From the NCBI GenBank assembly GCA_907165135.1, contig OU015567.1, forward strand, positions 4,340,001 to 4,404,000: 64,000 nt of DNA, read 5' to 3'. The translations under genes were made by a program, and so were the position numbers. Below are positions 1 to 64,000 of the stretch, piece after piece. This DNA is from Oikopleura dioica (lineage: Eukaryota; Animalia; Chordata). Each line of letters opens with the position of its first letter. Within the stretch, counting starts at the first letter, position 1. Under the pieces are notes generated by a model. The model saw only the letters and a list, made by a program, of their open reading frames with translations, was not told the origin of the DNA and made no database searches.

Positions 1-231
1 AGCAGACCTATCCTCTTATGCTCTCCTCATCCCCTGCTGAGCTTTTTCTGATAAAGGCTCATTCTAATCCGTTTTCCTCGATTTTTTTTATGAGCCTAAC
101 AGCTGAAGCAAATAAGAAACGATTTCCTCCGCGGCAATTGAACCTTTATTAGGGCTCGGAAGGACGGGGGAATTGGCACGCAAAGGTTAAGGGTGTCATC
201 GACGATATAGTAAAATTAGCGAACTTTTGGC

Positions 232-1091
232 GGAGCACGCTCACTTAGACTTTTCACTCACTTGGACTCGCGCTCATTCTAACCCGCGCTCATTTGAACC
301 CGTCGGTCCAAGTGAGATTTTGGTTCAATCGAGCGCGAGTTGAAGTGAGCTTTACATTTTGCGTGGGCGAGGGTACTGTATTCTCAGTGGACAGTCTTAC
401 GATAGTTTTTAGAATTCGTTTTTTTTTTAATTTTCATAACTGCGGAGTAAGAATTTTTTCTGAAAACTTCCAACCGTTAGTAACAAGAGCCTTTTGTCAA
501 TAGGAAGTAACATACCTGAAAAACACTGAAAAAGATTGAACCAGTTATATTTAATGCATAAACGTTATAACTTCAGTTAAAAGTAATCATGAATCCAAAT
601 TTTATATTAATCTGTAAAACGAAGGTTAACATTTTCCAGGAATTCATTAAAAAGAAAAAGATTATATAATTCTAGAGCAAAAATAACTTTCTAGAGTTTA
701 TAAGTCAAGTTTACAAGTGGGCAACCGAAATTTTGTTCTGTTTTGCAGAGACTAAGTCTTGTAGACAACAGACACCTGCAGGAATCCAAAATTATAAAAA
801 TCTCCAAATTATAACCCTTTAAAATTGTACAAAATTATTTGAGAGTATCAAAATGATACTGCTATCGAAAAGCAAACTAAAATATTTCTCGATCATGTCA
901 CCCGGTGAGAGTCGCAGGATTCATTTTTAAATTCTTTTTTTTTTTTAAGAATTTTTTTAAGTAATTTTTGCACTCATTCTAACTCCTCACTCTATTCAAC
1001 CAACACTCTAATTGGCCGACGAGTTCAAACGAGCGAAGAGTTAGAATGAGCGCGAGTCCAAGTGAGAGAAAAGTCCAAGTGAGTGCGCTCC
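232..1091. mobile_element. Mutator (MULE)-like non-autonomous element / MITE, 860 bp
   Basis: Imperfect ~120-bp terminal inverted repeats (232-350 vs 972-1091, starting GGAGC) flanked by an exact 9-bp direct repeat ACTTTTGGC (223-231 and 1092-1100). A 9-bp TSD with long G-starting TIRs is the MULE signature. No transposase ORF. Confidence 0.8.
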
Positions 1092-1264
1092 ACTTTTGGC
1101 AGGAGCAAATATGGTTATTTATCCGGCTCAAATAAGGTCTAAAAGCGACTCCATTAGGAGAGGCTTCCCTTTCATCCACTAAAAAAACCTGCTTTATTCC
1201 CAAGGGCCAATCAGATCTTTTGATTTGAAATTTAGCTTAAAACTGACTAACAAAATAATTTCAG

Positions 1265-4200
1265 AATCGTCTTTCAACCCTTATCGGCGAATTTAAAAAT
1301 CTTCCTCAACTAATCGAGCTGAAAATGTCCGACAATTCTCTCACAAAAATCCCCGATTTCCGAAAAGTCCCGAGCCTGGTCCTTCTTCACCTCGCCAATA
1401 ATCTGTAAGTACTTTAAGCTAAAGTGTTTTGGAGTAAACAGAAAACTTGTATGGCCTACTTTGCATTGCGTATTACATTTACAAACATGGAGTTATTTTG
1501 GAGATAAGTCGGGTGGATAAGCTCGAGAACCGTAAACTGACCCGGGTGTATCAAAATAACTAGAGGGAGAGGATGATATTGGAGGTGGGAAGGGATTATA
1601 AAGAGGGGTTGGAATTATCGGGATTTTGAGGCTGTTTTTAAGGGTCCTCCCTTCATTTTTAAAGATTTTTAAATGAAAAAGGGTTCAGATTTTCTGAATT
1701 TTGAATGTTGTTATTTTCATATTTATGTTTTTTTCTGAGCAAGCGCTGCAGATGGAATATTTTCTAGGGAATGCTTAAATTGGCGTGTTGCCCCGCATGT
1801 TTTAAATATTTTAGCGTAACACGTGTAATTCTGCCTGTTCCAGTGACCCATAACAATGACGACATGGGTTTTCGGCCTTGGCTCAATTTTCCTTTCTTTA
1901 TCAATGATACCTTCTTAAATCGTTTCTAGCGGCAGAAGCTAGATTGGTAGCAAAAGCGAACTCCTCCTTCTGCTTCAAAACGGAAAGCGATAAGGTCCTC
2001 TTACGGAACTTGACACTCGCGACCGTCGCCATGGAGGAAGGGGAGGGGGGGTCCCTTAGTCGAAAATTGCCTCGGCTTTTCTTTATTATTTGCGCCGCGT
2101 AAATATCACTTCCAACTCGCAAAGATCCAAGGTCGACGATTTGAAGCCTCGACTAGTCTACTATTGACATGTTAAACTTGATCAAAGCGCCAATCCATTT
2201 TACCCAGTTGAGACTCATTCTAGAGGTCCCAGAGGCCGGGCTCACTGAATAAGCGTGTCAAGCTAGTGTTTTCGAGCTTCCGCACGGGCTGATCAATGAT
2301 CACCAAACACAATGGATTTATACATGGTTTGAAGGGCGAACAAAGCGAGTTTTCTTTATCTCTTGACAAGTTTTATTTTGTGTTAAGGGCCTACTATCAA
2401 TAGCAATAAAATCTAAAACAAAATCGTCCGAAAAGAACCGCATTTCCTAGCGGCAAAAAACACCCGGAAACGCGGAGAAGAAGGCATTTCCTCGATCGGG
2501 TTCTTAAACCCTTACGGCGTGGCTTTATTTCTGAACCGCTTTGCAAGATTCGGTGCATTCCGTTCAAATAATTATTTACCGCACCTTTGCCCCTTGGAAC
2601 ACATTAGGGTGCCACTGGCGCAAATTGAGCTTTGCGAACTTTTTTTTTAAATGAAGAAAAATTCGAGTCATCCTTCTTTTTTCGATCAGTATTTCAGAAC
2701 AATCTATTTCAGCTAGCTTATCCTAAAAATAGTTTCCCGATTGTGGCGACTTTAACAAATTTGGCGAGAGAATTGGCGACACACTTTGTCCCCGCGAGTG
2801 TTGTATAAACACGACTTTAACTATATTTACAGCTTTGTTGTGGAATTAAGGGTAGTGGCTTCCATCAAGCCGGGCGGCCTGCTACATTCGTGAAAATTGA
2901 TCCAATATTGTCAGCATTCGGGGGCCCGCTGAAGGCGGCGCATTAATCCGATTTATTATGCTCCTCGGAGCGGGATAAAGTGAAATAAGGCGGCGGAAAT
3001 AAGGGAGAGCGGGCTTTTTTGTGCAAATAAAAGCGGGTTGAAATTATCCCTGGGAAAGATTGTAGAAAATCAGGGTTATTCTGAGCCTGAAAGACCCGGA
3101 TTTGAATACAGTCTGATTTTGGTCTTTCTTTGATCTTTCATTTTTCTAGCGTTGTTTTTATGACCTGATGTTCGTTATTTGCATTTGGCTGAGTTACAAT
3201 AACTCTTTATCTTTTTCATTTCCTGGCTGCGCGGCCGGACTCGGAGGCGCCGGATGAGTAGATCCGCCATATTGTCCCCACTTTGGGCAAATACGTTCAT
3301 TTTCTATTCCAGTGCGCCAGGCAATGAATATGCTCATTTTTCCCCGGTCCCCGGTCCAGGGACTTCCAATTTCTTGGAATGACAGGTGCCCCAACTCGAG
3401 TAGCTGAGTTCCTGAAGCACTGGGCTGCTACGACGCTACTGCCAGGTGCTCTTGAAAGTTTAGTGCTTCAATTTTCAATTTTGAGCAGCGCACGCAACTT
3501 TATTGCAATAAGGCCTAAAACAACCACAAAAACCACTTTCCAGTCAGAACACGGCGAAGATTTGCATTTTGAGAACTGCGATTTCCGGCTCGAAAAATAT
3601 TTGTTTCGAGCCGAAAATACGAAATTCCAGCTTCAAAATCATTAAAAATCAGCATTGATTCTGATTGATTATTTTTAACCCAGCCGTAAGACGAGCGATT
3701 TCCGCTGGGAAGCATGTGGTTTATATATTGTTTTAAATGAGCCCGGACGGAGGTATAATTTTGAGATTGAATTCTAGCTTCGCGACGGGATGACGCGCAG
3801 AAATGAAGAAGTCGCACGAGTCTAAATGACCCCGAATCGGTTTTAATTATAAACGAAATATGATCAATCAGCAGATTTCGTTCTCATCATCATCATTTTA
3901 CAGTTCCCTCCGATTTTTAGAAAAGCGAATTTTTGGGAAAGAAAATAGAAGATAAAAGTGACTTTTAAAAAGTCCAAGTTCCGGCAGGTGAAAAAGATCA
4001 GCACTTTGAAAGACCAACAAAGCCAAACTGTCGGACACTTGCTTTTTTCTGCCTAGAAAGTTGGTGAAATTTTCAAGTGACAGAGCGCTTATCTTGAGTA
4101 CCGGAAGGCGGGCGGGCGCGAATTCAGATTTCAAAAGAGGTTCACCGAATAAGTATCAAACAGGCTGCACCTGAGAATACGGCCATTTCCGGAGCAGATT

Positions 4201-7200
4201 TTCATATCTAGAGCCTTTCACTTTTTGATATGCGTGCTCTCTAAAAACTCGCTTTCCGGCTAATTGAATCGGTGATCTACCTGCTTCAACTCGTGTTATT
4301 CCAATTTTTGATGCGTTTTGCAAACATCACCTAACACGAATTCGACCGGGGCGACCTCCGTGAAGAAGTTTATTTTCATTCCGACACGCGCCAAAGAATC
4401 TTTCGAGCCTTCGGGTCAGCTGGTATTTGTTTCATAGGGAAGCCCTTATGTAAGGGAACAGGGCCATTGTCAAGTTGCCAGTGGTGGCAAGTGCGAAGTG
4501 CGAAAGGAACAATAAGGTGTAAGAGGATTTTCGAGTCGGGAGTCGACTATTGTTGACCTCGATTTCCGGCTCTCATGGCCGCTTTTTAAGGGTCTGCCAC
4601 TGACTAGGCCTCTCAGAAAGACCTGCAAATATACCATGTAAAATTAAAGCTAATTTGAACAGATTTCCCATCGACGAAATAATAAGCCTGGTGGATATTT
4701 GACGAGTTTTGTCTCAGTGGGGATGAAATTTACAAAATCACGTGACGCGCGGGTTGATTTATCACCCGAAGTTCGTTATATTTGAGCCTAAATTTCCTCA
4801 CTTCCTAAATCGATTCAGAAAATCTGGCCCAATCTGTTTTTATTTAACCTTTTTTCGCTTTCGGTTGAAAATTCCAAAGAAACGGAGTGGGTTATTTTTT
4901 CATGATATCTCAGGTGGAGCCGAGGCGTTATCAGTGAGGCGTATTTTCGGAGCTTCGGAGGTGATAAGCAGCTGGATCAGAGAGTTGCTGCAAAATAATG
5001 CGCGCGGATTAACCCGTTGCTGCGCGCTGATTCAATTTGGCCAATTCATGAAGGACACCGGCGGTAATCCAAGGGGATAACGGCAGGTTAAAATTTCAGA
5101 AGTGATAAGAGCAGCATGAGATGACGTTTCTCGTGAGTAGATAATTAGTTAAAAGCGGCTTTTTTTACCAAACTTATCCGGTAAAATCGTAATTACAAGC
5201 AAAACTTAGCTAAGTATCTTTCTAAAACTCGGCTCCCCTGGAATTAAGGGTCCCCTGCTGCGCCTAATGAGCCCAGCATGACGACAGCAGTGTTCAGCTA
5301 AGCAACGAGTGTGCCCTAATGAATATGAATGGGAATTATTCAGCAGAATACAGTCTTTTCTGAATAAAAGCTTTTATGTTTCTTTTTCCCGAAGAATCTT
5401 GATAAATTATTCATCAGCTTTAGTACAGAAGCATAACTGTACAAAACAAGGCTTGGGCACGCATGCTGCCAAAAAGCAACCCGAAGCAGCCGCAGGTGGA
5501 AATCAGTGTGCCCAAATATTTGACTTTGATTTCGAATCTGTCTCCTACTTGCGTATCACTTTTCCGCGCAAATATCAAATCGTCTCAGGGCACAAAATCG
5601 ACATTCAAAATCGGCCCGCTTATCAGCCTATAATGCAGATAAAGTGACAATTCGCTCGTAAATTGGGTTTGTCAAAATTTGAAAATCGCGTTCCGTGCGA
5701 AGTTGCGCACTTCCTCCTCGCGCATTAGATTTTATAAAGGCCAATTCAACCCAGCCACCCTTAAAAACTCGAAAATGGATGTTAACCCATTCTTTGCGTG
5801 AGACACAAATCTGACTTTGCGCATTCCTTCGCAAGCACAATTAGAAGCGAAAACCTCGTAAAGGGGCTCAAGCCAGATTACTCAAATGCCGTCTGCGCTA
5901 ATTGCGGGGTACCGCGGCGGCCAAACTGTCAAATTGAAATTTTCAGAGGTTGATGCATCGCCTCTAGAAAGCACAAAAGGGGCAGTTCTTAGAGGAGGGA
6001 TAAAAATTTAAGTCGGTGTTGGTTTTCAAAGCGCGTGAAAAGAAACGCGGTTGGTAGTGAATTACCGATTTGTACATCGCCCTCTTTTATCGCTTCTAAA
6101 GCGTGGTAATCCTGATCTTTTCAAATAGAGATCAGCCCAGTGAGCTCAACACGTGATCGGGTGACCAAATGAAAGAAAAAGATAAAACACCCTTTTTGAA
6201 GTTTCTTGCCAAAAAATATATCTAACGTATTGCTTCAGAATCACTTCGATAAACGGCAGTATCCTTCGACTTCCAAACCTCACCCATCTGGACCTCTCGG
6301 GCAACGCCATCAAATCCGTCACCAGGCTTCGTCTTCCTTCCCTAATGGAGCTGAACCTCGCTCGCAACTCCCTCAGTTCGCTCGACGAAAGTCTTCTGAA
6401 TTCCCGCGAGCTTGGCTACCTCCAGATCGCTCAAAATCCGCTGGAAAAAGTTCCTGCTCAGCTTTTTCAAAAACTCTCGAAACTGAAAAACCTCGACGCT
6501 AGCTACACCAAACTCATGGAGATTCCTCAAATTCCGGATGATATGATTGTCAACGAGCTTCGTCTCACCGGTGTTTCCCTGAACTGCGACTGTGACATCC
6601 TCTGGCTGACCCAGTACGCCAGAGATCTTGGCCACGTGACTCTTGGACTGAACGAATTGACTTGTGGAACACCAGCGAGGTTCTCCGGCATCCCAGTCGT
6701 CGATTTCAACCCTTTGGAATGCAAAGTCGATTCCGATTCCGACTCGAGCTCCGAAGAAGATCCTTGCCGAAGCTGGGAGTGCAACTACGGCGCTCAGTGC
6801 GTGATTGAAAACAACAAGCCTAAATGCGTGTGCTACGATGCTTGGGGTGGAGAGCATTGCGAGCAGCTTCTGATTGATACGGCCAAAGTAACTGATTTGC
6901 CAGCGAAAATTGAAGAACCAACCATTTGGGTGGATGATGTTGGACCGGCTTTTGTCGAGGTAAGAATCGAAACTCTTTGTTGATCCTCACCACGTGATAA
7001 ATTTCTCGCCCTTGGATAAAATTCCATCCCCCGTCCGGTAATCAAACTAATCCCGCGTTTTCTTCCCCAAAAAATTTGAGATTCGCCAAAATTGAATACC
7101 AAAAAGGCACTTCCGTCGCGGACAATTCCAATTCGTTATCGAACATTTGTCGCGTGGTTTTGATAACGCTTCCGGGATTAAATTTTTCGGGGCCATTTTG

Positions 7201-8889
7201 AAGCTGACTAAAATGTGCATTTTAGGTGTCTTTTGCGCGATTGAGCTCGACCAGGGCGACTTTGAAGCTTTGGATTGCTGAGGAAGATGTTTTTGTGCCT
7301 TCTACTTCTGATGTGATTGATTCAGACATCACCAAGTTTAGGTAAGATGAAGCAGAGGCTTGAATAATGCAAATAAGGGATGATAAGATCCACAAGTCGG
7401 ATCAAAAATGAATTTTTGGAAGAAAGGGCTTTATGCCTAATCTTATCTCCAAATGGTACTGGCCAAGTGGATCGTGCTTGAAATAAAAAGTGCCCGAAGC
7501 TGGCCCAGCGCCAATCCTTTTTTCATTCTTTTTCGATTTATTTTCTGCAAAAAAAGAAAAATGAAACATGTTCCGCGGTTAGCAGAGGGTTCAGATTTAG
7601 GAGTTGATTTATTTTGCTGACATTTTTGAGCGTTATTGAATTTTCGCGGAGCAGCGCGAATCAATGGAACATTATTTGCGCGGCTTAATTAAAATCAAGA
7701 AAATCACATTTCCCCGATTACCATTTCTGATCCTTCAATCAGAGGCAATCTAATTTGGATTTATTGCTAACAAAATCAAACGAGCTTTCAGAAGCCCTTT
7801 TTCACCTTTAGAAAGAAAGCCAGAAATACACAAAAAAGCCGCGCGCGGCTTATAACGATAAGACCCCGTATAGAAACTATTGACGAGTTATAACCCCACT
7901 GTTGCATATTTAATCAGATCTGGCGATGCGTGAATTTTTCATCGATCATTTTTTCGGACAATACAAGTTTTTTTGCGCGAGATGAAATATGCAAGGGCTC
8001 TCTAGTTGTCGGCCTCGTCGTGTAAATAAATGTTCTAATAAGCTTTTGTTATTGCCGTGCCAAATGGAGGATATTAAAGTTGATTATGAAAGTTGATATT
8101 AAGTTCTCCCTGAACTCAGTTGCTTTTTGTATAATCTTGTTGTCAAATGCAAGCTGTCTACCAGACACTTTTTCTTTCGACAAAATATTCACCGATCATT
8201 TCAGATACGAAGATCTCCAACCCTCTTCCGAGTACAAGCTCTGCATTAGCACCAACGGCCCCAACTCTTGTGCCATCTTCAACACTCTTCCTTCTTCCAC
8301 CGAATTCCTCGAAATCGAATCCACGCTCGAGAGCGAAAACAACTCTCCCAACACTTCTGAGCAAAATTCCTCGACGTCGGAATTCATCGGCGCCGCTGTC
8401 GCTGCTGCTGTTCTCGTCGTTGTTGTCATCTGCGTCGGCGTTTTCATGAAGCGAAGACAGTACACGGAAAAGGCGCAGAAGTCTTCGTATTCCGGAGCGT
8501 CGGGAGAAGAGTGCTCGACTTGGAGATACGCAGGCGCTGGAGGAATGCACTGCCCGAGCACTGACAGATCTACGAACAACATGACCCCCGAGTCCGTTCC
8601 CTACAGCTCCTACACCGGAAACACTGGTGGCTCCGAAAACAACTACGCGGAGGTCTGCACTAACTACCATCTCTCGCGAACCCCTCATTTCGCCTTTGAG
8701 CCGGCACTTGCTCAGTCGACTCCTCAGCGAACCGAACCGCGGTCGAACCGAAGCGAACCGCAATTCTACCACTATCACCCAGATGAAATGTCCAAAACAT
8801 TCCACGGAAATCAAAACCACAATCATCACAATCAATCAAGACCACTGTACACTCATCACAACAATACAAATGGATATTACTGTGCATAA
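1265..8889 (+). CDS. Vasorin-like type I membrane protein (LRRs, LRR-CT, EGF, FN3, TM, cytoplasmic tail); 5' end not found
   Basis: Exons 1265-1404, 6239-6959, 7226-7341 and 8205-8889 join in frame through GT-AG introns. Motifs: LRRs (LIELKMSDNSLTKIP, LTHLDLSGNAIKSV), LRR-CT (LNCDCDILWL...LTCGTP), EGF (CRSWECNYGAQCVIENNKPKCVCYDAWGGEHC), FN3-like (YEDLQPSSEYKLCI), TM (IGAAVAAAVLVVVVICVGVFM). Confidence 0.8.
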
Positions 8890-9883
8890 ACTTTAATGGA
8901 AAGTGTTAACATATATACATATATATATATTGAAATTTCTGTAAATAAAGAAGGATTTAATTCTTGATTCAAAAAAATATGAAGCTTCATTTCAAATTGT
9001 CGAATAAACCTGCGATCTATCAATAAATTGATAAAATCGCCAAACAGTATTTGCCTCTGTGGTCAAGAGTAGCTGTTGATATTTTTGATGTTTTCATTCT
9101 GTGGCTCTGAAACCCACAATTGAATGATTCGGGAAAGTGTTGCTCTCCGCCGCAACTGACCTTCTTTTTTATTAGGAAGGCGTCATATTTATTTAGACGA
9201 AAATATTGAAAAAACGACTGTCTTAATTGGGGTTAACTTTCAATCGGATCTTCTTTGAAAACATGGATTTGTGATCTTTGAAGAGCAAATGAGCCCATTT
9301 GATTACGCGGCTGGAAATCTCCTCGGCGCGCGCGGATGATCACGAATTATTTCCATATAAAGGGGTTCAACCCTTCATAATGCATGTTGAAGGTGTTCCG
9401 CATGGGCAGGAAGCCAAAAATAAACAAAACAGGGTGGAATGGAAAATGAAGTTGCATGATTCTAATTATTCGACTTTCGCCAAAACAGGATAATGCTGTT
9501 GCCACGCGTTTCTCTTGGTAAGCATTTATAATCGCAAAAATACAAAATAAAAAAGGTCAAAGCTACAAATTTCAAAATGAAGAATACAAATTCAACAATC
9601 TTTGGCCTCTAAAAACCATGAAATTTTCCTCCGACAGCGGCTTTGAAAGTCGGCATCGATGAAAAAAAGGAATCATGTCCGTGGAACTGCTAAATTATGC
9701 AAAGCAGGCCGATCATTGACAGTGTGGTTTGTGTTTTTGCGAATTTCACCCCTTTACCGGCTGCGCCCCTTGAAAATATTCCGCTTAAATGAGCAGCCGG
9801 ACAATCCTTGTTTGCACGAATTCAAGTCGATTTCGACCGAATCGAACTAAATAATCATCTCGACCTGAATTTTCTTTTAAAAT

Positions 9884-10574
9884 TTATTTCTCAAATAAAA
9901 AGGCATTTTTCTCAGTAGTAAAATCCTTTTCCCATTTTTCTCTTCTCTCGTCTTCTGCACCCAATTTGAAGGATTCCTCGTTGTCTCCAAAGCAATTCTT
10001 CCCGGAATCGCAGCACTGTCGGCAAACGCTTGTTGCTTTCTGCCACTTTCTTGGTTTGCATTGATGTTCGGCGAATCTTCCTCTGAAGTTTTGAGACTTA
10101 TTGGCGAGACATGCATCAAGCGCTTTGCAGCCCATTTTGACCGACTCTACTTTCGGGCCTCTTTTTCGAATTTCGATCTGGCAAGACTGCTCGTTTTCTT
10201 GGCACTCTTGCGCAAAACCTAAAAAGAATCAGCTCTATAATTTTCGAATGAGTTATTGGTTACCTTCAGAAGAGCATTCGTTATAATTTCTGCTACTGCA
10301 AGTCATGCAAGTTAGTCTTGAAGACATAAATTTGAAGAGAGCATCATGACTAGCTGTTTCTGGCCCAGATGAATTGGGTAGAGGTTTTTCTATCTTGGTT
10401 TCTTCAATATTTCCAAATGCGTACAAGAGAAGCCCTCCTAAAATGGGATTTCAAAGGCTCGTCATTTGAGAAGCTCTGTTCATTTCTACCTTCAATTTGA
10501 CCAAGACTTTCCTTTTCGTCTCCATTTTTCTTTGCTCTGGCAATAATAAAAACGAAAATTGACAGAAATTTCAT
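9884..10574 (-). CDS. Secreted cysteine-rich protein (~197 aa)
   Basis: Exons 10574-10490, 10437-10264 and 10218-9884 join in frame through GT-AG introns. Hydrophobic N-terminus MKFLSIFVFII, then a Cys pattern CMTC..C..C..SC..MGCK..AC..QC..SVCRQCC..C. Confidence 0.7.
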
Positions 10575-11074
10575 CTTTTTTTTTCGCAAAATCAGTATTT
10601 TTACCCAACTTCCACGGGGTCTTATATGCACTCATAGTTTGAGATAAGCGCAATAAATCCCAGCTGACACTGCTGATATGGCTCCAATCGACCCAACGAA
10701 CTGAATTTAGTTCGTTAATTTAGAAAAAATTTCATGTGGATAAACGGATTATTCTAACATAAACTGCTGACGTTTTACTTTTTCTAGCTCCATTCATTCC
10801 TAAACAACGGGTCGTAGACAGTCACATCTCAAAGCAAGACATTTAGACATTGCCAGATGACGTTTTAGTACAGTCAAAGATACAGACATTAATCCAATTT
10901 CAAATTCTTTAATTCGAGTTTTTCTCCTTTTCAAATTGGTATTTTTCGCGACAGAAAAAGATAATTATAATATCGAGAATGAAAACTAAAAAGCAACTTT
11001 CTTCGTATAAAGCCCCTGCTTTTCTGTCAAAATTATCAAAAAGAAAATTAAAAAGCCAAAAGAAAAAAAAAACG

Positions 11075-11872
11075 ATGAAATTTATATTTTTCTTCTTCCC
11101 GCTTATTTTTGCAAACAACGAAGAAAACTGCAGAATCGCTAATCCAGATTGGGACTACTACAGCCAAGTAACCCATGTTTTTGGGATACCCATAGTGGCA
11201 ACAAGAGAGGTTCATCCTTCAGCAATAGCTCTGACCTGTAAATACTTCGAATTCCTGATCAAAGACAATCAAGAAATCGTCAGGAACCTCCAACGAAGAA
11301 ATCACAAGGTGGTCATTCTCGGCCGACGACAAGAACTCGCCCGAGATGTTCCAGAATACCACGGGTACGAGAAAAAGCTGCACAGTAGAGGAGTCGGCGG
11401 GACAAGACATAACCCAGTTACAGTCATTCCCGAAGAAAATGTCCTTTGCCTGAAAGAAGACAAACAACCGGGAGACATCATCCTTCACGAATTGGCCCAT
11501 GCAATCCATCTTGTCGGAACTCCAAGGGGTCTCCTTCAAAAAATCGCCAGAAGCTACAGGCATGCAGAGAGATACAATCTCTTTCTGTACAATTACGCCG
11601 CAGAAGATCCGCGAGAATATTTCGCCGTCGGGGTTCAAACGTTTCTCAACAAGTCACCAGCGGAAAATTACGCGACATTTGATCAGCCGCATCGAAGACC
11701 ACTCAGAATCACGAGAGATCACCTCTTCCGTAACGACAGACATCTCTACTCTTTGGTTGAAAATGTGTTGCTTAAAAAAGAAGGCTGGAAATTGCCGAAA
11801 CGATGCGAACTTTGGAAGAACGGAATCATGGACCCAAACACCTTGGTCGATTCTTTTGATCAGCTTTTATAA
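11075..11872 (+). CDS. Intronless secreted zinc metallopeptidase-like protein (HExxH...E, gluzincin-type)
   Basis: Single ORF with signal-like MKFIFFFFPLIFA, motif ILHELAHAIH and downstream REYFAVGVQTF (candidate third Zn ligand); AATAAA near 11902. Confidence 0.8.
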   Translation: MKFIFFFFPLIFANNEENCRIANPDWDYYSQVTHVFGIPIVATREVHPSAIALTCKYFEFLIKDNQEIVRNLQRRNHKVVILGRRQELARDVPEYHGYEKKLHSRGVGGTRHNPVTVIPEENVLCLKEDKQPGDIILHELAHAIHLVGTPRGLLQKIARSYRHAERYNLFLYNYAAEDPREYFAVGVQTFLNKSPAENYATFDQPHRRPLRITRDHLFRNDRHLYSLVENVLLKKEGWKLPKRCELWKNGIMDPNTLVDSFDQLL

Positions 11873-11931
11873 TTGCCTGACATTCAGTTTTACTTCTCTG
11901 TAAATAAATTAAAAATCAGAAGAAGCAAAAT

Positions 11932-13252
11932 TTATTCATTTAGCCAGGGCAGATATTGCATGACTCGAACATAAACACCAGGCGAATCAGCAAGCCCGCA
12001 TCCGATTCCCCAGGAGGTAACGCCAAAAAGCACCGCTTTTCTGTCATCAATGCAGACCAATGGCCCGCCAGAGTCGCCCTGGCAGCTGTCTTTGATTCCT
12101 TCTCGCCAGCCAGCGCAGAGCATTTTCGTCAAATCAAGGTTTTTAGATTCCAAAGTTGTTTTGCATTGCTGATTATTCCAAATTTTAATATCGACTTCAT
12201 TCAATTTATGATTGATTTCTTTGTGCGGCGAAAACGATGTCTTTCCCCAGCCGGCGATGAAGCATTTTGAAGAAGAAGATGGTATTTGAGTTGAGCTGTC
12301 TGGTAGACAAACTGGCTGGTTGATCATTTTCGGCGATTTTTTGAAATCGAGGAGGCATAAATCATCATGAAAAGCATCCGATCTGTAGTTTTCATGAATT
12401 TTGATGCTTTGCGGATTCAAAATGATTTCATTTTCTTCAAACAAAAGGGCATCTTCTTCGTTCAAATAGATCCTTATATTTTCAAGATCATCTTCAAAAC
12501 CATAACAACAGTGTGCTGCGGTCAGAATTCTCGTTTCTGAAATCAGGCTTCCACCGCAGCGACGATTTCCAAACTCGATTCTTACTATCCACGGCCATCG
12601 AGCCAGCGTTGTTTGCTTGCCGCCAAAGATTCTTTGCGAGAACGTACCTTTCGAGCAGGATTCGAGATTATCTGGAAGTCCAACCGGCGTCTTCGAAAAC
12701 ACGATTTCTTTGCGAGGCTCGCAGGTCCAGTTCTGAATCTCTTCATCGTAGATTTTATTGCTTTTTGCTCTTCGCCAGTGGCAAATTTCTTGCTTGTCAA
12801 TTTTCCACCTGCAGCGGCATCCGACCAGAAAGGTTTTCCTCCGTGGCGGCATGATCACGTGGTTGCTTTCTTTGCAAGTATATTGACAGTTGAATATCCC
12901 AGTTGTTGCGGATTTGCGACACTTTTTAACGAGCCCCTGATCTTTAGGGACGATCGGGACGCAAGGGCGACAAACTCCAATTTGATGATTCCACTGGGTC
13001 TTTTTCAGGGGATCTTGATGCACTTTGCAGTTCACCTTTCTCGGACCACTAAAAAACTTTTAAAAATCTGAGTTTAATCATTTCCTACCCATAATGATCG
13101 AACTCTTTTTCGCAGAAAATCTCGCAGCTTGGTCCAGTACATCTCAATTCTCCATGTTTGTCTCCTCTTATATCGTTTTTTGTCATGCACTGAGAATGAT
13201 GTGCCCATTTACTAAAGGCAAAACTCAAAAATTCGAAAAGAAAAAGCAGCAT
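11932..13252 (-). CDS. Secreted trypsin-like serine protease (S1) with Cys-rich N-terminal region
   Basis: Exons 13252-13089 and 13048-11932, 40-nt GT-AG intron. Signal peptide, activation site RIFGG, catalytic motifs TAAHC, DDLCLL and GDSGGP, and Asp at the S1 pocket (KDSCQ). Confidence 0.92.
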
Positions 13253-13532
13253 TTTCACAAATTTCAAACTTAATATTTTTCAGATTTCTGGCGTTCGGAT
13301 TTTTATATGTACTTAGGGTGCAGAAATGATCAGAGAGACCGCGCATGTTAAACAAATTCTAGCGCCTTGATTATAAACTGCAGTCGATACATAGATTTTA
13401 TGACTCAGAAGAAAACCGACGACTACCCAACTCCAAACACTTCGACGACATTTTTTCAAAGGTCAGAGGGATTTTCTCGGCGACTGTTCTTTATTCTTCG
13501 CTTCAAGGATTCATGACAAAGCGAGAGAAAAA

Positions 13533-13888
13533 ATGAGAGTATTTATTCTTTTGCTCGGATTTGCTGCGGCGTTTTACGATACTGTAAGATAACTGTAATT
13601 GTATATTTATCTTATGAAAAATGTAGTACATCAACTATGACGAGGAGAATCAAAACCGCTCATTTGCTTACTGGGAATGGAGTATCCGAGAAGATCAGGG
13701 ACACACCCTTATGCCTGCGATGGGTAAAATATCTATTCCGGAGTAATTTCAACGTTCTTTCAGTTCGCGATTTCGGACCGACTGTTCCATGGGCCTGGCA
13801 ACGACCAACTTCAACCGAAGCGGGGGCTTTGACGAATGGAATTTCATGCGTTTTCGCTGTTTTTCTTGCTCTAAATGCACTTCTTTGA
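13533..13888 (+). CDS. Small (90 aa) secreted protein, possibly GPI-anchored
   Basis: Exons 13533-13583, 13627-13723 and 13764-13888, GT-AG introns, in frame: MRVFILLLGFAAAFYDT-YINYDEENQ...TSTEAGALTNGISCVFAVFLALNALL*. AATAAA lies at the stop. Not present as one ORF in the six-frame track. Confidence 0.7.
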
Positions 13889-14398
13889 ATAAAAACAATG
13901 AACGTATTGCTTCTATCATTGAAGTTGCCGTACTTTTCGAATATCAAGGTCTTGATGACCCTGGGGCAAGATTCTTGACTCAAGAAGATAGTTTTTGTAT
14001 TTTATAGCAGGAAAAAAATGAAGGAAAAGAAAGGTAAAAAATCGGAGTTGAACAGAAGATTGAGAATAGAATTAGAGTATGATCAGACGGGAGCCCAGTT
14101 CGAGGAAATAAACCCGCCGCGACGAGAAGGGGCACCTTGTCTTGGTTTGTTCATTTGATTCATCATCGGCGGAATAGCTAGAATTTCAATGAGACCTTGA
14201 AGCAACAAAATGATCTCTATTTCTTAACACCAAACAACACAAATTCTTACCACCAAAATATACACCAGATAAAGATTGAAGAAAAGGTAAAGACTATTGA
14301 AGAATAAAGTAAAGAATGCCAGTTCAATAAAGCTTCGGAATTTTAAAATGAGCATCAAAAATTTGGATTCAAATAATGAGAGAAGAATAAATTAAGTT

Positions 14399-16448
14399 TT
14401 AATTTCGAATCCTCGTATCAGATGTCCAGCTGTAGCCCAACAAGGCGTCAGAAAAGGAGCACTGGGAGAGTTCGGTCACCTCGCTAATGTAAGAGCGTTT
14501 TCTACTGGTTGAAGATAAACCTTGGCCGTTTGAAATCGAGCCGTTGATAATTTGGGGAGCTGCCGATCGCCAGGATGAAGCATTTGCGCCAGGCACTAGA
14601 AAAGATGCTTAAAGGGGGAAAGAATACAAGATCACTTACTGGTTACACTCTGTAGTTGCGTATTGGACTCGACGAAAGTCTGGCCCTGCCGATGCGTTCC
14701 ATCAGCGTTCAAATTTGCGCCAAGTTCGTAGCCAAAGTTCGCCCTCTTTTTCGCGTTACGGCCCTTGATAAATGCTGCTGCTTCACGGAGAAGTTCTTGA
14801 GTTGCTCTTTCGAGGAGATGGCGTTCTTCTCGAGGCAGGTCTTTTGGAATTGGGAGAACAGTGACTTGAAAACGGATTCAAAGGGTATTAGATAAAAAAG
14901 GAAAAATGATTGAGATCCGTTCCTCGAGCGTCTTCGGCAAAATCTTGGCCGGTGCAGACAACTTCATCTCGTCCACTGTCTCTTTCTCGTCGATTTTTCT
15001 TGATACGCTGTTCCTTTTGCTTTTCTTCCGCAACTCTATCAGCGTTCAATCGCCTGTCAACCTGTTTCTTCTGCTGATCGAACTTCAATCCCGTCAAAAT
15101 TTGGTTCTAAAGACAGTTAAATTCCTGCTAAAGAAGTTCATGATCACCTTGAGAGTTCTCGCAACAAACATATTGTCGATTTTAGCTCGCTTTTTCCAAG
15201 CTCCGACTCCAGCGACTTGCTCGTTGACGGACTTTTTCTGGATCTCTCCCATAATTTCAGCGATCGCGGTGTTGTTCAACTCTTCTTCGTTTTCAACCAC
15301 GGGTACTTGCAGCTCTAGAACACGAATGCATCCTCGCTTCCTTCCGATTCAAAAACTTACTGTCAATGAATTCATCGATAACTTCCGTGTTGCTCCATTT
15401 GCAGACGCCTTCTTCAACCAAAGTCATCCTGAAATTACTTTTTTAGCAACTCCCAAACCATGTTTTCTCACCAATAAGTAGCTTCAGAACTGAGCTTGGT
15501 GTCCAATTTGTACTTATTCACGTCTTTCATGATTTCGTCCAGCGCTTTTTGAGAATCCTCATCGTCAAATTTTTCCAACGCAAATCCATCATCCTCGATT
15601 TCTATGGAGAAAAATGAGTTTTATAAATTGCCGTCGTCGTTTTATCACCTATTGGTTCTGTATTCATTTTGATTTTCCCCTTCTTCATGCTTCTAGCGCT
15701 CTCTTCCGGCGAGCTTTTTCTTGGTCCAACAGAACTGGATTTGACAGTTGTAAACTTTCCAATAGGAACTCTTTTCGGGCCAATCATTCCAGTAGGCGTT
15801 GGTCTTCTCAGTGTCCTCGGCTGCATCGCGATCGGGATTTTGACGTTGACTTCGATTGGCTTTTCTGGCTGGTCGTCTTCTGAGTCGCAATCCATGTCCG
15901 ATTTGGACTGGTCGTCATCGATTGTTTCTTTTCGGAGGACAAATGAGCCTTGAATTAATAATTAAAAAAATAGGAAAATTGAAAAACGCGCGGAAAAAGA
16001 GATAAGCGAGAGAATCAAAGCGAAAACGACAACTACTGAAACCTCTTCTATCATATTTAGTCGACACACCGGTGGTCGGAAACGGTGGAGGTGTTTTCAC
16101 CCCATCAGGCGGCAGTGGACAGGATGCTTCTTCGCGAATAATTCGCTTTTCTTCGTTTTTTCGTTTGTCCTCCGCGTTGATTTCTTTGAGTAGATCTTCT
16201 GCTCGTGACTCTAGAATTCGTTGTTAAAAGTTAAGTTGGCTGAAAATGAAGAAACCTCTGGAACTAGAGCTGGATGAGGTATCGTCTTCCGAGCTCAGCT
16301 CAACGGTAGGGATCACTTCTGCTTCATTTAGCGAATTAGAATTCGCGTTGTTGTTCTTGTTTTCGGATGATTCCTCCTGGGGATCAGTTTGTTGGACAAG
16401 AGCGTCGAGAGGAACGTCATCATCTTCGTCCGATAGAACTATTGTCAT
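14399..16448 (-). CDS. Uncharacterised multi-exon protein with acidic N-terminus and predicted helical/coiled segments
   Basis: Chain of minus-strand ORF pieces (16448-16224, 15895-15602, 15300-15094, 15097-14888, 14596-14399) separated by short introns. No family recognised. Confidence 0.55.
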
Positions 16449-16925
16449 TCACACTTAATAAATTCGAGCATCAGAAGATGAATAAGGTGCCCATGTCATA
16501 TGGGACAGCTGACAGAGTCGAGAAGCCGCTCGCGGCTCCGAGCAAAAAATGAAAAAGCGCGGCTTCTCGATTAACTAGCCAGATATTGCCCCAAAAAATA
16601 GGAGAAAAAAACGGTTTTAGAAAAATCATTTATTGAATGAAAAATGTGGGATAGTTTTTCTAGCAGAAAAAAGAGAGGAGGGTAAGAATCACGTACTCTT
16701 GATTTGATCTTTGACAGAAAAAAAGGAATGCGGAAAAGTATCAATGTTAGATTGGTTGATGAGGTGCACGCAGATTTTTGGATGATTTGAGGTCTACAGT
16801 TTGAGTTTCAATCTTTTGAGCTTGAAACGGTTTCGGATACACAAAGAGTCAGGATTACAAAAGAGGTGTAAAATTCGGTCTGTAACAACTGTTACTGTAA
16901 TCAATACAGCAGTGTTTTTCGTCGT

Positions 16926-18392
16926 CTAAAGTCGTCTGACAGAACGTTTCGTCTTGTCGGGAGAAAAGAGCTTGCGCGTGATGGGCTTTGGATTTGGGCA
17001 CATGCCTTCGCCGTGTGTCCCGCGGCAGAGGCAGCAAAAGACGCGAGAGCAGGAAGAATGGATGCAGATGCCACGGCCGGTCGTCGTTTTCTTTGCGTAG
17101 TTTTTGCAGAAAGGGCAGTAGGCGTAGATTTGCTCGCCGTTTACGAGAGAAGCTGAAATCATAAGATAAGAATACTTATTTAGATTCAAACTAAATAGGA
17201 AACAAAAACCTGACTCAGGCTACCTGAGGCTGGGCCTGAACCTGTGAAGAAACCTGAGTAAGAGTCCTATTCTAGTGCGGCCCCAAATTACCTTTGACTC
17301 TCGCCCAATGTTCCGTTTTCCTCGTCACTGGGCCTCGCAGAACAGCTGCAGTTATGGGCGAATGGGTATTGAGCGACTTTACAGGCGACATTTTTGGCGC
17401 CCTGTTCGCGAAAGAATCTCGACTTTTCAGCAGCGAAGCAGTTTTCCAATTTGGAGAGCGATTTCTGTTCAAGTTCTTCTTTTTAATTCTCATTGCTCGC
17501 GCATAAGCAGTCAGTGTTTTCTTGTGGCGGCGGGTGATGAACGTCTGCCACGATTTTGAAACTTGCGAACACTAGAATTGGAATTGCCCAACTTGAAACG
17601 CTGGAAAAAGGAGACTTACATTGTGGATATCAGGAGCTTCCAGAGCGCCGAAGATTTTGTCACGGATATGGAGCAAATTTTGATCTTCTAGTTTTGCCAA
17701 AATATCGAAAGTTTGAGGCGTTTCTTCTTTTTCTGGAGTTCTTGGATCTTTTGCAGGCTGAGGATTTCGTCCCTTGATGCCCTCTGGAGAAGAAAACTGT
17801 AAATGATTAAAATCTTATTCAAAAAGAATAAACTTACCATTGCGATTAAGTTTTTAGAGCAAACTTTGGCCGGACTCGCAAATTTCCGCGCTCTATCGCG
17901 CAACTCCGGCGTGTTTGGTTCTGATCCCATTCCTTCATCTTCTGAAACACTCATTCTTTTCGACCGGATGACATTCGCGAAGACAGGATTTGAAATTTCA
18001 GCGCTAGAATTGGCCTCGTTTCCTTGCATTTTCTTCGGCGAGTTTTTGAAAAACTCTGCTGTTAAGTTTTTCTTTCCTAAAAAACGTCAGTAAGATTTTC
18101 TTCAAAAAAGGGTTTACCTTTGTCTATCATTTCTTCAGTCAAACCACGTGACTTTCGAGTTCTCATGCGATCACTAAAAGTTGTTATCCTCAAGAACGAA
18201 ATTCTATAGCTCACCATTCAGGAGTAATGAAGAGTTTTCTGATGCCAGAGCTGATCTCTGACATTCACCGATTTTTTTCTCGAGTTTTTGATTTTCAATC
18301 TTTTTTTGCTCTTTTCCTCCTTTCAAACTTGAAAAATTGATTTTCGTCCCCCGCGATTTCGCATTGTCCGCGCTCGAAGCGTGACTCATCAA
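16926..18392 (-). CDS. Emi1/Emi2-type APC/C inhibitor (FBXO5/FBXO43 family)
   Basis: F-box (FDILAKLEDQNLLHIRDKIFGALEAPDIHNCSQVSKSWQTFI), C-terminal zinc-binding region (CPFC...CIHSSCSRVFCCLCRGTHGEGMC) and terminal RL tail (KTKRSVRRL*). Confidence 0.85.
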
Positions 18393-18517
18393 TTCCTGGC
18401 TTTCTTACTCATTTTCCCACAGAGCGCGCCATTTTTAGAAAAATTTAGAAAAGATGCTGAGAGGTGGGCTGAAGCAGTTTTCGGCGCTAGAATTGTCGAA
18501 GAGAAGCATTAAGAGAT

Positions 18518-19679
18518 ATGCCTGGACGCAGAGAAGACTGGATGTTGATGGTGCTCAAGGATGGGATCATGAAGGGTGAGTTTATTTTCGCTGTGGAATT
18601 TCAATTGTTTGAAGATTACAAGAAATCAGATTCGTGTGATAAGTTGCATTTCAGATTCACCAATGTCGACCGAAATTTAACCCGTTTCCACCAGGACACA
18701 GCGATGCCAGCCGTGGACGGAGCCACAACTTTTGAAACTGCCGCGAAAGTGCTTGGAAATGGCTGGGTCATCCATAAAGTACCCCTTTCTCCTCCATTTT
18801 CTATTCATTTATTTCAATTTCAGCGATCGGGCATCAACAAGAAAAAGTACCGACAAAACGCGACTGGTCAAGAATTCGCAAAATACATGAACCGACGGGT
18901 CGTTGCCTCGAATCATCATCACACCATGGCGCACAAGCTCATTCCTCCGAATCAACTCAGACAGCGATGGACAGTTTCCGACCCCTTCAAAGGTACTTAT
19001 TTCAGTAAAAATTGTATTTTTAAGAGAATTTATACAGACCGCAGGAAAGATATTCTTTAATTAAATATATAAATTACATATAAATACATATTTTTTTAAA
19101 AAAACCTGTTATATCAATAAATGGTATTAACTTTTAATGACTCACATTTTGAAGAATCGTTGAAAAATGTCGTTAAATAATTTACCGCTTCATTTTTACA
19201 AATTTTTCTGGTGTCCGATGTGATCCACCGCGCTTATATCCCCGAAAGCCAGCTGATAGAAATCTGCCTAGTACATCTCACCCGGCCTTAGTTCATTCCT
19301 AAAAGGAAAGAATCTCACCATCTTGTCCACCCTGCCTGCGACTCCGGCCTTTTCCTCTTTCTCATCACATTTTTTACGCGAAATCACGCTCTTTTCAGGC
19401 TACGACGACGAAGCGCACATGTGGTACGTTCCAGAAAACATCCCAGTCGAAGATCCAATTCCAAAAACTGCCGAAGAACGCCGCCAACTCTACGTTGCGA
19501 AGAAACAGTGGCCAACTCGAGCTCCATGCGGCCGATTGCTAGAAAAAGCAGAGCGACGATCGGATACGACGATGCACGACACCGGAAAACCAAACCCGAA
19601 TCATAACACAGATCGGTCTTCTGCGCTGAATAGATTTTCTTTCAAGCATAATATTTCGCTGTCTGACTTTCAAAATTAA
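18518..19679 (+). CDS. Uncharacterised multi-exon protein, first gene of a putative operon
   Basis: Coding segments MPGRREDWMLMVLKDGIMK / FTNVDRNL...WVIHK / RSGINKK...SDPFK / YDDEAHMWY...LSDFQN* separated by short GT-AG introns. Confidence 0.65.
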
Positions 19680-19770
19680 AAATATAACTCCACTGAATCC
19701 TTCCTAAACATCTTCCCTACAGATTGTTGTGACCGAATTTCGTTTGAAAAAGATACTGTAAGCAGCAGTC

Positions 19771-21165
19771 ATGGATTTCGCGACCAAGTACATGGCCGCC
19801 AAAGGCTGGACAGCGGGCGACGGTCTTGGCAAAAACAGACACGGTAGAAAAGATCCAGTCAAGGTAAGCTTCTCCAAGGACAAATTGGTTCTCTACTCGC
19901 AATTTTAGGTGAAATATAAATTCGACATCAACGGATTGGGACACGATAAAGCGGAATCGGACAAATACAAATGGTGGGAGCGAGCTTTTCAGAGCGCTTC
20001 GGATGCTATTCAAGTTGGAAAAGGTTAATTACATTTGCATTCATCTTCTTCTTACGATTCTCTTCAGACAACAAGATTGAAAAAGTCGAGGGAAAGGAGA
20101 CAATTGTTTCAACTTCCAGACCAATGAGCAAATCATTGAATAAAGCCTTGCTCTACGGCAGTCACTTCGTCAAAGCGGTAAGACTGAAAAGCCGTGGGAA
20201 GCGGTCTAAAAATGATTTCAAGGGAGTGATGAGCGGCGGTAAATTCACGAGAGAAGAAAACTCCTCGGATTCAGACTCGTCGTCCGACTCAGAAGACGAA
20301 GCAACAAAAGGAAAGATCGTGGAAGTCTCCGACGAAGCCCTTTTCGCCGCTTGTGGAGGAATGACGGGACACAAGGGTGCTCGGCACGGAATCAACATGA
20401 CGGCCAAACTGGCCAGAATCAAGGAACAAGAGCGACTTGGCCTGGAAAAGATGAAGAATATGTACAAGAAGACAGAAGATGCGGCGAAAGAAGCAGAGAA
20501 ACAAAAAGAAGAAGCGTTCAACGAATCACTGGTACTTATTGAAATCGAGAAGCCGATTGCAGCTTCGAGCTTCAAGTGAAAGAAGCCGCGAATGCAAGCG
20601 GCTTATTGACTTCTCGATTTTTAAACATGTTTTATTAGGAAAAGAGCGCGAAAAAGAAGAAAAAAGCTAGAAAGTTCGAAGAACCTGAAGTCGAAGAAAA
20701 CATTCCAACAAAGCGAGTCAAAGTCGACGAGGAAAATAATGAAGAAGAAGTCGAAGAGTCCGAAAAGCCGAAAAAGAAAAAGAAGAAAAGCAAGAGCAAG
20801 AAAGAGAAGGAGGAACAAATGGTCGAAGAAGTAGAAGCTGAGCTTGAAGGAACGGGTTTTCGAAAGAGCAGCTTTACTCTTCAGTTTTTTGTCTTATTCA
20901 AAACTTGAAAACCGCGTTTGAAGAAGTTTCGTTAAAAAAGAAGAAGAAAAAGTCGAAGAAAAAGAAAGTAATCGAGAACGAAGAGGCAGAGGAAAATGAT
21001 CCTCAAGAAGAGAACAGCGAAGAGCCCAAGAAATCTAAAAAGAAAAAGAAGAGCAAAAAGCAAGAGCTCGAATCGGAAGTAGTAAAGGAAGTCAAAGAAG
21101 AGGACGATTCTTCAAGTTCAAAGAAAAAGAAGAAAAAGAGAAAGAAACAGAAAGTCGAAGAGTAA
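19771..21165 (+). CDS. GPATCH4: G-patch domain-containing protein 4
   Basis: N-terminal G-patch (MDFATKYMAAKGWTAGDGLGKNRHG...GLGHD...KWWERAF), the conserved C-terminal block SDEALFAACGGMTGHKGARHGINMTAKLARIKEQE and a K/E-rich tail. Includes a GA-AG intron near 20850. Confidence 0.85.
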
Positions 21166-21452
21166 ATATTTTTCTCCCTGCAACTCATTTCAACTCTGTT
21201 TTATATTGAATAAAAACATGAATGAGTTAAACCTTGAAAAAAATTCCGGATTCAGAAAAAATCTGTAATTTACTATCAGCAATTGCTACAATTTACAAGT
21301 GCAATCATGTTTCAAAAGTCACTTAGGATCGTTTTTTTTCGAACTTCAGCGTCATTTTACGTTTTCACATTGAAATTTTTATCGCCCGTGCAAATTTCAC
21401 TGGCTTTTTCGTTCGTTTCGCCCTGGAAACGCCCCGTTCAATTCACGAGAAA

Positions 21453-23818
21453 ATGATATTCTTTCGATTTTATCTTGCTCTAATCCCTATCTTCGGTGCA
21501 ATCATCAGATCTTGCCCTTCGTTTGTCACCTAATTTCCGCTGCCCTCTACCCTTTTTTCAGTGATCAGAACGCATCCGACGAGTGCAACGGAAAATGTCG
21601 AATGATTTACACAAATTGCCGTACCTTTTGCGAGACGATTTCCTGCGAAGAAGCATGTTCCGATGAATACTCTTCTTGCCAAGACGACTGTCCCTGTGGT
21701 GCGAACTGTCCTGAAGGTTGTGTCGGCTGCGAGAGTGAATTTTGTCCGAAGAGGAAGTATTTGACAGTCATCGGGGACTACTATAACGAGCGAATGAGCT
21801 ATGTTACGGCAACGGATGGATCTTACAGGGACGGATTTTGATCTTCTTATCTGAACATTTGAATTTTACAAATTTAATGGGCCGTTATCAAGAAGCTTTA
21901 GTAGGGGGTCATCAGTTTGGCCGACCCTTTCTATAAGCCCAGGGCTGCACAATTGGATTGGAATCCAATTGGTTTCCAATTCCAATTGGATTGGATTGGT
22001 AAATTGGTTGGAAAAAAGGCGGAAAAATCAGGGTCTGTCCAATTGGACAGCCCTTCCAATTGGAAAATGGGGGTCCAATTGGCAACTGGTCGCCAATTGG
22101 TAAATTGGCAAAATGATTGGATCAAAGCACCTCTTTCCATGCGGAAATGCCAGATTATGCTTGAATCAGTGCCCCAAACGACCAGTTGGGCAATAATTTT
22201 CGATCTTAAAGTCAAAAGAATCGGACTGATGGTGGGATTTTCGATAGATAAGGGCTATAAAAATAAGTTTCGAGGGACTTTTGATTCAGTTAGAGGAGGA
22301 AGAGGGCAAAAATAGTTGTAAAGAATGCAAAAATTAGCGAAATTTAGGAATTTTCCTCGGCGAGGGCTTGCCCAACTGCCCGAAAGCGCTGAATTGCCCA
22401 AAAGTGCCCATATTGGCAATATGATATTGCTCAAATCATTTGGGCCAAATGACCGAAATGCCCGCTCTTTCCCGGCTAAATTTTAGGGGCTTAGCTGTCC
22501 GAATGCTCGGCCGAACGCTTTTTCCCCGAATGCCCGATGCCGATTCGCTTAAAAAATTCTCTCGTTTGTAAATTTTAAAGGATTATTTTAAATGAACTCT
22601 TTAAAAAAACTGAATTTTCCAATTAAAATCCGATTTTCCATTGGAATTTGGCTGTCCAATTGGAAAACTCGTGCCAATTGGAAGCAAGATTCCAATTGCC
22701 GATAGGTCCGCCAAATTCCAATTGGAAATTGGAATTGGATTGGAGTTTGGTTGGATTGGCAAAATTTGGGTTGGATTGGATTGGCAGTTGGTTGGAAAAA
22801 TCCAAATTTTTTTGCCAATTGTGCAGCCCTGATAAGCCTAACCTAGGGGTCAAAATCCGCGAAAGAAACGATACTTTTTACCGAACACCTTCCGTTTCTC
22901 CAACTGATGGCTACCTCCACAACGCTGGATACGCATTCATAAAGGACCAACTGTACATTTTCGGTGGAAACACCGACGAGTACAAGATCGCCAAACTTCT
23001 CGGCTGCGAATTCAAAGAATTGGAACTAAAGCTCCTCCGACACTTCCGCGCGAATACTGGCACGCTTCAAACGACTGCTGATCATTCTCAAGTGTTCATT
23101 TGCTTCAGTTGGGCTGTTGGAATGTGTCAAATCTTCGACGAAACAAGCGTGGTGGAGAGCAGCTACAAATCAGCGCACGATCATAAATACGGCTGCCTGG
23201 GATTGTATGAAGGATCGATCATTGCTGTTGGCGGTTATTCCGGGAAGAAGGTCGAGTTTTATCGACCATCTGGCTGGGAAAATTCAATAGTAAATGGGTT
23301 GACTCCAGAACAACAGCTCTACAAAGGGCTTCGAACTAAAGCAGCGGTTTTATTTTGTCTGCTATAAAATCCAGCTCTTTTTCAACCCCGAAATAGACCA
23401 TCCGCGAGAACTGAGATATCAAACTTGTCTGAATCTTCCGGAAGGTGTCTTGACTCTCGGAGGCGGTTGGGCTGGCGAATACTTTTCCGACATCTATATT
23501 TTCAAGCAAATGCGATGGAATCAAGTCGGCCAACTTTCATCGGTGAAAGAACCTGCTTTGAATTAGCTTTTTATTCAATTTTAGCCAAAACGATCCGTCA
23601 CTGCTTATTTCCTTGATGACCACATTTTCTCATTTCCTGGAGATGTTCTGTAAGCTGTATTCGAATTGTCACTTATTAACTTGATTTTAAGACCTCTTGA
23701 TGTCGAAAAAATGAGCTTCAACGACAATTTGGTCGACGACCGAGTGATTCTGTTCAACCATACGAATGCTGTCACGCATCCAATTGTTTTTGAGTCTTCT
23801 GTTGATTTATGCAGATGA
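21453..23818 (+). CDS. Secreted protein with Cys-rich N-terminus (CPC..NCP.GC..C) and kelch-like beta-propeller repeats
   Basis: Signal peptide MIFFRFYLALIPIFG, Cys-rich exon 21562-21828, propeller-like motifs (LYIFGG, IIAVGG, VLTLGG) in 22870-23818; AATAAA directly after the stop. Two junctions need non-GT donors. Confidence 0.7.
21940..22831. mobile_element. Non-autonomous TIR element, CAGGGCTGCACAATTGG family, copy 1 (892 bp, 7-bp TSD)
   Basis: Perfect 17-bp TIRs, TSD ATAAGCC (21933-21939 / 22832-22838), many subterminal CCAATTGG-like repeats; homologous to 36094-37038. Intronic. Confidence 0.92.
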
Positions 23819-25006
23819 ATAAAGACATACAGTGAATGAAAATTTACGGAAACTGACAACCAGACGGAGAAGCGTCTCGTAGCCATGCGCGGGTAAATGA
23901 TAGAGAAAAAGCACGTGAAGACTCCAACTGGTGCGCTTGGTTTCAGATAGTTCAGAGTAAACGGCAAACCGGCTAAAATTCTGGTGTGTCATTATTCGAT
24001 AACAGCCAGGCGGTTTGCTACAAAAGTTGCTTCCCAGCGCGAACGCAGTGGAAGTACACAATTCTGAGGAATTGCGGAATATTGAATACCGAAAGGAGAC
24101 GCCTCAAAGGTCCGGCCTCTCTCTCTGAATTGATCTTTATGGTGTCTGTGTCGCTGGCCTCGAAAAAAAAATTGACGACTCCCCTTTTTCACTTCAGCTT
24201 GATAAGAGTCCCCTCGATCGATATTTCACACAATTAACGTCATTATGAGTGACTGTTTTTAAATCAAAAATGTTTATTAAAAATATAAATCAATATTTTA
24301 TGAAATCATGATTTTTTTGAGAGACTCTGATCAAACATCTTCAATTTTCAGTTTTTTGAATCAGTACTCCCAACTTGGGAGTCCCAACAGAGATAATAAC
24401 ATGACCGATTGAACCTACTTTTGGTGAATTGTTAGTTTGAACTTTATTCGTTAAAGTTGCCCCTCTCTTGAGATAGGGCAGTGATTTAGTCGTTTTTAGC
24501 CTCAGAGTCCAGTGCTCTTATATGGATTTTAATCATAGTATGATCATCCGAAGAAATTCATATATGCCTCATCTTCAGCTTAATCCCTGTCGTTCACCAA
24601 TAACCCCATATCTCCTGTTAAAACACGGTTTTATGGTGCTTCGGAGGAATATTATAAATTCTGAACTTACGAAGCAAGCAGTATTTTTCTGAATCAAGAA
24701 ATCAACGCTTTATTATCCCATTAAACTGTTTATAAAAGAAGTAGCTTTGACAACAGGACTTTTGCCTTTCTCATGTGGAGCTTCAACCTTCGCGATTACT
24801 TCAGGATTGCCAAAGATGATCCCGCCGAATTCGTTTCGGTTATCAAGCAAGTCAGCGCTCAGCAGTGCCTTGCAAGGATTTTCAAGAGAAGCAAAATGTG
24901 GGAAGATTGTCTGATTGAATCCTTGGCTTAATGTTTCCAGTATTCGCACTTGTATGAACATCTTTTTAGGTTTATATAGAGTCTTCTGAGCGTAATTATG
25001 TTGCAT
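23807..25006 (-). other. Possible multi-exon gene, structure unresolved
   Basis: Coding-like minus-strand ORFs at 25006-24713 and 24192-23807, but I could not join them in frame. Confidence 0.3.
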
Positions 25007-25030
25007 GCTTAACTATCAAAAACCTTTGAA

Positions 25031-25150
25031 CGGCAACCTGTGTAGAAAACCTGACTCAGGATTCGTAAATTCTTTAATGAAAAAAGAAGCCTCGCAGCTT
25101 TGAGGCCTTGATTCCTGACTCAGGTTTTCTACGCAGGTTTCCGAGCCTAG
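25031..25150. repeat. Hairpin miniature element, CCTGA(G/C)TCAGG family
   Basis: Arms CGGCAACCTGTGTAGAAAACCTGACTCAGG / CCTGACTCAGGTTTTCTACGCAGGTTTCCG. Other copies at 17205-17265 (partial), 27128-27222, 49716-49920, 50470-50576 and 51093-51193. Confidence 0.85.
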
Positions 25151-25406
25151 ACCCTAACTCATTTAATAAACCTTCCATTACTACCAAGCATGCTTCTGTA
25201 AAAAGCCAGGGATGTACCAGAAACAAGCCCGTTCAAAAGTAAAAAGAAGCGATTCATATTTTCTTTTTCTCGAAAAATTGATTGATTGAATTGATGCATG
25301 TGTTCTTTTTATACATCAGCTGTGAATATCTGAGTTGTTTTATTTGCATATTCAGGCGTCTTTGATCAAGGATGAACAAGAGGTACCTTGAGCATTCATA
25401 TCTGCT

Positions 25407-25781
25407 TCATATTTTATGACATTTGATGCTTCTAAACGTGGCTCGACGCAGCCAAAAAACAAAAGGTTTGAGTGCTTGATCCCTGTTTTTCTTGGATCGC
25501 TTCAAATTCTCAATTATCGTCGTTCTATTTTTTCTTTATTTATTTACAGTTTGATCTCACAGGCACTTTTTGCAAGTAGTAGGACAGGCAAAGGAGATAT
25601 ATTTCTTGCCACAGTCGGATTTTAGATCTTTGCATGCGTCGTCAATATCTGGCTTGAAATCGCACTCAACGGGGAATTTCGCGTAATTTGGATTTCGCTC
25701 TTTTTGGTGGTCGAAAATGAGCTTCTTTGCTTTTGGATTATTCGTCGAGATTGTGAGAAAAAAGACTTTGGAAAGCTTCAT
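25407..25781 (-). CDS. Small ShKT-domain protein
   Basis: CDFKPDIDDACKDLKSDCGKKYISFACPTTCKKC fits the ShKT cysteine pattern; hydrophobic start MKLSKVFFLTI. The 3' exon is uncertain. Confidence 0.55.
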
Positions 25782-26936
25782 CTTTTCGGTTTAAAATTTT
25801 ATCAATTTTGAAAATTCTAGAGCTGGGGACGCTTATATAGAGGGAGGGGGAGGAAATTCTTGAGAAATGGTAGCGCTGGCAGAGCGTGACAAAAACGCCC
25901 GAATGTCCGGGACAACGGTGAAAAGCTGTGGCTTTTGGCGGCAGGTTCCATTTGCGGGCACGAAATCGTGATTTTCGACCAAACCTCTCAAGGGAAGTTT
26001 TTCGGATGGGGCGAGAAATTGAAGATTCTGAGATTTCGCATTTCCGTGATTTGAACTTTGAGAAAAGGCTCTTGCTTATTCTTGCTCACAAGTTGCAGCT
26101 TTTTACGGCTCACTAGTGTTATTGCTTCTTTCATCTTTTTTTCACAAGATGCAAAAAGAATTGGGGATCAGAATCTGATACGAATTCATCAAATTGCGTT
26201 TTTTGATTCGCGACATCGTAAGAAATACACTTTCAGGTTAGCTTTCTTTGTTGATTTCATAAAAAGACGAAGCTTTATTTTTGTTTTCCCTAATCATCTA
26301 ATTCTAAAAAATGCCTTGTACAACGGGCATGCCGCATGCTGCATGCAAAAATGAGCAGAAAATGCCCGGAAGATCTGGGCCAGGACAATATTGGAATTGG
26401 TCCACTCTGAATTCTTTAGAATCCGGTAGCGGGCCGCGCGGATCGCCCTGGGAAAATCCGACGCACCCACGCGCCACATTTTTTTAAAAAGAGAAAAATT
26501 AAAATTCTTTCAATAAATCTGTCAAGGACTCTTCCCAATTCGATAAATTTTGACGCAATAAACACTTTTTAGTAAAATATATGAGTTCATTAGTGTGTAT
26601 AATTTACACAGTATAAATCAATGAATTGTCCGATCTTTATTATCTCCGAGTCTGAACATCCTGCTGTGCCTCTTATCCGATTACAGTAACTCATCAATCT
26701 GACTAACATTTCCTCGCTGTTCTCTATCCTCGTGATTCTATTCCATTTAGGCCACGAAATTTTGCTCATTTTCGCAAAATTCCAACTGGCCATTTCTCAT
26801 AGTACGCCCAAAACGTTCAAAAATGTTTTCTTTTCAGAAATCGCCAAAAACTAAATGACTTATCGACGGAAAGAGATCGTTGCCTGAAATCCCCTTATCT
26901 TCCTTTTCCCCTTTTTTTATTCAAAGAGGAAGAAAA

Positions 26937-28868
26937 ATGATTTCTCCCTCGGGATACGAACCCCTTTCGTCGGAAAACGAAAAGCAACTCGAAAGTACCG
27001 AACTCTCCGAAGTAACGACTAAAGAAAATGAGAACGAAGAACGAAGAAAAATGCTAGAATCGGGAAGAAAAGAAGCGATTTTACATGAACCCGAAGTTTC
27101 GATGATTCAGGAAGCGATTTTCAAAAAGCTCGGCTCGGCAACCTGGGTAGAAAACCTGAGTCAGAGTCCTTAAGAGTCTAGAAAGCTGATCTCTGAATCA
27201 GGTTTTCTACGTCGGTTGTCGATCCAAGTAAATATGAGGCTGTTCTTTTGAAAAGCTACGCTTTTCGGCTAAATTCTAGAATATTTTGCATAACGCTATT
27301 TATGGTGTTTTCTTAGTAAATAAATGTTCAGTTTGAAAATCTTTAAAAGCGCGAGAGCATGTGTTCAATCGCTTCAGAAATGTTCATCCCGTTCTTCTTC
27401 GCTGGCGTGGGAATGGTCCTCGCAGGACTAGAACTCGACAAAGTCCAGCACTGGACCAGCTTTCAAGAAGTTAACGGACTCTACATTCTCGTTCCTCCGC
27501 TGCTTGGACTCAAGGGAAATATTGAAATGACGCTGGCTTCGCGGCTTTCTACTGCAGCGAATTTGAAGATTCTGGATCAGTGGGATTCGCTAAAGAAGAT
27601 TGTCTTTGGGAACTTGGCGCTTTGTCAGTGTCAGTTACGGCGTTCAAACTCGATGAAATAAACGAAAAACTTTCGTTTAATCTAAGAAAAGATAAATTTG
27701 AACGCTATAAAAGGCGCTGGTGGTTTCGTTTCTTGTTTCTATCGTGGCGATTTTATTCAACTGGGTTCCCACTGGCGAATTCGACTTGAAAGAAGGCCTT
27801 CTTCTGACGTGTTCGGCGATGCTGACCGCCTCTCTTGCTTCTGCTGTGCTGGGAACAGTAATGGTGCTCGTGGTCATTGTCAGCTTGAAAATGAAAATCA
27901 ATCCAGACAATGTTGTGACTCCCATCGCCGCTAGTTTAGGAACTGGTTCATAATCTCGAGTCGAAATTCTCGACTTTCCAAGACTAGAGAGACAAAACTG
28001 AACCGAGAGAATAGGCGACTTGATAACTCTCTGGCTTCTTGCGGTTCTCGCGCAGTTTTTCTACAATTTCCCGGACGGAGAATTCTTCGTCATGCCACTA
28101 ATCTGCGGAATTGGCGTTTTGCTCATTCCGTTTTGGGCCTGGATTGCTTACAGAAATGAGTATACTAATGAGGTGCTAACAAACGGTTGGGAACCTGTCA
28201 TTGCTGCTATGATCATCAGGTCAGTCCGAGCTTTCATTTGCTTTCTTTAACCTTAAATTCTAGCTCTGGCGGTGGTTTCATCCTTGACCACGCTCTTTCT
28301 TCAAATCCTGGCGTAGCTGTGTTTGCTCCTCTGATCAATGGTGTCGGAGGAAACCTGGTAGCAGTCTTTTCAAGCCGTTTGTCAACGAATCTACATTTGA
28401 ATTGCCAACGAGGGGAGCTTCCCACCGAATTTAGTACGGGCTGCGTTCATCCGTGCTTTCTTTTCTGCGGAACGAACAATCCGCAAGTCAAGGCGGCAAA
28501 TGTCATGCTGCTTCTAGGTAGGAAAGCAAAAGGAGAAGCCGTTTTATTGTAAAAATTCAGTTATTCCGGGACAGCTGGCCTTTCTGAGCGTGATCAACTT
28601 GATCGAAGCTGGTCACGTGGCCATAACTATGCCTTTCGTGGTTCTTTATCTTATCGCTTCCATGCTACAGGTACTCGAATTCTCGTGTCAAATTCAATCA
28701 TTCACCTAGGTAATAATTCTTCTTCACATCGCCTGGTGGCTCGTCCATCGCGTCTGGTCTTCCGGAGATGATCCTGACTCCGTCGCGATTCCCTATCTGA
28801 CCGCTTTTGGCGATCTCATTGGCGTCGGCCTCCTCACCCTTGCCTTTTCAGTTTTACCTTCTGTATAA
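26937..28868 (+). CDS. SLC41A: SLC41-family (MgtE-like) magnesium transporter
   Basis: Family motifs PPLLGLKGNIEMTLASRLSTAAN, INPDNVVTPIAASLGDLITL, PLINGVGGNLVAVFSSRLST and DPDSVAIPYLTAFGDLIG. Seven exons; the first three introns are non-canonical (GA-AG, GT-AA, GA-AG). Confidence 0.93.
27128..27222. repeat. Hairpin miniature element (CCTGAGTCAG family) in SLC41 intron 1
   Basis: Inverted arms homologous to 25031-25150. Confidence 0.75.
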
Positions 28869-30216
28869 AAAATTGATACTATTTTTTCCTTGTATAAAAC
28901 TCACCTACTTTCCTGTATGATTTTAACTACTTTCCTTCGCAAGTTTCAAAGTACGCTTCTTATCTTCTTAAAAATACGAAAAACCCTGATCCCAAATACC
29001 GAAAAATGTCTTTCTTTCTGTAGCTACCCAGACCAACGACTTCTATTTATGATTAAATCTTTCGATAAAAATATGCGTCTTCCTCGATTTCATAGCGTAA
29101 AAATGAGTAATTCTCCTTTTGAAAGGGTAGATTTGCTCGATTTTCGATTTTTCATGGTTGAAATATTCCGTTGAATTGAGCGAGCTAAAGTTAAGTGTGA
29201 TGAGACCATCGAAGAAATAAAATAAAGATGCCAGCGCAGCTCTGAGCCTCGGCCCGTGATGGAGAGTCGCTTGAGCGTCCTTTGATGCTCAATTTCCGTG
29301 GTTTTTCAAGAAAGTGCGCAGCAGGGGCTCAACTTCCAACGCATCCGTCAGCTCGAGAAACAGGTACTTTTCCATGCACACTATTCTTTATGATAAAAAC
29401 AGCGATAATTTCAGTACGTGCATATAATTTTGCTAATTTTGTCTTAGAACGCGGGACATGGATTTCAATTTTAGATACAGATGTAATTGATCTTGGTTGT
29501 TTTGACTTGAAAATTAAGTTTTATATAACTCGTAGTAATAACTTGTAAATTAGAAATTTATTTGTTTATATTTCTGGCCTTCCCATTCAAGTTGATTGAT
29601 TGATAATATGCTGATTTTGTTGTGTTAAAGATTATAACATCAATAAATACTCTTGCGACTGCCAGCAGTGCCAGCTGAAAGTTACATATCACAGGGAAAA
29701 TTTCAATCATAAATTTGAGATTAAAACAGTTGCCGGTATAAGTTCACATGGTGTCGCTGGCTCTTAGCATAATCAAGTACGTGTATCTTAGAAGAATATT
29801 CATGTGCCCCTCTAGGACTGTAGTCTCTTTCGTCAGCATATCTTTCTTCATCTCCCCATCTCATGAATCCTAATTTAATCAGTATTACTGACGTGAAATG
29901 CATGACTCACGACGGTCGTAACACTCCTTTCACACAGCATATCTCCCCTTTTGCATCAAGCCATCGTCATCGTAAAAAATCGAGAGAATGCTAAAATGGG
30001 CAAAAACAAGGCGAAAACGGAAATCTCATAAACCAACCGTCGAGGATTTTTCTTCCATTTCGTCCGGGCTCACGAGACAATCAATTTACATTAGCGCTGA
30101 ATATTTCTTGAGCCTTTATTCAAGTCCCTTATTTCTCAAAATCTAACTCTTCAATCCGCCCCGCCCCGAAAGATCTCCAAATTTCCGGGTCCGCGATTTT
30201 CATTATTCAATTTAAG

Positions 30217-33200
30217 TACTTCCGAAGAGCTCCAGTCGTCCAAAGAACTCTCGCCACTGAGTTACTTTCAAGAAGATGAAAGCACACGCGCCTGGGGCGA
30301 CGAGCTTAGCGGAGATCTTCTCTACACCATCATTCTCAGACGAGTCAGATACTCAAAGAACTCGGATGAAGGCTTACAGTGGGAAACTCAAAAGGTAATC
30401 ACAATTGCTTTCATAAAGTTTTGACACCCTCAGGTTCGCCTGCTGAAAGCTGGAAGTCTTGAACGACTCGTCGACCACCTTGCTGCTGCTTTTCTCCACG
30501 ATGATGTCAACTTCTTGTCTATATTTCTCTCAACCTATCGTACTTTTGTCACTCCCCTCGAGGTGAGAAAGGTCCATCTTCCCTCCTCATCGTTTAATTC
30601 AGGCTTTGGATATGCTTATCCTCCGCTACGAAAATTTGTCCAACGAAGAAACGGCCAAAACACTCGCTCCAAGCGTCGATTCCAAGGAATCATATTCCAA
30701 GTCGGATTGCGAAGCCATCAAAGCCTCCATTCTTCGCGTTATGGAGCTCTGGATTGAAAGACATCCAGAGGATTGGCAACAGCCGCCAAAATATGTTCTC
30801 GTGCAGCAGACCCTCAAATTTTGTAATAAATATAAGGTAAGTTGAAAGACGAAGAAATCAATTTGAAAGTTGATACCTTAGTCGGAGACAGAAGATCTTG
30901 AACGCAAGACGCGAAAAACGCTCCACGATGCTCGACGAAAGCAAAACAAAAATGTAAGCCCATTATCACTCGCTCCAACAAAAGAAACCGACCTGGATAG
31001 AACTTCTGTAAATAAGGCACGGCTTGAATAACGAAAGAAATAAGTTGAAATTCTGAGACGTAATGCCAGCTTTTCAATCTTGACGAAACAGTATCTATGG
31101 CGAAATGACGCTTTAGTATCTTTCAATTTCAAACCCTTGAATCAAGGATGCTGCTTTATTTTTCCTCCGCCACATGTCCGAAAGCGACATCGCCAAAAGT
31201 CTGCTTGCTTACGACGTCCGTCTCTTTCGCCGCGTTATTCCTTGGCAATGTCTTGGATCTGTCTGGAGCCGGCGGGGTACGGGCGCTGAAATCTCAACCG
31301 TTAAAGCAACTGTCAAACAGTTCAATCATGTTGTCTATATTGTCCTCGCTACGGTTTTGTCGCCCTGCTTGAGTGTCAGTCAGAGGGCGAAAATTGTCGA
31401 AAAGGTACACTCTAATTTAAATGAAGAAATGGAGATGCTTTAGCCGGGTCTCTTCGCGGGATCTACAATTGAGAGTATTTTACTCCTGATTGAATACTCT
31501 CTTCACCCACCTCTTTTCGACCTTCCTTTTTCTAAAACTCCTCCATAAATCCGTTTTTAGTGGGTAAAAGTCTCCGAAGAAAGCCGCGCGTTGAAGAACT
31601 TTTCCTCCCTCCGAGCCATTCTTTCTGGTCTTCAAACTCACGCCGTCTATCGCTTGAAGAAAACCTGGGAAGCGGTTCCTGAGCCTGTCAAGAAGAACTT
31701 CGACAAGCTTCACGACGAAATGAAGTCAGAATCAAAGTCTGATCATGAAAGCTCAAGTGTTCCGTATCTCGGGACTTTTTTGCATGATTTGATGATGTTG
31801 GGTACGTTTTCATTCGTACTTTACTGATAATAATCATGCTTTTTAAGATACGGCCCATACAGATCTGCTAAAAGGCTTGATTAACTTTGAGAAGAGAAGG
31901 AAAGAATTTGAGCTTTTAACGATGATTTCTCTTCTTCAAATGGGATGCGAAAAGCATGAAAAACAACAGCCTTCTCAAGATTTTGAGCAATTTATTTCTC
32001 TTATTCAACCGCTTACTGATGAACAAGGCTTCGAGGTAAGCTACAACTGATATTCCTTGATGATAAACGGCAAATTTAGCTGTCCCAAATGGCTGAAGGC
32101 GGAGGAAAGTCGCTAGAACAAGAGCCTGTGAAGTGGGGTTCCCTCCTTCAGCATAGTTTCAGCACTTTGATGGACGATTCTGATTCCGACACCATCTCCG
32201 AGCCCCATCCGAAAATGGCCTCAAGCGCGTTGCTCGACCTAAAGTCTCCCCGTATTAGTACCGTCTCTCACAACAACAACTCGTCGAATCCGAGTGGCCT
32301 TGCCTCGCCCACCAACGCTCGTCTAAATTCATCCTCGACTCTTCCCCAAAATACGAGCCAATCCTAGGTCTAGGATGGGGGGTGATCGCTGGAGATCCGA
32401 AATGAGGCGCTCGAGATGAATCACCGATGAGTGGAGCGCGGGTTGTTTGGATCTCCAGAGCGCGGAGATCGAAGCTCGATCTCCAAATGAATCCCAGGGG
32501 TTCTGTCGATCTCCAGTTTTCGGTGATCGGAGCTCTGAATTTTCTCGAGCATGGATTTTTCTCGATTAAATTCATATTTTGCAGAGACTTTGCGGGTCAG
32601 TATCTCAGAAAATAATAATTTCTAATGCTAATCTTCAAGAAATTATCGCTCACCCACCGAGCTGAGTCTTTGGAAATTGTAACCGAACCAATTTTAAAAT
32701 TATGTGATTTCAAGTGTTCAAAAATTTTGAAAACCATCTTATTGAGAAAAATACTCGAGCAGAGATAGTAAATAGTACAGTTTTTATCCAAAATTACAAT
32801 CCATGCACTTGATTTGACAAAAGATTTGAAATCTACACTGGAGAATAAGTATTGCCTGAGATTTTTAAGTTGATCCGGCAGTCGCTTCTGATATCAGTAG
32901 GCTGGCAGAAGATTGTTTTAAAGTGACTCATCCGACTTCCGGGATAAAAAATTTTTGGATCTCCAAGAAGTGGAGATCGAGAGTGGTGATCGATCACCGC
33001 AATTTCGGGGTGGAGATCCCGCGGATCTCCACGCAATCGGAGATCCAAACAACCCGCGCACCACTCATTGGTGATTCCTCTCGAGCGCCTCATTTCGGAT
33101 CTCCGACGATCACCCCCGATCCTAGACCTAGAGCCAATCTGCGTCTTCCATAAATTATGTGATCGTCAGAATCACCGTGCAGGATCCGTTGATCGATTTA

Positions 33201-33850
33201 AACGGCGTCAATTACAGATGTATCCGTGTATCAGAACATGATCGCGTCAAATCTGTCTTGGCACTTGGCCTCGCGAAGCATAATTTAATCCACGAGCTTC
33301 CGTCCTGTTGGAATTTGATTCAGAAGCTGAAGAACAAAGGTAATTTCTTAATCGAAGGCTAATGTGTTGAATGAACAAGTGTTCCTCAGGGCCCATCACA
33401 TGATCTCCACATTCTCACAATATGTTTTAGAGCTGCCCCTGCCCGACAGCACAAATGTTTTTCACGCAATGGACAAGTCTCTCCCAGACGGGCAGCTGGA
33501 ATTCATTCTCAGAAGAAAAACGCATGACGAAATTCACGAGGCCGAGAAGCTCCAGAGGCAGAAAAAGTCGAAGCTTTACGGAGCGCAGACGGCTACTGTT
33601 TCCGGGATGACGATTCCTCCTTCTCTTCTTTCGCCTTTGCCGGGGAAGGCTCAGGTAAAGGTCGAGAGGAAGGAGTCTGTAGCGCAGAAGATAGGATCCG
33701 TTTCTATGGCTAACCTAGGAAAGGTAAGTTATCCTCAAGAAAAGTCAAGCTTATCAATTTTTTCAGGAAGAAACAGCGAAAAACGGCAGCTCTTCGGTGA
33801 AATCCAAGTCATTATCAACCATGACAAGCATAACTCGAACAAACAAGTGA
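30217..33850 (+). CDS. RalGDS/RGL-family Ral guanine-nucleotide exchange factor (REM, CDC25, RA domains); 5' end uncertain
   Basis: WGDELSGDLLYTIILRRVRY, REM (LKAGSLERLVDHL...FLSTYRTF), CDC25 (KNFSSLRAILSGLQTHAVYRLKKTW, VPYLGTFLHDLMML, GLINFEKRRKEF) and RA domain (IVRITVQ...NYRCIRVSEHDRVKSVL...LPDSTNVFHAM). Confidence 0.9.
32364..33131. mobile_element. Non-autonomous TIR element (768 bp, ~100-bp TIRs starting CTAGGTCTAGGAT, 8-bp TSD) inside RGL coding sequence
   Basis: TSD AGCCAATC at 32356-32363 and 33132-33139; long, closely matching TIRs with GGAGATC/GATCTCC subrepeats. Confidence 0.92.
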
Positions 33851-34558
33851 CCTCATCTCTTTCTGTGTATCTGAAAACTACTGAATCCCAAAACACCAAT
33901 TTGTGACCTCACAAACCAGATAAGGCAGGTTTCAAACCTCCTGTCTATTTATTATTATTAATTTTATTTCATTTCTATTTTTACCTTTTCATCAATTTTC
34001 AACTCGTGTTTATTGCGATCTTTTTTTCTGTAAAATTCGCTTAAAATCATCAACCCATCTTTGCCGGTATCTTTTTATTAATATTATTATAATATTATAC
34101 CTACGACTAATTTATAACTGGAAAAAACAGGCTCCTTCTTACAGCAGGTATGCAGTATCTATTAACTTAACTGAGCCATAATCCAGGAAGGAGGCTTATC
34201 ATCGCACCGGTGCTTTTTTCGCCAAAAAAATAACTCTCATTTAACTTTGAAACTTCTTCTTTTCTGTGAAACTTTCATCTTTCTTCCTTCTCACTCCATT
34301 TCTCCCCAAACTGAAACCTAACTGAAATAACAAATAAACAATTCCAGAGTTCAAAATATTCAAATTATTTCATCCAAACATCTTTTTCTGTGAATATTTT
34401 TGAAGAACCTAACTTATCACTATTTCTGCCGGTACTGAAAACCCTGAAGTACGTACTGATCTTACCTAAAGTTTGCTTTTCTTTTCTCATTGCTTTCATT
34501 TGGAATATCATTAAATGATTATTCGAATTTCAACCCTTTTACGTGTACCTTCCCAAGA

Positions 34559-34849
34559 ATGGAAAAACAGCCGAATAAAAATAACAACGCAGTCAAAAAA
34601 TCAAGAGCAAAGAAAAAGAAGCTTTTAGACGACATGAAAATAAGAAAGGAGCATCTCGAAGGTACTATCATCCTTTCTTCTGGCAGACGATAATCATCGG
34701 GTTTAGAGGATTTGGTAAATCTTCAGCACGAGAATCAAGTCTGCGACAATGATATTTCGATGCTTGAACAGCTCAACCAGAAAGATCCTTCTGAACTGAC
34801 GCAGGAAGAAATTAACTACCTGAATGAGCAACTCTCCCAGCTCAATTAA
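34559..34849 (+). CDS. Minimal (81 aa) C/EBP-type bZIP protein
   Basis: Exons 34559-34661 and 34707-34849, GT-AG intron. Basic motif NNNAVKKSR (C/EBP has NNIAVRKSR) and heptad residues L/L/C/L at +17, +24, +31 and +38 from the invariant Arg, the same register as C/EBP. Confidence 0.75.
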
Positions 34850-35544
34850 AAAATCTTCATCCTTCTTCTTCATTTTCAATTTGTGCTGTAAATATACTGC
34901 CGTGGAAATAAACCGAAAAATTCTCAATTATTGTGTTTGAAACTGAGTTTGACGCAAAAGAGCAATTAATGATCAATCAAGAAGAGTTATTAATACAATT
35001 CAATAAATATCTGAACAGAAATGCGCAAAAACTTTAGTAAAAGAATTTTCTTCTCTTGAAGTTCAGAAATTTTCTTATATAAGCTAATAAAATTGACGCA
35101 TATTTTATGCTGAATATTTCCTTTTGTTATATGACCATTTTTTATTAAATTTACGCTCGATCATATCAATTTGATATCATGATCAATAACTTATTGACAA
35201 TAAGACCGAAATTATTTGAAAAATCAAAAAGTTATTTTGTTGCATAAGCGTACTGTAACTTCTCAACTGTCTTTGCATGTTGTTTGCATGACAATCAGGC
35301 ATCCTTCTCGTGTGCGAAGTTGATCAGATGTCTGGTTTAAAAATCTTGATTGAAAATAGAGAAATGTTGGAGTCCCAGTGCCAAAGCAATTATCAAAAGA
35401 TGGATATCTTGTTTGGGGTATTATAAATACTGTATTTATTGTACCGTTAAATCCCGCTCTTTTTTCTTATGCAAGCATTCTATTTCTACCTTCATTAATC
35501 TGTTATATGATTGATCGAAAATCAGTCATTTTAAATTGTTCAGA

Positions 35545-38515
<2,971 letters not shown>

Positions 38516-39571
38516 AAACTTTTGCCAAAGAAACATTATTTATTCACCAAAAAAGACCTTATTTTATATATTCAACAAAGTTCAGAATATCAGTTGCGAA
38601 TATATTCATCAATATTTATACTATTTATTCTTCTAGTATTCTATCAAAGCAATCCAAATTTGGTGCCTTTTTGTCAAATTTTTGATTCTTGAAAATTTCT
38701 AATTGTGTGTTTTTTTCTCTGTTCGAACATGTATCTGTCTCTCTCTCTTTCTCTTATGTGAGTTCCATATAATAAAGTATGTATTGCGAATGAACATGTT
38801 CCATTTGATTCTTCATACTCCATGATTCAGTATGAAAACTCAATTTTTGAAGCAAATGAACCGAATTTAAGTCTTGCTTTTCCTCAGGGAGCAACTCGCA
38901 TCGATTTCGAGTCACAAGAAGAGAACTAGACTCGAGGGCATCTTATAGCATGACCAAGTGAAGAGGCATACAGTCATACCGTTTTTATTTCTTACGGCAA
39001 AGATATTGAGATAGCATGGGAAAGGTAAAGGTCAAAGATTCAGGTTTTCATGGAAAGAAGCTCAGTTGACTCAGAGAGCTTCCCCAGAGCTCTTGAATCA
39101 GGATCTACGGGATTCTTAGTAGGGGAAAGGAAAGAAATGACGAAGCTGGGGAAGATTAAGTAAGAATCACTGAAAACGGTAAATTTTTCTCCGCAGCAGA
39201 AAATATAACACTTTATGGCATCATCCTTCAGACTACCCAGATTTTTTTTTGCGAAACTTGACGGAAAAATTGTCTTTTTATATTAGAAATTTTTGATATT
39301 TTTGAGTATGAAGCCGTATTCAATTTGTTTTGAAGCAGTAGCGAGGCGAAATCCAAGTAATCAAATACCAATATAGGTATCTCTTCCCAATTAATATTGA
39401 AAAGGGCAGTCTGCTGCTTGTCCACGTGACCTTGAACCTGGCTTGGACGTCTTGAATAAGGCGACAAGCTTCGTGCGTCAGCTGCTTTTGGTCAAAATAC
39501 GCGTTTTTGTATGAATTTTCATCCGATTGATCATTTTTGTTTCTTTTCTTAAAAAATTATTTTGTAAAAAA

Positions 39572-42500
39572 CATGGGAAAGTCAAAAAAGAAAGCTGCAA
39601 AGAGAAATTCCCCGATTGACCAATTCGAAGTCATCGATAATTCTCAATTAGAGCAATTCCAATCGGTAAGGGTTTGGTTTTTTCTAGTACTTCTTTTGTT
39701 GTTTACACTTATTTTCAAAAAACCGATAATAAACGAAAAAATGGACTTTTGCTTTTGCTGCAATTCGCAAAGCTCGCAAGAGAGAAAGATTGAGAAATTT
39801 TTGGCGCAAAATGAGGCTTTTATTCATCCACGATCGGTTTTTCTTGAAGTAAAGATATCCTTTTAAGCTATCGCTTAAGGAGGGGGTCGACGAGAATCGG
39901 GATTTCCGTGACCAAAAATGCGGGAAAAGATAAGCAAAATCTGGATTTACGGGTGAATAGCAAAGGGTTGAAAAAATTAACCGGCGAGAAGTAGAAAAAA
40001 TTTTGGCCAGAAAAAATCGGTCAAAAATGCCGTCAAAGTAGGGGCATTTTCATAAAAATGCACCAAAAATAGTCATTTTTTTTACATTTTTCTTAATATC
40101 ACCCCCTAAATCTTATTTTTATTGAATGATTTTAGGCTCAACAGATTCGTGAGGATCTGTAGATTCCAAAAATATAAGATTCATACACAGACCATGTGTA
40201 TACGCGAAATTACGATCACCCCTGAAAAAATTCTCGTCGACCCCCCCCCTTAATTAACTAGAATAATAAAAACAAAAACAAAGTGCAATTTTCTTTTTAG
40301 AATGTGTCTAGATTCAGAAAAATTTTAATCTCTGTCTTCAATTTTGTTTCGAATATAATATAGATATAATTATATTGTTGAAGACAGAGATAAAAATTAT
40401 TCTGAATCAAGACACATTCTAAAATAAAGATGTCCTTTTTTGAATATTTGTTTTGTATTTATTGTTCTAGTTTATTTTCGATGATATGGAGAAATCAAAG
40501 AAATTGATATCCTTTTATCATGCTCGTAATTACTCTGCGTAATATATTAATAATAATATTATAAAGAAATAATAAATTATTTCAATTTATCGGCAAACTA
40601 ATCGATTAAAACGAGATATTTTTGATATCTTTTGAACTTCGAGCAGAATCGAAATCATTAATTTCAAGCATGAGTTGATTCCAATATTCGTTATCAAATA
40701 TTTACAAGTCCGTAAACATCCTTTTAGAAATGCCGGTTTCGCAAGAGTTGCATCCAGGGCGATTTCGACGCTGCAAGGAAAATGATCGAAGAGAATCCGT
40801 CGATCGAGCGAATTGTCGACAAATCCGGCTGGAATGGATTACACCACGCAGCCGCGGAAGGCCATTTTCCGATAGTTGAACTGTGTATTCGGTCAAATTT
40901 CAAGGTAGGGCGAGACTTTCTGTTGGGAAAATAATCCTCTACTTCAAGATCAACGCAAGGACGAAGGAAGATGAAACAGCCTTGTTGTTGGCGTCGAGGA
41001 ACGGGCATCAACATGTCGTTGATTATTTGATCAAAGAGAATGCCGATGTCTTTGCCATTTGTAAGTTAGCAGGGTCCTTTCTTTGTTACCTCTTTTTCAG
41101 CAAAAAGCGGACAAAACGCGCTCTCCGAAGCAGCAAGAAAGAACCGACCCCTGATCACATCTTTGCTTCAAGATGCGCTTCAAACACCACTGGCTTCCAG
41201 CACACCACGCGAGGAGAAAAAGAAGAACTCGGAAGACTTTTCTCTTGTTGGGACAACTAATTCAGACGTCGATTATATAAGGTTATATAAGGCGAACAAG
41301 ACATCTTCTATTCTATCTGTTAGAATAGAATAGATATGTCTTCTTTTAGAAGATATATGACGCAAACTTAGAAGATAAGTATTCAATTGTTTTTCTAGGA
41401 AACAACTTGCTGAAGCGAAGCAAAAACTGACGGACAAAAACAACGAAGTGACAACCTTAAAATCCGAAATCATCGAGCTGCACAAAGAACTTGACCTGCG
41501 AACTGAACAAATTGAACATATGAAGGGTCATTTTTCCCGTGAAGCAGCTGAGAAGGAAATAATGATTACGGTATGATTTGGCTCTCATACTCTCTTTGAA
41601 TTGGAATTTTTGTTTAGGAAATAAAGTCAGATATTGATTTGGTTTCCTCTGACGTTGAACGAACTAATGCCTTGCTTGAGACAGAGACAAACTTCAGGTA
41701 TTTTTTGGTTGAAAATTATCATAACGAAAAATCTGGAAACTTCGTCCAAGCTGTGGTTTGTTATATTTTCCTCCACCAACATCTGTTAATATCCGGTCTG
41801 GAAAGGACGAAAAATGCCAGAAGAAGTCATGCCCATTCGTTTCCATATTTTAGAGAGTCGCTGGAGGAGGAGAATCGCAAGCTGATGGACATCCTGCTCC
41901 GACGAGAAGAGACAATAAAAAGACTCGAGGTCCGGGCTCGCAATGCTCTAGAAATCTCTATCAGAGCCGACGACTACATCAAAAGTCACTCCTCAAGTTC
42001 GGGCTGAAATTTCTCTCTTCTTCACTTTTCTTCTTATAGCACTTCTTTTCTTAGTAGTCTATCTTTTCCTTCTCTTTCTTTTCATCCCTTTTTCTTGATA
42101 CGAACAGTTAGAATCCAGCAATAAGTCGCTCGCTGCCGAAAAAGAAGAACTCCACAAGCAAGTTTCAGACTTGCTAGCTTCCAAAAAGAATAGTTATCCC
42201 GGTAAGTTCATTTTTAATTACGATCAAACCAACGCAATATTAAAATCATGATATTATCATAGTTTCTTCAATTGTTTACGAAAAACAGAAAACTAATAAA
42301 TTTTATCTAAGAGCTTAAAAAAGAGAACAAAATGTTACGGGATGAACTTACCGATTCCCAAACGCGCAATCAACTTCTCGAAGATAAGGCCAAAGAATGG
42401 AAGGCGAAGCTTTTATCAGATGAGCCTGTGAAACGAGCAAAAATAATAACCCCGGCTGCGTCAGGAGATAATGAGATGATGATGGCTGCGGAAGCGTCAC

Positions 42501-43032
42501 GGAAGATGGCCGAGCTGAAAAAGGAAAATGAATTTTTGAAGGTAATCAAAATCAAAATTACAATAAACAAAAGCTGTTGATCATATAAATTTCCATTTTA
42601 GCTCGCGGCTTTTGTATCTTATGTTATTACTATTCACATCACGAGAGCAATATTTTTTTCAAAAAATTGAAAATCCTGACACAATATTTTCAGAATACAT
42701 TAACGACGGCCACCGAGAAATCGAAATCACTAGAATTCGAGCTCTCAAAGCTCAAAACCGAATCTTCCCTCGCCCAAAAATCCTCCGAATCCGACCTTCA
42801 ACGAATCTCCTCCGAGTTCACGATGCTAGAAGACCAGCTTCAAAAACTACTGACCGTGAAAAATGGTGAAGAAAAGCACTATACAAAGAGTCATTTATCA
42901 GAACCCTCATTTATCGATAGCGAAAGCGAAAAAGTTTTAGCACTAGAAGAGCATGTGAAACTTCTCGATCTTGAGAACGCTTTTCTAGCGCGGAGAATTA
43001 ACAAGTTAACTTCAGAAAAAAAGCCAAAGTAA
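39572..43032 (+). CDS. Ankyrin-repeat and long coiled-coil protein
   Basis: Exon 1 (MGKSKKK..., 39572-39664) joins ankyrin exons from 40728 (GWNGLHHAAAEGHFPIVELCI, ETALLLASRNGHQHVVDYLI), followed by multiple coiled-coil exons ending LARRINKLTSEKKPK*. Confidence 0.75.
39879..40249. mobile_element. TTAA-TSD MITE (Kolobok-like), inverted copy of 36363-36740, intronic
   Basis: TTAA at 39875-39878 and 40250-40253; same TIR and reverse-complement internal homology. Confidence 0.88.
40292..40430. repeat. AT-rich hairpin (~46-bp arms)
   Basis: TTTAGAATGTGTCTAGATTCAGAAAAATTTTAATCTCTGTCTTCAA pairs with the reverse complement of the 40379-40424 arm with a few mismatches. Confidence 0.75.
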
Positions 43033-43126
43033 AACGAGTCTCTGCGAAAGATTTTTATGTACACAGTTAAAATCTGCCTGTAATATTTTATTAATAAAAG
43101 CATCAAGAAAAACTTTCAAAAACTTT

Positions 43127-44308
43127 TCAAAGCTCACAGTTATTTGTATTGACATTAGCTGCCCAGTCGCAGATGTTCCCATTCCAAAGAGTTCCAGCAG
43201 CGCAAGTGTTGATCTTCGTCTGCCCGAGTTGGTAGCATTGGTACCATTTCTTGCACTTGCAGTGGCGGTAGTTGCCATCAGCTTTTCCTTGACAGAAATT
43301 GGGGTCGTCGGCGCATGGTGCTTCTGTTGTTGTTGGCTCCATTGTTGTCCCGTCGGTTGTTTCCGTCGTTGTGGAGGTTGTTGTGGATGTCGTCGAGGAG
43401 GAGGTCATGGTCGTTGTTGTTGCACCAAAGTCTTCATCAAAAATGCAGGAAAGATCCGTATGGATTCCTGGAAGATAGCGCACTTGTATATTCGGTAGAT
43501 CGCTGTAAGCAGCACCAGCTACTGTAACAACGAATTTTTTCCTATCTCCAGCGGCAACAAAGTCATAGGAGTTAAAAAGGACTACTCGGTTGTTGAGGCT
43601 TGTGGTGATTTCTGTTTCCCAGGTCTGGAAAGAAATTGATGCTGTTGGCTCTTCGTTGAACCAGAGAACGGCGGTCTTTTCTTAGGCTCTAGAATTCGAC
43701 CAGGAAAATTGATTTGGCTCCTAGACTCAGACTAGTAAACTAGAAAAAGGAAAAGTCGTAAATTCTCATTCATGAGCCCATCTCCATTCGTTCAAGTCCA
43801 TTTCCGGTTCGATTCGGATTCTCAGGATAAATCCCTCGTCCCATTGGTAGATAGTCCGCATGGCAAACCAAGGATCGTTCTTGTACATTCTTGGGCACTC
43901 AGGAGCGCAGCTGAAATCTCTGTTACGCTGAATATTCTTTTAGAGAATATTACTAAAATGGATTGGCTGGTTTCCATTTGCCGCTTTGCTTGCATTGAAT
44001 TTCAACGGTATTTTTCTTGTTCTTGTATTCTTCGATCAGTCCGTCAGAATTGACGTTTTTGAAGATCATATCGTAGCCATCATCACATGACAGCCAGCAC
44101 TTGGAATACAGTTGTCCCTCGTGACCGCCAGCAGTGCACCCATCGTTTCCAGCATCGATCGCTTCTTGCGTCAGTTTAATCACAGCTCTGTAAAATTGGC
44201 TTCTTACAGATTTCTCAGCTGCTTAACCCCTCGATCTGAACCCGTTCCTTTCCCATGTATCTTCCCAAGTTGGGCATGTTATTTGAGCACTTGCCATCCC
44301 AAAGGTAC
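43127..44308 (-). CDS. Protein with a sushi-like Cys module, Thr-rich linker and C-terminal chitin-binding type-2 (CBM14/peritrophin-A) domain; 5' end uncertain
   Basis: C-terminus FCQGKADGNYRHCKCKKWYQCYQLGQTKINTCAAGTLWNGNICDW, preceded by a poly-Thr stretch; in-frame exons traced to ~44308. Confidence 0.75.
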
Positions 44309-44684
44309 CTAGAAATTCAAGATCTAGGAAAAATTTCTCTCTTTTGCAAAAAACCTATCGAAAAGAGCTTCATTTTTCTCGATCCAAATTTTTTTTTATT
44401 AAATCAGACTGATGTCAAAATCTTTCATTAGAATAGAACCCGTCCGGGCGTAATCTCCGATATTTATGTTACGATAAGTTCGAATTGAAACCGTTTCGGA
44501 GTATCCCGGCTAAACTTTCCCATATAATAGCAAGAATATAACGTATTTCTTGCTGGTTCCTTATTGCAAGCTATATTTTTAGAGCTAGTTCTCTTTAGAA
44601 AGTGCCTGTTTCCGTCTATTTATATCATTATTTGAATCAAAATAGCTCTTTTTCACGTCAGTTTATTCGTTTTTGGAAACGAAA

Positions 44685-46253
44685 ATGTCAAAATCGACAA
44701 TGAGAAAAGCTTTTATACTATTTATTGGGAGAGAAATATTTGCAACAAGTGTTCGATGCCAGGAATATCCAGAAAAGGGTCTAAATATAATTAATTTTCT
44801 CCACGATTTTCAACAAAAAAGAGCCCTTGAAAGAACTTAAATGTCCAGGAGAGCCTTTTCTCCGGCTCAAGAACTTGATTACTCTTGAAGAATGCTTTGA
44901 AGAATGCAAAAAGATTCCGGCATGCAAGTTTTTCGGAAGCGTTTCCGATCTCACCGAAGGTAAATAAAACAAACTTCTCCTCACTAACGACTAAGGATTC
45001 ATTTCTATGTTTATGAATTGCATCGGCACGGACAACTGCGAATATGACTTTGGTGATTGCGATTTGTTTTCTGAGCAAGCGTGTTCTGAATTTGTCGAAA
45101 GCCGACCCGTTGTTCTCGTCGAAAAAGAAGGCTGCGAGGAAGTTTCGTTGGAAGAATTGAGCTGCTACGGTCTTCCGCCTTTTGATGAATCGTTGGATGA
45201 GACTGAGGTAAAATTGAAATTTCCTTCGTGTATCAAGTCTTTCTGCTTGTTCTGAAATTATGCTACATGTATATTCAGTATCAAGGCTACGGATCGACGG
45301 GTTGTTGGATCAAAGCTTCAGAAGACGCACCATGTCAAATTAAGAACGATGCTTGCTTCACTATCGGCACCGTTTTATCCATTCATTTACACTTCAAGAA
45401 TTTTCATTCAAATTCATTTCTTTATCGGTTTAATTAAAAGTTTATCAAGGTGAAATTTGTGGATAAACCTGAAAGATTGCGATACCAAGTCTAATTTTCT
45501 TCAAGCTTCGTTGAGGGCTGATGTGCTGATGGCTGATAATCATAATACTGAAGGAACTGTTTCTCAAGATATTCGAGCGATAAAATGGCGATGTTTGCCT
45601 TGGAAGTAAATTTTAAGCCGGCAACTTTAATCGAATTTTCTTGAGATATGGATTCAAGAAAACCAACTTCAAATAATCAACCAGTTCCACTCCAACCTTG
45701 AAGACGTCGATAATTGCTCTGACGACATGTACTCTGCCACTTTTGATGAGTCAACAAACGAATTCCATTTTGAAGTCGATCGAGCTTGCTTTGAAACTGC
45801 CCTTGGTAATGCCTTTATGAATGATCAAATGCGATTTATATGTAGATAATTACGGAACGCTGAGCTTTGGAAGAAATTTTCGATTCGAGGTTTATTCTGA
45901 TGAAACTACTCAAGCAGGAAATCGGGTCGTAAAGATCGAATTATAAGATGATATTCCGGAAAAACATTGTTTTTCCCGTAATAATTGTCTTCGACCGAGA
46001 TGTCAGATCAAACAATTTTCTTCCTGAGCGAAAACAAGATCGATATTCGATTCACGTGTTCTATCGCCACAAGGTTTTTATGACTATTTTTCACTTACAA
46101 CTTCAACTGTCTGAACTCCAAGACAAAATATGTCTTTCTTTTGATGATTCAACGAGGAATATCAACTTTATTTCAGGATGGAGGCAGACTCACAAGACGT
46201 CGAAAAGAATTTCAGCTAAAAGTGCATCTGTGGAAATGTTTTTACAAAAATAA
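44685..46253 (+). CDS. Secreted Cys-rich protein with PAN/apple-like and LNR-like segments
   Basis: Signal-like N-terminus, CFEECKKIPACKFF (PAN-like) and NCEYDFGDC (LNR-like); many short introns, structure only partly resolved. Confidence 0.5.
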
Positions 46254-46553
46254 ACAGTTGAGAACAGGAAATTCTCTAAGAGAAGACTTCTTTTAAAATT
46301 GTTAATGAGTTTTTTGAGCAAAGTATCATAAAAATATAAAATCGATCTTTAGTCTTCAATCAAGACTTTTGATTAAAATTCATAATTCTCAAGAAAAAGT
46401 TGCGTTCCCAGGTGATTGTAGGAAAATTTTCCTACGAGCAGTCAGTCGGTTCTCCTTCGCTTTTATCGCTTTGCAAATTTGCATCAAACTCATTTTTAAT
46501 CGACCACTTCGAAAATTCAAGATTTTCCCGGCACAACTGTCTAAAACTCAAAG

Positions 46554-47136
46554 ATGGGCAAATCTGAAGAAGCTGAGGAAAAAGCACCTCCATCCTACCA
46601 AGAGAATGTCGAAGTTACAACTATCCAACCAACGTCAACAAATGAAATCCAACCGGTAATCGTTCAAACTGCGCCTCAAGTGATCATGACGCAGCCGAAA
46701 ACTTGGAAGAGACCATGGCAATCGATCAGTTGGTGTGATTCTGAATGCTGTCTCGCATGCTGGTCTGATTATTAGCGATTTTATTGTTTGCGATTTTTTT
46801 TCTTTAGGGCTTTGCCGTGCTATTTTGGGCGGGTCTACGCGAAATTCGAAGGCGAAGAAACCTTTTGCGGAAAATGTTGCCTGAGTAAGTTTGCAAGAGT
46901 TAACCTATTAAACTGATTTCAAGGATGTTACTGTCCCTGGTTTTGCTGGATTGGGACTGAAATGGCTCTTCAGAATCGAATCGCGGCTCGGCAAGGAGTT
47001 CAAGGTAAAACAATCTCTTCTCGTCGAAATTTCTAAAATTTTCGGATTTTTAGCTCCAAATGCGGGTTGCCTCGCTATGTACTTTTGCGAACCATGTGTG
47101 CTGGCGTCCATGTACTACGAACTCCTTGATAACTGA
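46554..47136 (+). CDS. PLAC8/cornifelin-like cysteine-rich protein, paralogue 1
   Basis: PPSY motif, then WCDSECCLACW-ALPCYFG...CCL...GCLAMYFCEPCVLASMYYEL; four exons. Confidence 0.75.
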
Positions 47137-47339
47137 ATTTTTCTTTCAATACATGATAACACAAGCTCACAAGTTTCTGTTACTAATTGTAGGAAAAGAA
47201 TTTTCCTATAACAAGAAAGTCGGCTACCTTTCAAATTGTCTTTTACTACAGTGCAAATCTCAATCAAGCTCAATTTTTATGAGCCACTTGACGAATTCCA
47301 GAAAAATTCGGAAGAGAAACGTTCTTAGATCAGAGAAAA

Positions 47340-47916
47340 ATGGGCAAATCTGAAGAAACGGAAGAGAAAGCTCCTCCAACGTACCAAGAAAATGTCGAAG
47401 TAACGACCATCCAACCAAGCTCGAGCAATGTCATCAATCCAGTTGTTGTTGAAACTGCGCCGCAAGTGATCATGACACAGCCGCGGACTTGGAAGCGACC
47501 ATGGCAGTCGCTGAGCTGGTGTGATTCTGAATGCTGTCTCGCATATTGGTTTGATGTCTTTGTTTGTCACTTTATTAAGAATTCTAGGGCTCGACCGTGC
47601 TATCTTGGACGCGTTTACGCAAGATACGAGGGAGAAGAGTCCTGTTCTGGGCAAACTTGTCTGAGTAAGTCAAATTTAGCTAAAACCTCAAACTTATGAA
47701 TTAAGGATGCTGCCTACCTTGGTGCTGCTATATTGGTTCCGAGATGGCCCTCCAGAATCGACTCGCAGCCCAGATGGGAATTCAAAGTAATGTTTTCTTG
47801 GTTCAAACAAATCTCTTAATGTTTTTCATTAAGCTCCTAATGGCGGCTGCTGTACCATGTACTGGTGCGAGGCTTGCGTTTTGGCCTCCATGTACTACGA
47901 GCTCACTGAAAATTAG
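47340..47916 (+). CDS. PLAC8/cornifelin-like cysteine-rich protein, paralogue 2
   Basis: Tandem duplicate of 46554-47136 with the same intron positions. Confidence 0.75.
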
Positions 47917-48189
47917 AGTATTGATGATGATGTCAGTAGAAAAGCTTTATTTTTTTCAATTTTTGTTAAATTTTATTTTAAAAAATACATTTAAAAATCT
48001 ATCAAACAAGCAATTAGTTTCTTGTCAGCATTATAAAAGAGAGAATCTGAGATTCTAATTAGGAATATGAAATCGATCCACATACAAGTCTATTTCTATT
48101 TGTGAAAGAATAGTTTAGACAAAAAGTAAGTTTTTTCCAGATCTTCAAGTCTCAAAATACGTTTTTGATCGAGAAACAACTTCATTTTG

Positions 48190-48533
48190 ATGTGCTGCAA
48201 AAATGCCTATCTTGGTTATTTCGTGCTCTTCTTTGTCATTCTTTCGTAAGTTCCACCGACCAAATATGACAATTTAAACATCGCCAAAGACTTGTTGCGG
48301 TCTCGATAGTTTTGGAAAATTTTTTTCACCGCGTTGCCTCGCCTTGGGAAGAATTTCTTCGTTCAATCAATACTTTATCTGTCGCTCTTTCTCCCTTCAC
48401 AGTTTCATATGCTTCTATAAGTGTTGCCTGCTGTTTTCTATATTTTTCAAAAGCCTGGAGTTGCATAAATGTCAGCTGGAATTGGGCTCATAATATAAGG
48501 CACAGTATCATTAGCGAAACTACTACTGTTTAA
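48190..48533 (+). CDS. Small two-TM protein, paralogue 1 (99 aa)
   Basis: Exons 48190-48245 and 48290-48533; MCCKNAYLGYF...SETTTV*. Confidence 0.7.
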
Positions 48534-48764
48534 ATAAATTCAATCGACGAAGTTTTCTCTTTTTAGAATTAAATGAATAAAAAGATTTCTCTTTTTAATA
48601 ATTGTCGAATTGTCAGCCTAACTAAAGAGAATCAACATCAATCCAAAATATGCCACCTTCTGCAGTACAGAGAGTTCTCTCATTCGCACTCGAGAGAAAT
48701 TTTACTCAAGACTTTTTATTGAAAATCTACTTGAAACGGTTGCAAAAAAAGTCTCTTGAATACA

Positions 48765-49091
48765 ATGTGCTCCAAAAGTTGCTGTGATGGATATTTCGCG
48801 TTTGGTTGGACCTTTCTTTTGTAAGTTTCAATGATAAAATTTTTCGTTCTATTGCATTTTTGAAGGATCGTTGGAATCCTCATGATGGTCGAGAAAATTG
48901 TTGACGACGAATCGCCCTTCCAAAAATACATTGATTTTATTTACACATCTCCTATTTCTCCTTTTACAATTTCCTACACTTCTTTCGCAGTTGCCTGTTG
49001 TTTTGTTATTTTTCCGAAATATCGGAAATGCACTAAAAACGACGGGAGCTCGAATATTGAACAGAGTATCAATAGAGAAACAGATGTTTAA
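48765..49091 (+). CDS. Small two-TM protein, paralogue 2 (93 aa)
   Basis: Exons 48765-48820 and 48866-49091; MCSKSCCDGYFAFG...INRETDV*. Confidence 0.75.
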
Positions 49092-49343
49092 TGTCATTTT
49101 AATCAGTTTTTGAGCGTAATTCGGACTTCGAAGAGACATCTCTTTTCGACTTGTCAGAGTTGATTTGTCAGCAGTATCCGAGAGATCCTGATTAAGAATT
49201 CAAAATCGACCGAAAATATGTTGCTAATTAGAGACTCTGTAGTACATCGAGTGTTTCATCTTCTTATAAACGGGAAGAGAAAATCAGCTGTATTTTTAGT
49301 CGAAATAAATTTTTATTCTGAAAAGAGACGAAATCATTTTTGA

Positions 49344-49667
49344 ATGTGCTGCAGGCGCTGTTGCATCGGATATTTCGCTTTTGGTTGTACCGTCCTTCTG
49401 TGAGTCTCAAAGACAAACGAGTTTGCTTTACATATTTCAAGAGTTGTTGGCATTGTGGTTATTTGCGAAAATATTGTTGACGACCAATCGCCTTGGAAAA
49501 ATTACGTTGATTTCATTAACAGTTCACCCTTTTCGCCTTTTACTCTTTCCTACACTTCTTTGACTGTTGCTTGCTGTTTCATTATTTTTCCGAAAATCAG
49601 GAATTTCCTTAAAATCGACCCGAATCAAGATTTTGGGCACAGTATAATAAACGAAACAGATGTTTGA
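49344..49667 (+). CDS. Small two-TM protein, paralogue 3 (93 aa)
   Basis: Exons 49344-49399 and 49442-49667; MCCRRCCIGYFAFG...IINETDV*. Confidence 0.75.
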
Positions 49668-49715
49668 TTCTTATTAAAAACAAAGAGAAAATAAAATAAG
49701 GATCTCACGAAGTTT

Positions 49716-49920
49716 GCAAAACCTGAGTCAGGGTCTGAAAGAGGTTGTATGAAAAGCCGCGTAGCGGCTTTTTAAAAAAGAAGCCGCGAAGCGGCTTCAC
49801 TAAAAGTTACATCTGAATCGATTGTTTACTCTAGCGAAGCCGCTTTGCGGCTTCTTTTTTAAAAAGCCGCTTTGCGGCTTTTCATTTAAGCTCTTTTAGA
49901 CCCTGACTCAGGTTTTCGCG
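49716..49920. repeat. Long (205 bp) hairpin of the CCTGAGTCAGG family with internal AAGCCGC-N-GCGGCTT units
   Basis: Near-symmetric arms, each carrying two AAGCCGC...GCGGCTT mini-palindromes. Confidence 0.85.
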
Positions 49921-50022
49921 CTCAGCTTGCTTATCTCTCCTTGGAGACATTTCGTCTGAAAGTTCAAATACAGTACAGTTCTGAGCACAGGAAGAAATGA
50001 AAAAAGCAATAAACGAATTTGA

Positions 50023-51295
50023 GTACAACCTGACGATCGCAGAAGAGTTCCGTTAGATTTATGGTCCCAATACCTCCGACCACGTTCACCCCGGGCCAAA
50101 GGTCAGGAAACGCGCCATTTTCTGCAGCGCGCTAGAACTTATCGCTATTTCTGCTAGAAATATTTCAGAAGAAAGAAAAAAAGAGAGATGATGTTTTATT
50201 TACTGATAGGCTTCGTTCTCAAAATCTATCTCAAAAATTGAAACAAAAATTGAAGAAAAAAATTGCGAACGAAAAAACAAGGAGGAAATATTTTAATATT
50301 CATTATTTTTTGGCTTGTTCGACTTTTTCAAAAAGAGAATGAAGGAATCTCTGAAGAATCGACAGAAACAAACTTGAGTCTTCCGCCTGGATTCGTGGTT
50401 GAAAGCCGGAGAAACTCGATTTTGAGGAGGAAATCTATTGATTTATCCAAGGTTATCCTGTCTCCTGATCTCGACAACCTGCGTGGAAATCCTGAGTCAG
50501 GATTCGAAAAATCGTTCATGAAAAGCCGATCTTTCAGACCCTGACTCAGGTTTTCTACACAGGTTGGCGAGCCGAGTCTGTCTCCCAAAAATCATGTCTC
50601 ATCAACTTTTTCTAGGTGATGGATCAACAACTGGCCCTTCGGATGCAAAAATTACACAAGAAATTTGCGAAACAAGCGACGGCGCAGCACGCTTTTGACC
50701 TCCCAAACATCATCCATCAGCTGACTAATGCCAAGGATAACTTTTCCGCCAACCGCAATTCTGTTCCTCCAGGTAGTTTGACCCACCCTCGCGAAGAGAA
50801 AGAAATTCTAGGGATGCGAAAATGGAGAAAAACAACGGGAACCCGAGGTTCAATAAATCTTCGTGCGCCAAATTTTGAAGAAAAACTCGATGGTAAGACC
50901 TTTATTAGAGGCTTTTAACAATGCTTCTAGACCTGATAAGGGCATCTTCTCAAAAGTCGCCGAACTCATTACTGTCAATTCTGTACAATGCAGAAGACGA
51001 CGAGCAAGATGATGATTCATCGAGTATCAGAAAAGAAGCTGACAGGGAATGTCCGGGAGGAGTCGAAAATGAAAGGGTTTCTAGCCAGATTTCTGGGGAC
51101 AACCTGTGTAGAAACCTGAGTCAGGGTATACAAGATTTTGTAGTTTCAGGCCCTGACTCAGGATTTCTTCACATGTTGATGAGCCCAGACTAGGGGGGTC
51201 TCTAAAAAGATCAATCCCGTAATAATTCTCATTTGACTTCTGCAAAGATAAAATTATCCCGTCTATCCCGCGAAGAATTAGCGCGCATGTTCTGA
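50023..51295 (+). CDS. Uncharacterised multi-exon protein; two introns contain hairpin elements
   Basis: Coding-like segments (ENEGISEES...DLSK, MDQQLALRMQKLHKKF...EEKLD, DLIRASSQKS...EADR) separated by GT/GA/GG-AG introns; ends uncertain. Confidence 0.45.
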
Positions 51296-51491
51296 TGTCA
51301 AAATCCCGCAGTGACAGAACTTCATAGCGAAGCACCTTAAGGTGCCAACGCGTCTTCCTTTCGACACAGTCATAATCAACTCATCCTTTTTAAGCTCTAG
51401 AAATTTCTTCAAATAAACTCCATTTTCTGAATTAGTTCTTGAGATTCTTTTGAGGTGTTCTTAATTTATTTAGCGGAGGAGGAGGATGAAT

Positions 51492-51984
51492 TTACAGCTT
51501 TTCAAAGTCGGACTTTTTGAAGTGAACTGGAGTTGGGTCGGATTCGGCGCAGATTTCGAAGTCTTCTTTGAGGTCGGTTCGGATGCCGTTCAAACTGAAG
51601 TATCAGTAAGAGGCAAGAAGAGGGCTTCGAGTCGAAAACTTACGGTTCCTGAAGACAAGGTTGCGCCTCAAATGTACTCTCGCATTTGCCCTTTCTCGCC
51701 CGAGTTCGTAAAATCCTATCTTCGGCATTATTCAAGCAGCAACTCGACCACTCCGACCAGTCGAGACAACAAGCTCCCTTCAAATTGACAATCCGCAAGA
51801 GGAGACAAAAAGAAGGTACCTTGTCGCAAATTTTCAACTCCTCGAGTTTTTGAATGGCGCAAATCTTTTCGTTTCCAGTGCACTCACGAGTTCGCTTCGT
51901 TGTTCCTAGACCACAGGTGGAGGAACACTCGGCCCACGCACTCCAGTCTGTCAGGGTCGCTAGGAAAACATGGATAAAGTTCAT
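51492..51984 (-). CDS. Small secreted protein with two thrombospondin type-1 repeats
   Basis: WSAWAECSSTCGLGTTKRTREC and WSEWSSCC...RTRAR; three exons. Confidence 0.75.
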
Positions 51985-52127
51985 AATTAATTGGCCACGA
52001 TACGTTCCATTCTGTTTTGAAAAAGGTCGGAAGCCATGTTCAAAAATTTCTTACATGACTGATATTTTGATTAAAAAAAAGTTATTTTACGACGCAAAAA
52101 CTAAAATTAAAATCAAATTCCTTTTCC

Positions 52128-52157
52128 TTAGGGTTAGGGTTAGGGTTAGGGTTAGCG
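52128..52157 (+). repeat. Interstitial telomere-type repeat (TTAGGG)4 TTAGCG
   Basis: Read directly from the sequence. Confidence 0.9.
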
Positions 52158-52575
52158 TTGGTTAGGATTGTGTCAGCCAATCAAAATGGATGTTCGAAAA
52201 TTTTTCTTTATTGAATATTCAGATTATGCTATGTTGATGAAATTTCTCGAGGATTTCTTATCAGAACTGTAATTACTTCAAATTATCCGAATTATTCAAG
52301 CTCAACATCAATTAAATTCAGTATCTTTACATCTATCAGCCGGCTTCACACTCTCTCAATTTTACCTCAATCGTATTTATCACAGTGATATAATCACAGA
52401 TATTGAGGATCAAATCTTTTGATTCAACTTGAGTTTAATCGAGTTTTTCAAACAAAATTACCAGTATCATCGAGTTTACGATCAATTATAAAGCAATTAA
52501 ATATTATATATTGACATTATCATGAAGTTCATTTCTTAGTTTCATCCTATTTTTATAATTGAACAAGGATTTTAA

Positions 52576-52900
52576 GGACCCCCGTCAGCTTTTTCCTTCG
52601 AAAAATTGAAATTTTTAAAAACACCATATTTTGAATGCTTCCTCAGGTTAAACTTGCTTCATAAACTTGATAAGAGGAATTTTTGACAAAGAAAAACCAA
52701 TTTTTTTTGCCAAAATTAGTGCAAATTTGTCAATTTTCGGCGAAAAGTCCAATTTTAAAATGCGATTTTGAGGGTGTTAGAGTCGAAATAGACCCCAAAA
52801 AATGATGCCTCAAAATCGTTTTTTGACCCGTAGAATCGATGTTCGACTCAAAATTTTAAAATTCCGAAATTTTATTTTTTGAAAAAAGCTGACGTGGGGG
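52576..52900. mobile_element. Degenerate TTAA-flanked MITE (piggyBac-like CCC...GGG ends)
   Basis: TTAA at 52572-52575 and 52901-52904; imperfect TIR CCCCC(AC)GTCAGCTTTTT. Confidence 0.6.
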
Positions 52901-53467
52901 TTAAAGAACTCAAAATTAATTGAATTCTTTAATTTCAAATAATCTTACCAGAAACTGCAGATAAGCAAATAATCGCTGCCTTTTTCATTTGATTCAATCA
53001 AATTTCTCTCTTGACAAAAAGAAGAAAAAATCAAAAAGCAGCTAAAAAAATTCCCCGAAAGTATTTTCCAGGTTTTTTTAATTTTTTTCCATTATCGCGA
53101 AATCTTATAAATCAAATAAGACACGCAAGAGCGCCCCCTGAGCAAGCGGCGGCGAAATTTCCGCGAAGTTGAGATTTTCGCTAATCACGTGAGAAAATAA
53201 GCGCTTCAATGGAGGACGCATCATGCAGATGTCATTCTTTTTATGCTTTGGGAGTTCTGAAAGATCATCTTTTATTTTTCACGCTTGATATATTCAATAA
53301 CAGAAACGGTATTTTCAAAAAAGGGATTTTAGAACTGCATGTCTCAATATTATCAGGTGAAAAGTTTTCACTGAAAACGGCTAGACGAGTAGGAAGATTT
53401 GATTGATTTTATTGAAGAGGGTTTTATCTGTCAGATGATCTCTTTTCACGTCAATTAATATAGAATC

Positions 53468-55249
53468 CAGGGCTGGTAAATTAGCGCACTATTTTCTCTC
53501 GAAGAAAAAAAAATTAGTGCACTAATTTTTTTTTAGAGACATTTTCGCGTCTTTCGCGCCTTTAGTGCACTAAAATGACACTAATTTTTCCTCTTGGGGA
53601 AATTAGTGACTTTTCGAGAGCTGATCAGCACTAAAGACGCGAAAAAAGAGGCTCTTTTTCATCATCCAATGGGCTCTTCCCGGATGATAGTTTCATGGAA
53701 GACGATTTCTGTCAGGGAAGAATTTCTTCAAACTGAAACTGCTAGATATTTAAAAATCAATGCATCATAAATATGACACAATTTAATTTTTAAAAAATCG
53801 TTTTCAGCCCCCCCCCCCCACCAAATTAAGTCAGCTAAGGTTATCGATCATCCTCTTTCACCTGAGCGTATTAGTTCTTTGAAACAAGTACTTTTCAGTT
53901 TTGCGAAAAAAAATATATTTCCAGTGTCCTAATTTAGTAACAAAAATGTTGAAAGGAATAAAAGTCAACTTTTGTTGGAAATTCTTTTTGTCGAATATTT
54001 TAATGATGAGCTAAGATAAGCTTTGCTAGGAAGGTCTTCTCCTAATTTTTTCGCAGGGCCATCCGCAGCTGGATCTTCCTGCTTTTCTTCATTTTTGCCT
54101 TTCTTCTTCTTGTTATCGTCCGACAACTTCTCATCGCTGTCCTCAACAGTCTCTGAAGCTGGAGCAGCCTTGACTGATACGTTCTACTTTCCGGGAACGG
54201 TCGGACTCATTACCAAAATTTTTGGTAACCCATTACCAATTTTCGGTTGTCGATTATCAATTTATATTTATTTTTTCGCCAAGTTAATGAATAAAACACC
54301 CCACAAGTTTTCTATTTTACAGGCGCGGAGCGCACACTCGCTCGTTGACCTTTTCCCCTACTTTCGTGGTCTAAGAGCTCTTCTCAGTACCTTTATATAA
54401 TTCTTTATTCACAGAATCATATATATTTGATAATTTAGAAGGGAGGTCTCCTCCCAAATTCACGCTTACTTGATAACTGCTAATGAAGAACTCCTCCCAA
54501 AGTTTTTTTTAGTTTTCTAGGATATAGCAATGCTATATTTTAAGAGTAAAATATATCAGGAGTAAATCTGCTTTCTGAATTATAAAGTAAGCATGAACTT
54601 GGGAGAAGATCTCCCTTCTGAATTGTGAAATAAATATGATTTTGTTAATTATGAATTATATTAACAATCTGCACAAGGCTGCTCCTGCTACAGACTTTTG
54701 AGGACAACGAAGATTAGTCGAACGACGACAAGAAGAAGATTGACAAGAAAGGGAAAATGCAGGAAGAACAAGCTTCAATAAAAAAATTAGGGAGAAGACC
54801 TCCCTTAGAAAGCTAATCTTAGGCTAAGAGTTTAAGCTTATCATTCAAATCAAGCACAGAAAGAGTTGCAAACGAAAAATGAATTCTATTTTTCCCTATA
54901 TAATATAAGCTATATTTGTTACTTTAAAGAAAATTAACAAATGGATTGATAAAGTCTTTTTTGACTTTATAATAAAATTCACGCCCTCGATTACCCAATC
55001 CACTTTATTGAAACTCTTTGAAATTCTAATATTAACGAAGTTTGAAATTCTCAAACTTACGTATTCTTCAGAATTAAAGAGCCCGCGCTCATTGGCGGGC
55101 CAATCAGCAGCCCTTATTTTCGACACTTTTCGAGACACACGCGAAAGAGACGCGAAAGTCACTATAGTCTCGACAAAATAAATTCGCGCACTAATTTTAG
55201 TGCACTAAAAATTTTCGACAGATTTTAGGACGCGAATTTACCAGCCCTG
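53468..55249. mobile_element. hAT-like non-autonomous element (1782 bp, TIR CAGGGCTGGTAAATT, 8-bp TSD) with nested inverted repeats
   Basis: TSD ATAGAATC at 53460-53467 and 55250-55257; subterminal TAGTGCACTA and CGCGAAA repeats; internal inverted arms at ~54011-54172 / 54675-54822. Confidence 0.9.
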
Positions 55250-56280
55250 ATAGAATCAAGCACTGGATAATTTCTGATTGACGACATATTTATAATTTGA
55301 TCATGGCCCATGATTCATGGGTTCTCCCGCTACCGATATGTCCCTTTCCAATAAATTTTATTTGAGTCCAAAGAGTAAATTTTAGAAGGAAAAAAGTATG
55401 AATCGGAATAGTACCTATCAAGGATGGAGGTCCATTTTTATGGTTGAAATCGCCTTTATACGGGTATCTAAAACATATTATTAGACATCAAGCATTACCA
55501 ACTCAAATATATGGGAATTCAGCCTTTCTCAACTTTTTGTAATGACAAAAGAAGAATTGCTCAAATTCATAAGAACTGGAGCATACGCATCTGCAATGAT
55601 TTGAACAAATATTATATTATTATATTATCATATAAAGATACCAATTTGAGGTCCTAATTATAGATTTTATGGCCGGCCTTATTTCTGAATATTGAGTTCA
55701 GCTGCCATTTATTCACGGCCTAACGATTCTCAGAGATCCGAATTGTCAGGACCCAACTCAGCTTTTCTGGCCTTGATTGGTTTCCTTCAAATAAATGGAA
55801 TTAACCTCGGTGCGAGCACTTTACTCTTTCTAAAATTCGACTCTGTGCTGTCCATTATTTATCCGAGAAACTTTCTTATTTGACCGTTGTGATTCGCCGT
55901 TTAAATTTTCGATTTTCGGCGAAGATAATGACGGAATTCTCCAAACTGTGAACGAATCGACGTCTTTTAGAACAACAAATGCGCTCTCGTCAATTTTATT
56001 CGAACAACAAATTAAGCGATTTGCGACGTTTTTTTAGCGGAAGGATGGTTTAGAAAATCCTGCAACTCTCGGCTCCGGGCTAATTTAGAATAGGAGAAAG
56101 TCCAAAAGGAAAATGATGATTATTGCAGAATCCTTGTTTGAGTTTTCTAACTAAGGCCTGTCATGCTCGATAGTGACGGTTTTTTGCAAATAGTGAGACT
56201 TACATAATACGATCTTGCCCTATTTCATGTAGACATAGACAAAGTCTAAGTTTCGTCAATCTCAGAATAACAATTGAGAA

Positions 56281-56818
56281 ATGAGTGGGTACACGCTTTC
56301 GTATTTGACGGACAAATTGTCGCCTCGATTTTCGCCCAAGAAAAAGAGAAGAGTTTTCATAACGCATTTCGCTCAAGGAGAGAATTTTACAATTTTCGAA
56401 GGTCGATTCCATAGTGGAAAAATAGAAATTCTTGACAGAAAGAGTGAGACTTTCCGCAACAGCTTCGACCCTCCATGAACTGGAATTGTTCCTCGAGGAG
56501 CGATTCCATGTTCAGACCAAAGTCTTCTTCAATTCCGCCCCTCTTTCCGAAAGGGAGTTCTCCTCCCTCCCGATTGACGCAAGATTGACCGTCTCCCCAG
56601 TTTCCAGAAGCAAGAAGAATCGGTCGAAAAGACTTGAGCACTATGTTCAGCCCCCGGAAGGAATTATTTCCAGACTTACCTTCGACTTGTTCAGGCAAAG
56701 GTACGAGAATCTATTGAATAGATTCTATTCATCGATCTTTACCTCCCTCTTTTCTAGCGATGATGATCTTGCTTCCTTCAAAATTTCAACATCTTTTGCG
56801 GATCATGCGATGAGGTAA
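56281..56818 (+). CDS. Uncharacterised protein, partial model
   Basis: MSGYTLSYLTDKLSPRFSPKKKRR... followed by ERVRLSATASTLHELELFLEERF...; structure unresolved. Confidence 0.4.
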
Positions 56819-57424
56819 GCATTCGAAATGAGTAATAGAGCTTGTTGATCTTTGATCTTAAAATTTAAAGTTACGACTTGCATATTCCTGGACTCAAGCA
56901 TTTGATTTATCGCGCTGCAGGACTGCTGTCTTCTGTGTTTCGAGTTGCGGGAAGAGCTTTGATTGGCTTCGGAGCAGCTCTTGAACAAATTCTGTAAATC
57001 GCATTCTGTAAAGAATAAAATGAAGTTCAAATGGCGGAAGTTGGCCTTGAGAAATTCGACTTGATTATTATATTTTAAGCAGCCACACCTTTATCTTTCC
57101 ATCAAGAAAAAGATGAAGCAAATGGCATCATTTCCATAAAGAGTGTTTTCCTACAGCTTTTAAGCCTCCTTATCTAATCCGGCTTAGTTGCATCATCATC
57201 GGTAATTTCTTCCTCCTCCTAGAAAGCACCCGAGCAGACTATTACACAACCCACAGCTTTTGTCCTTAACTTCCGTTGGTCATTGAGTTTCGACTTCGAA
57301 AAGCAAACCCTTCAGATTTTTTTAAAATCACTTACGCTTTCTCCTCTCTTTGTCTTTTCGATACGAAGACGGAGAAAGAGAGAAAGATTTTTCAAAAACG
57401 ATAATATGAAAAAAGAACTTGTTC

Positions 57425-58241
57425 ATGTGGATTGAGGGAACTTTGAGGTGGTTTTTGATTCTTGCCGCGAATATACGAAGAGGACAGACGCAGTGCCCGC
57501 AAAATGAATTGGTCGAGGAGCTGAGTGGAGTGATAAGGAATGTTTGAATTTTGAAAACGTGAAATTTTTTTTCAACATAACATAGGCAGAAATACTCAAA
57601 AAAGCTACTCTACATATAAAATCACACTATATGTTTGATATATATATTTCAAAGAATCATATCGGATGATATTCAACGAAGCACATTTAAATATTTACAT
57701 TTGTATACGTAGCATATCAGTATGTAATATTATCACATAATATCGCTTGTTAACGAGTGCAATGTACAACTAAAACATGACTATTATATATTCTATCGAC
57801 GACGTTTAAAGGTTCCTAACATGTCCAGCTCACCTAATTGGCCGTCAAATTATCCCGATGGGCTTAGGTACGATAGCAATTTTCGATGACGAAATGAGCA
57901 TGATCATATCTATTCGTTCAGCTGCGGTTGGAGGATAGGAGAGGAAGGGTACATCGTTCGTGTCCGGTTTACAGCTTTCAATGTAGAAAACGATAATGCT
58001 TGTCGATTCGACTATATGGAAATTGCTGGGACAAGATATTGTGGGACAGAAATCCCGGATGTCGATGGATTCATCGCTCCTTTGACAGTGAACTTCGTTT
58101 CTGGTAGGAAAATGAATGACTTCATTTATGCTTCGCAATCATCAATTTTTAGATGGCAGTGTAAACCGAGAAGGCTTCCAGCTCTTCTACTTTCTCGAAG
58201 AACGCAGTGGCTCTGGAGATTTGATACCAGGACCGGAGTAA
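57425..58241 (+). CDS. Secreted CUB-domain protein
   Basis: Exons 57425-57537 (GA donor), 57829-57867, 57922-58103 and 58153-58241 give CPQNELVEELSGVISSPNWPSNYPDGLSCGWRI...FNVE...CRFDYMEI...RYCG...VNFVSDGSVNREGFQLFY. May extend further 3'. Confidence 0.8.
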
Positions 58242-59031
58242 TTCCAAGCTTTTCTCTGCTACTAAGTCGTGATCATCCACTTCGATCATGGACCCAATTA
58301 CATCATGGCAGGCGTGTCAGCAGTAAAGGACTGAACTTAGAGCGCCTTTTATTCCGATAAGATGCTGATCCTTTCTTGTTCGTGGATTTTGATGAGTCAG
58401 GAATGGGTTCGAGGAAGTCAGATTCTCGTGAAAATAAATACATGTACTCAACTGTAGATAATAGCAATAGGATGTTTTTTATGCGAAGACGAAATATATC
58501 TTATTAATTAGATAACATGTCTAATTTTCAGCCCAAAATAGAAGAATTAACAACTATCTCTGCTGTCACAACTGAAGAGATAACAACTGAAGCAATTATT
58601 GAATTGACAAGTTCTTCTTCTTTTGAACAAAATTGCTCGATTGGAAATTTTACATTTGATCCAGGAAAAGATCAAACAAAAAAAGGATAAAAATTCCCCC
58701 GTTTTTCTTGATCAGACTTCAAAAAAGGAACGATTCTTCTGGTCTCTTGCCCGAATTTTCCATCCTTTCAATCGCGCCACATCTGCACGTCCTTTCATTT
58801 TTTCGATAAGCCACTGCCCGACTGTGAGAAGACGAAGAAAATCCTGCGTTCGACCGTTTATTCGCTCGCCAGTTTGACGTTTGGCTTTTTGGAAAACTAA
58901 ATAATATCGTTTAACTTGAGTTTTAGAGCGCTTTTTGGCTTGGCGACCGTCTACTCCTTCAATTCTATTTATACTCAGACGTTGCTTTATGCTCTTAATA
59001 TTCATGAAATCAGGTAAGCAGCCTCAATTTC

Positions 59032-59084
59032 GGGTTAAGGGCTAGGGCTAGGGTTACTGCTTATGGTGAGGGTAAGGGTAAGGG
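59032..59084 (+). repeat. Degenerate telomere-like G-rich repeat
   Basis: GGGTTAAGGGCTAGGGCTAGGGTTA...GAGGGTAAGGGTAAGGG. Confidence 0.65.
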
Positions 59085-59347
59085 CCTTCCAAATAGGGAT
59101 CCTTACTTAGGGTTGATTTATCATTATGAGAGCCTTAATTTGTGGGCCCAAAGTTCAAAGAACCCCTAGATAAAGGAATTCGATAAAGAAAGTCTGAAGA
59201 TATTTAAAACTTATTTTGTTTGAAATCTTGATTTCAACCAAGAAAAATAAACCCAAAATCAGCTTCGTGGAATCATGCGCTAAGAGAATGATTTCTAGGA
59301 CTTTAATTTTGACGCGCGTAGAAACTCTCTTTATTTTTAAAATTTCA

Positions 59348-62048
59348 GAACGACTCGGATTCGCCGCCTGGGATCTCAAAGCACGATGAATCCTCTCAAA
59401 CATCTACCTCGTCACAAGTAACTGCCTCTTCCTGATCTTCATCTCATATATCTCGCGATTTCGACGACGTCAATAAAGAATAATACTTATTTTAGATTCA
59501 AAAGCCGATTCAATCGCCGATTCAGATGAAACTTTTCCGCATCATCCAGCTTTCTTTGTACATATGGCTCAATTTAAAATAAAGAAAATTGACGCACTAT
59601 TCAGATGTTTGATAATTCTTTCAGTTGCTTTATCTATATTCGCTTCAAAAATTACCGTTAACGGTCTGTAAGCAAGATGTTTATCATCATTCATTCCGAA
59701 CTAACCTCTCTGTCGTCTGTCTTCTAGAACTGTTTGTTTCCTAAGTAGAGAGAAAAATAAAATAAGCAGTTTTGAAGAAGAAAATGGTGAAAGTACTGAA
59801 TACAAACGGCATTTTGACGTTGAATGACTTTGTTCACGCGCTGCGGCATGGAGTTATTCTTGAGCAGATTCAAAGGGAAATGGATAAGTGCTCCTTTACC
59901 GGCTCCCTTGGATGTCCACAGGAACGGGATCATTATTTTCGATGACGAAGCTTCAGACTATGGATGATAATTTGAAGAAAATAGACATCTTTTTAAAAAA
60001 CAATTAAAAACCCTTCCTTTGATTTGCGTTTTTAATCCCCGTCTGTCAGCTTGAATCGTGCGCTCTCGACTCTGACCATCGTGGAATAATTATCCGTCCA
60101 GTTTTTCGATTCGGGACGAATCCACCATGCGAGGATGTCATCATCCAGGAGGATACAGTCATTTGCCATCGCAATCCAGAGCCAACTCGCCTGAACAGGA
60201 AGCACAAGAATCATCACCATCATCATCATCACGTGCAAAAGATAACGCATCAGCACCATCATCACCATAAGAAGTCTTGTCCAAGACGAAAAGCTCCTGT
60301 TCGAAGTCAAAGCATCACAAACAGGAATTAGTTGTTAAAGTTGCTTCTTCAGACTCTTCTGAAAACAAGAAATTCAAATCCCAGTAAGAATATTTTACAA
60401 CTGACATACAGGGGCTTCCAACCTAGTCATACGAATTATTCTTCTGATGAGGCCTGTTCCCAATCGATTTATTACACCCCAAGCCACGGTTTGCGATATT
60501 CAACTTCAAATAGCCCAAAAATAATAAATGAATAAAATGAATTCCATTCATGAGGTAATAGAATTATTATCCGACTCGCAAGTTTTGATCTCGACAGAGA
60601 ATTTGTTGACCAAACAAGAAATTTCAATTTGATCTTCGATTTTGATCATAAATTATCCGGCTCTTTAGAGCAGAAAATAAAAGAGCCCGGCAGTTTCTTA
60701 ATTATTCTTTATCTAAATTAAAATTTCAAAACAGCAAAACCCATCTCCAGATCTCCCAGAAACGTCATTACCATTCGACAATCCCACCCTTGCCCGCATC
60801 GAGCCCGTGCATCATCAAGACAGCGATTGGAACAGTCAAAAATTGAATATGCAAAGCGAAAGATTCAATTCGCCAACCCTGAAGTTGCCATGGTCAAAAC
60901 CCTGTCAATCTGTGAGCCGGAAGAGATTGAAATCATGGAAGAAAATCCAGTCAAGGAGAAAGAAAGCGACATTCTTACTCCTCAAAAACTAGGGAAGGGA
61001 TCCATTTCTTAGAATGATGGTTATCAGAGTTTATATAAAATTGAGAAGCTGAAAAAAAAAACGAAAATTTTCTCAAAGGATTGAGAATTTTCGTCTAGAC
61101 ATGATGAATATATTAGCTATTTTTGATGCCTTTCTCTGTAAATGATCCCGTTCAGCTGAGAAAAAATCTGGTAATACTCAGTCCGTCAGGCAAATATATT
61201 CAAACGGAGATGGAAAAGAACAATGCGAGCAGGAGAGACGGGATACTGTTGATGATGAACACCAGGAGACGCAGTCACCAGAAGCAGCTGCAAGCCAAAT
61301 TCAAGAGGCAAAAAGCCAGCAGGATGATGTAAATGAAGATTCACCCAAGGAAATCATTGATCCTTCGGGGATGAAAAATAGCTTCACTCAAGTTACGAAC
61401 AGAGACGATATTATTCTAGAAGAAAATTGCTGTAAATCAGTCCAAGTAACTGACCGATTACACCAGGTAATCCCTCCCTTCTTCTTTCAATAAACGACAT
61501 TTTTAAAGGGCCGAATGTTTCAGTACAACGAAAGCGATTACACCGTTTCTTCACGAACACAGGATACTCTTCCAAAGTCCACTTTTCGCTCCGAGGCTTA
61601 CCAGCCAGAAGAAGAGGAGGAAAATAGCTCATTAGCTTCGGACGAGTGCTGTAATTGCTGTGGCGAGGTAGAAGCGCCGCCGAAGCGAAAAGACTCACTT
61701 CAAAGAAAAAACTCGCCGCCGCCTGTGCCACCTCATCGGGTTCATTTGGAATCTTGTGAAGCAAAGGGCATGACGGGCAGTAATGGCAAGTACCCGACTT
61801 GCTCCTGTGGGTACAAATGGGAACGCGATTTCATCAGCACTGATGATAGCTCTATGTAAGTAGCCTCATATTTCTTCATATTTTCATCAGATTTTGAAGG
61901 CTCTCTCGTATTGGCGCTCGACTTATCGGCTCAAGAACCAGCAATTCAGGAAATACATCTGTATCCGAAGGCGACTACTGTATCCATGCAATGGAATGAG
62001 AATGAATCATCAAAATATTCAAGTGCGCCATTTCTGAAAATCTTCTGA
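59348..62048 (+). CDS. Uncharacterised low-complexity multi-exon protein with poly-His tracts
   Basis: Plus-strand frame at ~60035-60325 encodes ...RKHKNHHHHHHVQKITHQHHHHHKKSC...; further coding-like exons at 60827-61012, 61180-61370 and 61515-61857. Boundaries uncertain. Confidence 0.4.
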
Positions 62049-62200
62049 AAATCAAAATTTTAACTCTATTTATTTAATAAATTTTTTACAAAACGAAAAG
62101 CGCTGACCTTATTATCTTGTGGAAAAAATCTTGTCCGTTTCTTCTATCAAGCAAAATTGACAGCATGGTTAGTCCGTTTCAAATTCTTTAAGAGCAGGGA

Positions 62201-64000
62201 ATGAAGGGAAGATGGGTTTTTATTCTGTATATGTAAGTTTGAGCTGTTTCTGTTGGTCAGAGTCGATGATGAACAATCTGAATTCAGCATCTATCTCCTT
62301 GGAATGGCCGAGTTCACGAGGCTAACTGAAGAAAACTCGTGAAACCACGTGTTCAGAATACAAGCAGAAAGTTAAAAATTACAAAGAAAATTTAATTACT
62401 CAAAAAACGTGCTTCAAAAGAATACTAAGGAAATGAGGAAAATAAATATTGAAACATTTAATGAAAAACGTCTAATAAAAAAAGAACTTGTCTATTTAAA
62501 GACGTCTAATAAAAAAGATAGGTCTATTCTTAGAAGTCTTTAAAAAAAAATGGCCATTTAAAGACCTCTAATAAAAATAAATAAAAGGTGTATTATATCG
62601 CATCATCTACAAAAAATTGAGGAAGCAATAAAATAGGTTTTTACCAGTTTGGATATCACAAAGAATTTTGCAAACGGCTCACATGGAGAAGGGACCGAAA
62701 CATGAAACTCTCCCACGAGTAGGGAAAGAAAGAATATGCCGTTCTAACAGATAATTCTAGTCATTTTATTCATCAAGGCTTCATCAATTTGATCGACTTG
62801 GGATGCAAACAACATGCTATTGATGAACTGCACAGGTAGGAATAGCCTAGACATGACGCGGTAAACTCAAGAGATAGAAATCGATGCTCACAAAGATAAT
62901 TGCTGTATATTATATGCAGTATATTATTATATCACCAACGTAGCAGCTATTTTACATAATTAAGAGAGTCGATCGAGCGAGGCCTGGTGAATGAATACGT
63001 CGAGGCATGGATAAAGATATCAAAAGTAAGACAATTTCTTTGAACATTTTCTTTGAAGAGTTGTACTCTTAGAGTACTGTTCATTTATCGAATCACGTAT
63101 TACTGTGACGTTTTCATGGGGAGGTGTCTGGAACCGACAAAAATATTTCGACAAATTTTGCGTGGAAATTTTCAACCAATCAGAAGCCCAGATTCGGATC
63201 ACCAGCCAATCAGCAGCCGAGTAGACGCCCACGCAAAATTTGTCGGAATTTTTTTGTCGGTTCCAGACACCAACCTCTTTTCGCTCCCTGCCGATGAAGG
63301 GTGAAAGGAGGTGGTGGCGCTCAGAGTCTTGCCAACTTCTGTTTTCAAGTCTGAGTCAAGTTTAGTCTGTCTGATCACCAAACGGTCAACTCACGTGAGC
63401 CGCCGGCCACTGTATTAAAGTATTTCCTTTCACATTTTTTATTTCCAGCTTATCCGACTCGGCAACTTTCAAAACGCCCAGTTCAACGTCAGCGGCCATT
63501 TTCTACGAGACATCATAACGTAAGAAGCATTTTAGTTGTACTTGTCGGTAAGACTGATTTTCTTTCAAGAAATGTGGTGGAATTTAGCGTCTTTGCGTAT
63601 ACAAATTATGTTGAAAATTGCATGGAAGTGGACAAATGGAGCTTTGACAATTCATTTTTGTACGTTGGTTCAGTAAAAAAAAGGGTTGAAAATCGAAACA
63701 ATCGGCATTTTCAACCCCCTAAAGATCCGTAGCGAGTACAGTTGGATACGGAAATGTCACGCCAAAAACTGAAAATGGCCGAAAACTGACAATTATTCTC
63801 GCAATCATCGGCATTCCCGTTTATGGTATTCTCTTGAGCAAGATCAATTCTCAAGTCGAAAGGTGGATTTTTCATCTAAAGGAGAAAAATAAAGAAAAAA
63901 AATTTATCTTCTCCCGGAAGTCGATAATTTTCCTTTATATCGTTTTTGGAATGATCATCTTCGTGATTTTGCCGTCGGTTATTTTCTCGTTTGTCGAAGA
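62201..64000 (+). CDS. Two-pore-domain potassium channel (K2P/KCNK family), runs off the window end
   Basis: TM1 MKGRWVFILYIIYLLGMAEF, pore 1 WSFDNSFLYVGSVASTVGYGNVTPKTENGRKLTIILAIIGIP and TM3 IFLYIVFGMIIFVILPSVIFSFVE. Confidence 0.88.

Follow-up and report, generated by a model that had tools for sequence, protein, structure and literature searches.

A coding exon of an RGL-type gene is interrupted by a 768-bp TIR element in the Okinawan reference haplotype of Oikopleura dioica, and the same exon was found uninterrupted in marine metagenome DNA. The element is a non-autonomous cut-and-paste DNA transposon of a young, multi-copy family, and the only canonical pair of splice sites that it offers would join the two halves of the exon through an in-frame stop codon. 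The RGL copy is a candidate intron, not a demonstrated one, and may be just a broken allele. Judged from the sequence, the likeliest reading is that of a truncating insertion allele rather than an established intron, and we give it about an even chance.

The interrupted gene and the inserted element

The host gene lies within the 64-kb window (the whole stretch of 64,000 nucleotides that was analysed) and has the RalGDS/RGL architecture, with RasGEF_N, RasGEF and C-terminal RA domains found by Pfam on separate exons (Table 1). The same order, RasGEF_N-RasGEF-RA, occurs at the loci of the relatives described below. Introns were placed from open frames and homology to these relatives, and introns of 40–50 nt are seen among them. 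The 130-nt intron at 31017–31146 can be read as GC-AG, or as GT-AG in a register 9 nt upstream. The element is located in a linker rich in Ser; the VIVR that opens the RA domain follows 19 nt further on. The earlier note had placed it between the CDC25 and RA domains, which agrees with the Pfam domains on the flanking exons, and had read the empty site as NTSQS-ASSINYVIVR, a frame that was reproduced here.

The description of the insertion in that note as a 768-bp element with TIRs of ~100 bp and a TSD also holds. The element ends begin CTAGGTCTAGGAT... and the arms are 94% complementary over 93 nt, or 88% over ~122 nt when gaps are admitted; outside them stand two perfect copies of AGCCAATC. 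A 26-nt probe taken from the end matches the window twice, once in each arm, against 0 matches expected in 100 shuffles. In the predicted RNA fold of the element (z = -20), the arms form a stem of ~95 bp that begins exactly at 32364/33131, with GT 32368 and AG 33131 inside it and the TSD copies at its base. The arm regions have a G+C content of 0.53 and flank an A+T-rich core of 0.34. The motif GGAGATC/GATCTCC is found in the arms, and 11 of its 17 occurrences in the window fall inside the element.

The possibility that the element is coding sequence or a known RNA was rejected, as its short ORFs have no Pfam match, transposase remnants included, and the element itself matches no Rfam family. 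Because of these negative results, and because neither a second copy nor an autonomous partner is found within the 64-kb window, the element is classed as non-autonomous. Regarding its superfamily, 8-bp TSDs are made by hAT, P and Zisupton-like elements, and a YARNG-type terminal motif is usual for hAT. The TSD is 8 bp long here, with AGCCAATC on both sides and the boundaries fixed by other copies, which fits a hAT, P or Zisupton-like element; the ends are unlike the usual hAT motif, since they read CTAGG and show no YARNG-type terminus in either register.

Other copies of the family were found in a marine metagenome DNA run, in which the depth reaches 23–59 inside the element versus ~7 in the RGL flanks (3–8x). 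In contigs of these copies, agreement with the reference ends exactly at the limits of the element, before 32364 and after 33131, and unrelated flanks follow; the family pieces in the run are 94–99% identical to the RGL copy. Pieces of the element family, again with other flanks, are also present in a plankton metatranscriptome. The excess of internal over flank depth and the copies with other flanks make the family multi-copy, the identity of its pieces makes it young, and the element boundaries must be right, because the contigs of other copies diverge exactly there.

The ends are symmetric (CTAG/GT...AC/CTAG), so that in either orientation a GT starts at base 5 and an AG closes the element. 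Extrapolating from this one copy, canonical splicing of any member of the family would leave 4 + 8 = 12 nt, in frame, a scar that would do no harm in two insertion phases out of three. The RGL copy lies in the third phase, in which the scar would read TAG.

Table 1. Features of the RGL-type gene and of the element inserted in it, with positions in the window
Feature	Position	Strand	Basis or remark
RasGEF_N	30606-30845	+	Pfam
RasGEF	31174-31443 and 31591-31827	+	Pfam
Intron	31802-31847	+	Open frames and homology to relatives
Intron, 44 nt	32036-32079	+	Ordinary GT-AG (GTAAGC...TTTAG), upstream of the interrupted exon
Interrupted exon, upstream part	32080-32363	+	Ser-rich linker with conserved motif GSLLQHSFSTLMDDSDSDTISE; ORF; motif common to relatives
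Candidate GA donor	32355-32356	+	Adjoins left TSD; with AG 33132-33133: 779 nt out, -1 aa, stop-free
Left TSD copy, 8 bp	32356-32363	+	AGCCAATC; its first base opens a codon (AGC CAA TC.)
Non-autonomous TIR transposon, 768 bp	32364-33131	.	Inverted ends, perfect TSD, no coding capacity
Left TIR	32364-32456	.	Starts CTAGGTCTAGG; 93 nt, 94%; weaker match to ~32485
In-frame TAG	32365-32367	+	Element bases 2-4; ends the protein read from unspliced RNA or from RNA with a donor at 32368 or beyond
Candidate GG donor	32367-32368	+	With AG 33132-33133: 767 nt out, +3 aa (SQSYQS), stop-free
Canonical GT in left arm	32368-32369	+	Sequence (CTAG/GTCTAG); inside predicted stem
Right TIR	33039-33131	.	Ends CCTAGACCTAG; 93 nt, 94%; weaker match from ~33011
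Two adjacent candidate acceptors	33130-33133	+	AG 33130-33131 (element end); AG 33132-33133 (right TSD start)
Right TSD copy, 8 bp	33132-33139	+	AGCCAATC; single copy in empty-site contig
Interrupted exon, downstream part	33132-33339	+	RA domain start (SQSASSINYVIVRITVQDP...); Pfam RA; tblastn to relatives
RA	within 33132-33338	+	Pfam, E = 6e-5
Intron, 91 nt	33340-33430	+	GT-AG; downstream; also in empty wild haplotype
Intron, 44 nt	33724-33767	+	Open frames and homology to relatives
Stop codon	33847-33849	+	

The empty haplotype, related loci and transcripts

The uninterrupted exon is still present in the wild. In the same marine metagenome, a 699-nt DNA contig (depth 7.21) follows the reference over 32072–32354 and then over 33131–33530, skipping 776 nt. 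Nine letters at the junction fit either side, and the duplicated 8-mer is present in one copy, which defines an exact empty site; a search for such a site in other haplotypes, as the earlier note had proposed, thus gave a positive answer. All of the RGL flank depth in that run comes from this contig, and no contig of the run connects the element with the RGL flanks.

The flanks of the empty haplotype differ from the reference by ~3.4% (23 in 683 nt), so it may come from another population. Within the interrupted exon, all 14 differences listed between the empty and filled haplotypes are synonymous (10/10 in the upstream half and 4/4 in the downstream one), as are 8/9 of those listed for the exon before it. 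The linker and RA exons are, as far as such comparisons tell, under purifying selection in this lineage. A filled haplotype free of decay fits a very young insertion and a retained function equally.

Orthologous loci from three more distant lineages, recovered from ocean metagenomes and with 50–60% protein identity in this region, were compared with the Okinawan gene. The element is absent from all three. In each of them the V codon of VIVR is split by a phase-1 GT-AG intron, which is absent from the Okinawan empty haplotype. The idea that the element marks an old intron position was rejected, because this intron shared by the relatives lies 19 nt downstream and the empty haplotype has none. 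In addition, the intron at 33340–33430 is missing in 3/3 relatives, and that at 31017–31146 in both lineages whose loci reach so far upstream (the L006 and L011 groups). Because introns differ in this way between the Okinawan and related loci, the gene shows the fast intron turnover known for O. dioica, a species in which introns are gained and lost extremely fast and the source of the new ones is unsettled. The median intron of the Okinawan assembly is 49 nt long, and ~11% of its annotated introns are non-GT/AG (PMC8008620).

The gene is transcribed in wild animals of this lineage, since contigs of the plankton metatranscriptome hold its spliced 5' exons, including the splicing of a 39-nt intron near 30393–30433, and its 3' end (33765–34001). 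None of the contigs of this metatranscriptome covers 32080–32363 or 33132–33340, or crosses the junction. From two bulk poly-A RNA runs of 2026 that carry the same species label, a single read per run fell on the 4.6 kb covered, presumably because the runs come from another lineage or because the gene is not expressed there. Protein searches returned nothing from this lineage, whether annotated or derived from transcripts, that spans the site: a search with the last exon against all representatives gave only four short metagenome ORFs, an exact look-up of two ORFs of the window gave no record, and the 95-aa linker exon retrieved only relatives at 50–59% identity. A metagenome scan for a pattern made of the empty site and three predicted spliced junctions gave 0 matches, and so did a scan with the element's end.

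Splicing routes and the fate of the interrupted gene

Because the left TSD copy starts on a codon boundary, bases 2–4 of the element form an in-frame TAG. Splicing from GT 32368 to AG 33130–33131 would take out 764 nt and leave a 12-nt scar, made of the 8 nt of the TSD and CTAG, which reads S-Q-S-stop (TCC TAG). In both unspliced and canonically spliced RNA the stop comes before the RA domain, and the last ~194 residues would be lost. Among the G-N...AG pairs near the ends, only GG 32367 or GA 32355 with AG 33133 are in frame and stop-free. Both of these candidate donors have a poor context, with no consensus at +3 to +6, and GG lies one base before the GT. The three outcomes calculated in the earlier note were all obtained again, namely 764 nt removed with an in-frame TCC TAG for GT32368-AG33131, three extra residues (SQSYQS) for GG32367-AG33133 and one residue fewer for GA32355-AG33133. 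An exact cut of 776 nt exists only in non-GN-AG registers, such as AG32356...AG33131. To these options can be added a route that the earlier note had missed, from GT 32036 to AG 33131, which uses canonical sites only and is in frame and stop-free, at the price of 92 linker residues. Rescue of the frame is thus predicted to need a GG or GA donor, a non-GN-AG exact cut or the skipping of the linker exon.

In the truncating reading, the recent cut-and-paste insertion in the coding exon of the RGL-type gene of the Okinawan reference haplotype would cut the protein short. What is made would keep RasGEF_N and RasGEF but lack the RA (Ras-binding) domain, or the transcript would be open to nonsense-mediated decay, and the allele would be hypomorphic or null for Ras coupling. 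It might be tolerated through its youth, perhaps through heterozygosity, or through the dispensability of the gene. This reading is favoured because the insertion is young, is absent from the sole wild haplotype read and leaves a stop at the preferred sites, and because many fresh insertions must hit exons by chance in a genome so compact. The intact downstream exons, in which the listed differences are synonymous, fit a very young insertion; the intact, purely synonymous RA exon is nevertheless no less in keeping with a retained function than with youth, which counts against truncation. The ~11% of non-GT/AG introns in the assembly (PMC8008620) also speaks against it and, by the same token, for the main rival, the possible, although somewhat unlikely, case that the element is a newborn non-canonical intron. 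A plain truncating allele, with no need of rescue, is the null reading that was missing from the earlier note.

As a newborn intron, the element would be removed in frame by GG32367-AG33133, by GA32355-AG33133 or by the exact 776-nt cut, and a near-normal RGL would be made. Stop-free in-frame routes do exist, larvaceans are without the minor spliceosome and have an unusually modified U1 snRNA (PMC13326754), and the MITE-derived non-canonical introns of Fritillaria are efficiently removed (review PMC11282704). The predicted stem of the arms, moreover, would join the TSD copies and mask both the GT and the first AG, and the flanking exons carry synonymous differences only, among those listed. 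The sites themselves argue the other way: the GT one base downstream of the GG donor has the better U1 pairing, neither candidate donor has the consensus positions noted above, the acceptor has no T-rich tract and the Fritillaria YAY signature is absent. A wider proposal, which we regard as rather doubtful, is that the symmetric-end family makes introns in either orientation, each leaving the 12-nt in-frame scar, and that a permissive spliceosome rescues the RGL copy by moving the donor back one base to GG and the acceptor forward by two, or by cutting at the stem base. If true, a non-canonical intron would here be caught at its birth within a signalling gene of a chordate, and a choice of 1 nt would settle whether the RalGEF is full-length or RA-less.

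Such a choice is also the core of a different and improbable suggestion, put forward in the earlier note beside the frame-preserving intron, in which carriers would make both the TAG-scar form (RA-less or decayed) and the in-frame form in meaningful amounts and a choice of 1–2 nt would tune the coupling of RalGEF to Ras. The sites are indeed close together, GT32368 adjoining GG32367 and AG33131 adjoining AG33133, and where splice sites are weak, neighbouring ones are commonly used side by side. An evolved regulatory role is implausible, however, for so young an insertion, which is missing from the wild haplotype read and from all the relatives. The chance is smaller still that the linker exon is skipped from GT 32036 to AG 33131 and the RA domain thereby kept. 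Despite its canonical, in-frame and stop-free sites, this route would have to compete with the 44-nt intron, which we expect to be spliced co-transcriptionally before the 3' end of the element is made, and the part lost carries the motif conserved in all the relatives. Finally, that the element is merely misplaced in the reference assembly is hardly credible, since the 8 bp that stand once in the exact empty site are perfectly duplicated around the element, the signature of a real transposition.

Comparison with known transposon insertions and introns

Fritillaria and many protists are on record as having introns born from transposons, and no report of such introns in O. dioica was found in the searchable literature; a class of such introns in this species would matter if shown. 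An element that is young, lies in an exon and has a known empty allele provides material for watching the spliceosome at work on a fresh insertion. The RGL copy is a sharp test in this respect, because splicing at its canonical sites would run into a stop, and the frame would be rescued from non-GT donors only.

The introners of Micromonas, Aureococcus, Polarella and others (Huff et al. 2016; PMC9860276; PMC11282704) are likewise short non-autonomous DNA transposons with TIR and TSD, present in many copies and found in coding sequence, and their candidate splice sites come from the element end and the TSD, as at the RGL site. Both the TIR and TSD at the borders and the multi-copy family (by metagenome depth) are features that the RGL element has in common with them. 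It differs in that canonical splicing leaves a 12-nt scar with a stop, and it is a candidate intron, judged from the one copy examined. Tunicates are not mentioned in the main text of Gozashti et al. 2022 (PMC9860276).

Fritillaria borealis (Henriet et al. 2019; PMC13326754) is, like O. dioica, a larvacean without the minor spliceosome. Its introns carry TIR and TSD marks, and its spliceosome neutralises exonic MITE insertions (PMC13326754). These introns are mostly AG/AC or AG/AT, with one YAY triplet directly ahead of the 5' site and another closing the intron, and they rely on duplicated U2AF subunits found only in Fritillaria (PMC13326754). The RGL site differs from them in having no YAY signature, and non-canonical introns are a minority in O. 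dioica (~11%, PMC8008620). Splice signals of the Fritillaria type were rejected at this site, where TAC at 32352–32354 is followed by a G before the AG and no YAY triplet ends any of the 776-nt registers.

Recent exonic DNA transposons with cryptic sites in or near their inverted ends are also known from the maize Ds/dSpm alleles and from C. elegans Tc1. Through these cryptic sites the greater part of the element can be cut out, with small scars left behind, in frame or out of frame. In the maize alleles the exonic insertions are reportedly spliced imprecisely, as judged from sequenced RNA products, and Rushforth and Anderson are said to have reported in 1996 the same imprecise splicing, again with sequenced RNA products, for exonic Tc1 insertions. 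The difference lies in the products, which were sequenced there and are predicted for the RGL element.

An ordinary segregating loss-of-function insertion would likewise be seen in one haplotype and not in another; its TSD would be perfect, its family young, and an in-frame stop would stand at the start of the element, as is the case here. The RGL insertion stands apart from it in its host, since O. dioica has unusually permissive 5' splice sites and a very fast intron turnover, and for these two reasons the rescue of an interrupted exon is more plausible in this species than in most animals.

Introns that differ between lineages

The V codon that opens the RA domain (VIVR) of the host RGL-type gene is interrupted by a phase-1 intron in all three of the more distant lineages, represented by orthologous loci from ocean metagenomes (L001, L006 and L011). 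This intron is missing both in the Okinawan reference and in the wild empty haplotype, a metagenomic contig of Okinawan type without the transposon, and its position lies 19 nt from the transposon site. Either the Okinawan lineage has lost this intron or the others have acquired it. The small element found in one relative has perfect inverted ends of 17 nt (GTTTGTCTAGCAGGACA / TGTCCTGCTAGACAAAC), with the end motif repeated internally, and it looks like a MITE within an old intron.

Two further introns vary among the lineages. The 91-nt intron is carried by the wild Okinawan-type haplotype and is missing in the three distant relatives; a search for repeats within it found none. The 130-nt intron is missing from two groups of relatives, whose ORFs continue through ...TSVNK-DAAL.... 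AAGG is present at both of its junctions, and an alternative GT-AG register beginning 9 nt upstream (31008-31146), in which VNK is dropped, is also open. TIRs were looked for in this intron and none were found.

Features of the RGL locus and of orthologous loci
Feature	Position	Length	Splice sites	Location
Intron	window 31017-31146	130 nt	reads as GC-AG	
Phase-1 VIVR intron	L001:381; L006:5320-5553; L011:2646-2710; matching window 33159		GT-AG	V codon of VIVR
Small element	L001:119-284			intron directly before VIVR
Intron	window 33340-33430	91 nt	GT-AG	between ...KLKNK and ELPLPD
Intron	window 33724-33767	44 nt	GT-AG (GTAAGT...TTTTCAG)	splits last coding exon

Element family and RNA data

Contigs of the plankton metatranscriptome X1, an oligo-dT library, contain pieces of the family of the 32364-33131 element (over 32364-33018) with flanks from other loci, together with one rearranged or deleted variant. 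Their presence points either to transcription of copies at some locus or to DNA carry-over into the library. The bulk poly-A RNA runs X6 and X7, both of 2026, share their species label with the DNA runs that contain this sequence, yet each gave one read over window 29800-34400, at 90% likeness. Their source is probably a different cryptic lineage of O. dioica, and they are uninformative for the Okinawan genome. Elsewhere in the window, a 307-nt inverted pair (36385-36691 / 39923-40229), with arms 3.2 kb apart, may represent a larger element.

C-terminus of RGL

The C-terminus is set by the stop codon at 33847-33849, downstream of the 44-nt intron, and not by a longer ORF running to 33906. The protein ends in ...ANLGK-EETAKNGSSSVKSKSLSTMTSITRTNK, and the C-termini of the relatives are similar (...KSKS...PR).
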